Origin: Escherichia phage vB_Eco_OMNI12
Strand: one strand, 5' to 3'
Sequence record: OL362041.1
DNA length: 64,000 nucleotides
This document shows, one piece after another, positions 1-64,000 of this stretch. The number at the start of each line of letters is the position of its first letter. The stretch's first letter is position 1. The position numbers and the translations under genes were made by a program. The notes beneath the pieces were generated by a model, which saw only the letters and a program-made list of their open reading frames with translations, was not told the DNA's origin and did not search any database.

Positions 1-825
1 AATGAAATGGGCTTCCGTATCGATAAGCAAGTTATCGAAGCTAAATCTCGTCAGCTGAAAGCTGCTTACTCTATTGAATTAGCACAAGACCTCCGCGCTG
101 TTCACGGTATGGATGCTGATGCTGAACTGTCTGGTATTCTGGCTACCGAAATCATGCTGGAAATCAACCGTGAAGTTGTTGATTGGATTAACTACTCCGC
201 ACAGGTTGGTAAATCTGGTATGACCCTGACTCCGGGTTCTAAAGCTGGTGTATTTGACTTCCAGGATCCGATTGATATTCGTGGTGCTCGCTGGGCGGGT
301 GAATCCTTTAAAGCTCTGTTGTTCCAGATTGACAAAGAAGCAGTTGAAATTGCTCGTCAGACCGGTCGTGGTGAAGGTAACTTCATTATCGCTTCCCGTA
401 ACGTAGTTAACGTTCTGGCTTCAGTTGATACCGGCATTTCTTATGCTGCACAGGGTCTGGCTACCGGCTTTAACACTGATACTACCAAGTCAGTATTTGC
501 TGGTGTTCTGGGTGGTAAATACCGCGTATATATCGACCAGTATGCTAAACAAGATTATTTCACTGTAGGTTATAAAGGTCCGAACGAAATGGATGCTGGT
601 ATTTACTATGCTCCATATGTAGCTCTGACTCCGCTGCGTGGTTCCGATCCGAAGAACTTCCAACCAGTAATGGGATTCAAAACTCGTTACGGTATCGGTA
701 TCAACCCATTTGCAGAATCCGCTGCTCAGGCTCCGGCTTCTCGCATCCAGAGCGGTATGCCTTCTATCCTGAACAGCCTTGGTAAAAACGCTTACTTCCG
801 CCGTGTATATGTTAAAGGTATCTAA
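1..825 (+). CDS. gp23: Major capsid protein gp23, C-terminal part (5' end outside window)
   Basis: Open frame runs from position 1; paralogous to the downstream gp24 ORF (shared ELAQDL...LATE motif); followed by hairpin terminator and late promoter as in T4. Confidence 0.88.
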   Translation, partial: NEMGFRIDKQVIEAKSRQLKAAYSIELAQDLRAVHGMDADAELSGILATEIMLEINREVVDWINYSAQVGKSGMTLTPGSKAGVFDFQDPIDIRGARWAGESFKALLFQIDKEAVEIARQTGRGEGNFIIASRNVVNVLASVDTGISYAAQGLATGFNTDTTKSVFAGVLGGKYRVYIDQYAKQDYFTVGYKGPNEMDAGIYYAPYVALTPLRGSDPKNFQPVMGFKTRYGIGINPFAESAAQAPASRIQSGMPSILNSLGKNAYFRRVYVKGI

Positions 826-840
826 TCTTTGACGATTTAA

Positions 841-869
841 GGGACCTTCGGGTCCCTTTAGTTGTTTTT
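841..869 (+). terminator. Rho-independent terminator after gene 23
   Basis: GGGACC-TTCG-GGTCCC hairpin followed by TTTAGTTGTTTTT. Confidence 0.7.
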
Positions 870-873
870 ATGG

Positions 874-881
874 TATAAATA
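874..881 (+). promoter_or_regulatory. Late promoter (TATAAATA) for gene 24
   Basis: Exact TATAAATA about 28 nt upstream of the gene 24 start. Confidence 0.6.
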
Positions 882-908
882 AATCATATAAACCAAAAGG
901 AAAGCGCA

Positions 909-2192
909 ATGGCTAAAATCAACGAACTTCTGCGCGAATCAACCACAACGAATAGCAACTCAATCGGTCGCCCAAATCTCGTTGCTTTGACTCGCGCTAC
1001 CACTAAATTAATATATTCTGACATTGTAGCAACGCAAAGAACTAATCAACCTGTTGCTGCTTTTTATGGTATCAAATACCTTAACCCAGACAATGAATTT
1101 ACATTTAAAACTGGTGCTACTTATGCTGGCGAAGCTGGATATGTAGACCGAGAACAAATCACAGAATTAACAGAAGAGTCTAAATTAACTCTCAATAAGG
1201 GCGATTTATTCAAATATAATAATATCGTTTATAAAGTATTAGAAGATACACCATTTGCTGATATTGAAGAAAGCGATTTAGAATTAGCTCTTCAGATTGC
1301 AATTGTTCTTTTAAAGGTTCGTCTATTTTCTGACGCAGCGTCAACAAGCAAATTTGAAAGCTCTGATAGTGAAATTGCGGATGCTAGATTCCAGATTAAT
1401 AAATGGCAAACCGCAGTTAAATCTCGTAAACTTAAAACTGGTATCACAGTTGAATTAGCACAAGATTTAGAAGCAAATGGATTCGATGCTCCTAATTTCT
1501 TGGAAGATTTGCTTGCAACTGAAATGGCAGATGAAATCAATAAAGATATTCTGCAGTCTTTGATTACAGTGTCAAAACGCTATAAAGTTACAGGAATTAC
1601 TGATACTGGATTCATCGATTTGAGTTATGCATCTGCACCTGAAGCTGGTCGTTCATTATACCGAATGGTATGTGAAATGGTTTCGCATATCCAAAAAGAA
1701 TCAACTTATACAGCAACGTTCTGTGTTGCTTCAGCTCGTGCTGCTGCGATTCTTGCTGCATCAGGTTGGTTAAAACATAAACCAGAAGATGATAAATATC
1801 TTTCACAAAATGCCTATGGGTTCTTAGCTAATGGTTTACCGCTTTATTGCGATACTAACAGCCCATTAGATTATGTAATCGTTGGCGTAGTAGAAAATAT
1901 CGGTGAAAAAGAAATTGTTGGATCAATTTTCTATGCTCCGTATACAGAAGGTCTTGACTTAGATGACCCTGAACATGTAGGTGCATTTAAAGTTGTAGTT
2001 GATCCAGAAAGTTTGCAGCCATCTATCGGTTTATTAGTTAGATATGCTTTATCTGCAAATCCTTACACCGTAGCAAAAGATGAAAAAGAAGCAAGAGTAA
2101 TTGATGGTGGAGACATGGATAAAATGGCGGGTCGTTCAGATTTGTCTGTTTTATTAGGTGTTAAATTACCAAAAATTATCGTTGATGAATAA
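909..2192 (+). CDS. gp24: Head vertex protein gp24
   Basis: 427 aa, capsid-protein paralog of gp23, position immediately after gene 23. Confidence 0.9.
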   Translation: MAKINELLRESTTTNSNSIGRPNLVALTRATTKLIYSDIVATQRTNQPVAAFYGIKYLNPDNEFTFKTGATYAGEAGYVDREQITELTEESKLTLNKGDLFKYNNIVYKVLEDTPFADIEESDLELALQIAIVLLKVRLFSDAASTSKFESSDSEIADARFQINKWQTAVKSRKLKTGITVELAQDLEANGFDAPNFLEDLLATEMADEINKDILQSLITVSKRYKVTGITDTGFIDLSYASAPEAGRSLYRMVCEMVSHIQKESTYTATFCVASARAAAILAASGWLKHKPEDDKYLSQNAYGFLANGLPLYCDTNSPLDYVIVGVVENIGEKEIVGSIFYAPYTEGLDLDDPEHVGAFKVVVDPESLQPSIGLLVRYALSANPYTVAKDEKEARVIDGGDMDKMAGRSDLSVLLGVKLPKIIVDE

Positions 2193-2196
2193 AACA

Positions 2197-2214
2197 AAGG
2201 GACCAAAAGGTCCC
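2197..2214. terminator. Bidirectional hairpin between convergent genes 24 and rnlB
   Basis: AGGGACC-AAAA-GGTCCCT, A-run upstream and T-run downstream. Confidence 0.6.
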
Positions 2215-2221
2215 TTTTTAT

Positions 2222-3226
2222 TTAACTTACCAATTCAATCCAAGCCGGACGAAGTACATCTTGTACCATTTTAACTAATTCCTTCTTAATCAAAGAAGGA
2301 TTATCCGCTTGAGCTAAAGTAATACCTTCACGAGAAGTTTCTTCCAAAATATCTTGAACAGTTAGTCCCATCACCTTTCCAAAATCCTTCGGACCAATTT
2401 CACCAATTTTAGAAATAACGTTATTTACTCGGTTCAGTGTAACGTAACAAGCTAAAATTCCAACCAATTTGTTATCAGCTTCTGACAGTTCAACTTTAGC
2501 TTTAATAGGCTTATCAGACTTTTTCTTTTCACTAAATTTAGAGTTCTTGCATTTGATAGCTACGCGATTGCCATTAGGCATCCAAGAAGGATAACAAGGT
2601 TTCAATACATATCCTTCAGCGGTAAATACTTCGCCTTTTACTTCAGCATTCCAAACGCATTTATTTGCATCAACTAATCCAGCATGGTCTACCGTAAAAT
2701 TATAATCCTGGACGACAGAATCTAAATCATTTGGCAATTTAATAAGTTCTTCAAATTTACCACGACCTAAAAGTGGAGCCATTTTAAATTTAAATGTATT
2801 ACAGAATGATTCCATCATATAATCATCGACATAAGTCACATCACCACTTTCGGTAGTAACAATAATGTCAAATACATAAAAATCTTTATCACCATAATCG
2901 ACATTCTTCTGAATGCCAGGTCCAGCGAATTCGCCAAAGACTTGATAAGATACAACCGCTGAAGTTTCCATAATATCTTGTACTGCTTTAATAGAATCAG
3001 CGTAATTCTTCAAAATAATTTCATACCCAAAGAAATCTTCAGCAGGAAGAATAGGACCAGTGCGTTTAGCGCAAGTTACTTTATCACGCTCAATAATCAA
3101 TGAGAAATTTGTGCCGTGAATCTTTTCACGAGCTACCCACTCCCCACCAGTCAATCCCAAGCTATAAAGTTTTTCAATAAATTTAGAGTTGTAATGATTT
3201 TCAAGACTGCTATACTTTTTAAACAT
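2222..3226 (-). CDS. rnlB: RNA ligase 2
   Basis: 334 aa; N-terminal nucleotidyltransferase motif KIHGTN; T4 Rnl2 size and position. Confidence 0.85.
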
Positions 3227-3235
3227 AATTAATCC

Positions 3236-3514
3236 TCAAAATGTAATTTCTAACCAATCACCATCACGCTGATCACTATTGACTTTAAAGCTAAATCCTT
3301 CTTTTCTCAGCCAATCACCAATTTCTTCAGTAATCAATTTATCGCGAGCAGTACAATAATAACTAAAATATGTTTTACCTTGTTCAGCTGCTTTATTAGC
3401 AAGTTCCGAAAAATCTTTAATAAAACACTCTAGCTTAAACTGTTTACTTTTAAGTGCTTTTTCGCGTAATCGATTAGCAAAAGATTCATTTTCATAAAGA
3501 TCATACTGTTCCAT
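3236..3514 (-). CDS. Hypothetical protein (T4 24.2 position)
   Basis: 92 aa ORF, tight packing with neighbours. Confidence 0.55.
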   Translation of the reverse strand: MEQYDLYENESFANRLREKALKSKQFKLECFIKDFSELANKAAEQGKTYFSYYCTARDKLITEEIGDWLRKEGFSFKVNSDQRDGDWLEITF

Positions 3515-3517
3515 TTT

Positions 3518-3715
3518 TCACCTTTTATTAATATGTCTTTTTCTATAGACAACTTTTTCTCGAGTTTCAAATTTATTCTTAGCAGTCATAGCTCGAGCCC
3601 ATAATACAGCCACTTCTTTCGCCTGTAAGTTTAATTCACGAGCAATTTCAATGAATGACTTTCCAGACTCATGAAGAGTAAACACCACAACCTCAGTTCT
3701 CATAATCAATCTCAT
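3518..3715 (-). CDS. Hypothetical protein (T4 24.3 position)
   Basis: 65 aa ORF. Confidence 0.5.
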   Translation of the reverse strand: MRLIMRTEVVVFTLHESGKSFIEIARELNLQAKEVAVLWARAMTAKNKFETREKVVYRKRHINKR

Positions 3716-3784
3716 GTTATCGAGTTGATGCCATTATATACATCATTTTCTGAGTATGTTTTGTGTGCTTTCAAAATGAAGAAA

Positions 3785-3798
3785 GGGGCCGAAGCCCC
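3785..3798 (-). terminator. Hairpin downstream of hoc
   Basis: GGGGC-TTCG-GCCCC on the - strand followed by TTTCTT. Confidence 0.45.
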
Positions 3799-3810
3799 TT
3801 ATGATTATGA

Positions 3811-5517
3811 TTATGGATAGGTATAGATGATACCAGTTTCTAAAGCAGTTTTATGAATGATGTATCCATTGCGTGATTCTTGAACATCAACTTCTGGATA
3901 GTCTTTAATCATCTTCTGAAGAGTGTAACGATGCAGGTAGTATTTACTATCTGGGTCGTCAGTTTTCCAATCTTTACCTTCTTCGGTCATTTTTTGGATT
4001 TCATCCATAACCCACCAACCGCACCAGATATAAGCTGAAGTACGATGTGGAAGAGGATGAACATAAGGCAATTCACCTTCTGGTTCTGGAGCAACTTTAT
4101 CAGTTACCTGAACTTGACCTTCTGCTGTAATAGTTTTGCTATCGTAATCAGTTGCAGTAACGACAGCAGTAACTTCAATAGTTTGACTTCCAACAGATGA
4201 GGTATCGACAGTATATACGTTAGTTGACCCTTCTACAGGAGAAGAATCTTTCTTCCATGAGTAAGTAATTTGTGCTTCTTCTGGAGCACCCGTAACATTA
4301 GCCGTAAATGTAGCCGAAGCATCTTGCTGAACGTTAATAGAAGGAGGAGTCAATGTAACCTGTGGATTCATTGTTTTCTTATTAACAGTCAATGATACTT
4401 CATTAGAAGTAACTTCCTTTTCATTGTAATTTTCTGCAGTTACTTGCGCTACACACTTAACTGTTTTAGCTCCAACTGTGGTAGGAGTATAGTTAAATGT
4501 AGTAGTAGTTTCTCCATCGACCAGAGAACCGTCAACATACCACTGATACGTAGCAGACGCTCCTGGTGGCTGTGAATCCAAGGCAGCAGTAAATTGAACT
4601 GGGGTTCCAATTACTCCGGCAGCAGGATTAGCAGGAGTTACGGCTAACGTAGTTGTCTGTGTCTTCTTATTAACTGTTAATGATACTTCATTAGAAGTAA
4701 CGCTTAGTGCATCATAATCTGTTGCTGTTACTTGCGCTACGCATTTAATTCTTTTTACTCCACTTGTAGTTGGAGTATAGCTAAATGTAGCAGAAGTCGC
4801 TTCACCAATTTGAGAATCATCTACATACCACTGATACGTAGCAGATGCCCCATCAGGTTGAGAAGCTAAGGCAGCAGTAAATTCAACGGCTGTTCCAATC
4901 ACTCCAGCTGGAGGACTATCAGGAGTTACTGCCAAGGTAGTCGTCTGCGTCTTTTTATTAACAGTCAATGATACTTCATTAGAAGTAACGCTTAGTGCAT
5001 CATAATCTGCCGCAGTTACTTGAGCTACACACTTGATTTTTTTAACTCCGCTTGTGTCAGGAGTGTAATTGAATGTAGCGTCAGTTGCTTCGTCTACAGG
5101 AGAACCGTCAACGTGCCATTGATACGTAGCGTTTGCACCTGATGGCTGTGAAGCTAAGGCAGCGGTAAATTCAATTGGAGTTCCAATCACTCCAGCATCA
5201 GGGCTACCAGGAGTTACTGCCAAAGTAGTTGTTTGTGTCTTATTTTGAACTGTGATAGTTGTACTAATTTCAGCTGTTTCAGGTTCAGATTCTGCAACTT
5301 GATTGGTTGCAACTACTTTAATAGTCTTTTGACCGGCAGGTCCTTTTAGTACATAACTAAAAGTTGCTGACGTTTCTTCCTGTGGAGCGTCGTCTACAGT
5401 CCAAGCATATGTAATAGGTCCATCTCCAGTTTGACCACTGGGTGTAGCAGTAAACTGCTTAGTTTCATCAATAACCCCTGTCGGTGTTTTAGGAGTTATA
5501 TCAACTGTAAAAGTCAT
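3811..5517 (-). CDS. hoc: Hoc outer capsid decoration protein, expanded (568 aa) with extra Ig-like domains
   Basis: Ser/Thr-rich Ig-like repeats plus C-terminal capsid-binding region; position after 24.x as in T4. Confidence 0.85.
   Translation of the reverse strand: MTFTVDITPKTPTGVIDETKQFTATPSGQTGDGPITYAWTVDDAPQEETSATFSYVLKGPAGQKTIKVVATNQVAESEPETAEISTTITVQNKTQTTTLAVTPGSPDAGVIGTPIEFTAALASQPSGANATYQWHVDGSPVDEATDATFNYTPDTSGVKKIKCVAQVTAADYDALSVTSNEVSLTVNKKTQTTTLAVTPDSPPAGVIGTAVEFTAALASQPDGASATYQWYVDDSQIGEATSATFSYTPTTSGVKRIKCVAQVTATDYDALSVTSNEVSLTVNKKTQTTTLAVTPANPAAGVIGTPVQFTAALDSQPPGASATYQWYVDGSLVDGETTTTFNYTPTTVGAKTVKCVAQVTAENYNEKEVTSNEVSLTVNKKTMNPQVTLTPPSINVQQDASATFTANVTGAPEEAQITYSWKKDSSPVEGSTNVYTVDTSSVGSQTIEVTAVVTATDYDSKTITAEGQVQVTDKVAPEPEGELPYVHPLPHRTSAYIWCGWWVMDEIQKMTEEGKDWKTDDPDSKYYLHRYTLQKMIKDYPEVDVQESRNGYIIHKTALETGIIYTYP
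4381..5244 (-). repeat. Three tandem ~288 bp coding repeats (Ig-like domain triplication) inside hoc
   Basis: Protein repeat KKTQTTTLAVTP...SNEVSLTVN occurs three times at about 90 percent identity; DNA repeats visible near 4372, 4660 and 4940. Confidence 0.85.
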
Positions 5518-5526
5518 AAGTTATCC

Positions 5527-6207
5527 TTATTTTAATGTTACGAAAGAAGAGTTGCGTGTTTCACGAATTAGAACTGATCCGTCACGGTTAATGTAATAAA
5601 TTAAGCTAAATAAAGTTTGGTGTGCTGACGCATGTTCAAAACTAGTTGGGTGAGATTTCCAATCAGGAGTTTCAGCAATCCATTGATAAATCCACCAAGG
5701 AACAGTACAGAATCCTGGATTTTTTCCAATCAACTGAAGATTCGGGCTAAAGTTTTCCGGAAGAGTAAATACAGACTGCTTTTCAGATTCAATAATCTCA
5801 GCTACAGCCTGTTCAAATTTTTCTTCAACAAATGGAGTATCTTCAATCAAAACATCGGTATTTTCAGGAATTTTATCTGTTTCTACTACTTCAATTTTAA
5901 TGTCAGATTTAACCGGAGAATCAATCAAAAGTGCTGCTTCTGGATTGACTTCTTCATCGTCATATTTTAACCCCTCTGCAGCATCAGCAGCATCAATTAA
6001 GTCTTTAATAGATAACCCATCAGTCTCCGGCATAGGTTCACTAGCGAGCTTCTGGAGAGCTTCTTCAATATCATTAACGATATTATCAAAAGATTTATTC
6101 TTTTTGACCTTTATACCAAACTGTTCAGCATATTCAGCTAATTTAGCTTTAGCTTCTTTATTATCATCAAGAGCCTTCAGCTCTGCAATATAATCTTTAT
6201 CTATCAT
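5527..6207 (-). CDS. inh: Acidic protein at T4 inh position (putative prohead protease inhibitor)
   Basis: 226 aa, highly acidic, located between hoc and uvsW. Confidence 0.5.
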   Translation of the reverse strand: MIDKDYIAELKALDDNKEAKAKLAEYAEQFGIKVKKNKSFDNIVNDIEEALQKLASEPMPETDGLSIKDLIDAADAAEGLKYDDEEVNPEAALLIDSPVKSDIKIEVVETDKIPENTDVLIEDTPFVEEKFEQAVAEIIESEKQSVFTLPENFSPNLQLIGKNPGFCTVPWWIYQWIAETPDWKSHPTSFEHASAHQTLFSLIYYINRDGSVLIRETRNSSFVTLK

Positions 6208-6220
6208 AATATTTCCTCAG

Positions 6221-6228
6221 TATAAATA
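6221..6228 (+). promoter_or_regulatory. Late promoter (TATAAATA) upstream of uvsW
   Basis: Exact TATAAATA about 30 nt before the uvsW start. Confidence 0.6.
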
Positions 6229-6257
6229 TAGATATATTTATTACATGGTATTTAGAC

Positions 6258-7769
6258 ATGACTGACATTAAAGTACATTTTTATGATTTTAGTCACGTGA
6301 GAATTGATTGCGAAGAAAGTACATTTCATGAACTCCGTGATTTCTTTAGCTTTGAAGCTGATGGGTATCGTTTTAATCCGAAGTACAAATATGGCCACTG
6401 GGATGGACGAATTCGTCTTTTAGATTATAATCGCCTTCTTCCATTCGGTTTAGTCGGGCAAATTAAAAAGTTCTGCGATAACTTTGGCTATAAAGCCTGG
6501 ATTGACCCACAGATTAACGAAAAAGAAGAATTATCAAGAAAAGATTTTGATGAATGGCTTTCTAAATTAGAAATCTATTCAGGAAATAAAAGAATTGAAC
6601 CGCATTGGTATCAAAAAGATGCAGTGTTCGAAGGATTAGTTAATCGTCGTAGAATTCTTAATCTTCCAACATCCGCTGGTAAATCGTTAATTCAAGCTTT
6701 GCTTGCGCGATATTATTTGGAAAATTATGAAGGTAAAATTCTTATCATTGTTCCAACAACTGCTCTAACAACTCAGATGGCTGATGACTTCGTTGACTAT
6801 CGTTTATTCAGTCATGCAATGATAAAGAAAATTGGTGGCGGAGCATCAAAAGATGATAAATATAAAAATGATGCACCGGTCGTTGTTGGTACATGGCAAA
6901 CTGTAGTAAAACAACCGAAAGAATGGTTCTCACAGTTTGGAATGATGATGAATGATGAATGCCATCTTGCTACAGGAAAAAGTATTTCATCTATCATATC
7001 AGGTTTAAATAACTGCATGTTCAAATTTGGTCTATCTGGTTCATTACGTGATGGCAAAGCCAATATCATGCAGTATGTTGGAATGTTTGGTGAAATATTT
7101 AAGCCAGTAACGACTTCTAAATTAATGGAAGATGGACAAGTAACTGAGTTAAAAATTAATAGTATTTTTCTTCGCTATCCCGATGAGTTCACTACTAAAT
7201 TAAAGGGAAAAACTTACCAAGAAGAAATAAAAATTATTACTGGGCTTAGTAAAAGAAATAAATGGATCGCTAAATTAGCTATTAAGCTTGCACAAAAAGA
7301 TGAAAACGCTTTTGTCATGTTTAAACACGTATCGCACGGTAAAGCTATTTTCGATTTAATTAAAAATGAATACGATAAAGTTTATTACGTATCAGGGGAA
7401 GTTGATACCGAAACCCGCAATATAATGAAAACCTTAGCTGAAAACGGTAAAGGAATAATTATAGTAGCTAGTTATGGTGTATTTTCTACTGGTATTTCAG
7501 TTAAAAATCTGCATCACGTTGTTTTAGCACACGGTGTTAAATCTAAAATTATTGTATTGCAAACAATAGGTCGCGTATTACGTAAACATGGTTCTAAAAC
7601 AATCGCAACAGTCTGGGACCTCATAGATGACTGTGGTGTCAAGCCAAAATCTGCTAATACTAAAAAGAAATATGTTCACTTGAACTATCTTTTAAAACAC
7701 GGCATTGATCGTATTCAGCGCTACGCAGATGAAAAATTTAATTACGTAATGAAAACAGTTAATTTATAA
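6258..7769 (+). CDS. uvsW: UvsW DNA helicase
   Basis: 503 aa; Walker A (PTSAGKS) and DECH box (MMNDECHLATGKS) helicase motifs. Confidence 0.9.
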   Translation: MTDIKVHFYDFSHVRIDCEESTFHELRDFFSFEADGYRFNPKYKYGHWDGRIRLLDYNRLLPFGLVGQIKKFCDNFGYKAWIDPQINEKEELSRKDFDEWLSKLEIYSGNKRIEPHWYQKDAVFEGLVNRRRILNLPTSAGKSLIQALLARYYLENYEGKILIIVPTTALTTQMADDFVDYRLFSHAMIKKIGGGASKDDKYKNDAPVVVGTWQTVVKQPKEWFSQFGMMMNDECHLATGKSISSIISGLNNCMFKFGLSGSLRDGKANIMQYVGMFGEIFKPVTTSKLMEDGQVTELKINSIFLRYPDEFTTKLKGKTYQEEIKIITGLSKRNKWIAKLAIKLAQKDENAFVMFKHVSHGKAIFDLIKNEYDKVYYVSGEVDTETRNIMKTLAENGKGIIIVASYGVFSTGISVKNLHHVVLAHGVKSKIIVLQTIGRVLRKHGSKTIATVWDLIDDCGVKPKSANTKKKYVHLNYLLKHGIDRIQRYADEKFNYVMKTVNL

Positions 7770-7794
7770 GGGCTTCGGCCCTTTGGAGAAAAAG

Positions 7795-8025
7795 ATGTTA
7801 CTAGAATTTAAACAATTTCTTTATGAAGCTTCTATTGATGAATTTATGGGTAAAATTGCCTCTTGTCAAACATTAGAAGGTTTAGAAGAACTTGAAGCTT
7901 ATTATAAGAAAAGAGTTAAAGAAACTGAATTAAAAGATACTGATGACATCTCAGTCAGAGATGCTTTGGCAGGAAAAAGAGCTGAATTAGAAGATTCAGA
8001 CGATGAAGTAGAAGAAAGCTTTTAA
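7795..8025 (+). CDS. Small acidic protein (UvsW.1-like)
   Basis: ATG at 7795 preceded by GGAG; ORF-track start at 7783 is a TTG. Confidence 0.55.
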   Translation: MLLEFKQFLYEASIDEFMGKIASCQTLEGLEELEAYYKKRVKETELKDTDDISVRDALAGKRAELEDSDDEVEESF

Positions 8026-8080
8026 ATTAAAAAAGGCCCAACCAAAAAGGAAGGGCCAAAACTATAGACTAAAGGTCACA

Positions 8081-8248
8081 CTATAGCAAAAGTTGCGTTT
8101 CATTTAATTGTTCTTCCGAACTTTCTGAAACTGGTAGTTCTTTAATGTAATTATAGCAAGGCCCAGGATGTACAGGACCTTTGTCTGTTTCAACAACCAA
8201 TGCAGAATCGATTGGAGTTTTACAGACAACACAAATCTTATCTGACAT
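8081..8248 (-). CDS. Small Cys-containing protein (55 aa), below ORF-track threshold
   Basis: ATG at 8248 preceded by GAGGAG; translation MSDKICVVCKTP...HPGPCYNY suggests a zinc-ribbon-like CxxC...C. Confidence 0.4.
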   Translation of the reverse strand: MSDKICVVCKTPIDSALVVETDKGPVHPGPCYNYIKELPVSESSEEQLNETQLLL

Positions 8249-8276
8249 GATTGTCTCCTCTGAATTATATATCTAT

Positions 8277-8501
8277 TTATACAACTCTCATATGCATATC
8301 AATGCCCATATCTTTAGAATAAAAATATTCATCAAGATATCCGGCAAATTTTCCTTTAATATAAAGAACATCTTCACCGCACGGGTGGTCGGCCAGGATA
8401 CGAATATCCTGACGCTTAAGATTATGCTTTTTCATTAAGAATTGAATTTCCGTTTCAAATTCTTCTTCATAATTAAAAGCATCATCAATGTTATATCTCA
8501 T
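8277..8501 (-). CDS. Hypothetical protein (uvsY.-2 position)
   Basis: 74 aa ORF abutting uvsY. Confidence 0.55.
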   Translation of the reverse strand: MRYNIDDAFNYEEEFETEIQFLMKKHNLKRQDIRILADHPCGEDVLYIKGKFAGYLDEYFYSKDMGIDMHMRVV

Positions 8502-8914
8502 TATTTTCCAGCCTCAAATGCTCGCATGTCTTGAATATGCTTAATAGCAAATCCACGTGATTTAATAGCATCAAGAGCTCCGCTACAGAAATCTAATAAA
8601 ATCCCCCAATACTGTAACGAGGTATCAACCTTTAAAACATCCTTATCAGCTGATAGAACTGTCTTCATTTCTGATTTCTCGTAACGATCCATACTAAATT
8701 CATCACCATCTCCTCGTCCCGAGTAGTAGTCTAATTTAGCTTTAAGAGCAACTTTTTTCTGTGCATCAATTCTAAGCATTTCCTTTTTAATACTTGAATG
8801 CTTATTAAGCCATTTACTATATAACATCACATTATTAGCTGCTTCATACTGTAATTTAGTCGAATCTATAAACACATCTTTCTTCAATTCTTCTTGAAGA
8901 TCTTCTAATCTCAT
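8501..8914 (-). CDS. uvsY: UvsY recombination mediator
   Basis: 137 aa, size and position as in T4. Confidence 0.85.
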   Translation of the reverse strand: MRLEDLQEELKKDVFIDSTKLQYEAANNVMLYSKWLNKHSSIKKEMLRIDAQKKVALKAKLDYYSGRGDGDEFSMDRYEKSEMKTVLSADKDVLKVDTSLQYWGILLDFCSGALDAIKSRGFAIKHIQDMRAFEAGK

Positions 8915-8954
8915 ATTGTTCTCTATTCAATTGTTATTGGATGGACTTAGATTC

Positions 8955-8981
8955 ATTATACCACGTTTATACGTGAAGCAT
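8955..8981 (-). promoter_or_regulatory. Middle (MotA-dependent) promoter for uvsY
   Basis: On the - strand a MotA box ATGCTTCA, 13 nt spacer, then TATAAT. Confidence 0.45.
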
Positions 8982-9379
8982 TATACTCTATTACTGGAAG
9001 CCAGTTGTAGTTTTATCTGCTCAATATCATCAGGGTTATCGATGACTGAAAAGCGTATTTCTACTATCAAAGTATAATCATCATAAACCGGTATTACATT
9101 AACTGCTAATTTATCAATACGTGGCTCATAGTTTCTTACTGCGCTTTCGATATTACGCTCAACCGTGTCAGCAGTAAGAGGAGTCATATTCTCAAAAAGT
9201 TGGTCAGATAAATCGCATCCAAATTCAGGGTCAAACGGTCTTGAACCTTTTCTTGTTGTAATAATTCCTAAAAGACTATTTTTAATTGACCTTAATCCAA
9301 GTGATCTTGAAACGTCTTTGTTCCAATCCATTTTCATCTCTGGGTCAATATCAGAATAAAGCTTATTAATATTTGCCAT
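8981..9379 (-). CDS. gp25: Baseplate wedge protein gp25
   Basis: 132 aa, gp25/GPW family. Confidence 0.9.
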   Translation of the reverse strand: MANINKLYSDIDPEMKMDWNKDVSRSLGLRSIKNSLLGIITTRKGSRPFDPEFGCDLSDQLFENMTPLTADTVERNIESAVRNYEPRIDKLAVNVIPVYDDYTLIVEIRFSVIDNPDDIEQIKLQLASSNRV

Positions 9380-10005
9380 TACAATAGCTCAAAGAATTCT
9401 TTGAGTCCTCTTATTACATGAGCGTGAGTTTTTCCACACTCTGGACATTTAATTGGAACAGCCAAATAAACAGTAGGCTTTAAAAGCATATCTTTTATAG
9501 CTACAATATCTGACTCTGTGATGATAGAATATAAATCTTCTAGTTCCTTTTCATTTAAGTCTTCAACTGGAATGCTTTCCCCGTTAGCATGAATCGTTTC
9601 TATACATGATACTATCATGTGGGCTATATTTTTATCATCAAAAATTTTAGGGTATCGGAATTTAATTTTAATGTCACCCAGTGTATACCAAAGGTCTTCT
9701 GGTGCATCTATTTGTGTATGTAATAGATTTATATGGGTTGGTATTTCAGTTCCGCAGGTGCACTTCCAGGAGTTTTCGTGATTAACTTCTCCAAGAGAAT
9801 GCGCCCATAAATGAATCAACAATAGTTCTGATTCTTGGCGATTTAAATCTTTTGCATTTGTGCAGTCTTTGATTAGCTTTTTAACAATTACTTCTACAGA
9901 ACCATTATTTTTGGCAGTAATAAGTTCTAGATATTCTTTAAGAGTAAATGCGCGACAGTTGATTATTTTAGAACCAACTCTCACATCAAATTTGTATTCA
10001 TACAT
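9379..10005 (-). CDS. gp26: Baseplate hub protein gp26
   Basis: 208 aa, position between 25 and 51. Confidence 0.8.
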
Positions 10006-10030
10006 ATTTAGCTCCTTTATTTATCATATT

Positions 10031-10038
10031 TATAAATA
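10031..10038 (+). promoter_or_regulatory. Late promoter (TATAAATA) in divergent 26/51 intergenic region
   Basis: TATAAATA on + strand 18 nt before gene 51; near-palindromic so a - strand copy also reads TATAAATA toward gene 26. Confidence 0.6.
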
Positions 10039-10055
10039 GAATAAAAGGAGCATCT

Positions 10056-10805
10056 ATGGCAAACATTATTCGTTGTAAATTACCAGATGGTGTTCATCGT
10101 TTTAAACCATTTACGGTAGAAGATTATCGAGATTTTTTGTTAGTTCGAAACGATATAGAACATCGGTCACCACAAGAACAAAAAGAAATAATTACTGATT
10201 TAATTGATGATTATTTTGGAGACTATCCGAAGACTTGGCAACCATTTATATTTTTGCAGGTATTTGTAGGTTCAATAGGTAAAACTAAAGTACCAGTCAC
10301 ATTTGTATGTCCAAAATGTAAAAAAGAAAAGACAGTTCCATTTGAAATATATCAAAAAGAATTAAAGGAACCTATTTTTGATGTAGCTAATGTTAAAATT
10401 AAATTAAATTTTCCTTCTGAGTTTTATGAAAATAAAGCAAAGATGATTACTGAAAATATTCATTCTGTTCAAGTAGATGAAATGTGGTATGATTGGAAGG
10501 AAATTAGTGAATCGAGTCAAATAGAACTTGTTGACGCCATCGAGATAGAAACATTAGAAAAAATTCTCGATGCAATGAATCCTATTAATTTAACATTGCA
10601 CATGTCGTGTTGTGATAAGTACATTAAAAAATACACTGATATAGTAGATGTGTTTAAGCTATTAGTTAATCCAGATGAGATATTTACTTTTTATCAAATT
10701 AATCACACGCTTGTAAAAAGTAATTATAGCTTAAATTCAATAATGAAAATGATTCCTGCCGAGCGCGGATTCGTATTAAAACTGATTGAGAAGGATAAAC
10801 AATAA
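10056..10805 (+). CDS. gp51: Baseplate hub assembly protein gp51
   Basis: 249 aa, first gene of the hub operon. Confidence 0.8.
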
Positions 10806-11977
10806 TGAGTATGTTGCAACGCCCCGGATATCCAAATCTCAGCGTTAAATTATTTGAGAGTTATGACGCTTGGAGTAATAATAGATTTGTTGAATTAGCT
10901 GCTACTATTACCACATTAACTATGCGGGATTCTCTTTATGGTCGAAATGAAGGAATGCTACAATTTTATGATTCTAAAAATATCCATACAAAAATGGATG
11001 GAAATGAAATAATTCAGATTTCTGTAGCTAATGCAAACGATATTAATAATGTTAAAACAAGAATTTATGGATGTAAGCATTTTTCTGTATCTGTAGATTC
11101 AAAAGGTGATAACATCATTGCTATTGAATTGGGAACTATTCATTCTATAGAAAATCTTAAATTTGGTAGACCATTTTTCCCTGATGCAGGTGAATCTATA
11201 AAAGAAATGCTTGGTGTCATTTATCAAGACCGCACATTATTAACTCCAGCAATAAATGCTATAAATGCTTATGTTCCTGATATTCCATGGACTAGCACAT
11301 TTGAAAACTATTTGTCATATGTAAGAGAAGTTGCTCTAGCGGTAGGAAGCGATAAGTTCGTATTTGTATGGCAAGACATCATGGGAGTTAACATGATGGA
11401 CTATGATATGATGATAAATCAAGAACCATATCCAATGATTGTAGGTGAGCCAACTTTAATAGGTCAATTCGTCCAAGAATTGAAATATCCATTAGCATAT
11501 GATTTTGTTTGGTTGACTAAATCAAACCCGCATAAACGTGATCCAATGAAAAATGCTACTATCTATGCTCATTCATTTTTAGATTCTTCATTACCAATGA
11601 TTACTACAGGAAAGGGTGAAAACTCTATTGTAGTGTCAAGGTCAGGTGCTTATTCTGAAATGACTTATAGAAATGGATATGAAGAAGCTATTCGTCTTCA
11701 GACTATGGCGCAATATGACGGCTATGCTAAATGTTCTACTGTCGGTAATTTTAACTTGACTCCTGGCGTTAAAATTATTTTTAATGATAGTAAAAACCAA
11801 TTTAAAACAGAATTTTACGTTGATGAAGTTATTCACGAATTATCAAATAATAATTCCGTAACTCATCTATATATGTTCACTAATGCAACGAAACTGGAAA
11901 CAATCGACCCAGTTAAGGTTAAAAATGAATTTAAAACTGATACTACCACTGAAGAAAGTAGTTCTTCCGATAAGTAA
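10805..11977 (+). CDS. gp27: Baseplate hub protein gp27
   Basis: 390 aa. Confidence 0.85.
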
Positions 11978-12458
11978 TAAAGAAGTTTCTATTCCTAAGA
12001 TGGGTCTTAAACATTATAACATTTTAAAAGATGTTAAAGGTCCTGATGAAAATTTAAAGCTTCTTATTGATTCTATTTGTCCAAATTTATCACCGGCAGA
12101 AGTTGATTTCGTTTCTATTCATTTATTGGAATTTAATGGAAAGATTAAATCTCGTAAAGAAATAGATGGCTATACTTATGACATTAATGATGTTTATGTA
12201 TGCCAAAGATTAGAATTTCAATACCAAGGAAATACATTTTATTTTAGACCTCCTGGAAAATTTGAACAATTTTTAACGGTGAGCGATATGTTATCTAAAT
12301 GCTTGCTTAAGGTCAACGATGAAGTTAAAGAAATTAATTTTCTTGAGATGCCAGCATTCGTTTTAAAATGGGCAAATGATATTTTTACAACTTTAGCAAT
12401 TCCTGGCCCTAATGGTCCAATAACTGGAATTGGCAATATTATTGGATTATTTGAATGA
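11922..12458 (+). CDS. gp28: Baseplate hub distal protein gp28
   Basis: Overlaps the 3' end of gene 27 in another frame; start at the internal ATG (MNLKLILP...) gives 178 aa. Confidence 0.7.
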
Positions 12459-14227
12459 AAAAGCCACAAGAAATGCAAACGATGCGTAGAAAAGTTATTT
12501 CAGATAATAAACCAACACAGGAAGCGGCTAAATCCGCTTCCAATACTTTATCTGGACTTAATGACATTTCTACAAAATTGGATGATGCTCAAGCTGCTTC
12601 TGAATTAATAGCTCAAACCGTTGAAGAAAAATCGAATGAAATAATTGGAGCAATTGACAATGTAGAAAGCGCAGTGAGTGATACTACTGCTGGTTCTGAG
12701 TTAATTGCTGAAACTGTCGAAATTGGCAATAATATTAATAAAGAAATCGGTGAATCGCTCGGAAGTAAATTAGATAAATTAACGAGTTTACTCGAGCAAA
12801 AAATCCAGACAGCCGGAATTCAACAAACAGGAACTAGTTTAGCTACGGTTGAAAGCGCTATTCCTGTTAAAGTTGTTGAGGACGATACAGCTGAATCCGT
12901 GGGTCCTTTATTACCAGCTCCTGAAGCAGTTAATAATGATCCTGACGCTGATTTTTTCCCTGCCCCTCAACCAGTTGAACCTAAGCGAGAGTCACCGGAA
13001 GAAAAACAGAAAAAAGAAGCATTTAATTTAAAATTATCTCAAGCTTTAGATAAATTAACAAAGACTGTTGATTTTGGATTTAAAAAATCCATTTCAATTA
13101 CTGATAAAATATCAAGCATGCTATTTAAGTATACTGTCAGTGCTGCTATTGAAGCTGCTAAAATGGTTGCATTAATAATGGCTGTTGTTATTGGAATAGA
13201 CCTACTGATGGTTCATTTTAAATATTGGTCAGATAAATTTTCAAAAGCCTGGGATTTGTTTAGCACTGATTTTAAAACTTTTTCAAGCGAAACCGGAACT
13301 TGGGGTCCTTTATTACAGAGCATCTTTGAATCTATTGATGAAATTAAAAAGTTCTGGGAAGCGGGAGATTGGGGCGGTTTGACGGTAGCTATTGTAGAAG
13401 GGCTTGGAAAGGTTCTTTATAATTTAGGAGAACTTATTCAGCTTGGAATGGCTAAATTATCAGCAGCAATTCTTCGAGTTATTCCTGGTATGAAAGATAC
13501 TGCTGACGAAGTAGAAGGAAGAGCACTGGAAAATTTCCAAAATTCTACTGGAGCATCTCTCAATAAAGAAGACCAGGAAAAAGTTGCGAATTATCAAGAT
13601 AAACGAATGAATGGAGACCTTGGTCCGATAGCAGAAGGACTAGACAAAATTGCGAACTGGAAAACTCGTGCATCTAACTGGATTCGTGGTGTTGATAATA
13701 AAGAAGCATTGACAACTGATGAAGAACGCGCAGCAGAAGAAGAAAAATTAAAGCAGCTTTCACCAGAAGAAAGAAAAAATGCTTTAATGAAGGCTAATGA
13801 AGCCCGTGCCGCGATGATTCGTTTTGAAAAATATGCTGATTCAGCTGATATGAGTAAAGACTCAACGGTTAAATCAGTTGAAGCTGCCTATGAAGACCTT
13901 AAAAAACGAATGGATGACCCGGATTTAAATAATTCACCGGCAGTTAAAAAAGAACTTGCTGCTAGATTTTCTAAAATTGATGCTACTTATCAAGAGCTCA
14001 AGAAAAATCAGCCTAATGCCAAACCTCAAACTTCTGCTAAATCGCCAGAAGCAAAACAAGTCCAGGTAATAGAAAAGAACAAAGCACAGCAAGCTCCTAT
14101 TCAACAAGCATCTCCTTCAATCAATAATACTAATAATGTTATTAAGAAAAATACTGTCGTTCATAATATGACACCCGTAACGAGCACGACTGCTCCTGGT
14201 GTATTTGATGCGACTGGAGTTAATTAA
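12455..14227 (+). CDS. gp29: Baseplate hub / tail length determinant gp29
   Basis: 590 aa, coiled-coil-rich. Confidence 0.85.
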   Translation: MKKPQEMQTMRRKVISDNKPTQEAAKSASNTLSGLNDISTKLDDAQAASELIAQTVEEKSNEIIGAIDNVESAVSDTTAGSELIAETVEIGNNINKEIGESLGSKLDKLTSLLEQKIQTAGIQQTGTSLATVESAIPVKVVEDDTAESVGPLLPAPEAVNNDPDADFFPAPQPVEPKRESPEEKQKKEAFNLKLSQALDKLTKTVDFGFKKSISITDKISSMLFKYTVSAAIEAAKMVALIMAVVIGIDLLMVHFKYWSDKFSKAWDLFSTDFKTFSSETGTWGPLLQSIFESIDEIKKFWEAGDWGGLTVAIVEGLGKVLYNLGELIQLGMAKLSAAILRVIPGMKDTADEVEGRALENFQNSTGASLNKEDQEKVANYQDKRMNGDLGPIAEGLDKIANWKTRASNWIRGVDNKEALTTDEERAAEEEKLKQLSPEERKNALMKANEARAAMIRFEKYADSADMSKDSTVKSVEAAYEDLKKRMDDPDLNNSPAVKKELAARFSKIDATYQELKKNQPNAKPQTSAKSPEAKQVQVIEKNKAQQAPIQQASPSINNTNNVIKKNTVVHNMTPVTSTTAPGVFDATGVN

Positions 14228-14235
14228 GGAATAAT

Positions 14236-15330
14236 ATGGCAATTGTTAAAGAAATAACTGCTGATTTAATTAAAAAGTCCGGTGAGAAAATTTCAGCCGG
14301 ACAGAGTACTAAATCAGAAGTAGCAACTAAAACATACACTGCCCAGTTTCCAACTGGGCGTGCTAGTGGTAATGACACTACAGGGGACTTCCAGGTAACA
14401 GATCTATATAAGAATGGATTATTATTTACTGCATACAATATGTCATCTAGGGATTCTGGAAGTCTTAGAACGATGAGATCTAACTACTCTTCTTCATCTT
14501 CGAGTATTTTACGTACAGCCAGAAACACTATCAGTAATACAGTATCAAAACTATCAAATGGACTAATATCAGATAATAATTCAGGAACAATAAGTAAAGT
14601 TCCTGTTGCAAATATTCTTTTACCTAGATCTAAATCTGACGTCGATACGTCATCACATAGATTTAATGATGTTCAAGATAGTCTTATTACAAAAGGTGGA
14701 GGTACTGCTACTGGTGTGCTAAGCAATATGGCTTCAACCGCAGTATTTGGAGCGCTGGAAAGTATAACACAAGGTATAATGGCTGATAATAATGAACAGA
14801 TTTATACGACAGCCAGAAGCATGTACGGCGGTGCTGAAAATAGAACTAAAGTGTTCACTTGGGATTTGACTCCGCGCTCAACAGAAGATTTAATGGCTAT
14901 TATTAATATCTATCAGTATTTTAACTATTTTTCTTACGGTGAAACTGGTAAATCTCAATATGCTGCTGAAATAAAAGGATATCTAGATGAGTGGTACCGT
15001 TCTACTTTTATTGAGCCGTTAACTCCAGAAGATGCAGTTAAAAATAAGACGTTATTTGAGAAAATGACATCGAGTTTAACTAACGTTCTTGTAGTTTCAA
15101 ACCCGACAATTTGGATGGTGAAAAACTTTGGTGCAACATCTAAGTTTGATGGAAAAACGGAAATATTCGGTCCATGTCAAATCCAGAGTATCAGATTTGA
15201 TAAAACACCTAATGGTAACTTTAACGGATTAGCTATTGCTCCAAATCTCCCTAGTACATTTACTCTCGAGATTACTATGAGAGAAATTATCACGTTAAAC
15301 CGTGCTTCTTTATATGCGGGGACTTTTTAA
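14236..15330 (+). CDS. gp48: Baseplate tail-tube junction protein gp48
   Basis: 364 aa. Confidence 0.85.
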   Translation: MAIVKEITADLIKKSGEKISAGQSTKSEVATKTYTAQFPTGRASGNDTTGDFQVTDLYKNGLLFTAYNMSSRDSGSLRTMRSNYSSSSSSILRTARNTISNTVSKLSNGLISDNNSGTISKVPVANILLPRSKSDVDTSSHRFNDVQDSLITKGGGTATGVLSNMASTAVFGALESITQGIMADNNEQIYTTARSMYGGAENRTKVFTWDLTPRSTEDLMAIINIYQYFNYFSYGETGKSQYAAEIKGYLDEWYRSTFIEPLTPEDAVKNKTLFEKMTSSLTNVLVVSNPTIWMVKNFGATSKFDGKTEIFGPCQIQSIRFDKTPNGNFNGLAIAPNLPSTFTLEITMREIITLNRASLYAGTF

Positions 15331-16295
15331 TGTATTCTTTAGAGGAATTTAATAATCAAGCAATAAACGCAGATTTCCAACGTAATAATATGTTCAGCTG
15401 TGTTTTTGCTACAACTCCATCAACTAAAAGCTCTTCGTTGATAAGTTCAATTAGCAACTTTTCTTATAATAACTTGGGCCTAAATTCAGATTGGTTAGGA
15501 TTAACTCAAGGCGATATTAATCAGGGAATTACTACGCTAATTACAGCTGGCACACAAAAACTGATAAGAAAATCAGGGGTTAGTAAATATCTTATTGGTG
15601 CCATGAGTCAACGTACAGTTCAAAGTTTATTAGGCTCATTTACAGTTGGTACATATTTAATTGACTTCTTTAACATGGCATATAACTCATCTGGATTGAT
15701 GATATACTCTGTAAAAATGCCAGAGAATAGATTATCCTATGAAACTGACTGGAACTATAATTCTCCTAATATTCGTATAACTGGGAGAGAATTAGACCCT
15801 TTGGTTATTTCATTCAGAATGGATTCAGAAGCTTGTAACTATCGTGCAATGCAAGACTGGGTTAACGCTGTTCAAGACCCAGTAACTGGATTGCGTGCTT
15901 TGCCGCAAGATGTCGAGGCTGATATTCAGGTTAATCTTCATTCTCGCAATGGATTACCACATACTGCGGTGATGTTCACTGGATGCATTCCAGTGTCCGT
16001 AAGCGCTCCTGAGTTATCATATGATGGAGATAACCAAATAACTACATTTGATGTTACTTTTGCGTATAGAGTCATGCAGGCTGGAGCAGTTGATAGACAA
16101 GCTGCGCTTGAATGGCTTGAATCTGCTGCTATAAATGGTATTCAAAGCGTTCTCGGAAATAGTGGAGGTGTCACTGGACTATCTAATTCGCTTTCACGAC
16201 TTAGTAGATTAGGGGGAACTGCAGGAAGCATTTCAAATATTAACACTATGACAGGAATTGTCAATTCGCAAAGTAAAATATTAGGAGCAATATAA
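15330..16295 (+). CDS. gp54: Baseplate tail-tube initiator gp54
   Basis: 321 aa. Confidence 0.85.
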   Translation: MYSLEEFNNQAINADFQRNNMFSCVFATTPSTKSSSLISSISNFSYNNLGLNSDWLGLTQGDINQGITTLITAGTQKLIRKSGVSKYLIGAMSQRTVQSLLGSFTVGTYLIDFFNMAYNSSGLMIYSVKMPENRLSYETDWNYNSPNIRITGRELDPLVISFRMDSEACNYRAMQDWVNAVQDPVTGLRALPQDVEADIQVNLHSRNGLPHTAVMFTGCIPVSVSAPELSYDGDNQITTFDVTFAYRVMQAGAVDRQAALEWLESAAINGIQSVLGNSGGVTGLSNSLSRLSRLGGTAGSISNINTMTGIVNSQSKILGAI

Positions 16296-16297
16296 CA

Positions 16298-16328
16298 ATG
16301 GGGACCTTTCGGTCCCCATATTTTTATT
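16298..16328. terminator. Bidirectional terminator between gene 54 and the alt cluster
   Basis: TGGGGACC-TTTC-GGTCCCCA followed by TATTTTTATTT. Confidence 0.65.
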
Positions 16329-16614
16329 TACGGAATGAAATGAAAGCAGCAACTGAAGCAACTAAACTGTCTTCAATATAAACTTCAATTTTTACCGGAG
16401 CTTCTGACTCAAATTTACCTGTTACTACACCCTGAAAAATACTTTCAGTCTGTTCTGGCTTTGAAAAATTTTCAGAAGGAAAAATTCCGAACTTTTTATC
16501 TGTTCCAAAAATTTTGATAAATTCATCGTAAACTGCTTCATTAAAAGCATTATCAGCAGGAATAACGCCTTCAACTACAAGTTCTTGACCTAAAAAGCGC
16601 AAAGAAGATTTCAT
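16324..16614 (-). CDS. Hypothetical protein (alt.-3 position)
   Basis: 96 aa ORF with GAGGAA Shine-Dalgarno, preceded by an early promoter. Confidence 0.6.
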   Translation of the reverse strand: MKSSLRFLGQELVVEGVIPADNAFNEAVYDEFIKIFGTDKKFGIFPSENFSKPEQTESIFQGVVTGKFESEAPVKIEVYIEDSLVASVAAFISFRK

Positions 16615-16645
16615 TTTGTGTTCCTCATGTTATGTCAGTAAGACT

Positions 16646-16674
16646 ACTATAACACAACACGAGGGACTTGTAAA
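16646..16674 (-). promoter_or_regulatory. Early promoter (TTTACA-N17-TATAGT)
   Basis: Read on the - strand; a near-identical ~55 bp copy lies at 32568-32622. Confidence 0.6.
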
Positions 16675-18732
16675 CTACATCTTGAACTTTTTAGACATTC
16701 CGTTGATGTTAACCAAAGAAGCTAAGATTTGAGAAACTTCGTTTTCCTCTTCTTTTGATTCTTCTACAAGGAATTGATTAAATCCAGCCATTGGACGAAC
16801 TTCACCAGTTTCCATTAGATGGTCGCCATCATATACTGATTCTTCTAATTGTTCAGAAGGAGGAACGATTGTACCTTCGATTAGATACTTGTTATAAGCA
16901 GTTTCTTTCATAAAGTAAGTACTTACTTTATTAATCTTCAGTAAAATTCCACGTGGTAGAATAACTTCAGCTTCTGACGGAAATCCTGATAAATGACCCG
17001 GAACGATAACTTTGATTCGCTCAGCTCCTTTAATTACCATACCCACGCTAGTTTCAGCATCTTCATTAGCATATGTAGAATGACTACCCATATGCATCAA
17101 ATCTTCTGCATCAACGGAACCTTCTCCTTCACCAGAAAATACTGCGCCGGAATCATCTAGAGCCATATAGTTTTTACCATGCTCACCGAAGATATTTGGT
17201 TTAAGCGATGTGGATACGAAGTTCTTGAAATAGAACATTTTATTTTCAATGTTATGACGCAAAGTTTTAAAGGTAACTTCTTGTCCACGGTAAAGTGTAG
17301 TTCCTGGAGGAAGAACTGAACCTTTAGCGAATGCAGAATCAAGCGTCTCAATATGTTTAATAGCTCGTTCCATATATTCTTCACGGGTAGAATCTGGTTT
17401 ACCCAAAAGGAACGAGTTCATTTCAACATATGAATCTGCACAATAATCTTCAATTACATCAGATTCAGCTTGAGTTAATCCTTTTGGAGTTACTTCAGTG
17501 CTTGCGTATTCATATGCCTGAGCAGCAGATTCATTAATCAATTTATAAATGCCATTCATGACAAATTGAATAATAGCTGTCTTTTCATCTGGCGTAGCTT
17601 TAGAACCTTTAACCAAATCATTGATAATTTTCTTAATAACATCAAAGCTATTAGAAATATTAATATCAGCAAGATCGCTTAAAATTTTATCAGTCTTATA
17701 ATCAAAGAATTCTTTATTCTTTAAATATTCTTGAGAACCTTGATATGTTATATCGCTCTGTAACTTGATAGATGGATCACGTAAACGTGCATGGGCTAAT
17801 GCAATATGATTTCGGAAGCTTTCGAGTTCATAATCACTAGATTTAAAACGAGAAGCGCTTCTCATACCGCCTATAGCTCCTTTGCTGAAGTTTGAACCAA
17901 TTTGAATAACGCCAGAGTTCATTGGTCCTTCTGCTTTATACACCGGAACTTTAGATTCAAACTCTTGATATTTCTTAGCAGCGAAGCTATCACCCTGAAG
18001 TGAAGCATCAACAGTAGAATATTGAGCTTGTGCTGCTAATCGACGACTAATTTTAGTTTTCTGAATAACAGCTTGGTCCGTGCGCTTATCATTTTCTAAA
18101 GCAATAGAAGCAGCAACAGCAACAGCTTTAGGAACAGCATTACCTGTTTTAACATCTACATAAACATCACCAACCTTTGATTCAACTTTTGTGAATAACT
18201 CAGTTGAAATAGGAGGTACACCTGGAATGTCTTCTAAATTGGCATTTTTACGATAAACCATAATATATGCGTACTTTTTATCATAATCCCAGATTTCCTT
18301 TAAAAGAACATATCGACCTGCTCCTTTAGTACGTACTAAACGGTCAGCAATAACTTGCATTTGACGAGCAGCGCCATTTGTTTTACTCTTTAGTACGCGG
18401 AATAAGCATGCATCAATTTTATACTGTTTCATTGTTTGAAGAGCAGTATCAAAAACAGCGTTAATGACGCCAATTGGATTTCCACCCAAGTTTCTAAGTT
18501 TAACCAGTGATAATTTCTCGTTGACACCTATCATTACGATATGCATCATTTTATCGCCTGGCTTAACGTTTTTATTCGTATCACCACCAGAGGTGTATGT
18601 ACAAAATCTAAATCCAGGAAGCACGCTTTCTTCGCCGGCTTGAATAGCAAAAATTTGTGGTATTTTATGCTTAGGATTTAAGTTAACAACCGGCGCCGAA
18701 GCGCCGTCAAATAATTCTGTAATAAGTTCCAT
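16675..18732 (-). CDS. Alt-family ADP-ribosyltransferase, second paralog
   Basis: 685 aa; N-terminus MELITELFD like Alt; C-terminal LYRG...FVSTS...EAEVILP (R-S-ExE ART motifs). Confidence 0.8.
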   Translation of the reverse strand: MELITELFDGASAPVVNLNPKHKIPQIFAIQAGEESVLPGFRFCTYTSGGDTNKNVKPGDKMMHIVMIGVNEKLSLVKLRNLGGNPIGVINAVFDTALQTMKQYKIDACLFRVLKSKTNGAARQMQVIADRLVRTKGAGRYVLLKEIWDYDKKYAYIMVYRKNANLEDIPGVPPISTELFTKVESKVGDVYVDVKTGNAVPKAVAVAASIALENDKRTDQAVIQKTKISRRLAAQAQYSTVDASLQGDSFAAKKYQEFESKVPVYKAEGPMNSGVIQIGSNFSKGAIGGMRSASRFKSSDYELESFRNHIALAHARLRDPSIKLQSDITYQGSQEYLKNKEFFDYKTDKILSDLADINISNSFDVIKKIINDLVKGSKATPDEKTAIIQFVMNGIYKLINESAAQAYEYASTEVTPKGLTQAESDVIEDYCADSYVEMNSFLLGKPDSTREEYMERAIKHIETLDSAFAKGSVLPPGTTLYRGQEVTFKTLRHNIENKMFYFKNFVSTSLKPNIFGEHGKNYMALDDSGAVFSGEGEGSVDAEDLMHMGSHSTYANEDAETSVGMVIKGAERIKVIVPGHLSGFPSEAEVILPRGILLKINKVSTYFMKETAYNKYLIEGTIVPPSEQLEESVYDGDHLMETGEVRPMAGFNQFLVEESKEEENEVSQILASLVNINGMSKKFKM

Positions 18733-18735
18733 GAT

Positions 18736-20793
18736 TTATCCTTGAACGAACTTGTAAGGCATGTTTGCAATATCTATACAAGACGCAATAATTCCAAGAG
18801 ATGATTCTACTTTCTGTTTAACATTTGATGAAACAAATGATGCAAAATCAACTCTGTCTTCTATTTCAATATCACCTGTCATTGTAACTACTTCGCCGGT
18901 TTCCATTAGACGGTCACCGTCATAAATTACCGATTCGGTGAGTTCTTCTGTGGTCATAACTTCAGCTTGAATAAGCTTGTTGTTAGTTTTAACTGTTCCA
19001 TCATTGTAAGATGCATCGGTTATTTTATTAACTTTGACCATTAATCCACGTGGCAAAATGACTTCCATTTCATTTGAAGGTGCTAAACTTCCACCTGGTA
19101 AAACAACATTGACTTTATCAGCCCCAGTAATAACCCATCCAATTCCAACTAAATTATCGCTAGAATTTACTAGTCCTTCATCAGTTTTATCAATAGAAAC
19201 ACTTAAACGCTTTTCGTCTGGTAAAACACCCACAGATGAATCAGTCATCCAGGTACCAAAAATATTTGGATATAATGATGTTGACACAAAATTTCTAAAA
19301 TAAAAAACTCGATTTTTTACCAGTGCTTCATATATTGAAGGTAACATTCGTTGTGAACGATACAAAGTAATACCTTTTGGTAATCGTTCACCATTTTTAA
19401 AGGCAGAATCTAAATTATCAATAGCTTTTTCTATATCAGATGCTGTCAAAATACTTGTACGCTCATCTGGATTATATAATCCCAAAAGAGCGTTATTTAT
19501 GTCTACATATCCTGAACTTACGTATTCACGAATTCCGCGTTTTTGTGCCGGTGTGTATTTAGATGAATCTTTATTTTCGACTATAGGATGTAGTGACCAT
19601 CCAGCGGTAAGAGCATATCCACGCAATTCTCTTCGAATAATCTTTGTTTTTATTGCATTCCAAGAATTTTGTACTAACTCATTCGCAGCATCTTGATTTA
19701 AATGCGAATGCTTGTTAATGTTTCTTTCTAACCAAGCACCTTTATATTTTTCTAAAGTATCATCAACTATAGAAGCAATAGTTTCTAAAGTTTTTATTGA
19801 AGTAATAGATTCTTTTCGTAATCTTTCTAAAGCTTTATTTTTTATTTCTGCATTAACATCAGATTCTTTATCTTCAGGAATTATAGAAGCTTCTCTGAAT
19901 GCCATTCCAGCTGTAACACTACTAAGAGCATTCTCTAATGCAAATCCTGAAGTAGAAATAACAGTTAATTCATTAGCGTCAGAAATTAAAGGAGCGTCAG
20001 CAGGTTTATTTAATTCTGCTGCTGAAGCCTCAAATTTTTGAAACATCGGCGTTTCAAATCTAGAAGATTCCAATGATTGACTTTGCGCAATTGCTCTACG
20101 GGAAATTTTAACTTTAACGATTACAGCTTGGTCAGAACGTTTATCATTTTCTTGTGCAATAGATGCTGCAATTGCCTCATTTTTGGTTACTTGAACTCCG
20201 GTATCTTTATTGATATAAACATCACCGACCTTCGATTCAACTTTAGTAAAGAGCTCGGTACTAATTTCCGGAACTCCTGGAATGTCTTCTAGTGATACAT
20301 TTTTGCGATGTATAAGAATATATGCATACTTTTTATCATAATCCCAGAGTTCCTTAAGAAGGACGTATCTGCCACCTGAACGACTACGGATAAGTCTATC
20401 AGCAATAACTTGAATTTGTCGAGCTTGACCAGCGGTTTTAGACTTAAGAATACGAAGCATACAAGCATCAATTTTATACTGACGCATTGTTTGCATTGCA
20501 ACAGTAAAAACTGAATTGATATAATTAATTGGGCTTGGACCAAGACCTTTTAATTTAGCAATTGAACCTTTAGCAGTTAATGTAAAAGGAACAATATGCA
20601 TCATTTTATCGCCCATCTTTAAATCGCGATTAGTATCACCTCCAGATGTATAGGTACATAAACGAAAACCTGGTTGTTCAATTGCATCATCAACATGAAC
20701 TGAAAAAATTTGTGGTATTTTCTTCTTTGGATTTAAGTTTGTAATCGGAAGAGTAGTATCTTCGTCAAATAATTCTGTAATAAGTTCCATCAT
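18736..20793 (-). CDS. alt: Alt ADP-ribosyltransferase (virion-packaged, modifies host RNA polymerase)
   Basis: 685 aa; LYRS...FVSTS...EMEVILP motifs; position next to gene 30. Confidence 0.85.
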   Translation of the reverse strand: MMELITELFDEDTTLPITNLNPKKKIPQIFSVHVDDAIEQPGFRLCTYTSGGDTNRDLKMGDKMMHIVPFTLTAKGSIAKLKGLGPSPINYINSVFTVAMQTMRQYKIDACMLRILKSKTAGQARQIQVIADRLIRSRSGGRYVLLKELWDYDKKYAYILIHRKNVSLEDIPGVPEISTELFTKVESKVGDVYINKDTGVQVTKNEAIAASIAQENDKRSDQAVIVKVKISRRAIAQSQSLESSRFETPMFQKFEASAAELNKPADAPLISDANELTVISTSGFALENALSSVTAGMAFREASIIPEDKESDVNAEIKNKALERLRKESITSIKTLETIASIVDDTLEKYKGAWLERNINKHSHLNQDAANELVQNSWNAIKTKIIRRELRGYALTAGWSLHPIVENKDSSKYTPAQKRGIREYVSSGYVDINNALLGLYNPDERTSILTASDIEKAIDNLDSAFKNGERLPKGITLYRSQRMLPSIYEALVKNRVFYFRNFVSTSLYPNIFGTWMTDSSVGVLPDEKRLSVSIDKTDEGLVNSSDNLVGIGWVITGADKVNVVLPGGSLAPSNEMEVILPRGLMVKVNKITDASYNDGTVKTNNKLIQAEVMTTEELTESVIYDGDRLMETGEVVTMTGDIEIEDRVDFASFVSSNVKQKVESSLGIIASCIDIANMPYKFVQG

Positions 20794-20813
20794 AGCCTCT
20801 CTAGTGTTTATTC

Positions 20814-20821
20814 TATTTATA
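20814..20821 (-). promoter_or_regulatory. Late promoter (TATAAATA) upstream of alt
   Basis: TATAAATA on the - strand about 20 nt before the alt start. Confidence 0.5.
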
Positions 20822-20843
20822 AAATTAAAGGCCCGAAGGCCTT
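20822..20843 (-). terminator. Hairpin terminator upstream of alt
   Basis: AAAGGCC-TTCG-GGCCTTT on the - strand followed by a T-rich run. Confidence 0.45.
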
Positions 20844-21031
20844 TAGTAATCTAGTGGTAAGAGAGTACGATATATTTCAAACTTTGGTCCTTTTTCATAG
20901 GCATCAAATGTTTCTGTAAATTTATTATAAGCGTATGCATCTACAAATTCGAGAATGACTTGTGATACAGAAGTAGAAACATCTCCACCTTCTTTTTGAG
21001 CAATGACAATTGTTTCTAAGTAAGCTTTCAT
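20843..21031 (-). CDS. Hypothetical protein (62 aa)
   Basis: ORF between ligase and alt, overlapping the ligase stop. Confidence 0.45.
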   Translation of the reverse strand: MKAYLETIVIAQKEGGDVSTSVSQVILEFVDAYAYNKFTETFDAYEKGPKFEIYRTLLPLDY

Positions 21032-22491
21032 AAACCAGTTACCTCATGAAAATCACCAAATACATCCTCGAATGTATTAGCTTTAGTTTTATCTTCACGT
21101 AAACGAATCGCAATCGGAAGAAATAATTTAACGTAATCAGTGCGGCCATCAGATTTTAACCAACCGTTGCATTCGCACTCTAGAATTTTTCCAATATAAT
21201 AATTTTGGTTTTCCATAATGCGAGTACGGTCAAGTTCATGCGATTTTACACCGGCTTTATCTTTTAAGCCTGAACCAGCATTTACCTTAATTTTTCCACA
21301 CTCTGATTCAAGAATAAATCCACCCGCTTTAGTAGGGTCTTTACGGTGAGGATAAATTCCTACAATTTTTAAATCAACATCAATTACTTCTTTAAATTTA
21401 TAGAGATTTTTTGAACGAGCATTTTCCCACAATCCATCGGTATTTTTGAGAATAATACCTTCAAGACCTTGGTCAATATACTTTTTATAAATTACCTTAG
21501 CTTCATCTAGGTTATTTACTACCTGGTTTTCAATTAAAATTACTTTATCATAACCTGATGTCATTTGTTCTAGTTTAGAAAAACGTACATCATATTTCAA
21601 ACGAAATGCAGGAAGACCGTATATTTCTACCAACGGGACATAATCCCAGACCTGAAACTTCATGCATTGAGCTTCTTTTTCAGAAATGGTTCCCTTTAAA
21701 GATTTATTGGCGATGCCATTAGATGCAGTACGTGATTCAGCTACTTCGGCGAATTCTTTAGCTTTACTAATTTCAGGATAAGCATCAAAAAGAAAATCTA
21801 GGCCTTCTGGCTCCTTTTCAACTTGCTCATGGTATACCAATTCGCCATCAATTAACACACCTTCTGGATGAATCTGGCGGGCTTCAGCAGTCATTTTGAT
21901 TAACTCTTCCTTAAGAAGATCTAATCCTAGATATTCATTACCAGCTCGTGATAAAAGACGAACATCATCTAATTCATCACCTCTGACTTCAGCAAAACAC
22001 CGAGCTCCATCAGCTTTTAACTGGGCAAAGGCTGGAAATTTGATATTCTTACTAATGCCTTTTTCATCATAAGAACTTGCAAGCATTTGAGGTTGTTCAG
22101 GAATTAAACCTGGCCAAACTTTGTTTGCAATAGATACTGAAGCACCGCATTCAAGGTCTCGCATCATCACCCGACGCAAAACTTCAACATCATCTTTTTT
22201 ACCGTCAGTAATATATCCAGTTAATTCCTCAATTGCCGCATTTCCAGTCAATTTCCGAGTAGCTAACGTGAATTCAATGAAGTCAAGCATATCGGTAAGA
22301 GTCAACATTCCAAAACTCTGGGTAGCAATACCCGGTTTAGGCCATTTCTTGATATAATACTGTAACCCACGAGAATAAGTCAGACGATATACTCGTTTAA
22401 GCAATTCATTATCTTTATTCTTTTCAAGAATTGCTTGCTTCTGCTTAGTTGAACCAATAGATGCTATTTCGCTCAGAATTTTAAGAATCAT
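21028..22491 (-). CDS. gp30: ATP-dependent DNA ligase
   Basis: 487 aa; adenylation motif AQLKADGARC (KxDG). Confidence 0.95.
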   Translation of the reverse strand: MILKILSEIASIGSTKQKQAILEKNKDNELLKRVYRLTYSRGLQYYIKKWPKPGIATQSFGMLTLTDMLDFIEFTLATRKLTGNAAIEELTGYITDGKKDDVEVLRRVMMRDLECGASVSIANKVWPGLIPEQPQMLASSYDEKGISKNIKFPAFAQLKADGARCFAEVRGDELDDVRLLSRAGNEYLGLDLLKEELIKMTAEARQIHPEGVLIDGELVYHEQVEKEPEGLDFLFDAYPEISKAKEFAEVAESRTASNGIANKSLKGTISEKEAQCMKFQVWDYVPLVEIYGLPAFRLKYDVRFSKLEQMTSGYDKVILIENQVVNNLDEAKVIYKKYIDQGLEGIILKNTDGLWENARSKNLYKFKEVIDVDLKIVGIYPHRKDPTKAGGFILESECGKIKVNAGSGLKDKAGVKSHELDRTRIMENQNYYIGKILECECNGWLKSDGRTDYVKLFLPIAIRLREDKTKANTFEDVFGDFHEVTGL

Positions 22492-22757
22492 TGTTCATCC
22501 TTTAGAGTTTGGTTTACAGCTCTATTATAAATCAATTCATCATTAAGCTCAGTCAAAGACCTGTGGTACGTGGTTCTAACTTTATTTCCTTGCATCCAGT
22601 GCTTGACGTAAATGAAACCTTGCTCTACACATTTTTTAAAAATTCGTTCGTCTTTTTGAGCTCGGAATTCTGGATTGCATCTAAAAAATTGATTTACGTG
22701 ACCGTAATCACGTGTAGTATTACCTTCATTTTCATAAATAGTATGAACAACAAACAT
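22488..22757 (-). CDS. Hypothetical protein (30.1 position)
   Basis: 89 aa ORF. Confidence 0.55.
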   Translation of the reverse strand: MFVVHTIYENEGNTTRDYGHVNQFFRCNPEFRAQKDERIFKKCVEQGFIYVKHWMQGNKVRTTYHRSLTELNDELIYNRAVNQTLKDEQ

Positions 22758-23611
22758 TAGAATGCTCCTTGGAAAATATTATCACCACTACCACTAGTAA
22801 GTCTATTAAAATACCCTGCATCGCCAGGCTTAATATAACTCCATGTATGAAATGGATGCACATGATATGGATGTGTATAATATGGATGATATGGATTATA
22901 AGGATTAAATCCAGGAGTTCTCCAAGTAGTGTTCCAACGAAAAGAATCGTTTTTAATCATCTTTTCAATTACATCTTTTATAGCTTTTTCACTATCAAAA
23001 CTTTCTTTATTTTCCTTTGGTGAAAAAAGCTTATTTTCTACATCATTCCATGTATAAACTCGCTGTGCAGTTTTTGGAATACTGTCACGCTCCCCTCGAG
23101 CCATCCAATAAACTGGAACATTTAATATTTCACTCGCATGATCGCAGTGGTGAGCGAGATCGTCAATATAACAAATCACGTTATATTTCTCTTTTGCCTT
23201 TTTGAACAACTCTTCTTTTGAAGAATCATGACCACACATCATTACTTCTGAGAAGGCACCAGGAAAAAGAGCATTCAAATTAAATTGACGATTCAACAGA
23301 GCGTCAATAGAATCACCCAGCGCTGTAACAGCTACAAAATTATAATCTTCTTTTAATTTGTTAATTACACACAGGGCATCTTTATATGGAGACAAGTAAC
23401 GAATAAAATCTGAACGATTGTATTTTTCAATTAACTTGACGCCAAGTTCTTCATCACAATTAAAGAGTTTACCAGGAGAAATAAATTTCTCATCTTGGAT
23501 CATTTTTAAAATATGTTCTAACGGAAGATTATATTTCTGAGCAAAATAAGGAAGGCCTGATTGCCAGCTTAAACATACTCCATCAATATCAGTTAAAATA
23601 GTAGGCTTCAT
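22757..23611 (-). CDS. HAD-like hydrolase candidate with C-terminal Pro/Tyr/His-rich tail (30.2 position)
   Basis: N-terminal ILTDIDGV resembles HAD motif I; C-terminal NPYNPYHPYYTHPYHVHPFH low-complexity tail. Confidence 0.55.
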   Translation of the reverse strand: MKPTILTDIDGVCLSWQSGLPYFAQKYNLPLEHILKMIQDEKFISPGKLFNCDEELGVKLIEKYNRSDFIRYLSPYKDALCVINKLKEDYNFVAVTALGDSIDALLNRQFNLNALFPGAFSEVMMCGHDSSKEELFKKAKEKYNVICYIDDLAHHCDHASEILNVPVYWMARGERDSIPKTAQRVYTWNDVENKLFSPKENKESFDSEKAIKDVIEKMIKNDSFRWNTTWRTPGFNPYNPYHPYYTHPYHVHPFHTWSYIKPGDAGYFNRLTSGSGDNIFQGAF

Positions 23612-24072
23612 AGAGAGTCTCTTAATAGGTTTAACACATCAATAAATTCAGCTTCGGTTAATATTGTATCATCTTTTGTTAGACCACTAGCCATGCTGTG
23701 CTTCAAAACTTTTCCTTTCGAGGCGTGTAATGCATCACGAAAGCCCTTGTTTTGGATCGCTGCTTCAAAATATGCATTTGTGTATAATTCTTTCCATGCT
23801 GGGGAGTATCTTGAAAACGGAACTCCAAGCCAGAAGAGGGTCCCACGGTCCTGAGCTCTAGCATAAGACCTTCCAGCTTGTTGGGCGGCAAGCCCGGATA
23901 ACCCAAATATACGACGTTGTTGTTCAGCATTTTTCACCTTGCATCCTTGGAAGAATCCTTCAAGACCTCCGAATTGAATACCATCCATGACGAAAGGCCA
24001 TTGGGCGAAATTACTTAATGCACACGATGGCCATCTAAAATTGCTTCTAATCTCTAACTCAGACATTTTCAA
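23608..24072 (-). CDS. NADAR (YbiA-like) domain protein (30.3 position)
   Basis: 154 aa; LSNFAQWPF...DG...EGFFQGCK matches the NADAR signature. Confidence 0.7.
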   Translation of the reverse strand: MKMSELEIRSNFRWPSCALSNFAQWPFVMDGIQFGGLEGFFQGCKVKNAEQQRRIFGLSGLAAQQAGRSYARAQDRGTLFWLGVPFSRYSPAWKELYTNAYFEAAIQNKGFRDALHASKGKVLKHSMASGLTKDDTILTEAEFIDVLNLLRDSL

Positions 24073-24265
24073 TACTTATAATTTCAACATCAGCCCAATG
24101 ACCATAGCAAGGAAGACGAAATTCAACTGGCCAGTTAGGGTCCTTTTCTAATATAATAGACTTAACTTGTGGTTCTTCATGTTCATCAGTATATGGATTT
24201 TTATCTGTTACTTTATATGTGACCTTAATGTACTGAATTCCAAAAATCTTATTAATTATATTCAT
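24059..24265 (-). CDS. Hypothetical protein
   Basis: 68 aa ORF in early operon. Confidence 0.5.
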   Translation of the reverse strand: MNIINKIFGIQYIKVTYKVTDKNPYTDEHEEPQVKSIILEKDPNWPVEFRLPCYGHWADVEIISIENV

Positions 24266-24459
24266 ACTAATTCCTTTAATCCGTAGATAGGAGATAATTC
24301 ATCGCCCATACGAAGGTCTTCATTTCCATCTACCCAAGAAACAATATAAGCCTCTTTTATTTGAATACCACTCCATTTAAACGGAGGTAGAACCTTAGAA
24401 ATTAATCCAGGTATACCAACTCCCTTTAATTCAACAGTTTGACCTAAAAAGAATTTCAT
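24262..24459 (-). CDS. Hypothetical protein
   Basis: 65 aa ORF. Confidence 0.5.
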   Translation of the reverse strand: MKFFLGQTVELKGVGIPGLISKVLPPFKWSGIQIKEAYIVSWVDGNEDLRMGDELSPIYGLKELV

Positions 24460-24746
24460 TAAAACCTCATCTGAAAACCGTGCGATTTAACATTACCGCC
24501 ATTAATATCAGAACTATTAATTTCACGTGCAATTGAGGGATCAATGTCAATTTCGCGATTGAGTTTAGTGATAGCTAAAGTATCGCGCCCATTTACAGTA
24601 CGGAACTCTAAAGGGCAGACTACATTAACGTAGTTTTTAATCGATTCACTGGTAGGTTGCAAATGTGCAGGAAGGTCTTTAGGCGCCTTTGAGAAAACTA
24701 CTTCGCAGAAGTTTTTACGGGTATCAAAATAAGTAGTCATAAACAT
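24459..24746 (-). CDS. Hypothetical protein (95 aa from internal ATG)
   Basis: ORF-track N-terminus overlaps a terminator hairpin; GAGGAAAATGTT-ATG at 24746 is the likely start. Confidence 0.5.
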   Translation of the reverse strand: MFMTTYFDTRKNFCEVVFSKAPKDLPAHLQPTSESIKNYVNVVCPLEFRTVNGRDTLAITKLNREIDIDPSIAREINSSDINGGNVKSHGFQMRF

Positions 24747-24762
24747 AACATTTTCCTCAGTA

Positions 24763-24778
24763 AGGGGCCAAAGCCCCT
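24763..24778 (-). terminator. Hairpin between early genes
   Basis: AGGGGC-TTTG-GCCCCT on the - strand just after the stop at 24787. Confidence 0.45.
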
Positions 24779-24786
24779 CATTTATT

Positions 24787-25164
24787 TTAAATATCAAATT
24801 CGTTAAGAACTACATCAAAGATTGCTTCAAGATGCTCAGGTTTAGCTCTGTTACTCAGAATATGACGAATCCAAGTTTTAACCAAAAGCTTGCGATTAAC
24901 GCCATTCCAGCAAGGATGAGTCCCTAAATCGCGTTCACGGAAATCATCATCCAGAGCGATTTTAAAGTTGGAACCTTCCATCGTGATTGAAACCGTGATA
25001 CCGTTTTCAAATCGCATATAAACGTAATTAGGAGTCATATACTGCTCAATTTCGCATACTGATCCATTTTGATGTTTCCAAAGGCAAATAGTATCAATAG
25101 AACCTGCAATACTATTAGAAACATATTTACGTTCAAAGTTGATGTAGTTCATTTTATTCTCCAA
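24787..25164 (-). CDS. Hypothetical protein
   Basis: 125 aa ORF. Confidence 0.55.
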   Translation of the reverse strand: MENKMNYINFERKYVSNSIAGSIDTICLWKHQNGSVCEIEQYMTPNYVYMRFENGITVSITMEGSNFKIALDDDFRERDLGTHPCWNGVNRKLLVKTWIRHILSNRAKPEHLEAIFDVVLNEFDI

Positions 25165-25219
25165 GATGTTTAATTGCGGTACAGGTATATAATATCATAT
25201 CCTGTACCAAAGTAAACAA

Positions 25220-25552
25220 TTATTTTACTACTTTCCAATGCTGCATGTCAAGTTTACCAACTTTTTTCATCTTCTCAATTAAGCGTTCGGCACGTTGGCG
25301 AGCTGTAACATAATACCATTCACCTAATTCATTTTGTTCAATTTTTCCAACGATTACTGTATTCAATTCATAAATCCAACCAGTAAAGAAATTATGAACT
25401 TGAATTGTAAAGGTGAAATCTGTTCCCATACCTTCTGTTGTTTCTACTTCAATAATATCACCTTCAACTGCCATTAAGAACCACATAGTTTCATCATATT
25501 TACCATTGAAGCATTTAGTTTTAACTGCAGCGTTCAGATTAATCGTTTTCAT
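25220..25552 (-). CDS. Hypothetical protein
   Basis: 110 aa ORF with GGAG upstream. Confidence 0.55.
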   Translation of the reverse strand: MKTINLNAAVKTKCFNGKYDETMWFLMAVEGDIIEVETTEGMGTDFTFTIQVHNFFTGWIYELNTVIVGKIEQNELGEWYYVTARQRAERLIEKMKKVGKLDMQHWKVVK

Positions 25553-25627
25553 TTTATTCTCCTTTGTTTGTGTAAGATAATACTATCACAAAGGAACCAT
25601 ACTGTAAACAACTTTATGCAATCTTTG

Positions 25628-25658
25628 GAAAATAAAAAAGGACTCCCGAAGGAGTCCT
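25628..25658 (-). terminator. Rho-independent terminator
   Basis: AGGACTCC-TTCG-GGAGTCCT on the - strand followed by TTTTTTATTTT. Confidence 0.65.
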
Positions 25659-25662
25659 CAAC

Positions 25663-25839
25663 TTATGCTTTCTGCTTACCAAAACGAGAAGCATCATCTC
25701 GAAGAACCGCACGTGCTCGGCGCATGATCTTCTCAACAGTTTGATTGATACGAGAGTTCGACCCACGCTTGTAGCCAGCGCGTTTAGAATCACCAACTTT
25801 CTTTTCAACTGCTTTCTTTGCTTTAGCTTGTTTTGCCAT
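25663..25839 (-). CDS. Small highly basic protein (58 aa from internal ATG)
   Basis: MAKQAKAKKAVEKK...; Lys/Arg-rich. Confidence 0.45.
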   Translation of the reverse strand: MAKQAKAKKAVEKKVGDSKRAGYKRGSNSRINQTVEKIMRRARAVLRDDASRFGKQKA

Positions 25840-26237
25840 TATAAATTCTCTTTTAAATGAAAATGCAGGACTTATTGGCATTGCCTGCGCAAGCCCTCAA
25901 GGGGAACATAGGTTTTTTGATATTTAACGACCAGGATAACCATAAACCCGTCATCATACCTTATAGCTCTTATCTGTTGCACACCGTTAGCTTAAAGGTT
26001 CCGGGTTCGATTTCTCGAGGATAAGATATATACTGATGGATATATAGGCCTTGAGGCGTACTCCCGATTGGCCATCACCTCGGGGTAGCATGCACTTGCC
26101 GCTATAAGAATAACATTCAAGAGGTACACCGTAAAACTGCCGGGGTCTTAAAACTATAATGATTCGCAAATCATTAATCAGACAGTTCGACGGCTCCTCG
26201 TTTTAACTTCACACTAAGGCAGTGACTCTCCAATAAA

Positions 26238-26486
26238 TTACTTCAGTGTTACCACAAAGTGACGAACTGCTTTTCGTGCAGCAGAAGCCAGAGGCTTAGC
26301 ATATTTAAGTTCATCTTTTTCCTGAAGCTCAGCAGCTAATGCAGTTTGAGCAGGATTCAGATGTTTGAAATAACGCAGGATTTCAAGAGCTTCGGCTTCA
26401 ACATCAATAGATGCGCCATAGTTTTCGTGACCATTATTCCATGCGTTTCGTTGCAGTTCAAGAGCGTGTTGTAATTGTTTAATCAT
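26238..26486 (-). CDS. 82 aa protein adjacent to gene 31; possibly rIII (lysis inhibition accessory)
   Basis: Size and position next to gene 31; the assignment rests on map position only. Confidence 0.4.
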   Translation of the reverse strand: MIKQLQHALELQRNAWNNGHENYGASIDVEAEALEILRYFKHLNPAQTALAAELQEKDELKYAKPLASAARKAVRHFVVTLK

Positions 26487-26633
26487 TTAAAAATTCTCGT
26501 TAGAGATTAAAACTCGGTAGTCACGTTCTTCTGAATTTCATCTTCTTTCGACAGATCTCTCAGTTGTAGACTACCACATAGAATTGTTCGGTTAACTTAT
26601 TATTCCGACACCCAATTCATATTATTATTTATA

Positions 26634-26969
26634 TCACTTATAAAGACATGGAATAGCTTTATAGTGACAGGTAACGAATTTTTGTTTAATTTCTTTTGGC
26701 TGCTTAAGACCCAGAGCTACAAAAGGGTGTGGAACGTTTCGAATTTGACCAACTGGAAGAGAAGTCAAATCACCAACTTCACAGAAACCTTCAGGAACAT
26801 CAGGACCGACAGAGTGAACTACACACAGTTCAGGAACTTCACCTTGAACACGTTTACCGATAATAAGTCCTGATTCTGTAACTTCTTCATCACCGGCTTG
26901 TGCAGGTTCAGAAACTAAAATAACATATTCACCGACAGCACGAATTGGTAGCTGTTGTACTTCAGACAT
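26634..26969 (-). CDS. gp31: Co-chaperonin gp31 (GroES functional analogue)
   Basis: 111 aa; [19 protein letters not shown]... recognised as gp31. Confidence 0.9.
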
Positions 26970-26999
26970 CGTTTTTCCTTTTTGTTAACAGATGAATTA

Positions 27000-27024
27000 A
27001 TAATAACAAATAATTCTTAAAGCA
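27000..27024 (-). promoter_or_regulatory. Middle promoter (MotA box) upstream of gene 31
   Basis: On the - strand AAATGCTTTA, 12 nt spacer, TATTAT. Confidence 0.45.
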
Positions 27025-27025
27025 T

Positions 27026-27334
27026 TTATTTACCAATAAATTGGAGCAAATGCTCAACTTTCATACCATTAACGGAAATCAATTTGTCAATAGAAAAACC
27101 TCGCCATGCACCAAGTTCAACATCAAATACTGGAATCATATCAGTAGATTCTTTCCGAGTAGATTCAGTCAATTTACCAGTTTGCATGGTTGGCATAAAG
27201 TCAGCATCGCGAGTACCTTTCATAACACGAATAGTACCATCAGACTTTTCAAAAACTACGTTTGAAACACCCATGGACAATTTAGTTTTCAAAATTTCAC
27301 GAATTGCTACTTTTTGTTCAGTCGTCAGTTTCAT
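27026..27334 (-). CDS. Hypothetical protein (31.1 position)
   Basis: 102 aa ORF. Confidence 0.55.
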   Translation of the reverse strand: MKLTTEQKVAIREILKTKLSMGVSNVVFEKSDGTIRVMKGTRDADFMPTMQTGKLTESTRKESTDMIPVFDVELGAWRGFSIDKLISVNGMKVEHLLQFIGK

Positions 27335-27571
27335 TTATTTACCTATTACAGTTTTAATATGAGTTGTTCCACGTTCTTTAAGAGTGGAAAGTAATTTTTG
27401 GCATTTTTCTAAATCAGATTTCCAACTATGTGGTCTATCAATACAAACCCAGTTTGACTTATAATACTGCTTCCATTTAGAGAAAAAATACTTCTTATAC
27501 TCTACAGCAAATGAAATGTTCTCATTGGAATAAGAACTAATTGCTGTGAGCTGTACCAAACGAAATTTCAT
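27335..27571 (-). CDS. Hypothetical protein (31.2 position)
   Basis: 78 aa ORF. Confidence 0.5.
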   Translation of the reverse strand: MKFRLVQLTAISSYSNENISFAVEYKKYFFSKWKQYYKSNWVCIDRPHSWKSDLEKCQKLLSTLKERGTTHIKTVIGK

Positions 27572-28152
27572 TATTCACCACAGAATTCGTTGATATTTTC
27601 CCAGTTTAACTTATTTAAGTTTTTCTTAGGAACATTAAACACTTCAATACCTGCATTTCGCAGAATATCATCCCAGCCAGGTTTATTTTTATCGTATGTT
27701 TCACAATAAACCAGCTTTTTAATTCCAGATTGAGCTATTGCTTTTGCACAATCTGGGCAAGGAGAAAGTGTTACATACATAGTAGCACCTTCAATTGAAG
27801 AACCGTTTCGTGCAGCAAACAAAATCGCATTTAGTTCAGCATGAATTTCATTTTTAGACGACCATTCAGAGTGCGCGCTACGATGTTCTTTCGCCAATAC
27901 AAAACGATCAGTTGAACCAAATGATACACATTCAGGCTTATGACCTTGAATGATAGTATGTTTAGGTTTATTCAGCAACCAACCTTGCTCAGCAGCATAA
28001 TCACAACAGTTCACACCACCTGCAGGTGAACCATTATATCCAGTAGAAATAATACGTCCATTCTTTTCAATTACTGCTCCTACTTTCCAGGAGCAACATT
28101 TTGATTCTTGTGATACTAAATATGCAATTTGAAGTACTGTACTCGCTTTCAT
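27571..28152 (-). CDS. cd: dCMP deaminase
   Basis: 193 aa; zinc-binding HAELNA...PCPDC deaminase motifs. Confidence 0.9.
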   Translation of the reverse strand: MKASTVLQIAYLVSQESKCCSWKVGAVIEKNGRIISTGYNGSPAGGVNCCDYAAEQGWLLNKPKHTIIQGHKPECVSFGSTDRFVLAKEHRSAHSEWSSKNEIHAELNAILFAARNGSSIEGATMYVTLSPCPDCAKAIAQSGIKKLVYCETYDKNKPGWDDILRNAGIEVFNVPKKNLNKLNWENINEFCGE

Positions 28153-28487
28153 TTCATAATCACCAGATAAGCAGATTTAGCAGTTTCAACACGATAAATT
28201 TCGTGACGAAGTTTAGTTATACTTTTAATAACAGAACTAATTATATTCTGCCCATCTTTAAAGCGGTTTTTCTTATCAATAAAAATTGCACCAGCCATCT
28301 TTTTGTGAAGCTCAACTGGATACTTCGTCACAATAATAGCATCATACACAGAAGGATGAATACTATTCACTAGAGTATCGTTCATTAAAGTTATTCTAAT
28401 GAACTGTGCTGTTTCAGAGTCAAGCGCTCTATGATCGCCAGTATCATTTTCAAGACAATTATCAATTATATCAGTTAAATTCATCAT
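28149..28487 (-). CDS. Hypothetical protein (cd.1 position)
   Basis: 112 aa ORF. Confidence 0.5.
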   Translation of the reverse strand: MMNLTDIIDNCLENDTGDHRALDSETAQFIRITLMNDTLVNSIHPSVYDAIIVTKYPVELHKKMAGAIFIDKKNRFKDGQNIISSVIKSITKLRHEIYRVETAKSAYLVIMK

Positions 28488-28720
28488 AGTACGCCATACA
28501 CCCTTTGTGCTTCAACTAATCCATCAAAATCCAATTTGAGATGTGTTATTTGGTCACCATCACCTGGATTCACAATTACTAATACCGAACGAGGAGTTTC
28601 GGTAATAACACGAACCGACGTTTCAGGAAATCGTTCAGAAACCTTATTTACCAATTCTTGAGCAAATAGTTTAACTTTTTCTTGGAATTCTTTAACAGTA
28701 ATTGGTTTTTCGCTTAGCAT
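28484..28720 (-). CDS. Hypothetical protein (cd.2 position)
   Basis: 78 aa ORF. Confidence 0.5.
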   Translation of the reverse strand: MLSEKPITVKEFQEKVKLFAQELVNKVSERFPETSVRVITETPRSVLVIVNPGDGDQITHLKLDFDGLVEAQRVYGVL

Positions 28721-29241
28721 GTTGATCCTAGCTCCTTACTTTCAACATTTTTAACTAATTTGACAGAAACTAATTCAGCATCTTGGGTAATCATTACCGG
28801 ACCTTCTTCATGCTCTTCAAGATATTCTAGAGCTTTCTTTTTAGCTTCTTCCTTCGTATCAGTTTGAGCATAGATATAGAACATACAACCAGTAATACCT
28901 ACTACTTTCCACTTAATTTCTTTATCAGTTTTAATTTCAAATTTACTTACAGAATCATCTTTTTGAACTTCTTCGAAAAAAGAATATTCTAACATATAAG
29001 CAATTGAAAATAACGGGCTAACTTTATAGGATTCACCCATTACATCAACAGCTTTATACCAACAATCATCAATTTCACGTTTAATGCTAATAACATTTTT
29101 CGCAGGATCTATTTTTACTTTAAATGAATTTTCCCCAATAAACTGGGCAATTCGTTTATTAGCCCCGCAAGTTTCATTAAAAATATCTTTATATCCAGCT
29201 TTAAAGCGATAAACCTTATCTTCTTCAAACCATTCGCTCAT
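28714..29241 (-). CDS. Hypothetical protein (cd.3 position)
   Basis: 175 aa ORF. Confidence 0.55.
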   Translation of the reverse strand: MSEWFEEDKVYRFKAGYKDIFNETCGANKRIAQFIGENSFKVKIDPAKNVISIKREIDDCWYKAVDVMGESYKVSPLFSIAYMLEYSFFEEVQKDDSVSKFEIKTDKEIKWKVVGITGCMFYIYAQTDTKEEAKKKALEYLEEHEEGPVMITQDAELVSVKLVKNVESKELGSTC

Positions 29242-29303
29242 TTCAATTTCCTCATTTGTTTTGGTAGAGCTATAATATCACAACTCTACCGTAAAGTAAA
29301 CTA

Positions 29304-29609
29304 TTAAATTGCTTTGAATTCTGATGTCTGTGATTCAAAGCGAATGTCGCCTTTGATAACTAGCTCAGCATCAAGACCAAATACAACAATGATATGCGCG
29401 GAACCTGGATACAACGTAATGGCAATAGAATCCACCTGGTCTGGAAGCAAAGCGTTCAATACATGAGTCACTTGAGCGTGGATTCGAAGTTCAGCTGCAT
29501 TATCAAGCTTTTCAAACATGTTATTAGCGATAATTTGGCTAAACACTACTTCTACGATTTTAGAGTAAGTCGGAAACATATTTACCTCACATAATTTTCT
29601 TCGAGCCAA
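29304..29609 (-). CDS. Hypothetical protein (cd.4 position)
   Basis: 101 aa ORF. Confidence 0.5.
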   Translation of the reverse strand: MARRKLCEVNMFPTYSKIVEVVFSQIIANNMFEKLDNAAELRIHAQVTHVLNALLPDQVDSIAITLYPGSAHIIVVFGLDAELVIKGDIRFESQTSEFKAI

Positions 29610-29782
29610 TCAATAACATCCAAAGCGTTATCAAAAGTTGCGCCATCTACTTTGTCTTCTGTTTCATAATCAAGAACATCTAGGCCTACTCTTCCGTCAA
29701 CAATAGGCCATAGACAAAATAGATATTTCTTTTCTTTTTCAATTTTATCACAAAGACGATAAATCTTTTCTAGGTTATTCAT
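29582..29782 (-). CDS. Hypothetical protein (cd.5 position)
   Basis: 66 aa ORF. Confidence 0.45.
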   Translation of the reverse strand: MNNLEKIYRLCDKIEKEKKYLFCLWPIVDGRVGLDVLDYETEDKVDGATFDNALDVIDWLEENYVR

Positions 29783-29971
29783 ACGTTTTCCATGGTAAAG
29801 GCAGTTTAGTTTTCTTTACTACTAGTTCAACATCAGGATTCTTTTCTCTTAATTTAAGGCATTCCTCCCATGCTCTATTTTCACTAGTAAATACACAAAA
29901 TTGCCCATTACTAGTACCAACTAAACCGCTATTTACAATAACAATAGCCCAAGTTTCATGGTGCCAAGCCA

Positions 29972-29972
<1 letters not shown>
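29775..29972 (-). CDS. Hypothetical protein (65 aa from internal ATG)
   Basis: ATG overlaps the pseT stop by one base (TAATG). Confidence 0.4.
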
Positions 29973-31190
<1,218 letters not shown>

Positions 31191-31194
<4 letters not shown>

Positions 31195-31421
31195 TTATTT
31201 TTCTCAACTAATGATTGAATATAATCATGCAGGTCTTTAGATGCTTTACCCCACTTATTTTGATATTCATTTTTGAGATTAGCACGGGATTGAGCTAATA
31301 AAACATCATTAGTTGGAGGTAAAGATTCTAACCGCTGAATCTGGCGTCCATAAATCATTGCAGCCATCTCGGATTCATAAATCAATCCTTTGAGATGTTC
31401 AAATTGATGCCATGAAATCAT
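31191..31421 (-). CDS. Hypothetical protein
   Basis: 76 aa ORF. Confidence 0.5.
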
Positions 31422-31717
31422 TTACATTTATCCTCTTTTAACTCTTGACGATAATAACATATCATAGTTTTTTGGTCATGTACATATCGTTTTACATCAT
31501 TAAGCCAAATACGAAATTCCTGAGAATCTTCAAATGGCATACCGACCCAAGCTTTACCATCAATAACTTTAACTTGCCAAGATAGTTTAGCTTCATCATA
31601 TGACTTTATCTGTACAGGCCAATTAGGATGAACTGTTTCTTTCTTTACTTCTAGAGGCTTTGTCGAACAACCAGCTAGAAGACCGATAGATAATATTACT
31701 GCTGATAGTCTAATCAT
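31418..31717 (-). CDS. Outer-membrane spanin (Rz1-like lipoprotein)
   Basis: Signal peptide with lipobox LLAGC near the N-terminus; follows the i-spanin gene. Confidence 0.65.
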   Translation of the reverse strand: MIRLSAVILSIGLLAGCSTKPLEVKKETVHPNWPVQIKSYDEAKLSWQVKVIDGKAWVGMPFEDSQEFRIWLNDVKRYVHDQKTMICYYRQELKEDKCK

Positions 31718-32067
31718 TTAGAAAGGTCCTGGATGTCTTCTGCGAACTTGTTGAAGGAGTTGTTGATTTGTTTTTCAACCAATCCTGGCTTACGAGCCAC
31801 CACATCCGCCTTCTTTGCATCTTTGCGCAGTTTTTCATTTTCACGCTCAATAGCAGCAATCGCCTCACGATTTTTATTATTCATCGCATCAATATAATTA
31901 TACTGAATTCGCAAATTATTTAATGCTAAGGCGTTTTCATTGGCCGTTTTTGTAATTTCTACAACAGACGTTTCTAATCTTTCAATTTTATTTTTTAAAA
32001 TTAAAGAAGTTCCGCCTAATGCAATTACAATTAATAGCAAACCTGCTGTCGTATTACTTAATTGCAT
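31714..32067 (-). CDS. Inner-membrane spanin (Rz-like)
   Basis: N-terminal transmembrane segment then charged coiled-coil region, 117 aa. Confidence 0.65.
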   Translation of the reverse strand: MQLSNTTAGLLLIVIALGGTSLILKNKIERLETSVVEITKTANENALALNNLRIQYNYIDAMNNKNREAIAAIERENEKLRKDAKKADVVARKPGLVEKQINNSFNKFAEDIQDLSK

Positions 32068-32564
32068 AAAGTTTTAATAACCTCTATAATATCGTCTTGA
32101 GAAAGACCGTTAATTAAAATATGATGTTCAGCCGGAGATTTAGAAATTTTAAAGCATGCCTCAACATCTTCTGCCATATCCGATGCACTACGATTTGGAT
32201 TACTAATTCCAAGACGATGCTTTCCAGTCAAAGGATTAACGATGATATAGCATTTACAACTATTGATATGAACATTAGGTTGAGTCTGATTAATAAATAC
32301 ATCACAATCATATTTCGCAAGCTGATTTTCTAAAAAGACTTTCATCTCTTCAACCGCATCAGGAAGCATATCACGGGCTTGCTCAAGACGACGATTTCGA
32401 TATTCTTTAATGGTCGTTTTCCGCTTGACTTGCTTAGCTAAATCTTTCTTAAGATCGGTGATATATCCAACTCGACGGTTTCCTTTAAATACAGAAATCC
32501 CATCTGTAGTATCACCGTATGCTTCAACGACCATTTCAGTAGTAATGAGCTGCAAATCCATCAT
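32058..32564 (-). CDS. alc: Alc-like inhibitor of host transcription
   Basis: 168 aa, position between rnlA and the spanins as in T4. Confidence 0.65.
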   Translation of the reverse strand: MMDLQLITTEMVVEAYGDTTDGISVFKGNRRVGYITDLKKDLAKQVKRKTTIKEYRNRRLEQARDMLPDAVEEMKVFLENQLAKYDCDVFINQTQPNVHINSCKCYIIVNPLTGKHRLGISNPNRSASDMAEDVEACFKISKSPAEHHILINGLSQDDIIEVIKTLCN

Positions 32565-32592
32565 AAAGTCCTCATGTTATGTCAGTAAGACT

Positions 32593-32621
32593 ACTGTAAC
32601 ACAACACGAGGGACTTGTAAA
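32593..32621 (-). promoter_or_regulatory. Early promoter (TTTACA-N17-TACAGT)
   Basis: Near-identical ~55 bp copy of the element at 16622-16676. Confidence 0.6.
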
Positions 32622-32625
32622 CAGC

Positions 32626-34213
<1,588 letters not shown>

Positions 34214-34220
34214 AATAAAA

Positions 34221-34236
34221 TGGGCCTTGCGGCCCA
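34221..34236 (-). promoter_or_regulatory. GNRA-tetraloop hairpin between the Shine-Dalgarno and the denA start codon
   Basis: - strand reads TAAGGAG-TGGGCC-GCAA-GGCCCA-TTTTATT-ATG. Confidence 0.5.
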
Positions 34237-34240
34237 CTCC

Positions 34241-35419
34241 TTAAAAGTATTTTTTAAAACTCATCATAACTTTATCATCAACATCATTATCAATCTGTGC
34301 AACAAGATAAGATGACAGTTCTACTTCTTGTGGCGCTGATTGAACATTATCAGAATTAAGATATTCACGAATCCAAGGATATGGATGTTTAACCGGAGCA
34401 TCGGTAATTGGGCATGGAAGACCACACTGTTTCATACGAGATACAGTTAAGTAATCAATAAAGCTCCACATGCTATTTGTATTTAATCCAGGAACATCGC
34501 CATCTTTAAATAAATGAACTGCCCAATCTTTTTCTTGGCGGTTAACTTCCATGAAAATATCAACTGCTTCTTGCTCGCACTCTTGAGCAATTTTAACCCA
34601 TTCATCGCCATCAGTACCAGATTGAAGTTGACGAATAATATATTGTGTACCTTTAAGATGAAGCTGCTCATCACGTGCAATGAACTTCATAATCTTGGCA
34701 TTACCTTCCATGATTTCCATGTTTTTATGGAAGTTAAAGGTACACGCAAAGGATACATAAAAACGAATAGCTTCTAATGCATTGATTACATGCAAACAGA
34801 GGTAAAGAGATTTCATTAGCTCACGCTTCCAATATGTCTCATGCTCAATAGCATCTTCAATAACGTCTTCGTCTGCATTAATTTCTTTTTGGTATTCGAT
34901 ATCAGCTTTAGCGTTTTCCCAATAACGAGTTTTAATCAGAACATCATCATAATAACGTCCAATGGATTCAGCACGTTTCATAATAGCTTCATCTAATACA
35001 ATCTCATCAAATACCTTTGACGGATCAGTATAAAGATTTCGCATGATATGAGTGTATGAACGACTGTGAATAGTTTCACTAAAAGTCCATGTAGCAACCC
35101 ATGTATCAAGGCTTGGGTCTGAAATTAACGACATAAGTACAGCAGATGGTGCACGACCCTGAATGCTATCCAAAAGTGATTGATACTTCAAGTTGTTAGT
35201 AAAAATATTTTGCTGATACTGAGGAAGCTTATTAAACTGTGCAGCATCCATCATTAAGTTTACTTCTTCCGGGCGCCAGAAAAATGATAAGGACTTTTCT
35301 GTAAGTTCTTCAAATACTCGATGCCGTTGAATATCATAACGCGCAATACCAAGACCTGAACCAAAAAACATAGGTTCTTTTAAAACATCAACTGGATTTG
35401 TATTAAAAACTGTGCTCAT
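34241..35419 (-). CDS. nrdB: Ribonucleotide reductase small subunit, uninterrupted
   Basis: 392 aa continuous ORF with ferritin-like di-iron core. Confidence 0.9.
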   Translation of the reverse strand: MSTVFNTNPVDVLKEPMFFGSGLGIARYDIQRHRVFEELTEKSLSFFWRPEEVNLMMDAAQFNKLPQYQQNIFTNNLKYQSLLDSIQGRAPSAVLMSLISDPSLDTWVATWTFSETIHSRSYTHIMRNLYTDPSKVFDEIVLDEAIMKRAESIGRYYDDVLIKTRYWENAKADIEYQKEINADEDVIEDAIEHETYWKRELMKSLYLCLHVINALEAIRFYVSFACTFNFHKNMEIMEGNAKIMKFIARDEQLHLKGTQYIIRQLQSGTDGDEWVKIAQECEQEAVDIFMEVNRQEKDWAVHLFKDGDVPGLNTNSMWSFIDYLTVSRMKQCGLPCPITDAPVKHPYPWIREYLNSDNVQSAPQEVELSSYLVAQIDNDVDDKVMMSFKKYF

Positions 35420-35470
35420 AAATTTTCCGCTTAGTTAATAGTTGGTGACTCGTCCGTGAGTCAAATTATA

Positions 35471-37735
35471 TCATAATTTACAGGATGAACAATCTTCAGC
35501 TTTTGGAGTTTCTATTTCATAATCATCAGTACCAGAACCATCACGGGTATTATGATAATAGAAATTTTTAATGCCATAATACCATCCGTATAGCATGTCA
35601 TCAATCATTATTGACATTGGAACCTTTCCTTTTGGAAAAATCTGCGGGTCATAGTATGTATTCGCTGAAGCTGATTGACATACCCATTTCAGCATAATAG
35701 CTACCTGCGTAAGATAAGGTTTATTACCTTTCTTAGCTAATTTCCATGTATAATCATAGAGGTCTATGTTATGCTCAATATTGGGCACGACTTGATTAAA
35801 GGAGCCCTCTTTTGATTCTTTAACAGAGACTGGTCCACGTGGAGGCTCGATACCGTTTGTACTGTTAGAAACTTGGGAAGATGACTCACATGGCATAAGT
35901 GCTGATAATGTGCTATTACGGATGCCAAAGAGCTTAAGGTCTTCCCGCAGCGCCGACCAGTCACAAACGTATTTTGGAGCTGCGATTTGGTCAATCTTTT
36001 TATTGTACCAGTCGATAGGTAATTCGCCTCGAGACCAACGAGTGTCTGAATAATATTCGCAAGGTCCTTTTTCTTTGGCGAGCTTAATGGATGCTTTAAT
36101 GAGCCCATACTGTAATCTCTCAAATAGTTCATGTGTTAAATCGTTAGCATCTTCATAAGAAGCAAAGTTACTTGCCAGCCAAGCTGCATAGTTGGTAACA
36201 CCTACACCGAGGTTACGGCGCTTTTTAGCTTTTTCTGCTTCAGGAACTGGATATCCTTGGTAATCCAAAAGATTATCAAGAGCACGAACTTGAACTTCTG
36301 CCAATTCATTAATTTTATCTTGGTCTTGCCAGTCAAAATTATCTAGTACGAATGCAGAGAGAGTACACAATCCAATTTCAGCATCAGGACTATTCACATC
36401 ATTTGTTGGAATAGCAATTTCACAACACAAGTTGCTCTGACGAATAGGTGCCTTTTCACGAATAAACGGAGTATAGTTATTCGTATTATCTATGAACTGT
36501 ACATAAATCCTTGCTGTTCCTGAGCGTTCAGTCATGAGTAATTCAAACAGTTCACGGGCTTTAATACGCTTTTTACGAATATTAGGGTCTTTTTCTGCGG
36601 CTTCGTATAATTCACGGAAACGGTCTTGGTCTTTAAAATAAGAATAATAAAGCTCGCCACCCATTTCATGCGGACTGAACAAAGTAATGTAATCGTTCTT
36701 TCCAAAACGTTCCATCATCAAATCATTCAGCTGAACACCATAATCCATATGACGAATGCGGTTTTCTTCTACGCCTTTGTTATTTTTCAAAACGAGAAGA
36801 TTTTCAACTTCCAAATGCCAAATAGGATAATAAGCAGTAGCAGCGCCGCCACGAATTCCGCCCTGTGAACATGATTTAACAGCAGTCTGAAAATGTTTCC
36901 AAAAAGGAATAACACCAGTATGGCGTACTTCACCCATGCCAATCTTAGAACCTTCAGCACGAATCATACCAACGTTAATACCAATTCCAGCACGTTTGGA
37001 GATATATTCAACAATTGAAGCAGAAGCCTTATTAATAGACTTTAATGAATCACCTGCCTCAATAACAACGCATGAACTAAACTGCCGAGTTGGAGTACGG
37101 CAACCAGCCATAATAGGAGTTGGTAATGAAATCTGTCGAGTAGATACTGCTTCATAAAAACGAATAACATGTTTTAATCTATCAACAGGTTCATCTTGAT
37201 GCAATGCCATTCCAATAGTCATAAATGCAAACTGTGGAGTTTCATAAATTTGACCAGTGGTTTTATCTTTAACTAGATATTTTTCTTTTAATTGCATCGC
37301 CCCGGAATAAGTAAATTCCATATCCCGCTCGTGCTTAATTTTTGATTCTAAAAATGTAATTTCTTCTGCTGAATATTTTGACAATAATTCAGGGTCATAT
37401 TTACCTTCATTTACACAGTAAGAAATATGGTCAATAAATGAACGTGGTTCATACTGCCCATAAACATGCTTACGAAGAGCAAACATTAAACAGCGTGCAG
37501 CTACATATTGATAATCAGGTTCTTCAACCGAAATAGAATTCGCAGCGGCCTTAATGACAATAGTCTGAATATCATCAGTTGTCATTCCATCACGGAGATA
37601 AGATTTAATATTTTCATATAATTCATAAGGATCTACTGATGTTCCCTCAGCTGCCCAAGATAAAACTTTAATAATTTTTTGTGGGTCAAAGCTCTGAGAA
37701 ACACCACTACTTTTGATAACATTAATTAATTGCAT
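35471..37735 (-). CDS. nrdA: Ribonucleotide reductase large subunit
   Basis: 754 aa; ATP-cone N-terminus and active-site NLCCEI region. Confidence 0.95.
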   Translation of the reverse strand: MQLINVIKSSGVSQSFDPQKIIKVLSWAAEGTSVDPYELYENIKSYLRDGMTTDDIQTIVIKAAANSISVEEPDYQYVAARCLMFALRKHVYGQYEPRSFIDHISYCVNEGKYDPELLSKYSAEEITFLESKIKHERDMEFTYSGAMQLKEKYLVKDKTTGQIYETPQFAFMTIGMALHQDEPVDRLKHVIRFYEAVSTRQISLPTPIMAGCRTPTRQFSSCVVIEAGDSLKSINKASASIVEYISKRAGIGINVGMIRAEGSKIGMGEVRHTGVIPFWKHFQTAVKSCSQGGIRGGAATAYYPIWHLEVENLLVLKNNKGVEENRIRHMDYGVQLNDLMMERFGKNDYITLFSPHEMGGELYYSYFKDQDRFRELYEAAEKDPNIRKKRIKARELFELLMTERSGTARIYVQFIDNTNNYTPFIREKAPIRQSNLCCEIAIPTNDVNSPDAEIGLCTLSAFVLDNFDWQDQDKINELAEVQVRALDNLLDYQGYPVPEAEKAKKRRNLGVGVTNYAAWLASNFASYEDANDLTHELFERLQYGLIKASIKLAKEKGPCEYYSDTRWSRGELPIDWYNKKIDQIAAPKYVCDWSALREDLKLFGIRNSTLSALMPCESSSQVSNSTNGIEPPRGPVSVKESKEGSFNQVVPNIEHNIDLYDYTWKLAKKGNKPYLTQVAIMLKWVCQSASANTYYDPQIFPKGKVPMSIMIDDMLYGWYYGIKNFYYHNTRDGSGTDDYEIETPKAEDCSSCKL

Positions 37736-38052
37736 AAGTCCTCAACTTGAAAATCGTCTTTAAACAATCGGTTAACTATATGAGCTATTATATCACCATG
37801 ACACGGCTTTGGTTTACATGTGCATCCTAGCCTCATTCCACGTAAAGGCTCTAAATGTGCTTTAGTTATTTCTCCGGATTTAATTCGACGTATAAAATCT
37901 TTTTTGAATAATTCAATGGCAGCCTCCCGGCTGCCAGCATCTTTACCGACGTAATTTCCCCAAAATGTACCACGGTGAATATTAACATCAAAGTCGGATT
38001 TGTATTTATTCACTACCCGACATAGACGGCCCGCGCGGTGATAATTCGGCAT
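37726..38052 (-). CDS. Hypothetical protein
   Basis: 108 aa ORF. Confidence 0.5.
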
Positions 38053-38269
38053 ATTGTTTTTCCGTTAAAACAGTAATATCGTAGTAACAGTCAGAAGAAG
38101 TTTTAACTGTGGAAATTTTATTATCAAAATACTCACGAGTCATTTTATGAGTATAATATTTTTTGCCATAAATGATAATAGGCTGATTTGGTCCTGGAAC
38201 TTCTAGCTCACTTGGATTAGGAAGTGTAAAAAGAACTACACCAGAAGTATCTTTAAATCGTAAAATCAT
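38006..38269 (-). CDS. Hypothetical protein
   Basis: 87 aa ORF, overlaps the previous one in another frame. Confidence 0.4.
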
Positions 38270-39126
38270 ATTGCCATTTTCCCTTTAATTGCTGGATGCG
38301 ATTCATAATTTTCAAGGATAAAATCTTTCGGTTTCATGTATTCAGTTAACCAGTAAAGCTGTGTTTCGGTGTCACAATTTCCAAACTCTATAGGCCAATC
38401 AATTTTAAGTTCACATAGTTCTTTAGGCTCACGACGTAAAATTTCTTTACATTGCTCAGTATGATTCATATAGATGTGAGTATTACCACCAGAAAATATC
38501 AAATCTCCTGGGATAAGATTACACATCTTAGCCACAATATGCGTCAAGGCAGCGTACGAGGCAATGTTGAATGGCAATCCCAAGAAAACATCTACACTTC
38601 TTTGGTACCATTGTAAATCAAGATAACCATTACGCACATTAAACTGATAGAACATATGACAGGGCGGTAATGCCATTTGATTGATTTCAGCTGGATTCCA
38701 TGCTGAAACGATTTGACGTCGATCAGTTGGTAATTTTTTAATACGATCAATAGTTTCAACTAATTGATCCACACCGCCGAAATCACGCCATTGTTTACCG
38801 TATATAGGACCAAGTTCACCACTATGATATCCTAGGTCTTTAGCCTGGTTTTCATAGTTATCGTCCCAAATAGTTTTACCTTGAATAAGACTACCATGTG
38901 TGCGAAGACGTAAATCATTAACATTGGTAGAACCGGAAATAAACCATAGAAGCTCAGCAATGCATGCATTCCATGCAAGCTTCTTAGTTGTTACCGCAGG
39001 AAAACCTTTAGTTAAATCCCAACGTAATTTAGTACCGAACAAAGCAATTGTTCCTGTGCCTGTTCGGTCATCGGTTTCATAGCCATTTTCAAAAATGTCT
39101 TTAATTAAATCTTGGTATTGTTTCAT
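38266..39126 (-). CDS. td: Thymidylate synthase, uninterrupted
   Basis: 286 aa continuous ORF including active-site PPCHMFYQF. Confidence 0.95.
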
Positions 39127-39171
39127 TTAGTACCTTATATAAATTATAATACATTTTATGAAGCTAAATAA

Positions 39172-39519
39172 TCAATACGGTTTAGCATCAAATTTTCTCT
39201 CAATTTCAGGCGTGAAATATAATTCTTTACCGCGTTTGGAAAAGCGACCAATAATATGATAATTATTCTCATCAAACGTGATATTACCAATATCCATAGC
39301 TTTCAACCAAATATCGATATTTCTATCCAGCTTTATGTCAAAATTCCAATACGGAGAACTATTACCGAAAATACTGCAAGCGGATTCAGTGAAACAACTG
39401 CTATAAATCTTGTCTTTAGGAACTACTAATTGATAGACACCTTTAATAAACTGAGGACCCTGCCACTTTGGCTGTTTCGTGTCTTTTTCTAATAGAATAG
39501 GGTAATAATTAAAATTCAT
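39172..39519 (-). CDS. Hypothetical protein (115 aa) between frd and td
   Basis: ORF with no recognisable motif; occupies a junction that is contiguous in T4 as I recall it. Confidence 0.5.
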   Translation of the reverse strand: MNFNYYPILLEKDTKQPKWQGPQFIKGVYQLVVPKDKIYSSCFTESACSIFGNSSPYWNFDIKLDRNIDIWLKAMDIGNITFDENNYHIIGRFSKRGKELYFTPEIERKFDAKPY

Positions 39520-39538
39520 ATTTCCGCCACGCGTTATT

Positions 39539-40365
<827 letters not shown>

Positions 40366-40375
40366 ATTATTTTCC

Positions 40376-40618
40376 TTAAACAGACTTTTTCACAATTTTC
40401 CAATCAGCTTTAAACTGATCGACGTCAGAGTGATAAATCCAAAATCCTGCGCTTTCACCGTCTTCATAAAGCGGACACCCATCACATTCATCTTCCCATC
40501 CCATGCCACGTAAAAGGTGTTCAGCTTTTTCAACAAGTTCAGAATCTTTACCGATGATATTAAAATACCATTTACCTCTAACTTCTGAATCTTTGATGCT
40601 CTGGCGTTGTAATCTCAT
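40376..40618 (-). CDS. Hypothetical protein
   Basis: 80 aa ORF with GGAG upstream. Confidence 0.5.
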   Translation of the reverse strand: MRLQRQSIKDSEVRGKWYFNIIGKDSELVEKAEHLLRGMGWEDECDGCPLYEDGESAGFWIYHSDVDQFKADWKIVKKSV

Positions 40619-40727
40619 TTTATTCTCCTTAGCAAGCTTTAATCAAAAGATATAAACAGACCAACATAACTGCTGCCATAATATAAGGTGCGAACATTTT
40701 CTTTTCTCCATTAGTTTTGATAGGGTA

Positions 40728-40756
40728 ATAGTATCACACTACTACCCTTCTGTAAA
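40728..40756 (-). promoter_or_regulatory. Early promoter (TTTACA-N17-TACTAT)
   Basis: Read on the - strand. Confidence 0.55.
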
Positions 40757-41122
40757 CTACTTTTTGAAAGTTTTTCGCAAAAGTTCAATGATTTCATCTA
40801 CATTGTTTTCGTCAACAATGCAGTGAATTTTTGTTACGCCAGAAACTTTGTCTTTGACTTCATCTTCTTCAGAAGTCGGTTCTTTATACTCACGAAAACA
40901 ATGAAATTCGTCTTCACAAACGTTAAAGTAAAAATGCTTTCCATTTGCGCATTCAATGTGTTTTATTACTCTAAATCCATCAACAAAGAAAGCTTCTTTA
41001 ACTTCAAACCATCCGCCATTTTCTTGAATAATTTTAACTATTGCTGAATTAGAACGTGGGCGATAATTAATAAATGTATCAATAAGTCTTGGAACAAGTT
41101 CATACTTTTTACCGATATACAT
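40757..41122 (-). CDS. Hypothetical protein
   Basis: 121 aa ORF. Confidence 0.5.
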   Translation of the reverse strand: MYIGKKYELVPRLIDTFINYRPRSNSAIVKIIQENGGWFEVKEAFFVDGFRVIKHIECANGKHFYFNVCEDEFHCFREYKEPTSEEDEVKDKVSGVTKIHCIVDENNVDEIIELLRKTFKK

Positions 41123-41166
41123 TATGTTTTCCTCATTTTAACGGGGCTGTAATAGCCCCTTGATAA

Positions 41167-41397
41167 TTATTGTTCAATCAATCCCATGTAAAATTCTGCG
41201 TCTTCAGAATCCATACCATCACAATATTCATTAGCCATAAAGCGGGTGAGGTCTTCAAGAGGACCTTCAATGACAATAGAAAAATTGCAATAATTGGGAT
41301 CATCGTGAATACTTGTGATACTAAGTTCAGGATAACGATTACGAATAATTTCTTCGATATATTCAAAATCAACGATGTCAATATCAACTTTAGCCAT
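41167..41397 (-). CDS. Hypothetical acidic protein (76 aa from internal ATG)
   Basis: AGAGGAAAATAAT-ATG downstream of the early promoter at 41441-41469. Confidence 0.5.
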
Positions 41398-41440
41398 ATT
41401 ATTTTCCTCTTTAATCATCAGCAGTATTGCCGATAGTTGT

Positions 41441-41469
41441 ATAGTACCATGGAAGGACAAGGATGTAAA
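41441..41469 (-). promoter_or_regulatory. Early promoter (TTTACA-N17-TACTAT) with A/T-rich upstream element
   Basis: The ~40 bp upstream segment is identical to that at 58318-58360. Confidence 0.6.
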
Positions 41470-41490
41470 CCGTTTTGTGAAAAAATTTTT

Positions 41491-41520
41491 GAAATAAAAA
41501 AGGGGACCTCTAGGGTCCCC
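41491..41520 (-). terminator. Rho-independent terminator after gene 32
   Basis: GGGGACC-CTAGA-GGTCCCC on the - strand followed by TTTTTTATTTC. Confidence 0.7.
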
Positions 41521-41542
41521 AATTAATTAGTAATATAATCTG

Positions 41543-42451
41543 TTAAAGGTCATTCAAAAGGTCATCTAGATCCGTGTCATCAGCACTAGATGAACTGCCA
41601 GAGCTTGAGCTCATAAAATCATCTTCAGTTTTTGTTTTGAAGTCATCAACATTGAATGCATCCAAATCATCAGCAACTTTATCAGCTTTCTTAGCGGCAG
41701 TTGCAGCGGCACCACCCATTGCAGCAGTTCCCATAACTTGACTGAACTTAGTGCTCAGTTCTTCAAATGATTTGAATTTATCTTTAGAAGTCATTTCAGA
41801 AAGGTCAACCATTTGTTCGAACAGTTCTTTCTGGAAAGATTCATCGTCAATGTTTGGAATCGCAGATTGATTCAGGAATTTAGATTCGTCGTAGTTACTA
41901 AAACCAGAAACTTGTTTAACTTTCAGTACAAAGTTAGCACCTTCCCACGGACAAGTTACATCAACCGGAGTTTCACCCATTTCAACATCAACCGCAATCA
42001 TTGCATTGATTTTATCCCAGATTTTCTTACCGAAACGATATTTAAATACTTTACCTTCGTTTTCTGGAGCAGCTGGGTCTTTTACAACAAGAATGTTAGC
42101 CCAGTAAGAAGTTTTACGTTTAACAAGACTGTACTCTTTATTGTCAGTGTTGTACAAATCATTTTTACTGATATACTGACATACTGGACAAGAATCGTAA
42201 TCACCGTGGGTAGATGAACATGTTTCAATATACCATTTACCATTTTTCTTGAAACCGTGATTTACAAGAATTGCGAATGGTGCTTGTTCATCATTTTTAG
42301 ACGGAAGAAAACGAATTACTGCTTGACCGTTACCCGCATTATCGAGTTTCAGTTTCCACTCGCCTTTATCTTCAGAAGAAAAACCACCTTTATTTCCAGC
42401 CAGTTTAGCCATTTGTGCAGCGAGTTCAGCAGTAGATTTACGTTTAAACAT
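41543..42451 (-). CDS. gp32: Single-stranded DNA-binding protein gp32
   Basis: 302 aa; zinc-binding H...C...C...C region and acidic Ser/Asp-rich C-terminal tail. Confidence 0.95.
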
Positions 42452-42550
42452 TTTTATTTCCTTTTTAATTTAATTAACAGTTGGTGCTATGACGATGTAT
42501 GACCTCATAGCTGGTCAGTGAGATAATTATAATCTATTTATAATAAGCAA

Positions 42551-43204
42551 TTAATACTTGCAAGATTTCACAGTTTCAATGAAAACATTTTTAGCTTTCT
42601 GTGAATCAATATTTAAAATTTTTCTATAAGCCTTTAACTTTATAGAATAATTATTCCAGACTAAATTATCAGTCTGTTCATCATGTTTATCAATTATATT
42701 TAAAAACGAATCAAGCAAGATAAACGTCTCAAACGAAATTATGTTCGATTGCAGAAGTTTAAAAATATAACTTGACTGAACCTTTGGATTATATTCAAAG
42801 ATTTCTTTAAAAGCAGAAACTTCAACTTTTTTACTAAAATAATAAATGTTGCGAATATCTTCTTCAAACTTAAATTTAATTTGCTTTAAGCGTCCGATAT
42901 ATTCACGATAAAACACAAGTGCATCAGCGTCAGAGATGTCACCAATCCAAGCATCTTGGTTAGCAACCAAATTACTTATAAAAATTAAAGCAAGTTCCTT
43001 TAATTTATATTTTTCTGATAACTTCTGGAAAAAATACTTATCCCTTCGCCTTTGATAAGCGGCATCAGACACCCGCATGCACCAATTATACTTAATAACA
43101 TCATACTTTCCATTCATATGTTGTTTTATCATTAAGTATAATTTATAAACTGATTTACCATCAATGTATCTTTCACCACCAGCAGGCATGCGGAGTTTAA
43201 TCAT
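42551..43204 (-). CDS. gp59: Helicase loader gp59
   Basis: 217 aa, position between 32 and 33. Confidence 0.85.
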   Translation of the reverse strand: MIKLRMPAGGERYIDGKSVYKLYLMIKQHMNGKYDVIKYNWCMRVSDAAYQRRRDKYFFQKLSEKYKLKELALIFISNLVANQDAWIGDISDADALVFYREYIGRLKQIKFKFEEDIRNIYYFSKKVEVSAFKEIFEYNPKVQSSYIFKLLQSNIISFETFILLDSFLNIIDKHDEQTDNLVWNNYSIKLKAYRKILNIDSQKAKNVFIETVKSCKY

Positions 43205-43539
43205 AGCAGAAAATCTAATGTATTAGTTTTTTCACAACGAACAACAGAAGGACGTAAAAGATTTTCGTCAATGGCTTCTGACTGAATTTTTTCAATTATA
43301 CCCGAAGGAATAAATTTAGCAAATTGAGTTTCAGGAATAGAGTTTTCTTCCAAGAATGCTGTCGTAGCTTCAAGATAACTCATTCCAAATTCTTCTACCA
43401 TTTTTTCAATAATAAATCCATTTTCTTGACGATCAAGAAGCTTTGCTATTTCATCCTTTTCTTTCTTGATTGAAAGTTCTTTTTCTGAAAGACCGGTCTC
43501 ATCGACCGGACGAATGTCATTTAGAGAAAACTGTGTCAT
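43201..43539 (-). CDS. gp33: Late transcription co-activator gp33
   Basis: 112 aa from the internal ATG (MTQFSLN...). Confidence 0.75.
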   Translation of the reverse strand: MTQFSLNDIRPVDETGLSEKELSIKKEKDEIAKLLDRQENGFIIEKMVEEFGMSYLEATTAFLEENSIPETQFAKFIPSGIIEKIQSEAIDENLLRPSVVRCEKTNTLDFLL

Positions 43540-43786
43540 AAAGTTCAACTACCTCTTCAGTTTCAGCTTCAAACACATCACGGTTATCTTTATGATACAA
43601 AGCTAATAGACGATTAAACATCTTACCATCAACGCCAAGTTCATCTTTAGCACGAATTCGAATATCTTTAATCAGTTCATTATAACCGGAAATTTTCAGT
43701 TTATGATCAGATGCTTCTTTAATAAATTTAGCCAAGTCTTCGCCATGGATAGCTTCATCAAATTCAACCATTTCTTTTTTAGCCAT
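43517..43786 (-). CDS. dsbA: DsbA double-stranded DNA-binding protein
   Basis: 89 aa, between rnh and 33. Confidence 0.65.
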   Translation of the reverse strand: MAKKEMVEFDEAIHGEDLAKFIKEASDHKLKISGYNELIKDIRIRAKDELGVDGKMFNRLLALYHKDNRDVFEAETEEVVELYDTVFSK

Positions 43787-43794
43787 TATTCACC

Positions 43795-44712
43795 TCAAAA
43801 TTCATTAATGCTATTAGTTAATTTAGAAAGACCCGCTTTTACAAAATATGAATAAATTTTGCCACGCGGTGGTAATTTATATGAATTATAGTAATTCACA
43901 ATGTTTGAAGCAATATTATCAGGAATATAATCAAAATCAATTAGAACTAAATTTTCTTTATAACGATTATATTCAGATTCTGTGAGAAGCACCTTAGCTT
44001 GCTCACGGTCATTAGCAATAGCTTCAACGATTGAAGTTTTCATTGAAGGAGTCCGTTCACCTTCAACTCTGGTAAACCAAAAGTCAGAACGTACTTTAAC
44101 TGAAGCAACGTTATCCTTTTTGTCACCCTTAAGAATTTTAGTCATACAATCAATTTCAGCAGAACCGCTTTTAATTTTAACCCATTTCTTGTGCATCGGT
44201 GACCATTGCTTAACATTTGGATATTTGTGAAGCTGTGTAAAGTCACCGTCCGATGAAATGATTAAAATCTTGTGTCCTTCTAAAGAGAACTTTTTAACAA
44301 GAACAGCAATGTGATCATCTGCTTCATACTTATCAATATCCATAACAATGTATGGCATATAAGCTTTCAATTCATCTATAACTTTATGACTGGATTCAAA
44401 ATAACCTTCCCAGTCCCAAGTAGATTCTTCTCGTGCTTTTCCACGGTTTTTCTTGTAATAGTAAGCAAAATCACGACGCCAGTATCCAGATTTCGCGTTA
44501 TCAATACACAGCACAATTTTAGTGTATCCAAGCGTTTTTGCTTTTTTGACATTAAACTTAATTGAGTTCAATATCAAATGACGAACCATCGATAAATTAA
44601 TTTTTTCTTTATCTGGGAAGTTTACCAGAGCAGTTGAAAGAGCAATTTGACTAAAGTCAATAAAGCAAATTCCTTCTTTGTAATCTTCATCCAGCATCAT
44701 TTCTAAATCCAT
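43795..44712 (-). CDS. rnh: RNase H (5'-3' exonuclease, FEN family)
   Basis: 305 aa from the internal ATG (MDLEMMLDEDYKEG...). Confidence 0.85.
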   Translation of the reverse strand: MDLEMMLDEDYKEGICFIDFSQIALSTALVNFPDKEKINLSMVRHLILNSIKFNVKKAKTLGYTKIVLCIDNAKSGYWRRDFAYYYKKNRGKAREESTWDWEGYFESSHKVIDELKAYMPYIVMDIDKYEADDHIAVLVKKFSLEGHKILIISSDGDFTQLHKYPNVKQWSPMHKKWVKIKSGSAEIDCMTKILKGDKKDNVASVKVRSDFWFTRVEGERTPSMKTSIVEAIANDREQAKVLLTESEYNRYKENLVLIDFDYIPDNIASNIVNYYNSYKLPPRGKIYSYFVKAGLSKLTNSINEF

Positions 44713-44774
44713 ATGAACCTCGTTCAATTAGTGAGATTTCTATTATATACTATCTAAATCTTAAAGTAAACAGG

Positions 44775-44782
44775 TATAAATA
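44775..44782 (+). promoter_or_regulatory. Late promoter (TATAAATA) for the tail fibre operon
   Basis: TATAAATA about 35 nt upstream of gene 34. Confidence 0.6.
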
Positions 44783-44816
44783 CTTATTATTGAAAACACA
44801 ATAGGAGCCCGGGAGA

Positions 44817-47800
44817 ATGGCCGAGATTAAAAGAAAGTTCAGAGCAGAAGATGGTCTGGACGCAGGTGGCGATAAAATAATCAACGTAGCTTTAGCTGAT
44901 CGTACCGTAGGAACTGACGGTGTTAACGTTGATTACTTAATTCAAGAAAACACAGTTCAGCAATATGATCCAACTCGTGGATATTTAAAAGATTTTGTAA
45001 TCATTTATAATAATCGTTTTTGGGCAGCAACGGATAATATTCCAAAACCTGCTGGAAATTTTAATAGAATTCGTTGGAAAGCATTACGTACTGATGCCGT
45101 ATATACAACCGTATCATCTGGACCATATCAATTAAAATCCGGAGAAGCAATTTCAGTAGATACATCAGTTGGCAATGACATTGAGTTTACTTTACCACCT
45201 TCTCCGCTTGATGGAGAAACCGTAATAATTCAAGATATCGGTGGAAAACCTGGCATAAATCAGGTTAAAATAAATTCTTCAAATCAGAGTATTGTCAATT
45301 TTAGAGGTGAACAAGTACGTTCAGTTTTAATGACTCATCCAAAGTCACAGATGATATTCATTTTTAATAATCGTTTGTGGCAAATGTATGTTGCTGATTA
45401 TAGCAGAGAAGCTGCGATTGTTACTCCATCGACTGCGTATCAAGCACAATCTAATGATTTTATCGTACGTAGATTTACTTCTGCTGCACCAATTAATGTT
45501 AAACTTCCGAGATTTGCTAATCATGGCGATATTATTAATTTCGTCGATTTGGACAAATTAAATCCACTTTATCATACAATTGTTACTACATACGATGAAA
45601 CAACTTCAGTACAAGAAGTTGGAACTCATTCCATTGAAGGTCGTACATCGATTGATGGTTTCTTAATGTATGATGATAATGAAAAATTGTGGAGATTGTT
45701 TGACGGGGATAGTAAAGCACGTTTACGTATTATAACAACTAATTCTAGTATTCGTCCAAATGAAGAAGTTATGGTATTTGGAGCGAATAACGGAACAACC
45801 CAAACAATTGAACTTCAGCTTCCAACTGATATTTCTATTGGTGATACTGTTAAAATTTCCATGAATTACATGAGAAAAGGACAAACAGTTAAAATCAAAG
45901 CTGCTGGTGAAGATAAAATTGCTTCTTCAGTTCAATTGCTGCAATTCCCAAAACGTTCAGAATATCCGCCTGAAGCTGAATGGGTAACAGTTCAAGAATT
46001 AGTTTTTAATGGTGAAACTAATTATGTTCCAGTTTTACAACTTGCTTATATAGAAGATTCTGATGGAAAATACTGGGTTGTACAGCAAAACGTTCCAACT
46101 GTAGAAAGAGTAGACTCTTTAAATGCTTCTACTAGAGCAAGATTAGGCGTAATTGCTTTAGCTACGCAAGCTCAAGCAAATGCTGATTTAGAAAATTCTC
46201 CACAAAAAGAATTGGCAATTACTCCAGAAACGTTAGCTAATCGTACTGCTACAGAAACTCGCAGAGGTATTGCAAGAATAGCAACTACTGCTCAAGTGAA
46301 TCAGAACACCACATTCTCTTTTGCAGATGACCTTATCATCACTCCTAAAAAGCTGAATGAAAGAACTGCTACAGAAACTCGCAGAGGTGTCGCTGAAATT
46401 GCTACGCAGCAGGAAACTAATACAGGTACTGATGATACTACAATCATTACTCCTAAAAAGCTTCAAGCTCGCCAAGGTTCTGAATCATTATCTGGTATTG
46501 TAACTTTTGTATCTACCGCAGGAGCTACTCCAGCTTCTAGTCGTGAATTAAATGGTACGAATGTTTATAATAAAAACACTAATAATTTAGTTGTTTCACC
46601 TAAAGCTTTGGATCAGTATAAAGCTACTCCAACGCAACAAGGCGCAGTAATTTTAGCAGTTGAAAGTGAAGTAATTGCTGGACAAAGCCAAGAAGGATGG
46701 GCAAATGCGGTTGTAACACCAGAAACGTTACATAAAAAGACATCAACTGATGGAAGAATTGGTTTAATTGAAATTGCTACGCAAAGCGAAGTTAATACAG
46801 GAACTGATTATACTCGCGCAGTCACTCCTAAAACTTTAAATGACCGTAGAGCAACTGAAAGTTTAAGTGGTATAGCTGAAATTGCTACACAGGTTGAATT
46901 CGACGCAGGCGTCGACGATACTCGTATCTCTACACCATTAAAAATTAAAACCAGATTTAATAGTACTGATCGTACTTCTGTTGTTGCTCTATCTGGATTA
47001 GTTGAATCAGGAACTCTCTGGGACCATTATACCCTTAATATTCTTGAAGCAAATGAGACACAGCGTGGTACACTTCGTGTAGCTACACAAGTTGAAGCTG
47101 CTGCAGGAACATTAGATAATGTTTTAATAACTCCTAAAAAGCTTTTAGGTACTAAATCTACCGAATCGCAAGAAGGTGTTATTAAAGTTGCAACTCAGTC
47201 TGAAACTGTGACTGGAACGTCAGCAAATACTGCTGTATCTCCAAAAAATTTAAAATGGATTGTACAGAGTGAACCTACTTGGGCAGCTACTACTTTGGTA
47301 AGAGGTTTTGTTAAAACTTCATCTGGTTCAATTACATTCGTTGGTAATGATACGGTAGGTTCAACACAGTCATTAGAATTATATGAGAAAAATAGCTATG
47401 CAGTATCGCCATATGAATTAAACCGCGTATTAGCAAATTATTTGCCGTTAAAAGCAAAAGCTGTAGATAGTAATTTATTAGATGGTCTAGATTCGCTCCA
47501 GTTCATTCGTAGGGACATTGCACAAACAGTTAATGGTTCACTAACCTTAACCCAACAAACGAATCTGAGTGCCCCTCTTGTATCATCTAGTACTGCTACA
47601 TTCGGTGGATCAGTTTCAGCAAATAGTACATTAACTATTTCTAATACTGGAACGGCAACTCGTCTGATTTTTGAGAAAGGACCTCAAACTGGAACAAACC
47701 CAGCTCAAACGATGACAGTCAGAGTGTGGGGAAATCAATTTAGTGGGGAATCAGACACAACACGTTCTACCGTATTTGAAGTTAGTGATGAAACGTCTAG

Positions 47801-48686
47801 TCATTTTTATTCTCAGCGTAATAAAGCTGGAAATATAACATTTAATATCAACGGTACAGTAACACCGATAAATGTTAATGCTTCAGGAACATTGAATGCA
47901 AATGGTGTAGCAACATTTGGTAATTCAGTCACTGCAACTGGTGAAATTATTTCTCGAAGCGCAAATGCTTTCCGTGCTATTAGCGGAAATTATGGTTTCA
48001 TTGTTCGCAATGACGGGTCAGTAACGAATTTTATGCTTACTGCATCGGGTGATCAGACTGGCGGATTTAATGGATTGCGTCCTTTAGCTATTAATAATGC
48101 ATCTGGCCAAGTAACGATTGGTGAAAGCTTAATCATTGCAAAAGGTGCTACTATAAGTTCGGGTGGTTTGACTGTTAACTCGAGAATTCGTTCTCAGGGT
48201 ACTAAAACCTCTGATTTATATACCCGTGCGCCAACATCTGATACAGTAGGATTCTGGTCAATCGATATTAATGATTCAGCCACTTATAACCAGTTCCCGG
48301 GTTATTTTAAAATGGTTGAAAAAACTAATGAAGTGACTGGACTTCCATACTTAGAACGTGGTGAAGAAGTTAAATCTCCTGGTACATTGACTCAGTTTGG
48401 TAACACACTTGATTCACTTTACCAAGATTGGATTACTTATCCAACGACCCCAGAAGCACGTACCACTCGCTGGACACGTACATGGCAGAAAACCAAAAAC
48501 TCTTGGTCAAGTTTTGTTCAGGTATTTGACGGAGGTAACCCTCCTCAACCTTCAGATATAGGAGCGATCCCATCTGATAATGGAATAATAGGTAATCTTA
48601 CTATTCGCGATTTCTTGCGAATTGGTAATGTTCGCATTATTCCTGACCCAGTGAATAAAACTGTTAAATTTGAGTGGATTGAATAA
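44817..48686 (+). CDS. gp34: Long tail fibre proximal subunit gp34
   Basis: 1289 aa with repetitive fibre segments. Confidence 0.9.
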   Translation: MAEIKRKFRAEDGLDAGGDKIINVALADRTVGTDGVNVDYLIQENTVQQYDPTRGYLKDFVIIYNNRFWAATDNIPKPAGNFNRIRWKALRTDAVYTTVSSGPYQLKSGEAISVDTSVGNDIEFTLPPSPLDGETVIIQDIGGKPGINQVKINSSNQSIVNFRGEQVRSVLMTHPKSQMIFIFNNRLWQMYVADYSREAAIVTPSTAYQAQSNDFIVRRFTSAAPINVKLPRFANHGDIINFVDLDKLNPLYHTIVTTYDETTSVQEVGTHSIEGRTSIDGFLMYDDNEKLWRLFDGDSKARLRIITTNSSIRPNEEVMVFGANNGTTQTIELQLPTDISIGDTVKISMNYMRKGQTVKIKAAGEDKIASSVQLLQFPKRSEYPPEAEWVTVQELVFNGETNYVPVLQLAYIEDSDGKYWVVQQNVPTVERVDSLNASTRARLGVIALATQAQANADLENSPQKELAITPETLANRTATETRRGIARIATTAQVNQNTTFSFADDLIITPKKLNERTATETRRGVAEIATQQETNTGTDDTTIITPKKLQARQGSESLSGIVTFVSTAGATPASSRELNGTNVYNKNTNNLVVSPKALDQYKATPTQQGAVILAVESEVIAGQSQEGWANAVVTPETLHKKTSTDGRIGLIEIATQSEVNTGTDYTRAVTPKTLNDRRATESLSGIAEIATQVEFDAGVDDTRISTPLKIKTRFNSTDRTSVVALSGLVESGTLWDHYTLNILEANETQRGTLRVATQVEAAAGTLDNVLITPKKLLGTKSTESQEGVIKVATQSETVTGTSANTAVSPKNLKWIVQSEPTWAATTLVRGFVKTSSGSITFVGNDTVGSTQSLELYEKNSYAVSPYELNRVLANYLPLKAKAVDSNLLDGLDSLQFIRRDIAQTVNGSLTLTQQTNLSAPLVSSSTATFGGSVSANSTLTISNTGTATRLIFEKGPQTGTNPAQTMTVRVWGNQFSGESDTTRSTVFEVSDETSSHFYSQRNKAGNITFNINGTVTPINVNASGTLNANGVATFGNSVTATGEIISRSANAFRAISGNYGFIVRNDGSVTNFMLTASGDQTGGFNGLRPLAINNASGQVTIGESLIIAKGATISSGGLTVNSRIRSQGTKTSDLYTRAPTSDTVGFWSIDINDSATYNQFPGYFKMVEKTNEVTGLPYLERGEEVKSPGTLTQFGNTLDSLYQDWITYPTTPEARTTRWTRTWQKTKNSWSSFVQVFDGGNPPQPSDIGAIPSDNGIIGNLTIRDFLRIGNVRIIPDPVNKTVKFEWIE

Positions 48687-48694
48687 GAGGTATT

Positions 48695-49810
48695 ATGGAA
48701 AAATTTATGGCAGAGTTTGGACAAGGATATGTCCAAACGCCATTTTTATCGGAAAGCAATTCAGTAAGATATAAAATAAGCATAGCGGGTTCTTGCCCGC
48801 TTTCTACTGCGGGGCCATATGTTAAATTTCAGGATAATCCCGTTGGAAATCAAACATTTAGTGCAGGTCTTCATTTAAGAGTTTTTGACCCTTCTACGGG
48901 AGCATTAGTTGATAGCAAGTCATATGCTTTTTCTGCTTCAAACAATACAACATCTGCCGCTTTTGTCAGTTTCATGAATTCTTTGTCAAACAATAGACTT
49001 GTTGCTATATTAACTAGCGGAAAGGTTAATTTTCCTCCTGAAGTGGTATCTTGGTTAAGGGGAGCAGGAACTTCAGTTTTTCCATCAGATTCAGTATTGT
49101 CAAGATTTGACGTATCATATGCTGCTTTTTATACTTCTTCTAAAAGAGCTATTGCATTAGAGCATGTTAAACTAAGTAATAGAAAAAGCACAGATGATTA
49201 TCAAACTATTTTAGATGTTGTATTTGATAGTTTAGAAGACGTCGGAGCGACAGGATTTCCAAAAAGAACTTATGAAAGTGTCGAGCAATTCATGTCAGCA
49301 GTTGGTGGAACTAATAACGAAATTGCGCGATTGCCAACTTCAGCTGCTATAAGTAAACTTTCTGACTATAATTTAATTCCTGGTGATGTTCTTTATCTTA
49401 AAGCACAGTTATATGCTGATGCTGATTTACTTGATCTTGGAACTACAAACATATCCATTCGTTTTTATGATGCATCAAATGGATATATTTCCTCTACCCA
49501 AGCTGAGTTTACTGGGCAAGCTGGGTCTTGGGAATTAAAAGAAGACTATGTAGTTGTTCCTGAAAATGCAGTAGGATTTACGATATATGCACAAAGAACT
49601 GCCCAAGCAGGTCAAGGCGGCATGAGAAATTTAAGCTTTTCTGAAGTATCAAGAAATGGCGGCATTTCAAAACCTGCCGAATTTGGCGTCAACGGTATTC
49701 GCGTTAATTATGTCTGCGAATCGGCTTCACCTCCAGATATAATGGTACTTCCTACACAAGCCTCTTCTAAAAATGGCAAAGTGTTTGGACAGGAATTTAG
49801 AGAAGTTTAA
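48695..49810 (+). CDS. gp35: Long tail fibre hinge protein gp35
   Basis: 371 aa. Confidence 0.8.
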   Translation: MEKFMAEFGQGYVQTPFLSESNSVRYKISIAGSCPLSTAGPYVKFQDNPVGNQTFSAGLHLRVFDPSTGALVDSKSYAFSASNNTTSAAFVSFMNSLSNNRLVAILTSGKVNFPPEVVSWLRGAGTSVFPSDSVLSRFDVSYAAFYTSSKRAIALEHVKLSNRKSTDDYQTILDVVFDSLEDVGATGFPKRTYESVEQFMSAVGGTNNEIARLPTSAAISKLSDYNLIPGDVLYLKAQLYADADLLDLGTTNISIRFYDASNGYISSTQAEFTGQAGSWELKEDYVVVPENAVGFTIYAQRTAQAGQGGMRNLSFSEVSRNGGISKPAEFGVNGIRVNYVCESASPPDIMVLPTQASSKNGKVFGQEFREV

Positions 49811-49815
49811 ACTGA

Positions 49816-49838
49816 GGGAGCCTTCGGGTTCCCTTTTT
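49816..49838 (+). terminator. Terminator after gene 35
   Basis: GGGAGCC-TTCG-GGTTCCC followed by TTTTT. Confidence 0.6.
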
Positions 49839-49841
49839 CTT

Positions 49842-49849
49842 TATAAATA
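49842..49849 (+). promoter_or_regulatory. Late promoter (TATAAATA) for genes 36-37-38
   Basis: TATAAATA about 24 nt upstream of gene 36. Confidence 0.6.
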
Positions 49850-49872
49850 ATATTAAAATAAAGGGGCATATA

Positions 49873-50523
49873 ATGGCTGATTTAAAAGTAGGTTCAACTG
49901 TAGGTGGATCTGTCATTTGGCATCAAGGAAATTTTCCATTGAATTCAGCCGGTGACGATGTACTCTACAAATCATTTAAAATATATTCAGAATATAATAA
50001 ACCGCAGGCAGCTGATAACGATTTCGTTTCTAAAGCTAATGGTGGTACTTACGCCGGTCCAATTACTATTAATTACGGGGTAAATAGTTATCTTCAATTA
50101 AGTAATAATGAAACCCCTATCCGAATTCGTTCTGGTGGCGGCACTGGTAATACTCTTGTAGTTGGCGGCTCTTCCGGTGGTATTAGTTTTAGACCTGCAG
50201 GTAGTGAAATCACTACTGGACAAATTACTATTACGCCAGAAGGTTTGACAACATTTACCAGGGCTGTAACGGCTCCATCGGTAACTGTTACATCTACTCC
50301 TTCCGCAGCATCTGATGTTACTCGCAAAGATTATGTTGATGGAGCAATAAATACTGTTACAGCAAATGCAAACTCTAGGGTATTACGCTCTGGAGACACT
50401 ATGACAGGAAATTTAACTGCGCCAAACCTTTTTTCACAGAATCCTGCATCTCAACCTTCACACGTTCCACGATTTGACCAAATCGTAATTAAGGATTCTG
50501 TTCAAGATTTCGGCTATTATTAA
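49873..50523 (+). CDS. gp36: Long tail fibre distal connector gp36
   Basis: 216 aa. Confidence 0.8.
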
Positions 50524-50531
50524 GAGGACTT

Positions 50532-53498
50532 ATGGCTACTTTAAAACAAATACAATTTAAAAGAAGCAAAACTGCAGGAGCACGTCCTGCCGCTTCAGTA
50601 TTAGCCGAAGGTGAATTGGCTATAAACTTAAAAGATAAAACAATTTTCACAAAAGATGACTCAGGTAGTGTTATAGAATTAGGTTTAAAATATGGAGGAA
50701 CTATAAATGGGTCTTTAGAGGTTACAGAAAATATAACTGGAACTTTAATTGGAAATTCTAGCACAGCTACTAAATTGCAAACACCTAGGAAAATTAATGG
50801 TATATCTTTTGATGGGTCAAAGGACATTACCTTAACTCCATCTGACATAAATGTCAATAGCACAACATTTATAAAAAATAATGGCGAATTACCTACTGAT
50901 GCTAATTTAGATACGTATGGGCCCATTGAAGAATATCTTGGTGTTTGGTCGAAATCTACTTCAACAAATGCGCAACCAGCAAATAAATTCCCAGAAGAAA
51001 ATGCCGTAGGTGTACTAGAAGTGTTTGTGGCCGGCCAATTTGCTGGCACTCAGCGTTATACTGTAAGATCTGGTAACGTCTATATTCGTTCCTTATCTGC
51101 TAAATGGAATGGCGTCGATGGTCCATGGGGTGTGTGGCGTAATGTTCAAGCGTCAACTCGTCCACTTTCACAAACGATTGACCTTGATAGCTTGGGAGAA
51201 TTAGAACATTGCGGCTTATGGCGAAACAGTTCAAGCGCAATCGCATCATTTGATCGCCATTATCCAGAAGAAGGATCAGCCGCACAAGGATTTTTAGAAA
51301 TATTTGAAGGTGGTTTATACACGAGAACTCAGCGTTATACTACCCGAATGGGTGTTGTATATGTTCGTTGTCTTGCTGGTGCATGGGATCCAGAAGCTCC
51401 GAATTGGGGACCGTGGCAACAAGTAGGTATGGTTACTCCCAACACATTCTATGACGGGGATCTTAATAATTTTCGTTCTCCTGGCTTATATAATATTTTA
51501 GGCACTGATGCCGTTATTAACCGTCCAGTTGCAGAAGGTGTTCCGGTTGAGATGACCGGATTGCTTGAGGTTAAACAGCGTGCTTCCGGTGCCGCTATTT
51601 TCCAACGTTTCACTACCGCAGGAACGGGTGCAACTACGCGATCTCGCGTGTTTGAACGTGCGATGACAAATAACATCTGGGGAAATTGGTACGAAGTATA
51701 TACGTCCTATTCTATGCCGATCACTCTGGGTATGGGTGGTGTTAAATCTCAATTAGCGGAGCTAGACTGGCAAACCTTTGATTTTGTCCCTGGTAGTATG
51801 TTTAGTGTTCCTTTGAACAAAATAAAGAATATGCCAGCAAATATGGATTGGGGGACGATTGACGGAAACTTGGTTATGTTTTCTGTCGGTCCTAGCGAAC
51901 ATACCGGAACGGGTCGAACTGTTCAAGTGTGGCGCGGTACTGTATCTCAGGCGAACTATCGTTATTTCGTTGTTCGTATCGCTGGTAATCCAGGAAGTAG
52001 GACTAATACTTGTCGTCGTGTTGTTGTGGAAGATGGTCGCCACACATGGACAGCACAGCAAGATTTTAATGGTGCTGTCAACTTTGGTGGTTCGACAACT
52101 TTTAAGTCCACTACAACTTTTAACACAGAAGTTAAATTCCGTTCATCCAATGCATTTAAAATGTATGGCGGTAATTTTGGCACAATTTTCCGTAATGATG
52201 GTGAAAGTCTTTATATTCTTTCCACCGACGAAGATGATCAAGATGGAAACTTTAATACAAATAGACCTTTCCGTTATGAATTAAGAACTGGTGATGTTAC
52301 TTTAGGTGGTACTAGTGGTGCTAACGTTTTAAAATTAAAACGTGATTCTCTCACCGCATTTTTTGGTGGTGATATTAACATGAAAGGCTTGATGACTTTT
52401 GACGCCGGACGTTTAGGATCACGAGATTATTTTAAATTTAACCATTGGGGTGATAGTAATAATGCGCGCGATAACATTATTCAGTTAGAAGACAGCAAAG
52501 GCGTTCATTTTTCCACTGAACGTACTTTAGCGACAGGTGCAATTAAGACTAAATTTTTTGGTGAAATTGAATCCGATGGTAAATTGATTATTAAACGTCC
52601 GGGCGATTCTATTGTATTATCAACAACTGCTAGTAATTCTTTGCATATTCGCGGTGATATAGACGGGACTGGTAACTGGTATATTGGTAAAGGTGGTGCT
52701 GATAATGGATTAGCGTTCTATAGTTATGCTACTAATGCTGGTGTATACATTACAAACGCAGGAGATATCTCGCTAAGTCCAAAGGGTGCCGAAATGGCTC
52801 AGGTCAATAACGTTCGATTATATGTTCATGGTGAACGTTGGACCGCTAGTCAACCAGGTGATTGGGGCAGTCAGTGGCAAGTGGAAGCGCCAATATTCGT
52901 CGATCATGGTTATGTTGGACCAGATAGCTATTATCCAATTATTAAAGGAAGAAGTGTAGTCACCAATCAAGGGTTTGTAACTGCCGTCGATCTTGGTATT
53001 CGTCGTGTCCCTAACAATTGGGGGCAAGCAATTATTCGTGTTGGATCTGCAGAGGCATCGCCAGCGGCTGGACACCCTAACGCGGTATTTGAATTTCATT
53101 ACGACGGTACTTTCTATTCTCCTGGTAATGGTAACTTTAACGATGTGTATATTCGTTCCGATGGTCGTCTTAAGATTAATAAAAAAGAGCTAGAAAACGG
53201 AGCACTTGAAAAAGTATGTCGACTGAAAGTTTATACATACGATAAGGTTAAGTCTATTAAAGATCGTAGTGTTATTAAACGTGAAGTTGGTATTATTGCT
53301 CAGGATCTTGAAAAAGAATTATCAGAAGCTGTATCTAAAGTTGAAGTTGATGGATCTGATGTTCTGACAATTTCTAACTCCGCTGTAAATGCTCTTTTAA
53401 TTAAGGCTATCCAAGAAATGAGCGAAGAAATTAAAGAATTGAAAACGCCTTTCTTCACTAAAATTGCTCGCAAAATTGGTAAATACTTTAAATTCTAA
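50532..53498 (+). CDS. gp37: Long tail fibre distal subunit gp37 with C-terminal intramolecular chaperone domain
   Basis: 988 aa; C-terminal ~113 aa matches the S74-type autoproteolytic chaperone domain (SDGRLK ... [11 protein letters not shown]). Confidence 0.9.
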
Positions 53499-53531
53499 TA
53501 ACAAGGGGCATTGCCCCTTTGGAGATAAATT

Positions 53532-54332
53532 ATGGCAGTAGTTGGTGTTCCTGGTTGGATTGGAAGTTCATCCGTAAATGAAACAGGGCAACGATGGATG
53601 AGTCAAGCGGCTGGTCAATTAAGATTGGGTGTTCCTTGCTGGATGAGTCAATTTGCAGGTCGCTCGCGAGAAATTATTCACACGCTTGGAGCAGACCATA
53701 ACTTCAATGGTCAATGGTTCCGAGATAGATGTTTTGAGGCAGGTAGTGCACCTATAGTGTTTAATATTACAGGTGATTTAGTATCATATTCTAAAGATGT
53801 TCCTTTATTCTTCATGTACGGGGATACGCCTAATGAATATGTTGTTCTTAATATTCATGGCGGTGTTCATATGTGGGGTCGTGGTGGTAATGGTGGATAC
53901 ACTCACTCAGGAGGCGACGGTAACGGTACACAAGGCGGTCATGTTATTCAAAATGATATCGGTGGACGGCTTCGTATTTGGAACTACGGTGTTATAGCTG
54001 CTGGCGGTGGCGGCGGTGGTGGTATTGCATATCGTCCACACTCAGGGGCAAACTGGCAAGATATCGGTGGCGGTGGTGGTCGACCTTTCGGTGCCGCGGG
54101 CGGTGGCGGTTATTCCGGTGGTGCTGCTTCGTATGAAGGTCCGGGTGGTGGTTATGACTATGGTAACGCACACTCCGGCGCAGGTGGTAATGCTGGTGCT
54201 GCTGGTCAGAATGCATGGTCTGACGGCGGTAAAGTTCTTAAAGTTGGTGTTGGTGGTGCGTCTGGTCATGCAGTGTTTGGGTCTTCTCCAACTTGGGGTG
54301 CTGTTGGAACAATTTACGGACCAAGAGTATAA
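53532..54332 (+). CDS. gp38: Tail fibre adhesin gp38, T2-type with glycine-rich motifs
   Basis: 266 aa; poly-Gly blocks separated by short variable segments; conserved N-terminus [13 protein letters not shown]. Confidence 0.8.
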
Positions 54333-54362
54333 TGTGAATAAATACCCTTAAAAGGAGGGTCT

Positions 54363-55019
54363 ATGGCAGCACCTAGAATATCATTTTCGCCCTCTGATAT
54401 TCTGTTTGGTGTTCTAGATCGCTTGTTCAAAGATAACGCTACCGGGAAGGTTCTTGCTTCCCGAGTAGCTGTCGTAATTCTTTTATTTATGATGGCGATT
54501 GTTTGGTATAGGGGAGATAGTTTCTTTGAGTACTATAAGCAATCAAAGTATGAAACATACAGTGAAATTATTGAAAAGGAAAGAAATGCACGCTTTGAAT
54601 CTGTCGCCCTGGAACAACTCCAGATAGTTCATATATCATCTGAGGCAGACTTTAGTGCGGTGTATTCTTTCCGCCCTAAAAACTTAAACTATTTTGTTGA
54701 TATTATAGCATATGAAGGAAAATTACCTTCAACAATAAGTGAAAAATCACTTGGAGGATATCCTGTTGATAAAACTATGGATGAATATACAGTTCATTTA
54801 AATGGACGTCATTATTATTCCGACTCAAAATTTGCTTTTTTACCAACTAAAAAGCCTACTCCCGAAATAAACTACATGTACAGTTGTCCATATTTTAATT
54901 TGGATAATATCTATGCTGGAACAATAACCATGTACTGGTATAGAAATGATCATATAAGTAATGACCGCCTTGAATCAATATGTGCTCAGGCGGCCAGAAT
55001 ATTAGGAAGGGCTAAATAA
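54363..55019 (+). CDS. t: Holin T
   Basis: 218 aa; single N-terminal TM (VAVVILLFMMAIVWY) and large periplasmic domain. Confidence 0.85.
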   Translation: MAAPRISFSPSDILFGVLDRLFKDNATGKVLASRVAVVILLFMMAIVWYRGDSFFEYYKQSKYETYSEIIEKERNARFESVALEQLQIVHISSEADFSAVYSFRPKNLNYFVDIIAYEGKLPSTISEKSLGGYPVDKTMDEYTVHLNGRHYYSDSKFAFLPTKKPTPEINYMYSCPYFNLDNIYAGTITMYWYRNDHISNDRLESICAQAARILGRAK

Positions 55020-55292
55020 TTATTTGTTCGTATACATCTCTAGATATCGATATACACCCTCAAAACCCTCGTTGAATTCGTCGATGAGGGTTTTCTTATC
55101 TTCTTGAGTTAATTCAGAAACAATTTTACGGAATGAATTCTGATTTAACTTTCTACCTTCATGTGTTACTCCAATCTCATTCAGAAATGCAATAAAATTA
55201 GCACGATTTTCAACAATATCTTCTCTGGAAAATTTAATCAAAATAGACGCAACAGTAATAATTTCACGAACTGTATCAATGTTTTTATTCAT
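55020..55292 (-). CDS. asiA: Anti-sigma-70 factor AsiA
   Basis: 90 aa; MNKNIDTVREIITVASILIKFSRE... recognised as AsiA. Confidence 0.9.
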   Translation of the reverse strand: MNKNIDTVREIITVASILIKFSREDIVENRANFIAFLNEIGVTHEGRKLNQNSFRKIVSELTQEDKKTLIDEFNEGFEGVYRYLEMYTNK

Positions 55293-55453
55293 TAACTATA
55301 CCACTCAATTAGTTGACTTTATTATAATATCATCAGACGCTTGATTTGTAAACTGATCTGTGTTGTTTTCTTCAAAAATTTTTTCTACGAATTCCTTGAA
55401 CGACTCGCGTTCCTGAGCTACATTATGCTCGATTACCTTTTCAAGATTATGAC

Positions 55454-55732
55454 TCATTCGAAATAATCTTCAATTTCATAATCATGGACATAAATCATTA
55501 TAGTTTTTAATACATCATCAATACTTTTTCCTGGAGCTGGAATTACGTAGAAATATCCTGCTTTTGAGAGGTCTTTATAAGTTCCAATCAAGAAATCATT
55601 ATTCTCGAGATGTAGTTCTTCAACCAATTCATTAACAATTGAATGGTATAGGTTTGGTAGAAACTTATATAGCTTTTCTAGAATATCAATTTTGATTGTA
55701 TATTGAACCACAGATTGAGAATCAATAATCAT
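55454..55732 (-). CDS. Acidic 92 aa protein, possibly Arn (anti-restriction DNA mimic)
   Basis: Size, acidity and position next to asiA; assignment by position only. Confidence 0.45.
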   Translation of the reverse strand: MIIDSQSVVQYTIKIDILEKLYKFLPNLYHSIVNELVEELHLENNDFLIGTYKDLSKAGYFYVIPAPGKSIDDVLKTIMIYVHDYEIEDYFE

Positions 55733-55815
55733 AGACCTTCCCCTTATGTTTCTGTTTGCGATTAGATTCTTTAAACGCTTTCTTCTTATCCTTATGAACA
55801 GAAGCTTTATTAAAA

Positions 55816-56034
55816 TTATGCTTTGCGACTAAATTGTTCATAGTGCTGAATTACCTCTCTTAAACATTTGCATGTGAATGAAAACTTTTTAGCTACACCA
55901 CATTCAAATATATGTTCTCTTAAATCACGTGTATCAGTATATCCCATCTCAACAATAAAATGCCTTATTAGATTTTTATCTTTATCATTGAGAGAATTAA
56001 AATAATCAGATTTTGAATTAATTTCCCTGGCCAA
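55816..56034 (-). CDS. Hypothetical protein
   Basis: 72 aa ORF. Confidence 0.45.
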   Translation of the reverse strand: MAREINSKSDYFNSLNDKDKNLIRHFIVEMGYTDTRDLREHIFECGVAKKFSFTCKCLREVIQHYEQFSRKA

Positions 56035-56314
56035 ATTGAATCACCTTCAGTTGACGTTTTAGCTCTTTTATCATCTCTTCGTTCATCGCAATATAAAGAT
56101 CGCGTAAAGCAGGTTTTATCATTCCATTTATTGGGGAACTAAATGGGCATACATAATCTTTTCCTACGAGCTTTTTAGTGAATTCCATATCACAAAACTG
56201 AAATGCAGGTTCATTAGCATAAATTCCCCAATTGGTTGACATCATTTTATTGGCATATTCCAATGCTTGGATTTGATTAGTAATTCCATCAATTTGAAAC
56301 TTTTTAATATTCAT
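56018..56314 (-). CDS. Hypothetical protein
   Basis: 98 aa ORF. Confidence 0.5.
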   Translation of the reverse strand: MNIKKFQIDGITNQIQALEYANKMMSTNWGIYANEPAFQFCDMEFTKKLVGKDYVCPFSSPINGMIKPALRDLYIAMNEEMIKELKRQLKVIQFGQGN

Positions 56315-56781
56315 TAGTAAAGGTCCTCAGAGTAAAGTTCTTTTTCACTACCACCACGTTCAATACGCACTTGTCCAGCGTAAGTTGCAATAATCATTGC
56401 TTCTTCACGTGTCCAGTAATTGCTATACTGGTCAATAAATCCTTGGTCTTCACCACAAACATGGTCTGATACAAGTTTATCACTTACCTGGTCAAGAACT
56501 TCAGCCATATCTTTAGAATAATGACGAGCACCAGGAATAACCAGAGTCCCACCATCTTTTAACTTAAAGCGGTTGGCTGCACACACAATTCGACGTTGAT
56601 ATTTTTCATTATTGTTCCAATGAGCTACTTGCCAACAGATTTCAGGAACCTCTTCTAAAACATCCTCTTCCGTATATTCGGTGTAGTCGCCATAGGCCTG
56701 TAATTTAGCTGCTAGACTTTCTGGAGTTTCACGTAATAAAGCCAGGTCTAATAATTCAAGACGCTCTTTGAAGGTTTTCAT
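56314..56781 (-). CDS. Hypothetical protein
   Basis: 155 aa ORF. Confidence 0.55.
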
Positions 56782-56929
56782 TTGGTTTCCTCAACACTTT
56801 TAATTTTTATAGCTTGTTTAGAACTTTCAAAGCATTGACAATATACTCTTACCGCATCAAACTGGTTGGCCGCTTTAAGATGGACTACACCTTCGTCGTT
56901 ATAAAATTCTACGACAATTTTAAATGTTT

Positions 56930-57259
56930 TCATTTAAACCATCCTTTAATACGTTGCCATAAAGTTTTCTGTTGAGCTTTGTTAACACCAATTGAACGAA
57001 TAACTGGTTGAGATTCCTGAAATTCTTTATAATCAGCAAGGTAAATTTCGTAAGCTGCATCCGTAAATGAACTTATCGCTGCCATAAAATTATTGCGAAT
57101 ACCTACTGGAGCATCTTTACTTTCACGAATAATCATGTATTTACCAGTCTTAATTTTTACAATAGTTCCAAGATAAGCTCCGTGGTACCAAATATCCCAA
57201 CCCTCTTGAGTAGGTTCTGCACAACGACGAAGTTCATTAACAATTTCTAACTTGTTCAT
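56930..57259 (-). CDS. Hypothetical protein
   Basis: 109 aa ORF. Confidence 0.5.
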   Translation of the reverse strand: MNKLEIVNELRRCAEPTQEGWDIWYHGAYLGTIVKIKTGKYMIIRESKDAPVGIRNNFMAAISSFTDAAYEIYLADYKEFQESQPVIRSIGVNKAQQKTLWQRIKGWFK

Positions 57260-57269
57260 TATTTATTCC

Positions 57270-57905
57270 TCACAGTTCAGATGCTACAGTGATTACAGCT
57301 TCAATGTTTTCTGCCGAGCGTTTAATGTCAAGATACACATTACCGTTTTTAGCGATTTTACATGACATTCCGATGTCAGTAAATTTCTGAATATGATGTT
57401 CCATCATTTTGTATCCAAAAATTCGCATATTTCCATTGTTGTTAATTTCAAAATTACGAATTCCGTGAGTGCGTTTTTCTAAAATAGCGAGATAGTTACT
57501 GCGGTAAGTTTCAACCTTTTTAAGAACAAATCCATTTTCATCTAAAAGTTTTAACATGAAGTCTTTATCTTCTTCCATATCAGAAGTAATTTCGCGAGCT
57601 TTACGAGTTGCTCGTTTTTTCAGTAGTTCCGGAGCGTTTTCCTGTGCGTATAAAGTTGCTGCATTTGAAATAATATCCTGAGCTTCACCAGTAATGATTA
57701 ATCCATCACCAGATTTCTCCACCAGGCCTTTTTTAATCAATACCCCAATATTACTATTAACTACTGCATTACCTAAATCTGGATGCACCTCACGAACTTC
57801 TGCGGCTGTAATGAAATCTTTCTTAGCAATGGTAATTAAAATCGCAGCAGTTTTTTCATTCAGAACATCGTTAGAAGCTTTGATGATGTAAGTTACTTTA
57901 GACAT
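57270..57905 (-). CDS. motA: MotA middle-transcription activator
   Basis: 211 aa, position next to gene 52. Confidence 0.85.
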   Translation of the reverse strand: MSKVTYIIKASNDVLNEKTAAILITIAKKDFITAAEVREVHPDLGNAVVNSNIGVLIKKGLVEKSGDGLIITGEAQDIISNAATLYAQENAPELLKKRATRKAREITSDMEEDKDFMLKLLDENGFVLKKVETYRSNYLAILEKRTHGIRNFEINNNGNMRIFGYKMMEHHIQKFTDIGMSCKIAKNGNVYLDIKRSAENIEAVITVASEL

Positions 57906-57942
57906 TTTAATCTCCGTTTCAGTTCATTTATTTGATAGGTCT

Positions 57943-57971
57943 ATAGTATCATGTTTAAAGCAGAAGTAAAC
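57943..57971 (-). promoter_or_regulatory. Early promoter upstream of motA
   Basis: GTTTAC ... TACTAT on the - strand, then a leader shared with the 58262-58300 element. Confidence 0.5.
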
Positions 57972-58010
57972 ACTTTTTTGCACTCTTTTTCAAGAGCTCT
58001 AATAAAGTAC

Positions 58011-58238
58011 TTACTTAATGTTCAGATTACGAACTTCGATTTCGTCTTCATGGGCAAAATCAAACTGTTTGAATTCTGTGTCACCTTTAAATTTAAAAAT
58101 CATTGTGAAGAAAGTCAGAACACCAGGTTTTTCTTCACGAACTCCACAGATATCATATTCAATACCATCTACAACCAGTTTGTTAGCAGTCAGAGCATTT
58201 TTAGCTTTAACGATTTCGTTTTCGATTTTAAATTTCAT
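58011..58238 (-). CDS. Hypothetical protein
   Basis: 75 aa ORF. Confidence 0.5.
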   Translation of the reverse strand: MKFKIENEIVKAKNALTANKLVVDGIEYDICGVREEKPGVLTFFTMIFKFKGDTEFKQFDFAHEDEIEVRNLNIK

Positions 58239-58287
58239 TTTTTGTATCTCCGGGTTGTTTGTTTCAGTTCATTTATTTGATAGTTGT

Positions 58288-58316
58288 ATAGTACCACAGT
58301 ATGCTTTGGTTGTAAA
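58288..58316 (-). promoter_or_regulatory. Early promoter (TTTACA-N17-TACTAT)
   Basis: Read on the - strand; upstream A/T element identical to 41468-41510. Confidence 0.6.
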
Positions 58317-58340
58317 CCGTTTTGTGAAAAAATTTTTGAA

Positions 58341-58368
58341 ATAAAAAAGGGAGAGCCGAGGCTCTCCC
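58341..58368 (-). terminator. Rho-independent terminator
   Basis: GGGAGAGC-CTCG-GCTCTCCC on the - strand followed by TTTTTTATTTC. Confidence 0.65.
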
Positions 58369-58373
58369 TAAAA

Positions 58374-58523
58374 TTACTGCATGACTGTGATAACTGTCAT
58401 GATAACACGTTGAATTCCGAACGCAAGAAGACCTCCTGCTACGGCAGGAACAACACCTAAACCCGCCAGTAAAATGCCACCAGATACTAATGCAGCGCTT
58501 GTGATACCAATGAATGGACTCAT
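58374..58523 (-). CDS. Small hydrophobic membrane peptide (49 aa), below ORF-track threshold
   Basis: ATG overlaps the gene 52 stop (ATGA); GAGG upstream; translation MSPFIGITSAALVSGGILLAGLGVVPAVAGG... Confidence 0.4.
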   Translation of the reverse strand: MSPFIGITSAALVSGGILLAGLGVVPAVAGGLLAFGIQRVIMTVITVMQ

Positions 58524-59848
58524 TTGATTTCCTCTAAATCTTTGGTGTATTCTGTAACTACATCAGTAGTTTTCCAATATTCGTTTTCTTCTTTTTTGGC
58601 TTTAGCTTCTTCAGCAAGTTTCTTTGCTTCGTCGGAAGTCATATGAAAAATGTTCATTCCAACTAGTTTATCAACATAAGAAGAATACATATCAATTTTA
58701 GAAAGTTCTTCGGTCAGTTCTTTGCGAGTTTTACCTTGTACAACAATTTCACCTGAAATTACTTTCTTAATGAAATGTGCCTTGGCAAAAGCTAAACGAA
58801 ATGCTGATTCAGTTTCTTTGATTTTGTTATCAATTCGTTTTTGGACATAAGTTTTACGAACTTCAACGAAGTCTTTGATTAAATCAACTACATTATCGTA
58901 AACTTGCAGCTTTCCTTTCTCATTAATGACGGTAATATTCTGGGAACGACGCTCAATCAACCCGAAGTCTTTCATAATTTTTGCATGGCGTTCTTCTTCA
59001 TTATCGCTCAAAGAGTATTCTTTTCGGAATTTAACTTTGAAGCCAAAGCCATGCTCACCACAAGCATCATCCCATGTAATGAAGCCTTTATCTTCAAGCG
59101 GGTCTAAGATTTTACTCACATAAGTTTCACGATCATACTTATATGGAATCTCAGTGATATGCATTTGAGTTCGTGAAGTAAACTTATATGTTCCACGAAT
59201 TTCATATTGCCCATCAATTTCAACGACTTCACCACGAAATTCTGGGAATTCTACCTTCGGTTTAGTTACTTTCTTTCCTTGAAGAGCTTGCAGTACAGCT
59301 TTCTTGACAGAAGAAACACTATGAGGAAGAATGTAAGTTGCATAACCAGTTGCAATACCGGAAACGCCATTAAGAAGAACAGTAGGAATAATAGGCAAAT
59401 AGAAAGCAGGCGGAATGTGTTCTTTATCTTGATGTACTGGAGCATATTCAGTATCTTTATATACGTTATAGAAATTTTTACTTACACGAGCAAAAATATA
59501 ACGACTTGCTGCTGCCTTTTGGACAGTACGAGAACCAAAGTTTCCTTGACCGTCTAACAGAGGAAAGTTATTATTCCAAGTGTTAGCCATCAAAGCACCT
59601 GCGTCTTGCGCAGAGTTTTCACCATGATGATATCCAAGGTCCGCTACACCGCCTGCGATAGAAGCGAGTTTGTGAAACTTATCTTTATTTCCTCGTGCCA
59701 AATCAAGAGCTCGAGCAATAACAAATCGTTGAACTGGCTTAAATCCGTCAATCATATTTGGAATGGCACGATTTTCAACCGTGTACATAGCATAAGCCAA
59801 TGCTTCATTATCAATGATACTTTTTAAATCACGATTATTCAGTTGCAT
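58520..59848 (-). CDS. gp52: DNA topoisomerase II medium subunit gp52
   Basis: 442 aa; topo II DNA-cleavage domain region. Confidence 0.9.
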   Translation of the reverse strand: MQLNNRDLKSIIDNEALAYAMYTVENRAIPNMIDGFKPVQRFVIARALDLARGNKDKFHKLASIAGGVADLGYHHGENSAQDAGALMANTWNNNFPLLDGQGNFGSRTVQKAAASRYIFARVSKNFYNVYKDTEYAPVHQDKEHIPPAFYLPIIPTVLLNGVSGIATGYATYILPHSVSSVKKAVLQALQGKKVTKPKVEFPEFRGEVVEIDGQYEIRGTYKFTSRTQMHITEIPYKYDRETYVSKILDPLEDKGFITWDDACGEHGFGFKVKFRKEYSLSDNEEERHAKIMKDFGLIERRSQNITVINEKGKLQVYDNVVDLIKDFVEVRKTYVQKRIDNKIKETESAFRLAFAKAHFIKKVISGEIVVQGKTRKELTEELSKIDMYSSYVDKLVGMNIFHMTSDEAKKLAEEAKAKKEENEYWKTTDVVTEYTKDLEEIK

Positions 59849-59852
59849 AAAT

Positions 59853-59993
59853 TTACCATACTAGTGAATGTAGTGCCATAATAACATCAGAAATGAAAAG
59901 CACGACTTGAATTAATCCGAACATTATTCCGTAATATAATGCTATCAATAAAATAGCAAGGGCTAATGAATAGCCCAAGATTTTCTTAATCAT
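59853..59993 (-). CDS. Small membrane peptide (46 aa), below ORF-track threshold
   Basis: Start overlaps the stop of the upstream ac-like gene (ATGATTAA); hydrophobic. Confidence 0.35.
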   Translation of the reverse strand: MIKKILGYSLALAILLIALYYGIMFGLIQVVLFISDVIMALHSLVW

Positions 59994-60144
59994 TAGTAGA
60001 TAACAACACAAATGTTAAATATGCACACATACCCTGAGCTAAAGCTTGCGAAAACACACTGCTGGCATCAATACAGATAGTTAAAACACATGCTACTATC
60101 CAACAAATAAATGAAATAACTCCTAATAATTTTGCGATATTCAT
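59986..60144 (-). CDS. ac: Ac-like small membrane protein (52 aa)
   Basis: GAGGAAAAT-ATG; hydrophobic 52 aa; position between stp and gene 52. Confidence 0.5.
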   Translation of the reverse strand: MNIAKLLGVISFICWIVACVLTICIDASSVFSQALAQGMCAYLTFVLLSTND

Positions 60145-60151
60145 ATTTTCC

Positions 60152-60232
60152 TCACTGGCGTCCGAAGACGCCTTTAGTTTTAAGATTATTACGATAGAAC
60201 TGCATCACGTGTTCGTTGTGGAAATTACTCAT
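60152..60232 (-). CDS. stp: Stp peptide (26 aa)
   Basis: Translation [26 protein letters not shown]; start overlaps the ndd stop (TAATG). Confidence 0.6.
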
Positions 60233-60690
60233 TAATATGCCTGCAAAACGAATTTAAAATTATCAGCCAACATACGGTTCATTTCTTCAAGTGTTTGATA
60301 CTCAGAATGATGATTACGAGTAAACGCTAAAGCTAACTGTCCTTTTCCAAATCCCGTCGTCAGAGGTTTCATCTTAGAAGCAGGCAGATAAAATACTGCG
60401 TATGGAACATTGTTATTTGCAATAGTACGTGCAAGCTGAGACCGACGTTGACGAATATGACTTAGAACTGCACTGAATCCTTGCTTAGAACGCTGATTAC
60501 CTACATAAAATCGTGCAGACACACATGGATTACTAAATGGACGACCATCTAATTTACTTACTAAAAAATAAAATCCAGGTTTAGATAAAATATCTTTATG
60601 CGGAGTTCCCAAAAACCACTCACCACCCTTGATTGTACCAATAACAGTAGCGCCTGCATTATTCAGATCAGTAACAGTCATGTATTTCAT
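60232..60690 (-). CDS. ndd: Ndd nucleoid disruption protein
   Basis: 152 aa from the internal ATG with GAGGAA upstream. Confidence 0.7.
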
Positions 60691-60750
60691 ATTAATTTCC
60701 TCTAAATTATTTTCTACTCCAAGGCCGCATGAATACACGCGGCCATTAAA

Positions 60751-60966
60751 TTAATCGTCGCAGTCGACGCTCAATTCCCAAAACTCTTCTACGGTATAAG
60801 TTTCAGTATCATTTTCAATACAGAAACGTTCATTACTGTTATTTGCTAAAGTAGCATTAACTGTCATTTTTTCGCTAGTGCTCTTAAGAGGTGAAATACG
60901 AATTAACTGATCACCGTTATCTAAACAAAAAATTTCACCAACTTTTACATCTTTAAAACTTTTCAT
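60751..60966 (-). CDS. Hypothetical protein
   Basis: 71 aa ORF. Confidence 0.5.
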   Translation of the reverse strand: MKSFKDVKVGEIFCLDNGDQLIRISPLKSTSEKMTVNATLANNSNERFCIENDTETYTVEEFWELSVDCDD

Positions 60967-61081
60967 AATTCACCTCAAGGAGTATAAAATCCAAACGCAG
61001 TTGTTGACCATCCCATCCAATATGGAAAATTTGCACCAATGTAAAACATAAGAATATAAAACCAACCGCTCAGCAAATTCA

Positions 61082-61279
61082 TCATTTTACACCGTTCCAA
61101 ATTGTTTCAACTACGGATTTTAAACCATTTTGATGAATATCAATTCCGACTACTGTCATCAAATAGATTCCAACTACAACTGAACCTAAGGCAAAAATCA
61201 GCATGAAAATGAATAAAGCCGGAAAAATATTATCGAAAAACCATTCAATAAATGTAAAAGCACTGCGTTTACGCTTCAT
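61082..61279 (-). CDS. Small membrane protein (65 aa from internal ATG)
   Basis: GAGGAAAAT-ATG; hydrophobic core FPALFIFMLIFALGSVVVGIYLM. Confidence 0.45.
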   Translation of the reverse strand: MKRKRSAFTFIEWFFDNIFPALFIFMLIFALGSVVVGIYLMTVVGIDIHQNGLKSVVETIWNGVK

Positions 61280-61286
61280 ATTTTCC

Positions 61287-61400
61287 TCACATAAATCCAA
61301 AGTAAGCGTTTAATACATCAATCATTAAAACGATTGGGAATATACTCAAAACTATTAGTATTATAACTACATTCCATATAGCTTTAACAATCTTTTTCAT
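61287..61400 (-). CDS. Small membrane peptide (37 aa from internal ATG)
   Basis: GGAGGAACAGAAA-ATG directly after the early promoter; MKKIVKAIWNVVIILIVLSIFPIVLM... Confidence 0.4.
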   Translation of the reverse strand: MKKIVKAIWNVVIILIVLSIFPIVLMIDVLNAYFGFM

Positions 61401-61428
61401 TTTCTGTTCCTCCGTAGTTGATAGGGTA

Positions 61429-61457
61429 ATAGTACCACGGAAGAACAGTCTTGTAAA
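61429..61457 (-). promoter_or_regulatory. Early promoter (TTTACA-N17-TACTAT)
   Basis: Read on the - strand. Confidence 0.6.
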
Positions 61458-61643
61458 CAACTTTTTTAAAAATATTCGTAATAAATGTGAATACCAATCA
61501 CTACTGCCGAAACTTGTGCAACCCACCACGCACAAGCAATAAGCACAGAATTCAAAATTTTCATAATAACCTCATCACAAAAGTAAATGTTAAACAAATT
61601 AATGGAATACTAATTAACCAAACGAAACACCAACATAATGAAC

Positions 61644-61907
61644 TCATAGTTCAATCTCAACGATTTCCAAGTGTTTTTGTTTTATTGCCTTTTTAACACA
61701 ATCATGGACTAAATATGACCATGAATCATTATATTCTCCATTAACTAATCGTTGGAGATCTTCACGTGATGATAAGTAAGGTTGATCTGATTCCCATTTT
61801 GATAAAAATACTGCAGTAAAAATATCTCCTTCATCTGTAGTTGAAGTCGTAAATGCAATAAATTCACCGGTAATTTTATGTTTAGCGTAATAAAATTTAA
61901 ATTTCAT
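61644..61907 (-). CDS. Hypothetical protein (87 aa from internal ATG)
   Basis: GGAGGAGTAAAA-ATG after the early promoter at 61935-61963. Confidence 0.5.
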   Translation of the reverse strand: MKFKFYYAKHKITGEFIAFTTSTTDEGDIFTAVFLSKWESDQPYLSSREDLQRLVNGEYNDSWSYLVHDCVKKAIKQKHLEIVEIEL

Positions 61908-61934
61908 TTTTACTCCTCCGTAGCTGATAGTTGT

Positions 61935-61963
61935 ATAGTACCACGGTCCTTGTGGTATGTAAA
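61935..61963 (-). promoter_or_regulatory. Early promoter (TTTACA-N17-TACTAT)
   Basis: Read on the - strand, lies inside the 3' end of the denB ORF. Confidence 0.55.
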
Positions 61964-61981
61964 CTGTTTTGTGAAAATTTT

Positions 61982-62539
61982 TTAAATGGAAAGATACCAT
62001 CCATTGTAGTTGCTTTTTCTTACAACCTTACGAAGGTCTTCTCTGTCACCGATGAACTTCGGAGTGTACTGGATGACACCTGGATGAATTTCTTTAGTGT
62101 TGAATATAATTATACAGTCAGCGACTTGATGATTTAGAATGGGCCCTAGATTTATTCCAGAACCGTATGGATACTCTCCGCTGCATCCTGTTGTTACAGA
62201 AATCCAACGTGAGCCAGTTTGATGTGTCTTAACTTCTACACGAAGCCCACAGTATTTTGGATGTGCTAAAACATCCCACGCGTATGTATATGGATCATCG
62301 ACATCTTCTTGACCTTTATTAACATACCCGCTTAGCCAATCTGCTACAAAAAACTCTGCGTATACAGCAATACGACATCTTTCAATAACTTCTGCTTTAT
62401 CCTGGTTCGGGTTTTGTTTTAAAGAGTATCTTGCAGTATCAGCAATTTTGACCTTCATTTCACTAGTCAAGTCACTGTTCGATAGGGTAAATGTCGGAAT
62501 CTGAAATAGTCTCTGTAAACCCGGATTCGTTTTCTGCAT
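61982..62539 (-). CDS. denB: 185 aa protein at denB position (endonuclease IV candidate)
   Basis: Size and map position between rIIB and ndd. Confidence 0.5.
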   Translation of the reverse strand: MQKTNPGLQRLFQIPTFTLSNSDLTSEMKVKIADTARYSLKQNPNQDKAEVIERCRIAVYAEFFVADWLSGYVNKGQEDVDDPYTYAWDVLAHPKYCGLRVEVKTHQTGSRWISVTTGCSGEYPYGSGINLGPILNHQVADCIIIFNTKEIHPGVIQYTPKFIGDREDLRKVVRKSNYNGWYLSI

Positions 62540-62801
62540 TTAGACTTTCCTTTTTACCACTGAGATAAGCGTTATATACTTTAAGAGTGCCGTAATAAAT
62601 TCGGTCATTTTCATCTAAAGACTCGCGGTCAAGTTCATCGAGCTCCTTTTTATCCATGACTATAACATCATTACAGTAAAGAAACCCAAGTTTTTCGTGA
62701 CCAAACTCAAATTTATTACAGTACACAATATTAGCGTGATGATTTCCGTGCAGTTTAATCTCTTTTATGTCGGAATCACCGATATTCATACAATAAATCA
62801 T
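62472..62801 (-). CDS. Hypothetical acidic protein
   Basis: 109 aa ORF; its 3' end overlaps the denB-like start in another frame. Confidence 0.45.
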   Translation of the reverse strand: MIYCMNIGDSDIKEIKLHGNHHANIVYCNKFEFGHEKLGFLYCNDVIVMDKKELDELDRESLDENDRIYYGTLKVYNAYLSGKKESLNAENESGFTETISDSDIYPIEQ

Positions 62802-62818
62802 AATTTCTCTTAAAACAA

Positions 62819-62834
62819 AAGGGCCGAAGCCCTT
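62819..62834 (-). repeat. GGGC-TTCG-GCCC hairpin, copy 1
   Basis: The ~20 bp AAGGGCCGAAGCCCTTATTT is repeated at 63047. Confidence 0.4.
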
Positions 62835-62837
62835 ATT

Positions 62838-63032
62838 TTATTTGAATTGTGCAATTCTTTTCTCTAGACATTCAGCATAAGATTTCATTGAGATAAACTG
62901 CGAAAGTAACAGTTCTTGCTCAACTGCATTAACTGTTAGAAACTTTGCGCTTTCTAAAAATTTACTCAGTGCATTAATTTTGAGCATTAATTGATCGTAT
63001 TCTTCTTTTACTCGTGCTTGATAACCTAACAT
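62838..63032 (-). CDS. Hypothetical protein (64 aa)
   Basis: ORF flanked on both sides by the same hairpin. Confidence 0.5.
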   Translation of the reverse strand: MLGYQARVKEEYDQLMLKINALSKFLESAKFLTVNAVEQELLLSQFISMKSYAECLEKRIAQFK

Positions 63033-63046
63033 AATTTTCCTCAGTT

Positions 63047-63062
63047 AAGGGCCGAAGCCCTT
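63047..63062 (-). repeat. GGGC-TTCG-GCCC hairpin, copy 2
   Basis: Immediately downstream of the rIIB stop. Confidence 0.4.
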
Positions 63063-63999
63063 ATTTAAATTGTTCAGTAACGTCTTCAACTACTTCGTAT
63101 TGGCAGGTACGCATTTTAGCATCGTTGTAATCAATCGGAATTGATACTACATCACGCGGATGTACTTTAACTTTTACAACTCGGCTAGTTGAACTGCCAA
63201 AGTGACGAATATAAGATTTAGAACACACATGCAGACCGCGAGAACAAGTTTGTGTATCATCGTCATTCACACGAGTACGTGGCATTTTAACTACTTTACC
63301 AGGGCTGTTATCAAAAGTATTTGAATGACAGTCAAAGTAATTACTGCGAACTACTTTCCAAGCATAGAAGTAACCGTCTTCTGTAATTTCAATATCGTTT
63401 GCTACCAAGAAATCAAAGAGTCGAGATACCGCTTTTTGGCTTGGGTTTTCCAACAGATTTTCCAAGAACGGAAAATAGAATTCAAAGTTTTCGCCTTTTT
63501 CCATCGAGTCAAGAATACGATCAACCAAACCAGATCGCAATTCAATATTTTGATAGAACAAGCTTCCACCTTCAATTCGAACATCGCCGGAAATATATTT
63601 TTCAACAGCGCGACGAACATTAATTTTTTGTGCCGCTTCTTCCAACTTATCCGCTACAAGCAGATTAAGAATTTCCTGGAAGTTTGAATGAGTATTAGGA
63701 GTTGCGTTATAAGTTACACCGTCAACAGTAATTGAAATGAATTTTTTAGATGCATTCCAAATAATGTCAGATTTAGCAACTGGAGCAATAACTGCATCGC
63801 TATTAACTTTAACTGTAATATCACCACTAATAGTAACTTTAGGGCGTTTAGCTTCTTCAGCATTTTTCAAAACACGACGGATTGTGTCAACCGATACACC
63901 TTGCCAATCAGCCAATTCCTGCTGGGTGTAATTACCACTTGAATACAGTTTAACAATTTCAGCTTGTTCGTTTTTGGTCAGGCATTTAATATTGTACAT
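63061..63999 (-). CDS. rIIB: rIIB protein
   Basis: 312 aa; MYNIKCLTKNEQAEIVKLYSSGNYTQQELADWQG... recognised as rIIB. Confidence 0.85.
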   Translation of the reverse strand: MYNIKCLTKNEQAEIVKLYSSGNYTQQELADWQGVSVDTIRRVLKNAEEAKRPKVTISGDITVKVNSDAVIAPVAKSDIIWNASKKFISITVDGVTYNATPNTHSNFQEILNLLVADKLEEAAQKINVRRAVEKYISGDVRIEGGSLFYQNIELRSGLVDRILDSMEKGENFEFYFPFLENLLENPSQKAVSRLFDFLVANDIEITEDGYFYAWKVVRSNYFDCHSNTFDNSPGKVVKMPRTRVNDDDTQTCSRGLHVCSKSYIRHFGSSTSRVVKVKVHPRDVVSIPIDYNDAKMRTCQYEVVEDVTEQFK

Positions 64000-64000
64000 A

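Follow-up and report, generated by a model that had tools for sequence, protein, structure and literature searches.

Among T-even phages the name gp38 is given to proteins of two kinds: the gp38 of T4 is annotated as an assembly chaperone of 183 amino acids and is not an adhesin, and the gp38 of phages of the T2/T6/S16 type is a receptor-binding adhesin found on the long tail fibre's tip. Which of the two is encoded by gene 38 of Escherichia phage vB_Eco_OMNI12 (OL362041.1), and, if it is the adhesin, which component of the host surface does it recognize? The gene lies on the + strand, at positions 53532..54332 of the stretch of 64,000 nucleotides that was analysed as a whole (the window). A reading made from the sequence alone had proposed that its product is an adhesin of the T2/S16 type. 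The explanation that we regard as very probable, taken in its entirety, is that the protein is an Ox2-type adhesin, in which a polyglycine-II (PGII) core displays a set of loops whose most likely binding partner is OmpA.

The open reading frame runs from ATG to stop (53532..54332, +) and encodes a protein of 266 amino acids. It stands in the g37-g38-t order, directly after gene 37 (50532..53498, +), which encodes the 988-aa distal subunit of the long tail fibre that forms the gp38-capped trimer (assigned by its ORF and Pfam matches) and contains a chaperone domain, and before the holin gene t (54363..55019, +), the neighbour that fixes the locus and that matches Pfam Phage_holin_T with an E-value of 1.9e-117. 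Searches of Pfam with the gp38 sequence gave two matches, both above the curated cut-off, which is 25 bits for either profile: Gp38_N (PF21721) at aa 1-42 (3.2e-19, 69.1 bits), and GP38 (PF05268) at aa 47-266, covering the profile from position 1 to 218 of 218 (2.1e-68, 230.9 bits). PHROG 2056, "tail fiber protein; host specificity", is matched at 1.4e-110. Two proteins of solved structure are also found, namely the receptor-binding domain of PP01 gp38, solved as an sfGFP fusion (1.5e-65; PDB structure 9V85, PMC12892980), and S16 gp38, chain D of the gp37-gp38 tip complex, with which the alignment is nearly end-to-end (1.3e-43; PDB structure 6F45, PMC6851490). Family membership and locus are established: this is an adhesin-type gp38 of the T2/T6/S16-type T-even phages, and all of these matches support the earlier proposal.

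The gene name and the place downstream of gene 37 are the only features common to the window protein and T4 gp38, and they are the only points that favour reading the former as a T4-type factor, that is, as a non-structural chaperone of gp37 assembly with no adhesive role in the virion. The comparison with T4 gp38, which the sequence-only reading had suggested as a check, detected no similarity by BLASTP, where the best alignment (E = 3.6, over 7 residues) is noise. The family matches are all to adhesin models and structures, and gp37 has an intramolecular chaperone domain of its own. The chaperone identity is refuted at the sequence level, and we give it essentially no credence.

The adhesin has a clear modular organization. 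We aligned it with the gp38 proteins of Ox2, eight other members of the same clade, fFiEco06, AV119, T6, T2, AR1 and S16, and transferred the positions of five predicted distal loops, A to E, from the loop definitions of PP01 (PMC12892980). The N-terminal attachment domain (aa 1-42; 53532..53657, +), delineated by the Gp38_N match and by the alignment, is of the T6-like subtype, and its three tryptophans, W9, W22 and W37, are the same in all six aligned proteins, those of the window, Ox2, T6, T2, AR1 and S16. It is followed by the first part of the central β-helix domain (aa 47-114; 53670..53873, +), assigned by homology from the Pfam GP38 match and the alignment with PP01 and S16. In the remainder of the chain five glycine-rich motifs (GRM) follow one another in fixed order, with four hypervariable segments (HVS) between them. 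This architecture is established by the alignments and corresponds to the five-motif, four-segment definition of gp38 given by Trojet et al. (PMC3157838).

GRM1 (aa 115-122, WGRGGNGG; 53874..53897, +) has G116, R117, G118, G119 and G121 invariant in T2, T6, AR1, S16 and Ox2. HVS1 (aa 123-134; 53898..53933, +), placed by alignment and PP01 numbering, includes aa 125-130 (HSGGDG), which correspond to loop A of PP01; the segment varies among the five reference adhesins and is identical inside the Ox2-type clade. A conserved return segment of the β-helix (aa 135-157; 53934..54002, +) is recognized by its invariant columns G135, G136, I139, N141, G144, L147, R148, I149, N151, G153 and I155. Then comes GRM2 (aa 158-164; 54003..54023, +), defined by run count and alignment as an uninterrupted row of seven glycines, the S16 counterpart of which is the long PGII helix 3, 151-GGGGGGGG-158 (PMC6851490). 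GRM2 of Yersinia phage PYps5T consists of eight glycines, as does that of S16, and the window protein and all other aligned clade members have seven; the difference in PYps5T is a one-codon length polymorphism within the poly-Gly run.

HVS2 (aa 165-178; 54024..54065, +), with the equivalent of loop B at aa 167-176 by alignment, contains the R-x-HSGA motif, which spans R165 to A170 in the type 1 adhesins and contacts OmpA according to in silico analysis (PMC12032242). GRM3 (aa 179-193; 54066..54110, +), with invariant columns G179-183, R184, P185, G187, G190 and G191, runs at its end into the equivalent of loop C (aa 191-194, GGGY). HVS3 (aa 194-215; 54111..54176, +) includes the equivalent of loop D (aa 209-213, DYGNA), again by alignment, and is separated by GRM4 (aa 216-225, GAGGNAGAAG; 54177..54206, +), where G216, G218, G219, G222 and G225 are invariant, from HVS4 (aa 226-240; 54207..54251, +), which the alignment shows to hold the equivalent of loop E (aa 229-235, WSDGGKV). 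The chain is completed by GRM5 (aa 241-250) and a conserved C-terminal strand (aa 251-266), together at 54252..54329 (+), with invariant columns at G245, A247, V248, G250, P253, W255, V258, G259, I261 and G263. Almost the full length of the protein can be aligned with the S16 and PP01 structures, and all glycine-rich motifs and the three tryptophans are conserved in them; the loop sequences, however, differ from those of S16 and PP01, both of which bind OmpC, and over the whole protein S16 is 44% identical and AR1, which is closely related to PP01, 61%.

The Peptidase_S74 domain of gp37, an intramolecular chaperone such as the S16 and T2 types also have, was located by Pfam at aa 876-934 (53157-53333, +) and begins with the SDGRLK motif, of which S876 is the first residue. 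The C-terminus of gp37 aligns with the S16 gp37 construct in 6F45, and its last 251 amino acids are 96% identical to Ox2 gp37. Because the domain starts at S876, about 113 C-terminal residues of gp37 would be removed before capping by gp38. Such a cut fits the processing of T2 gp37 (Drexler 1986, as cited by Trojet et al., PMC3157838). In the middle of the same protein, aa 525-581 (52104-52274) match Pfam Gp34_trimer (4.3e-13), described in Pfam as the trimerisation domain of the proximal subunit of the long tail fibre, and this match suggests a fibre module shared by gp34 and gp37.

Prediction of the gp38 structure by AlphaFold2 from the single sequence gave an unusable model (mean pLDDT 32.7, pTM 0.21), and the fold and mode of docking proposed here are taken from the homologous proteins of S16 and PP01, whose structures have been solved. 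The likely course of events is that a chaperone domain at its own C-terminus assists gp37 in forming the trimer and is then cut off near S876, exposing the end of the trimer. One gp38 monomer would cap this new tip through its N-terminal three-helix bundle, with W9, W22 and W37 seated in pockets of the mature trimer's end, in the same way as the three tryptophans of S16 gp38 plug that protein into the gp37 trimer (PMC6851490). The middle part of gp38 is expected to fold as a β-helix, and the glycine-rich motifs to form polyglycine-II helices that pack into a rigid "PGII sandwich", as in the S16 model (PMC6851490). This glycine core would display the five distal loops (aa 125-130, 167-176, 191-194, 209-213 and 229-235), and these would most probably make reversible contact with OmpA of E. 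coli at its extracellular loops, initiating adsorption; binding of the short tail fibres to LPS and contraction of the tail would come after the OmpA step.

The glycine content of the protein is high. Glycine makes up 25.6% of the whole protein and 35.3% of residues 111-266, and among the window's 42 ORFs that reach 150 aa gp38 is the richest in glycine (the next one has 11.1%, and the median is 5.9%). The runs of seven, five, four and three glycines noticed in the sequence-only reading are all present in the 266-aa frame, at G158-164 (GGGGGGG, nt 54003-54023), G179-183 (nt 54066-54080), G190-193 (nt 54099-54110) and G205-207 (nt 54144-54152), in addition to ten GG pairs, and the alignments agree with that reading in that short variable segments separate them. 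Shuffling the residues with the composition of gp38 held fixed reproduced the 7/5/4/3 pattern in 0.66% of 20,000 trials, and the runs G158-163 and G179-183 are unchanged in T2, T6, AR1, S16 and Ox2. The same reading went too far in speaking of GGT/GGC repeat DNA. Codon use is indeed biased, with GGT (46) and GGC (11) accounting for 57 of the 68 glycine codons, and the last 471 nt of the gene have a GC content of 54%, compared with 36% for the window; Tandem Repeats Finder, however, reports no tandem array in this region, which is codon-biased glycine coding and not repeat DNA in the strict sense.

Four off-frame ORFs lie in the glycine-rich region (span 53978..54351, both strands): two on the + strand, of 52 aa (53978-54136) and 114 aa (54007-54351), and two on the - strand, of 74 aa (53992-54216) and 75 aa (54042-54269). 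Could any of them be a real overlapping gene? A length of up to 114 aa is unusual for a genome of 36% GC, and the frames remain open in the closest relatives. Their openness has an explanation, because GGT and GGC give no stops in the other five frames, and GGN codons in general cannot contribute to stops there; the six frames contain 28 stops in the 3' 471 nt of the gene, compared with a mean of 61, the lowest count of any 471-nt tile of the window. None of the four translations has a Pfam match at E<=1. The third codon position of the gp38 frame takes 30 of the 34 differences from ACG-C40 and 38 of the 43 differences from Sf21, a pattern which indicates that selection acts on the gp38 frame. 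Relative to fFiEco06 the off-frame translations are 36-47% identical, and the value for gp38 across that span is 85%; in that phage three of the four ORFs have gained stops and three of the four have no start codon, and in ECML-134 a stop falls inside the 114-aa ORF. The substitutions at position 3, and the stops and lost starts in relatives, mark these frames as by-products of the glycine codons, as the sequence-only reading had it when it called them spurious; fast divergence and the lack of Pfam matches likewise led us to reject them as genes, and the chance that even one of them is genuine appears negligible.

The closest relative of the gene is found in phage vB_EcoM_ESCO58 (OM386666, UPW39839), where the nucleotide identity is 100% over 801 nt, the gene order around it is the same, and the product is annotated as "tail fiber/host adhesion protein". 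In the ESCO58 record the CDS for "long tail fiber, distal subunit" (275-2212) is a 645-aa fragment, compared with the intact 988 aa in the window; the annotation is truncated because the sequence was linearised within gene 37 in GenBank. Gene 38 of Ox2 (X05675), which is placed in the same g37-g38-t locus, is 98.1% identical at the DNA level, and its 266-aa product (CAA29158) is identical to the window protein at 262 of 266 positions (98.5%), with no gaps. The four substitutions, read from the window to Ox2, are N174K in loop B, A188G in GRM3, G193R in loop C and A257V. At two of these sites Ox2 is the exception, since N174 and G193 are the clade consensus and occur also in AV119, and at position 257 alanine is the commonest residue in the clade, with V in Sf21, as in Ox2, and N in ECML-134. 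Position 188 is different: of the 16 aligned sequences the window's alone has alanine, the other clade members having G and fFiEco06 and AV119 having P. ESCO58 must also have A188, because its gene is 100% identical.

On a larger scale, the 20 kb around g38 are 96-97% identical to many Tequatrovirus genomes, with the best contiguous match in DalCa. Identity is unevenly distributed along the gene itself. Over residues 111-266 the protein shows 97.4% identity with Ox2, 95.5-99.4% with the other eight members of the clade and 82-85% with AV119 and fFiEco06, and the values for T6, T2, AR1 and S16 are only 42-53%. In the comparison with T6 the first 110 residues are 94.5% identical, whereas residues 111-266 are only 53% identical and have different hypervariable segments and indels. 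The DNA comparison with T6 gives 97-98% identity over the 5' end of g38, 72-83% at 53652-53831 and 40-67% across 53892-54296, and again about 95-100% across gene t. The gene is thus a mosaic, consisting of a T6-like attachment module and an Ox2-type specificity cassette. The 453-nt cassette is found at an identity of at least about 93% in about 41 of 50,697 deposited phage records.

Modular exchange of gp38 specificity cassettes has been described before (Trojet et al., PMC3157838). Judging from the alignment, another clear case of module exchange, this time across genera, is apparent in Mosigvirus vB_EcoM_WFL6982, in which an Ox2-type cassette (95.5% identical in amino acids) is joined to an N-terminal module like those of PP01 and AR1 (80%). 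A further record, "Pseudomonas phage PsgM02F" (OR584013), has a gp38 that is 98.1% identical in DNA; its recorded host, Pseudomonas coronafaciens, is a surprising label for a Tequatrovirus with an enterobacterial adhesin.

The probable receptor can be predicted from these relationships. Ox2 is a classic OmpA phage, as cited in PMC12032242, and the same study (npj Viruses 2025, PMC12032242) describes a group of "type 1" OmpA-binding gp38 adhesins, including those of AV119 and FL08. AV119 is classed as having a broad adhesin of this type and is reported to depend on OmpA, from plating on deletion mutants (PMC12032242). In the alignment the window protein has the Ox2/type 1 set of hypervariable segments, and in the five predicted distal loops 30 of 32 residues are identical to AV119, the exceptions being P169, where AV119 has V166, and D209, where AV119 has Q. 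Loop identity is in this way established, even as the N-terminal module of AV119 is PP01-like and 75.5% identical to that of the window, compared with 82% for residues 111-266. OmpA is predicted because the protein is 98.5% identical to Ox2 gp38 and because its loops are common with those of the OmpA-dependent AV119; near-identity to phages with an experimentally determined receptor makes OmpA the most likely receptor of the window gp38. OmpA is a class missing from the list of candidates offered in the sequence-only reading (OmpC, OmpF, FadL and Tsx).

Might the same adhesin fold serve a different receptor, such as LPS, OmpC or Tsx (the last being the receptor of T6; Trojet et al., PMC3157838), or a wider set of receptors that goes beyond OmpA? 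The residues that could be responsible are A188, N174, G193, P169 and N220. Near-identity is not proof of a common receptor, because single substitutions in gp38 loops can switch it: Q206L in gp38 of RB51/RB68 switches between OmpF and OmpW (bioRxiv 10.64898/2026.04.02.716166), and Ox2 host-range mutants have changes in gp38, as cited in PMC12892980. A literature search gave nothing relevant on the substitutions in three such mutants, Ox2h5, h10 and h12. The window protein differs from Ox2 in two predicted loops (by N174K and G193R), no compared sequence other than those of the window and ESCO58 has A188, and P169 and N220 stand where AV119 has V166 and D217, two residues that are highlighted in the in silico contact analysis of type 1 adhesins (PMC12032242); at the second of these sites Ox2 has N, as the window does. 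It is also relevant that Ox2 itself needs more than one host component for full infectivity (Trojet et al., PMC3157838), so that OmpA may not be the sole requirement.

Several observations weigh against such a change of receptor. Throughout the clade N174 and G193 are the consensus residues, and the OmpA-dependent AV119 has both; A188 belongs to GRM3, shortly ahead of aa 191-194 (the equivalent of loop C), and is outside the hypervariable segments; and closely related gp38 sequences have been reported to recognize the same receptor (PMC12032242). We consider a receptor other or wider than OmpA unlikely, and think it less likely still that A188 together with P169 and N220 might shift or widen the specificity relative to Ox2 and AV119. 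If they did, the outcome could be, for example, recognition of other variants of the OmpA loops, as found in avian-pathogenic E. coli (APEC), or of a second receptor, and the adhesin would be an example of natural fine-tuning within an otherwise invariant glycine motif. OmpA stays the preferred assignment.

The protein is already known and well described as an adhesin, and the window copy teaches nothing new about how gp38 adhesins work; its value is mainly in annotation. Database records give identical or nearly identical genes various labels ("distal long tail fiber assembly catalyst", "tail protein and peptidase", "hypothetical protein"), and the name of the T4 chaperone is being propagated onto adhesin-type gp38 genes. 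The label of g38 should be receptor-binding adhesin, in place of the "tail fiber assembly" and the "tail protein and peptidase" that some records use. The OmpA prediction is useful for choosing cocktail phages with non-overlapping receptors. ESCO58 has been used in an anti-APEC cocktail, and its papers report host range only and no receptor.

The short gap between the stop codon of g37 and the start of g38 contains, just upstream of the GGAG ribosome-binding site of g38, a GC-rich hairpin with a 7-bp stem, AAGGGGC-ATT-GCCCCTT (53503-53519). A hairpin is found at the same position in Ox2, T6, T2, AR1, AV119, S16 and T4, where the stems differ and the loop is often TTCG. The annotation of one relative calls it a putative terminator. 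The window hairpin lacks a T-run, and in folding energy it does not differ significantly from shuffled sequences (z = -0.9); it resembles hairpins known from T4, which are intercistronic, stable and of the UUCG type. A scan of 53300-54500 gave no promoters or terminators beyond the number expected from shuffles. The T4-type late-promoter consensus TATAAATA is not found directly upstream of g38; a second copy on the + strand is at 44775-44782, and the nearest one is at 49842-49849 (+), 24 nt upstream of the start of gene 36 at 49873. Because there is no late promoter directly upstream of it, g38 is probably co-transcribed with g36 and g37, as part of a single transcription unit.

Follow-up and report, generated by a model that had tools for sequence, protein, structure and literature searches.

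The stretch between gene 52 and denB of bacteriophage T4 is known from the classic deletion sa-delta-9, a loss of 3.4 kb that extends exactly from 52.1 to denB. The mutant is viable, gives a 50% yield and no longer shows the stimulation of phospholipid synthesis, including that of phosphatidylglycerol, that follows infection. This is the sole region-level phenotype on record, and it concerns phospholipid synthesis, not defence. Susceptibility to acridines is controlled by ac. Substitution of residue G38 of T4 Ac leads to resistance, the Ac of phage PP01, which carries an additional threonine, was reported to be still acriflavine-sensitive, and expression of Ac in Escherichia coli sensitizes the cells to acriflavine and ampicillin. 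It has been proposed that Ac blocks AcrAB-TolC, a mechanism that the literature presents as a hypothesis. T4 Stp is a soluble inhibitor of the type Ic restriction enzyme EcoprrI and activates the PrrC anticodon nuclease. Finally, the exchange of ndd.4/.5 in T4 is given in the literature as an example of PeSL cassettes, the promoter-early stem-loop modules by which genes are shuffled in the hyperplastic regions of T4-like phages.

We analyzed the corresponding region in a window of 64,000 nucleotides from Escherichia phage vB_Eco_OMNI12 (sequence record OL362041.1). A preliminary description of this window had read, between gene 52 and denB, a dense cluster of very small genes and had proposed that their products, made immediately after infection, could inhibit host membrane-associated defences or transporters.

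Results

Organization of the gene 52-denB region

The window belongs to the genus Tequatrovirus and has 99.6% DNA identity to phage AV119, and at least 80% of the region is covered in 485 phage records. The small ORFs match T4 motA.1, 52.1, ac, stp, ndd and ndd.1 to ndd.6 one to one, and the region is the well-known non-essential early stretch between gene 52 and rIIB of T4-type phages. Gene order, orientation, overlaps and early promoters are the same as in the sa-delta-9-deletable region of T4, and the small proteins are 93-100% identical to their T4 counterparts. T4 lacks two ORFs that are present here, one of 87 aa between ndd.6 and denB and one of 75 aa that separates motA.1 from motA. 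Another difference is the length of ndd.4, which is 37 aa here versus 42 aa as annotated in the T4 record.

All the ORFs of the preliminary description are present on the minus strand, with sizes and positions correct to the base (Table 1). From gene 52 to denB, this strand carries 52.1, ac, stp, ndd, ndd.1, ndd.2, a 65-aa gene, ndd.4, ndd.5 and ndd.6. The ndd gene itself is no micro-peptide gene and anchors the cluster. Also encoded in the cluster are two soluble products, that of ndd.1, which is acidic and has 71 aa, and that of the 87-aa ORF preceding ndd.6. Every listed micro-ORF belongs to a PHROG family, and our Pfam scan assigned three of them to a family as well; the copy of Pfam that was scanned gave no match for motA.1, ac, ndd.1, ndd.2, ndd.4, ndd.5, ndd.6, the 87-aa ORF and the 75-aa ORF. 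The identity of the cluster and the reality of its genes are hardly in doubt. All the listed micro-ORFs have long been annotated in T4, mostly without assigned function, and are already known.

Table 1. Coordinates of the genes, promoters and RNA elements of the cluster and its flanks, numbered from the first nucleotide of the window.
Feature	Position	Strand	Remarks
early promoter	58288..58316	-	TTTACA-17-TACTAT with TG; follows the stem-loop after motA.1
terminator-like stem-loop	58348..58369	-	after motA.1; with the early promoter resembles a PeSL-like composite
motA.1 orthologue	58374..58523	-	49 aa; after gene 52; phrog_3487, E = 7e-31; annotated in T4
52.1 orthologue	59853..59993	-	46 aa; Pfam DUF7396, E = 4.8e-22
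ac (acridine susceptibility)	59986..60144	-	52 aa; phrog_2501, E = 3.7e-25
stp	60152..60232	-	26 aa; Pfam PF08133, E = 2e-21
C(UUCG)G hairpin	60157..60172	-	in the 3'-terminal part of stp; directly precedes the Shine-Dalgarno site of ac
ndd, nucleoid disruption protein	60232..60690	-	152 aa; Pfam Phage_T4_Ndd, E = 3.5e-95
ndd.1 orthologue	60751..60966	-	71 aa; acidic, soluble; PHROG match
ndd.2 orthologue	60975..61085	-	36 aa; phrog_4135; aromatic-rich
65-aa gene, DUF7248	61082..61279	-	Pfam E = 6.5e-19; predicted single-pass membrane protein
ndd.4 orthologue	61287..61400	-	37 aa; phrog_3098; single predicted TM, basic N-terminus
T4-type early promoter	61429..61457	-	TTTACA, 17 nt, TACTAT, TG; precedes ndd.4
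ndd.5 orthologue	61466..61564	-	32 aa; phrog_5011; single predicted TM
ndd.6 orthologue	61561..61647	-	28 aa; phrog_8851; single predicted TM; conserved W..W...IP.IC motif
87-aa ORF, soluble	61644..61907	-	absent from T4; without Pfam match
T4-type early promoter	61935..61963	-	TTTACA-17-TACTAT with TG; precedes the 87-aa ORF, ndd.6 and ndd.5

The stop/start overlaps are as had been described: ATGA at 52/motA.1, 65-aa gene/ndd.2, ndd.6/ndd.5 and 87-aa ORF/ndd.6, and TAATG at ndd/stp. In addition, ac and 52.1 overlap by 8 nt, and the stop of 52.1 lies 4 nt ahead of the gene 52 ATG. The good Shine-Dalgarno (SD) sites attributed to these ORFs were recovered for only part of them. A strong core (GAGG/GGAGG) is found ahead of motA.1, ac, ndd.4, ndd.5 and the 65-aa gene, whereas SD sites are weak or absent at 52.1, stp, ndd.2 and ndd.6. 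The latter four begin either at the preceding stop codon or only a few bases from it. Of all the ATG ORFs of 20-70 aa in the window, just eight have both an SD and a TM-like stretch of 19 residues. Five of the eight lie within 58374-61564, i.e. in 5% of its length (binomial p = 1.5e-5; 20-fold over the rest of the window). The clustering of the micro-ORFs is beyond chance.

Early promoters, RNA elements and expression in T4

All three promoter sites, each with TTTACA-17-TACTAT and TG, fit the T4 immediate-early type, which is defined by a GTTTAC-like -35 element, a TG-extended TAnnAT -10 element and A/T-rich sequence upstream. Promoter and 5'UTR together are repeated at 58278-58336, 61419-61477 and 61925-61983. 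A generic sigma-70 scan gave 20 matches versus 19.9 in shuffled sequence, i.e. no excess, and we thus used only the repeated sites of the T4 early type. The MotA-box pattern of middle promoters does not occur inside the cluster, the sole TGCTTTA box being located upstream of motA. The C(UUCG)G hairpin was listed by the scan on the plus strand; its stem is palindromic and the minus-strand form was read from the sequence.

The early expression assumed in the preliminary description agrees with the two promoters that precede ndd.4 and the 87-aa ORF, and with the RNAs of the T4 orthologues, which are classed as early. At the protein level, T4 Ndd.1 was seen early by mass spectrometry, and motA.1, 52.1, ac, stp, ndd.2, ndd.2a, ndd.3, ndd.4, ndd.5 and ndd.6 are all given as 'NA' in the T4 proteome time course. 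Missed detection is expected for tiny hydrophobic peptides, yet there is still no direct proof of protein; our literature search found no T4 ribosome-profiling study. All the cluster genes are 'Non-essential' in T4 Tn-seq and 'Not Fit' in CRISPRi-ART, transposons being tolerated at 16/16 TA sites of 52.1. In these published screens, the cluster genes are dispensable on laboratory hosts.

Coding evidence and conservation

Pooled over nine small ORFs, variable sites number 37/22/98 at codon positions 1/2/3 (chi-square p = 3.6e-14). The bias is also seen in single genes such as ndd.2 (4/3/15) and ndd.5 (1/0/10). The pN/pS values of the small ORFs range from 0.08 to 0.27 versus 0.11 for ndd (motA.1 0.09, 52.1 0.25, ac 0.12, stp 0.12, ndd.2 0.13, DUF7248 gene 0.14, ndd.5 0.08, ndd.6 0.27); ndd.4 has just 4 variable sites within Tequatrovirus, so that its pN/pS is uninformative. 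Among 14 Tequatrovirus loci, frame-breaking indels were found only in the T4 reference, in T2 and in one metagenomic contig, and motA.1 keeps 94-100% identity across 13 Tequatrovirus loci.

A scan of IMG/VR with Ndd returned 5 close loci only and no extra diversity, and diverse loci were taken instead from gp52 tblastn matches in GenBank phages. Syntenic homologues of 52.1, ndd.4, DUF7248, ndd.6 and stp were detected at the protein level in other Tevenvirinae genera. Those of 52.1 adjoin gene 52 in Mosig-, Dhaka-, Gapriver-, Jiaoda-, Moon-, Winkler- and Karamvirus, which brings the synteny to eight genera. Homologues of DUF7248 occur in Winkler-, Gapriver-, Jiaoda- and Karamvirus, those of ndd.4 in five other genera and those of ndd.6 in Mosig- and Dhakavirus. 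In 5/5 sampled genera having the DUF7248 gene, ndd.4 lies directly upstream of it. Among the loci sampled, ndd.2, ndd.5 and motA.1 were found in Tequatrovirus only. The check for conservation in relatives, suggested in the preliminary description, turned out in its favour, with the ORFs conserved in Tequatrovirus and several families extending to other Tevenvirinae genera. Judged from their sequences, the micro-ORFs are genuine and conserved genes, most of them apparently for small membrane peptides.

Membrane character of the peptides

The best 19-residue Kyte-Doolittle mean is 2.2-3.1 for motA.1, 52.1, ac, DUF7248, ndd.4, ndd.5 and ndd.6, motA.1 being glycine-rich and very hydrophobic. By hydropathy, these products agree with what is expected of integral inner-membrane peptides, namely a hydrophobic segment of about 19 residues or more and a topology that fits the positive-inside rule. 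Except for ndd.2, the hydrophobic peptides have basic N-termini, and the AF2 models of 52.1 and Ac are helical. Their membrane insertion and topology are thus predicted features. The claim that all the peptides but Stp are hydrophobic single helices is correct for most of them; the exceptions are Ac, with two helices, and ndd.2, which is moderately hydrophobic only (1.17).

52.1, Ac and Stp

The product of 52.1 aligns with the DUF7396 profile over its full length (residues 1-46 of 46), and its AF2 model is one helix, residues 2-45, with a pLDDT of 94. The AF2 model of Ac comprises helices 3-24 and 28-51, a predicted two-helix membrane hairpin. Ac is 96% identical to T4 Ac, with one extra Thr here; the same two helices, broken at D26/A27, and G38 are present in both, and no functionally notable difference was seen. 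The protein thus combines G38 with the +Thr variant. It belongs to the family of about 51-aa hydrophobic proteins (phrog_2501 / PF26944) encoded between stp and 52.1, and its database relatives carry PF26944. A search of a large protein database with Ac returned only near-identical Tequatrovirus proteins, with no distant or bacterial relatives.

Stp, described beforehand as soluble and basic, is indeed 100% identical to the soluble inhibitor of T4 and matches PF08133 (Nuclease_act) over residues 1-26 of 26. Its position, overlapping the ndd stop, is also the same, and we noted no difference. Given this identity, it would here also inhibit EcoprrI and trigger PrrC.

The DUF7248 gene

What is annotated in T4 as ndd.3 and ndd.2a is a single intact 65-aa gene in the present phage. 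The T4 reference record (NC_000866) carries a 1-nt deletion that splits it. The N-terminus of the protein is basic, a single TM segment is predicted, and the C-terminal tail, GLKSVVExIWNG, is conserved. Residues 6-63 align with profile positions 4-57 of 58, so that the TM segment and the tail are in one frame, and the family alignment extends across five genera. Joining ndd.3 and ndd.2a into one gene is a small new point. One could assume that T4 lost DUF7248 by laboratory adaptation; we rejected this explanation because the resequenced T4 'wild' keeps the gene intact.

Discussion

Altogether, the preliminary description was right about real genes, mostly for small membrane peptides and expressed early; none of them is new, all being annotated T4 genes. 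We propose the following course of events. Within minutes of the onset of infection, the host RNA polymerase transcribes the region leftward from the phage early promoters. The polycistronic mRNAs would give rise to the soluble peptide Stp, to two soluble proteins, Ndd and Ndd.1, and to some eight hydrophobic peptides of very small size, translated via their own SD sites or via stop/start overlaps. The hydrophobic peptides would insert into the host inner membrane, where each could act stoichiometrically on a host membrane component, as small bacterial membrane proteins do when they modulate larger complexes. As a whole, this is likely to be the best explanation, an estimate that mainly reflects the identity of the genes; for the general mechanism, i.e. 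the modulation of host envelope proteins by small peptides inserted in the membrane, we consider the chances about even. The interaction of Ac with AcrB, and the peptide to which the lipid phenotype is due, we infer.

Two readings would deprive the peptides themselves of a role. The small ORFs could be chance frames in an AT-rich regulatory spacer, not translated into functional peptides, and F/I/L-rich frames do arise easily in an AT-rich genome; the T4 peptides are also unseen by mass spectrometry and all dispensable. Against this stand the third-position bias and the pN/pS values, the frames kept intact in most Tequatrovirus loci with protein homologues where the DNA has diverged, the genetic phenotypes of ac and stp, and the 20-fold enrichment of ORFs with both SD and TM. 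Such an explanation is largely refuted already, and we regard it as extremely improbable. One would also wonder whether 52.1, ndd.2 and ndd.6 are mainly translated leaders that feed ribosomes to the next gene by stop/start coupling. Gene 52 has no recognizable SD and begins just past the 52.1 stop, the three ORFs have no strong SD of their own and begin at, or close to, preceding stops, and the position of 52.1 beside gene 52 is kept in eight genera. However, the amino acids of 52.1 are conserved across genera (YYG..G, LF, S..W), its identity reaches 83-89% in Dhaka- and Gaprivervirus, where that of gp52 is 70-82%, and pN/pS is 0.25-0.27. Moreover, guides that knock down 52.1 are 'Not Fit' whereas those for gene 52 are 'Fit', and all the TA sites of 52.1 tolerate transposons though gene 52 is essential. 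A mere leader function thus seems improbable to us.

Two other readings concern the target of the peptides. At least one of 52.1, ndd.2, DUF7248, ndd.4, ndd.5, ndd.6 and motA.1 could inhibit a membrane-associated host defence system. Counter-defence genes abound in the surroundings (stp in the cluster itself, rIIA/rIIB versus RexAB, and arn nearby), and early expression, dispensability in the laboratory and evolutionary plasticity form a pattern typical of anti-defence genes. On the other hand, the main text of the T4 Tn-seq study, which includes RexAB, Mokosh and clinical-isolate challenges, does not name the cluster peptides, and in the tables retrieved the q value is 1.0 both for the T4 genes, compared between the reference and the delta-rnlA library, and for their Bas37 orthologues (two comparisons of unspecified conditions). 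A PADLOC scan with all ten peptides gave one weak match only, ndd.4 to KwaA (E = 0.008, 13.8 bits, 28 TM residues); we rejected this relationship as a TM-composition match. Besides Ac and Stp, nothing in the retrieved papers or in PADLOC links the peptides to membrane-associated defences, and the idea of transporter inhibition corresponds to the hypothesis already published for Ac and AcrAB-TolC. The anti-defence screen of Ojima et al. was set aside as a source, since it concerns a different phage. We therefore hold a role in counter-defence to be unlikely. Somewhat more likely, though still less likely than not, is that one or more peptides modify the host envelope to the advantage of the phage itself, as distinct from counter-defence (stimulation of phospholipid synthesis, including that of phosphatidylglycerol, membrane repair after DNA injection, permeability or efflux). 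Supporting this idea, sa-delta-9 loses phospholipid stimulation and half of its yield, Ac expressed alone alters the drug susceptibility of the host, and the fact that ndd.4 and DUF7248 are conserved together in five genera points to an accessory function of a housekeeping-like kind. However, sa-delta-9 also takes out ndd and denB, and the lipid phenotype is not pinned to one gene. Mutants without dCTPase, EndoIV and Alc likewise fail to stimulate phosphatidylglycerol, so that DenB or nucleotide metabolism may be responsible.

A more speculative hypothesis would be that ndd.4 and the 65-aa DUF7248 protein, possibly with 52.1, form a two-peptide inner-membrane module acting on a specific host membrane machine, either that of the phospholipid rise or a membrane-anchored defence complex, Ac being an efflux-pump inhibitor. 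If so, the cluster would constitute a toolbox whose micro-proteins are ligands of bacterial membrane complexes. Ac may represent a naturally occurring peptide that inhibits a multidrug efflux pump. The lipid phenotype of sa-delta-9 maps to the region, and the conserved pairs ndd.4-DUF7248 and 87-aa ORF-ndd.6 narrow where to look first. As a discovery, the cluster adds little, having been in the T4 annotation for decades and in PHROG and Pfam families, and being covered by recent genome-wide T4 screens. The practical yield is an evidence-based gene list for the window together with the ndd.3/ndd.2a correction.

The locus can finally be compared with PeSL cassettes. It shares with them the repeated promoter and 5'UTR, the terminator-plus-promoter composite after motA.1 and the cassette-like presence or absence of the flanking ORFs; it differs in that, of the three promoter copies, the one after motA.1 alone has a clear stem-loop just before the promoter. 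Another comparison lies in the AcrZ-type small bacterial inner-membrane regulators, which have about 30-50 aa and one or two TM helices and presumably bind to a larger membrane complex. The hydrophobic peptides of the cluster resemble them in size, in number of TM helices and in presumed mode of action; we claim no sequence relationship, and the difference is that the peptides described here are encoded by a phage.

Organization and identity of the cluster

Reading of the sequence and translation of the candidates place every gene of the cluster on the minus strand. The micro-ORFs match the lengths and positions claimed in the preliminary description, and the overlaps that it reported were confirmed, four as ATGA and one as TAATG (ndd/stp), with a further overlap of 8 nt at ac/52.1. 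The good Shine-Dalgarno (SD) sites attributed to these genes were found for five of the nine micro-ORFs, which carry GAGG or GGAGG as a strong core at proper spacing; they were not found for 52.1, stp, ndd.2 and ndd.6, which start at, or a few bases from, the stop codon of the preceding gene.

Features of the region in OL362041.1
Feature	Position	Strand	Remarks
109-aa ORF	62472-62801	-	Pfam DUF7418; absent from T4
denB	61982-62539	-	185 aa
Early promoter copy	61963-61935	-	T4-type early pattern
87-aa ORF	61644-61907	-	87 aa, soluble, begins MKFKFYYAKHK
ndd.6	61561-61647	-	28 aa
ndd.5	61466-61564	-	32 aa
Early promoter copy	61457-61429	-	T4-type early pattern
ndd.4	61287-61400	-	37 aa
65-aa ORF (DUF7248)	61082-61279	-	65 aa
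ndd.2	60975-61085	-	36 aa
ndd.1	60751-60966	-	71 aa, acidic, soluble
GC-rich stem-loop	60723-60744	-	GGCCGC...GCGGCC, without T-run; in the 60-nt ndd.1/ndd spacer
ndd	60232-60690	-	152 aa
stp	60152-60232	-	26 aa
C(UUCG)G hairpin	60157-60172		within final stp codons, directly 5' of ac ribosome-binding site
ac	59986-60144	-	52 aa
52.1	59853-59993	-	46 aa
gene 52	58520-59848	-	442 aa
motA.1	58374-58523	-	49 aa
Early promoter copy	58316-58288	-	T4-type early pattern; promoter of the 75-aa ORF cassette
75-aa ORF cassette	58011-58238	-	between motA.1 and motA; absent from T4

A strong terminator-like hairpin lies 3' of motA.1. Two other C(UUCG)G tetraloop hairpins (62819-62834 and 63046-63063) are located 3' of denB.1 and rIIB. 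The 109-aa ORF shares 68 nt with the long form of denB (start 62539); relatives carrying this ORF have denB annotated from a downstream start (477 nt).

The region is 99.6% identical to that of Escherichia phage AV119, and its coverage reaches at least 80% in 485 phage records. The T4 record annotates motA.1, 52, 52.1, ac, stp, ndd and ndd.1 as in the window and continues with ndd.2, ndd.2a, ndd.3, ndd.4, ndd.5, ndd.6 and denB. All ten small proteins match PHROG families (E 1e-16 to 1e-38), and Pfam recognizes 52.1 (DUF7396), Stp (PF08133) and the 65-aa protein (DUF7248), while database relatives of Ac carry PF26944. Given this T4 annotation and these matches, the cluster is already catalogued. 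In public records (L001, L022 and others), labels are often wrongly transferred: "transcriptional regulator" for motA.1, "naphthalene 1,2-dioxygenase" for ndd.2, "endonuclease" for denB.1 and "outer membrane protein" for ndd.5 and ndd.6.

The small ORFs as genuine genes

We counted ATG ORFs of 20-70 aa with an SD and a transmembrane (TM)-like 19-residue stretch over the whole 64-kb window. Only eight were found, and five of them fall in 58374-61564, a span that makes up 5% of the window (p = 1.5e-5). The others are two minus-strand ORFs, 3987-4064 (25 aa) and 40629-40697 (22 aa), and a plus-strand one in the 26000-28000 bin.

Across 14 Tequatrovirus loci, the nine small ORFs have 37, 22 and 98 variable sites at codon positions 1, 2 and 3 (chi-square p = 3.6e-14), and pooled pN/pS is 0.08-0.27, versus 0.11 for ndd and 0.04 for denB; ndd.4, with only 4 variable sites, offers too few for a selection test at this depth. 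Frame-breaking indels were observed only in the T4 reference record, T2 and one metagenomic contig. Because of this third-position bias, low pN/pS and rarity of indels, the frames are under purifying selection as proteins.

The T4 exception provides a small new point: "ndd.3" and "ndd.2a" are a single 65-aa gene. One G of codon 2/3 is missing from NC_000866 (ATGAA-CGT versus ATGAAGCGT), at about position 61274 of the window, and because of this 1-nt deletion the reference splits the DUF7248 gene (61082-61279 in the window; 6049-6129 and 5933-6055 in L004) into a frameshifted 26-aa product ("ndd.3") and an internal start ("ndd.2a"). The gene is whole in resequenced T4 "wild" (KJ477684) and 13 other Tequatroviruses, the Pfam profile extends across both parts, and the 82-nt "ndd.3" of the HIDEN-SEQ T4D annotation fits an extra base at the deletion site. 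A second small new point concerns T2, of which two independent records (L020, PV958097; L027, MH751506) have truncated ac and DUF7248 genes. Nonsense codons lie at ac codon 11 and codon 45 of the 65-aa gene, and a 10-nt insertion alters the C-terminus of Stp; both truncations recur in the annotation of the second record.

Expression and possible functions

In a T4 time course, every orthologue belongs to the early RNA class; at the protein level, Ndd and Ndd.1 were found early, and the entry for motA.1, 52.1, ac, stp and ndd.2 to ndd.6 is "NA", i.e. not detected (PMC9697503, Table S2). Since a literature search also found no T4 ribosome-profiling study, translation of the micro-ORFs is inferred from evolution and genetics.

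Stp is identical to T4 Stp, whose inhibition of the type Ic enzyme EcoprrI leads to activation of the PrrC anticodon nuclease (PMC1484252). Knockout or mutation of ac renders T4 acriflavine-resistant, and E. coli cells that express Ac are sensitized to both acriflavine and ampicillin; a block of AcrAB-TolC by Ac is proposed in the same study (bioRxiv 10.1101/2025.06.30.662393; restated in PMC13250531). Compared with T4 Ac, the window protein retains G38 and has the +Thr variant, reported as still sensitive. Ac had been described as a single helix; because AF2 gives two, residues 3-24 and 28-51, it is predicted to be a hairpin. The 52.1 model is one long helix (residues 2-45). It is unlikely that 52.1 is purely a leader ORF, as its peptide sequence is conserved and neither its knock-down nor its disruption has the effect of losing gene 52, which is essential.

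The T4 deletion sa-delta-9 (52.1 through denB) is viable with about 50% yield and abolishes the post-infection stimulation of phospholipid synthesis, phosphatidylglycerol included (PMC6071114). The T4 small genes tolerate transposons at nearly all TA sites and are classed "Non-essential" (bioRxiv 10.1101/2025.11.20.689424); in CRISPRi-ART all are "Not Fit", versus "Fit" for gene 52 (PMC11879866). In the best-supported picture, the cluster consists of non-essential immediate-early accessory genes, most of whose products would lodge in the inner membrane and act as modulators of host envelope components. Experiments support this for Ac alone, in its action on drug efflux or permeability. An anti-defence role is possible and without support: the main text of the Tn-seq study, which reports defence-specific hits, never names the small genes (bioRxiv 10.1101/2025.11.20.689424), the comparisons retrieved give q = 1.0 for cluster genes, and the sole PADLOC similarity is a 13.8-bit TM match. 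Altogether, the initial observation is confirmed and its interpretation partly supported.

Variable content and cassette exchange

With gp52 as an anchor, the syntenic interval was read in ten other genera. Tevenvirinae generally carry a battery of small TM peptides in the interval from denB to gene 52, with variable content. 52.1 adjoins gene 52 in eight genera, and the slot upstream of it, the ac position, is occupied by divergent or unrelated two-helix peptides; some are Ac-like (45% identity in Shfl2, L024; 34% in Mosigvirus) and others of different types. The latter were seen in Dhaka-, Winkler- and Moonvirus; the stp/ndd-to-52.1 slot was compared in Shfl2, KIT03 (L023) and loci L010-L013 and L019. 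In Winkler-, Moon-, Karam- and Jiaodavirus, the gene after ndd encodes an extra family of 51-57-aa membrane peptides. Where DUF7248 is present (Tequatro-, Winkler-, Gapriver-, Jiaoda- and Karamvirus), its gene always directly follows ndd.4. The 87-aa protein, which lies between denB and ndd.6, matches no Pfam family and is absent from T4, T2 and RB3, comes before an ndd.6-like peptide in Tequatro-, Mosig- and Dhakavirus. Among the loci compared, ndd.2, ndd.5 and motA.1 were confined to Tequatrovirus.

The three early promoter copies (TTTACA, 17 nt, TACTAT preceded by TG) belong to promoter + 5'UTR repeats (58278-58336, 61419-61477 and 61925-61983) that share 63-80% identity across 59 nt. Both ORFs that lie behind the closest copies start with MKFK. 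This repeated unit resembles the recombination substrate known as PeSL (promoter-early stem-loop). The 75-aa ORF cassette is 96.4% identical in DNA to Dhakavirus JS10 over 417 nt, against only about 82% for gp52, which suggests a recent swap between genera. That promoter-flanked cassettes shaped the region is a third small new point, and the cassette sharing with JS10 agrees with the PeSL model (PMC4122927).

Follow-up and report, generated by a model that had tools for sequence, protein, structure and literature searches.

The 20-nt sequence that occurs twice around the small gene denB.1 of Escherichia phage vB_Eco_OMNI12 is best regarded as two ordinary T4-type intercistronic C(UUCG)G hairpins of the early mRNA, termed here HP1 and HP2, and not as the scar of an insertion, a reading to which a probability of about 80% is assigned. 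The 20-nt identity of the copies is best explained by a preferred design, UAA plus AAGGGC-UUCG-GCCCUU, which recurs elsewhere in the genome, rather than by an insertion event. As such, the feature is already known and ordinary, and both hairpins are public as annotated terminators. In the GenBank record of the near-identical phage JB75, both are labelled as rho-independent terminators, and terminators at this locus have also been annotated in R5505, G2540-3, OE5505, fPS-65, and fPS-90.

The repeat and its two hairpins

The window, which denotes the whole 64-kb stretch of DNA that was analysed, belongs, judging by its sequence, to a T4-like phage of Tequatrovirus. Over the 1 kb around the repeats, identity reaches 99.6% with Escherichia phage Ptacy1496 and at least 95% with several hundred Tequatrovirus (T4-like) genomes. 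Between about 59.8 and 64 kb, according to the ORF list, every gene lies on the minus strand, and the two intergenic regions holding the hairpins are only 28 and 36 nt long, with no promoter-like site disclosed in either of them by a consensus scan. The genes and elements of the locus are as follows.

63061-63999, minus strand: rIIB, 312 aa, 100% identical to the rIIB of Yersinia phage PST; its 3' end bears HP1
63047-63066: upstream copy of the 20-nt direct repeat, comprising HP1 with the final rIIB codon AAA and the stop UAA
63046-63063, minus strand: HP1, UAAGGGC-UUCG-GCCCUUA, a 7-bp stem with four G-C pairs, directly at the end of rIIB
63042-63039, minus strand: SD of denB.1, GAGG, 3 nt past HP1
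62838-63032, minus strand: denB.1 homologue, 64 aa, ATG start; homologue of T4 denB.1, Pfam PF21825, PHROG 774
62819-62838: downstream copy of the 20-nt direct repeat, comprising HP2 and AAAU, including the final base of the denB.1 stop codon
62812-62834, minus strand: HP2, AAGGGC-UUCG-GCCCUU (62834-62819), with its U-tract; a 6-bp stem, 3 nt past the denB.1 stop
62472-62801, minus strand: DUF7418 gene, 109 aa, the next gene beyond HP2, with its start codon 10 nt past the U-tract
61982-62539, minus strand: denB, downstream of the DUF7418 gene

The 64-aa ORF between the copies, already listed by the initial annotation, was recovered as the T4 denB.1 homologue, and its match to PF21825 ("crAss001_48 related protein") has an E-value of 5e-19; a PDB sequence search with it gave no meaningful match (best E-value 0.48). 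The repeat itself was likewise borne out, since the 20-mer AAGGGCCGAAGCCCTTATTT is present as an exact match at both sites and a comparable exact match was found in 0 of 100 shuffled sequences. Identity ends at exactly 20 nt, with differing flanking bases on both sides. On the transcribed minus strand, each copy reads AAAUAAGGGCUUCGGCCCUU and forms a C(UUCG)G tetraloop hairpin, in which the core GGGC-UUCG-GCCC is shared and the loop together with its closing pair spells CUUCGG, a loop that had been overlooked initially.

Past rIIB, the minus strand runs CAA UUU AAA UAA GGGCUUCGGCCCUUAACUGAGGAAAAUUAUG, and the rIIB stop codon UAA (63063-63061) constitutes the first three stem bases of HP1. The hairpin is followed by ACUGAGG (UUAACUGAGG), a U-tract being absent, and its predicted fold amounts to -11 kcal/mol (z = -2.9). 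Past denB.1, the strand runs UUC AAA UAA AAUAAGGGCUUCGGCCCUUUUGUUUUAAGAGAAAUUAUG, where HP2 reads GCCCUUUUGUUUU and is predicted to fold with -11.9 kcal/mol (z = -2.4). Eight of the nine nucleotides past the GCCC arm of HP2 are U, and this U-tract, UUUUGUUUU at 62820-62812, includes the final two bases of the stem. In the consensus scan of the minus strand, HP2 was scored as terminator-like and HP1 was not. The claim of the initial annotation that neither copy is followed by a clear T-run on the minus strand thus stands for the upstream copy, behind which GCCCUUAACUGAGG follows, and is contradicted for the downstream copy (AAGGGCUUCGGCCCUU UUGUUUUAAG, with TTTTGTTTT at 62820-62812). The start of the next gene lies 10-14 nt beyond each hairpin, with no promoter between.

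Two further relations between the sites were considered and set aside. Long-range pairing of HP1 with HP2 was dismissed, since the tetraloop hairpins that each copy forms locally match or exceed it in stability and would be kinetically favoured. The ending Q-F-K-stop (ACAATTYAAATAA) common to rIIB and denB.1 was rejected as a weak trace of duplication: F63 is invariant among denB.1 homologues in its own right, the rIIB of Gaprivervirus ends in EQF, and other genera lack such similarity.

Recurrence in the window and conservation behind rIIB

CUUCGG hairpins between T4 cistrons have been textbook material since 1988, the year in which Tuerk and colleagues reportedly described (PNAS 85:1364) the C(UUCG)G hairpins of the intercistronic regions of bacteriophage T4. 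It was in T4 mRNA that the UUCG tetraloop was first found, and its stability is exceptional (PMC4371310); a passage of a preprint that cites Miller et al. 2003 summarises the intercistronic C(UUCG)G hairpins of T4 (bioRxiv 10.1101/2022.08.31.505936). The hairpins described here resemble them in the phage group, the CUUCGG hexamer, the G+C stem, the intercistronic place, and the genome-wide recurrence, and nothing essential differs, with the copies being identical over 20 nt here and over 16 nt in T4T. The C-G-closed UUCG lies on the transcribed strand, the stem has a predicted stability above background, and the pair forms part of an intercistronic, genome-wide set.

In the window, 29 sites carry the hexamer CTTCGG (CUUCGG in RNA), where 13.4 +/- 3.2 would be expected, and ten of these sites lie within stems of at least 6 bp. 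By a crude greedy ORF map, according to which the genome is about 95% coding, nine of the ten strong hairpins are placed between a 3-nt overlap with a same-strand stop codon and 59 nt past it. The genes that precede these nine are gene 23 (major head protein), hoc, a uvsW-type helicase gene, gp35, ndd, two small ORFs, denB.1, and rIIB; the tenth hairpin (18691-18706) is situated within an alt-like coding sequence, 29 nt past the alt stop. Among 102 stable tetraloop hairpins on the two strands, UUCG is the most frequent loop. The 16-nt core (AAGGGCTTCGGCCCTT; AAGGGCUUCGGCCCUU) has a third copy, which had also escaped the initial annotation, at 7768-7783 on the plus strand, where it overlaps the stop of the uvsW-type helicase gene (6258-7769), 55 kb from the pair and on the opposite strand. 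A scan of positions 60000-64000 against Rfam (E <= 10) gave chance-level matches only, none of them on the hairpins, and no matching family. As a separate observation, the minus-strand junction at 24761-24780 reads UGAGGGGC-UUUG-GCCCCUUA and continues with the same ACUGAGGAAAAU that is found past HP1.

The post-rIIB junction was compared across annotated genomes of eleven other genera and 22 T4-like IMG/VR contigs, the latter having been gathered with the denB.1 alignment. T4 carries both hairpins at the same two junctions, with the copies in T4T sharing the 16-nt core only. Apart from Krischvirus, all T4-like lineages in the sample have a tetraloop hairpin directly behind the rIIB stop, and its stem varies among the groups.

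Tequatrovirus: AAGGGC/GCCCUU
Dhakavirus: GGAGGC/GCCUCC
Gaprivervirus and Kanagawavirus: GGGGC/GCCCC
Klebsiella phages and Mosigvirus: GGGGAC/GUCCCC
Winklervirus: AAGGAGAC/GUCUCCUU
Karamvirus: AAGGGCC/GGCCCUU
Gualtarvirus: AAUGGGC/GCCCAUU

To assess covariation, 17 distinct 24-mers with the loop at their centre, drawn from Tequatro-, Dhaka-, Gapriver-, Kanagawa-, Winkler-, Mosig-, Karam-, and Gualtarvirus and the Klebsiella phages, were aligned without gaps. Compensatory, two-sided changes were found in four of the six stem pairs, and 96% of the cells are paired, a percentage inflated by having taken, for every lineage, the best hairpin of the intergenic region; the invariant CUUCGG and the fixed position are unaffected by this choice. 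The observed score was reached by 0 of 500 shuffles, and pairing collapses when the 3' partner columns are slid. HP1 is thus the end-of-rIIB hairpin that T4-like phages conserve, and it is retained whichever gene comes next, be it denB.1, the DUF7418 gene, or denB.

Proposed roles of the hairpins in the early message

As the searchable literature yielded nothing specific on transcript 3'-end mapping at rIIB/denB.1, termination, stabilisation, and insulation in vivo are roles that we infer. Both hairpins would act in an early minus-strand mRNA running through rIIB, denB.1, the DUF7418 gene, and denB. A G+C hairpin with an immediate U-tract is the hallmark of an intrinsic terminator (reviewed in PMC2988021), and HP2, which is positioned downstream of a gene, is alike to the Rho-independent terminators of the E. 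coli type and qualifies by sequence as a canonical one. No promoter separates HP2 from the DUF7418 gene and denB, which begin a short way downstream; HP2 is therefore probably leaky and would act as an attenuator behind denB.1. Moreover, its hairpin at the RNA 3' end may shield the rIIB/denB.1 message from 3'-to-5' exonucleases.

HP1 differs from the Rho-independent terminators in having no U-tract, and the GenBank label "terminator" is doubtful for it on this account; with the next gene 10-14 nt on, termination at both sites would presumably be partial. Across the relatives, a strong U-tract follows the post-rIIB hairpin in Mosig-, Karam-, Gualtar-, and Winklervirus and in some Kanagawa-like contigs, and it is missing where the denB.1 SD abuts the stem, namely in Tequatro-, Dhaka-, and Gaprivervirus. 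In these three genera, HP1 is most likely a weak terminator or pause site at most and mainly a structural barrier. Since it lacks a U-tract, holds the stop codon in its stem, and has an SD 3 nt downstream, a decay barrier and insulator would be its principal function: the barrier may stabilise the upstream rIIB RNA after processing or decay, while the hairpin would keep the denB.1 SD single-stranded. As the rIIB stop lies within the stem, terminating ribosomes must melt HP1.

Hairpins that stabilise the 3' ends of bacterial and phage mRNAs, for instance the REP elements, are found at the ends of cistrons. By analogy with them, HP1, as a stable stem-loop at a cistron end without a U-tract, would be expected to block PNPase and RNase II, and such a barrier is likely its main role. 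Unlike the REP-type stabilisers, HP1 is much smaller and consists of a single tetraloop hairpin, and it is not known to be bound by a protein.

Extending such a role to both hairpins, so that they would be purely post-transcriptional exonuclease barriers or processing signals with no part in termination, is unlikely. The lack of a U-tract behind HP1 in Tequatrovirus, the great stability of UUCG hairpins, and the genes that begin shortly past both hairpins without a promoter, which imply that read-through must be substantial, are all in keeping with it. They are opposed by the eight U residues within 9 nt of the G-C stem of HP2, by the strong U-tracts of the homologous rIIB hairpin in Mosig-, Karam-, Gualtar-, and Winklervirus, and by U-tract-bearing hairpins of the same type behind gene 23, hoc, and gp35. 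The suggestion of the initial annotation that the copies are RNA processing or stability elements rather than terminators is accordingly reasonable for HP1, given its missing U-tract and its covariation, and untenable for HP2 with its clear U-tract.

Origin of the pair and constancy of denB.1

The initial annotation also took the pair for a possible footprint of a small inserted cassette. In the form considered here, the direct repeats would mark, or still mediate, the insertion and excision of denB.1 by short-homology recombination, in the manner of a promoter-less analogue of the PeSL (promoter-early stem-loop) cassettes of T4-like phages. This reading is quite unlikely. As described by Arbiol et al. 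2010 (PMC2839356) and Comeau et al. 2014 (PMC4122927), a PeSL measures about 100 bp, is composite, includes an early promoter of the sigma-70 type, and is associated with indels that distinguish close relatives. The present locus shares with them the repeated stem-loops round a small non-essential ORF in a hyperplastic T4-like region, where excision is possible in principle, and its stem-loops could serve as terminators, both being present and HP2 having a U-tract. It differs in that a promoter is absent, the intergenic regions measure only 28 and 36 nt, and the genus shows no polymorphism for an indel here; gain or loss of the ORF was not found between close relatives, denB.1 being lost only at the level of genera (Mosigvirus and Karamvirus). 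Membership in the PeSL class was rejected because the promoter is absent and the intergenic regions are too short.

Several circumstances lend the insertion idea some colour. The denB.1 family PF21825 occurs in unrelated phages, and distant relatives pair rIIB with other genes, as in Acinetobacter phage Morttis, where rIIB is followed by a hairpin and then directly by denB. For PST versus T4, an exchange mediated by PeSLs has been suggested at ndd.4/.5, some 1 kb from here (PMC4122927), and a 213-bp deletion between AAAAG microhomologies in the adjacent gene of T4 indicates that short-repeat deletions occur here. Mosigvirus LF82-5 and Karamvirus EnA02 have no denB.1, and their rIIB leads through one hairpin with a U-tract to a DUF7418 homologue, which is the product expected from hairpin-to-hairpin recombination. 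The absence of both denB.1 and one hairpin from these two genera is the sole observation favouring the cassette reading. It fits a joint absence of ORF and hairpin, and any viable deletion would be just as likely to produce it.

The wider comparison of relatives speaks against an insertion. denB.1 with rIIB upstream is syntenic in at least seven genera, and the post-denB.1 hairpin is confined to Tequatrovirus and Winklervirus-like genomes (L007, L036, and L037). Dhaka-, Gapriver-, Kanagawa-, and Marfavirus and the Klebsiella phages have denB.1 with one hairpin only, the next gene in these five groups starting 0-8 nt past denB.1 with no hairpin between. By tblastn at >=80% identity, denB.1 was detected in 496 records and rIIB in 498, so that denB.1 is essentially fixed within Tequatrovirus.

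No deletion allele came to light either. The junction predicted by the cassette idea, which joins rIIB to the DUF7418 gene, is GAACAATTTAAATAAGGGCTTCGGCCCTTTTGTTTTAAG. A megablast search with a synthetic query imitating recombination between the two repeats, run against 50,697 phage records, returned only two-piece matches, with the pieces about 228 nt apart, among the best 30 of 625 records. The exact deletion-junction pattern was found 0 times in IMG/VR and metagenome contigs, where the wild-type junction was found 3 and 8 times, small denominators both.

In addition, the copies show no concerted evolution, as contigs L019 and L020 have the loop UUUG in HP1 and UUCG in HP2, and the T4T copies agree in the 16-nt core only. 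An identical 16-mer stands at the unrelated helicase-gene junction, and another constitutes the HP2 of the distant Winklervirus-like contig L037, whose HP1 is quite different. The initial annotation had itself named hairpins common throughout the genome as grounds for refutation; the type follows at least nine genes in the window, and this commonness therefore tells against the insertion.

A related view, in which the identical hairpins are live recombination substrates that move denB.1 in and out, with the absences in Mosigvirus and Karamvirus as independent products, is very unlikely; if true, it would carry the PeSL concept over to terminator hairpins without further elements. That the hairpins act on the plus strand, as bidirectional terminators halting antisense (late-direction) transcription into the early region, is scarcely credible: behind the copies the plus strand reads ATTTTATTTG and TTTAAATTGT, and both are scored as terminator-like in the scan, but no convincing plus-strand gene ends here, the minus strand holds every long ORF between 59.8 and 64 kb, the loop becomes CGAA instead of the stabilising UUCG, and the conserved features (stop in the stem, SD past the stem) belong to the minus strand.

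For the reading of HP1 and HP2 as ordinary T4-type intercistronic hairpins, the added value is modest, and it resides in an end-of-rIIB hairpin that, with compensatory changes in its stem, is conserved throughout the sampled T4-like lineages save one. The loss of the U-tract beside the denB.1 RBS would provide a clean natural case in which a stabilising or insulating role is separated from termination.

Apparent differences of the hairpins in T4 and Marfa

In the T4 reference genome (AF158101, 2215-2470), both intergenic hairpins depart from those of the window and of T4T (HM137666), the hairpin of rIIB (GGCTTCGGCCC) being short of one G and that of denB.1 (GGGCTTCGGCC) of one C, while the perfect GGGCTTCGGCCC is present in the resequenced T4T and, unlike T4 AF158101, in every other relative. 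The missing G and C are probably old gel-compression errors within G+C hairpins rather than true differences. The rIIB hairpin of Klebsiella phage Marfa (~900-915) was read as GGGGACUUGUCCCC, and its loop is 2 nt short in comparison with the GGGGAC-UUCG-GUCCCC of related Klebsiella phages, which reflects either a true loop change or an assembly error.

Comparable hairpins and the start regions

Two further hairpins of the window were recorded:

24761-24780, minus strand: hairpin at another junction, UGAGGGGC-UUUG-GCCCCUUA, then ACUGAGGAAAAUGUUAUG; layout same as that of the rIIB hairpin
18691-18706, minus strand: perfect hairpin CGGCGC-UUCG-GCGCCG; inside codons 9-14 of a second alt-like ORF (MELITELFDGASAPVV...)

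The 12 nt behind the stem of the former (ACUGAGGAAAAU) match those of the rIIB hairpin, although its loop is UUUG, unlike the UUCG of rIIB. The latter, situated 29 nt past the stop codon of the alt gene upstream, is the sole non-intergenic case among the strong CUUCGG hairpins of the window.

The translation-initiation regions directly 3' of the rIIB and denB.1 hairpins (63027-63038 and 62795-62805, minus strand) were observed to be similar to operators of RegA, for which sequences including the rIIB site AAAAUUAUGUAC and the gene 44 site have been published (PMC3014915). One start region behind a hairpin, AAAAUUAUGUUA, is similar to this rIIB site, and another, AAAUUAUGAUU, has exactly the sequence of the gene 44 site (PMC3014915). 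Such likeness in sequence may be of limited meaning, because many start regions of T4 are A/U-rich in this way.

The DUF7418 gene and the start of denB

The DUF7418 gene (62472-62801, minus strand) carries a 213-bp in-frame deletion in T4 (locus at 2095-2207 of AF158101, minus strand) and T4T, which is bordered by AAAAG(G) microhomology and leaves an unannotated 37-aa remnant ORF (MIYMNIGDSDIKESLNAENESWVTETISDSDIYPIEQ) between denB.1 and denB. The C-terminal part of DUF7418 is the only part matched by the IMG/VR contigs L016-L018, which may harbor a similar deletion. In its long form (185 aa, T4 annotation), denB shares 68 nt (62472-62539) with the 3' end of the DUF7418 ORF, which is read in a different frame, whereas the record of JB75, a near-identical phage, gives denB in a shorter form.

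Distribution of rIIB and denB.1

The rIIB proteins of the window (63061-63999) and of Yersinia phage PST (KF208315) are 100% identical; PST is the phage of the 2014 study on PeSL (promoter-early stem-loop) cassettes. Homologues of denB.1 (PF21825) occur in unrelated phages, including crAss-like Bacteroides phages, Klebsiella phage KP8 and Providencia phage MTT, as well as in G+C-rich environmental contigs (IMG/VR L038-L054 together with phage records), and in none of these examples is rIIB nearby. Therefore, the small gene denB.1 has moved widely among phages.
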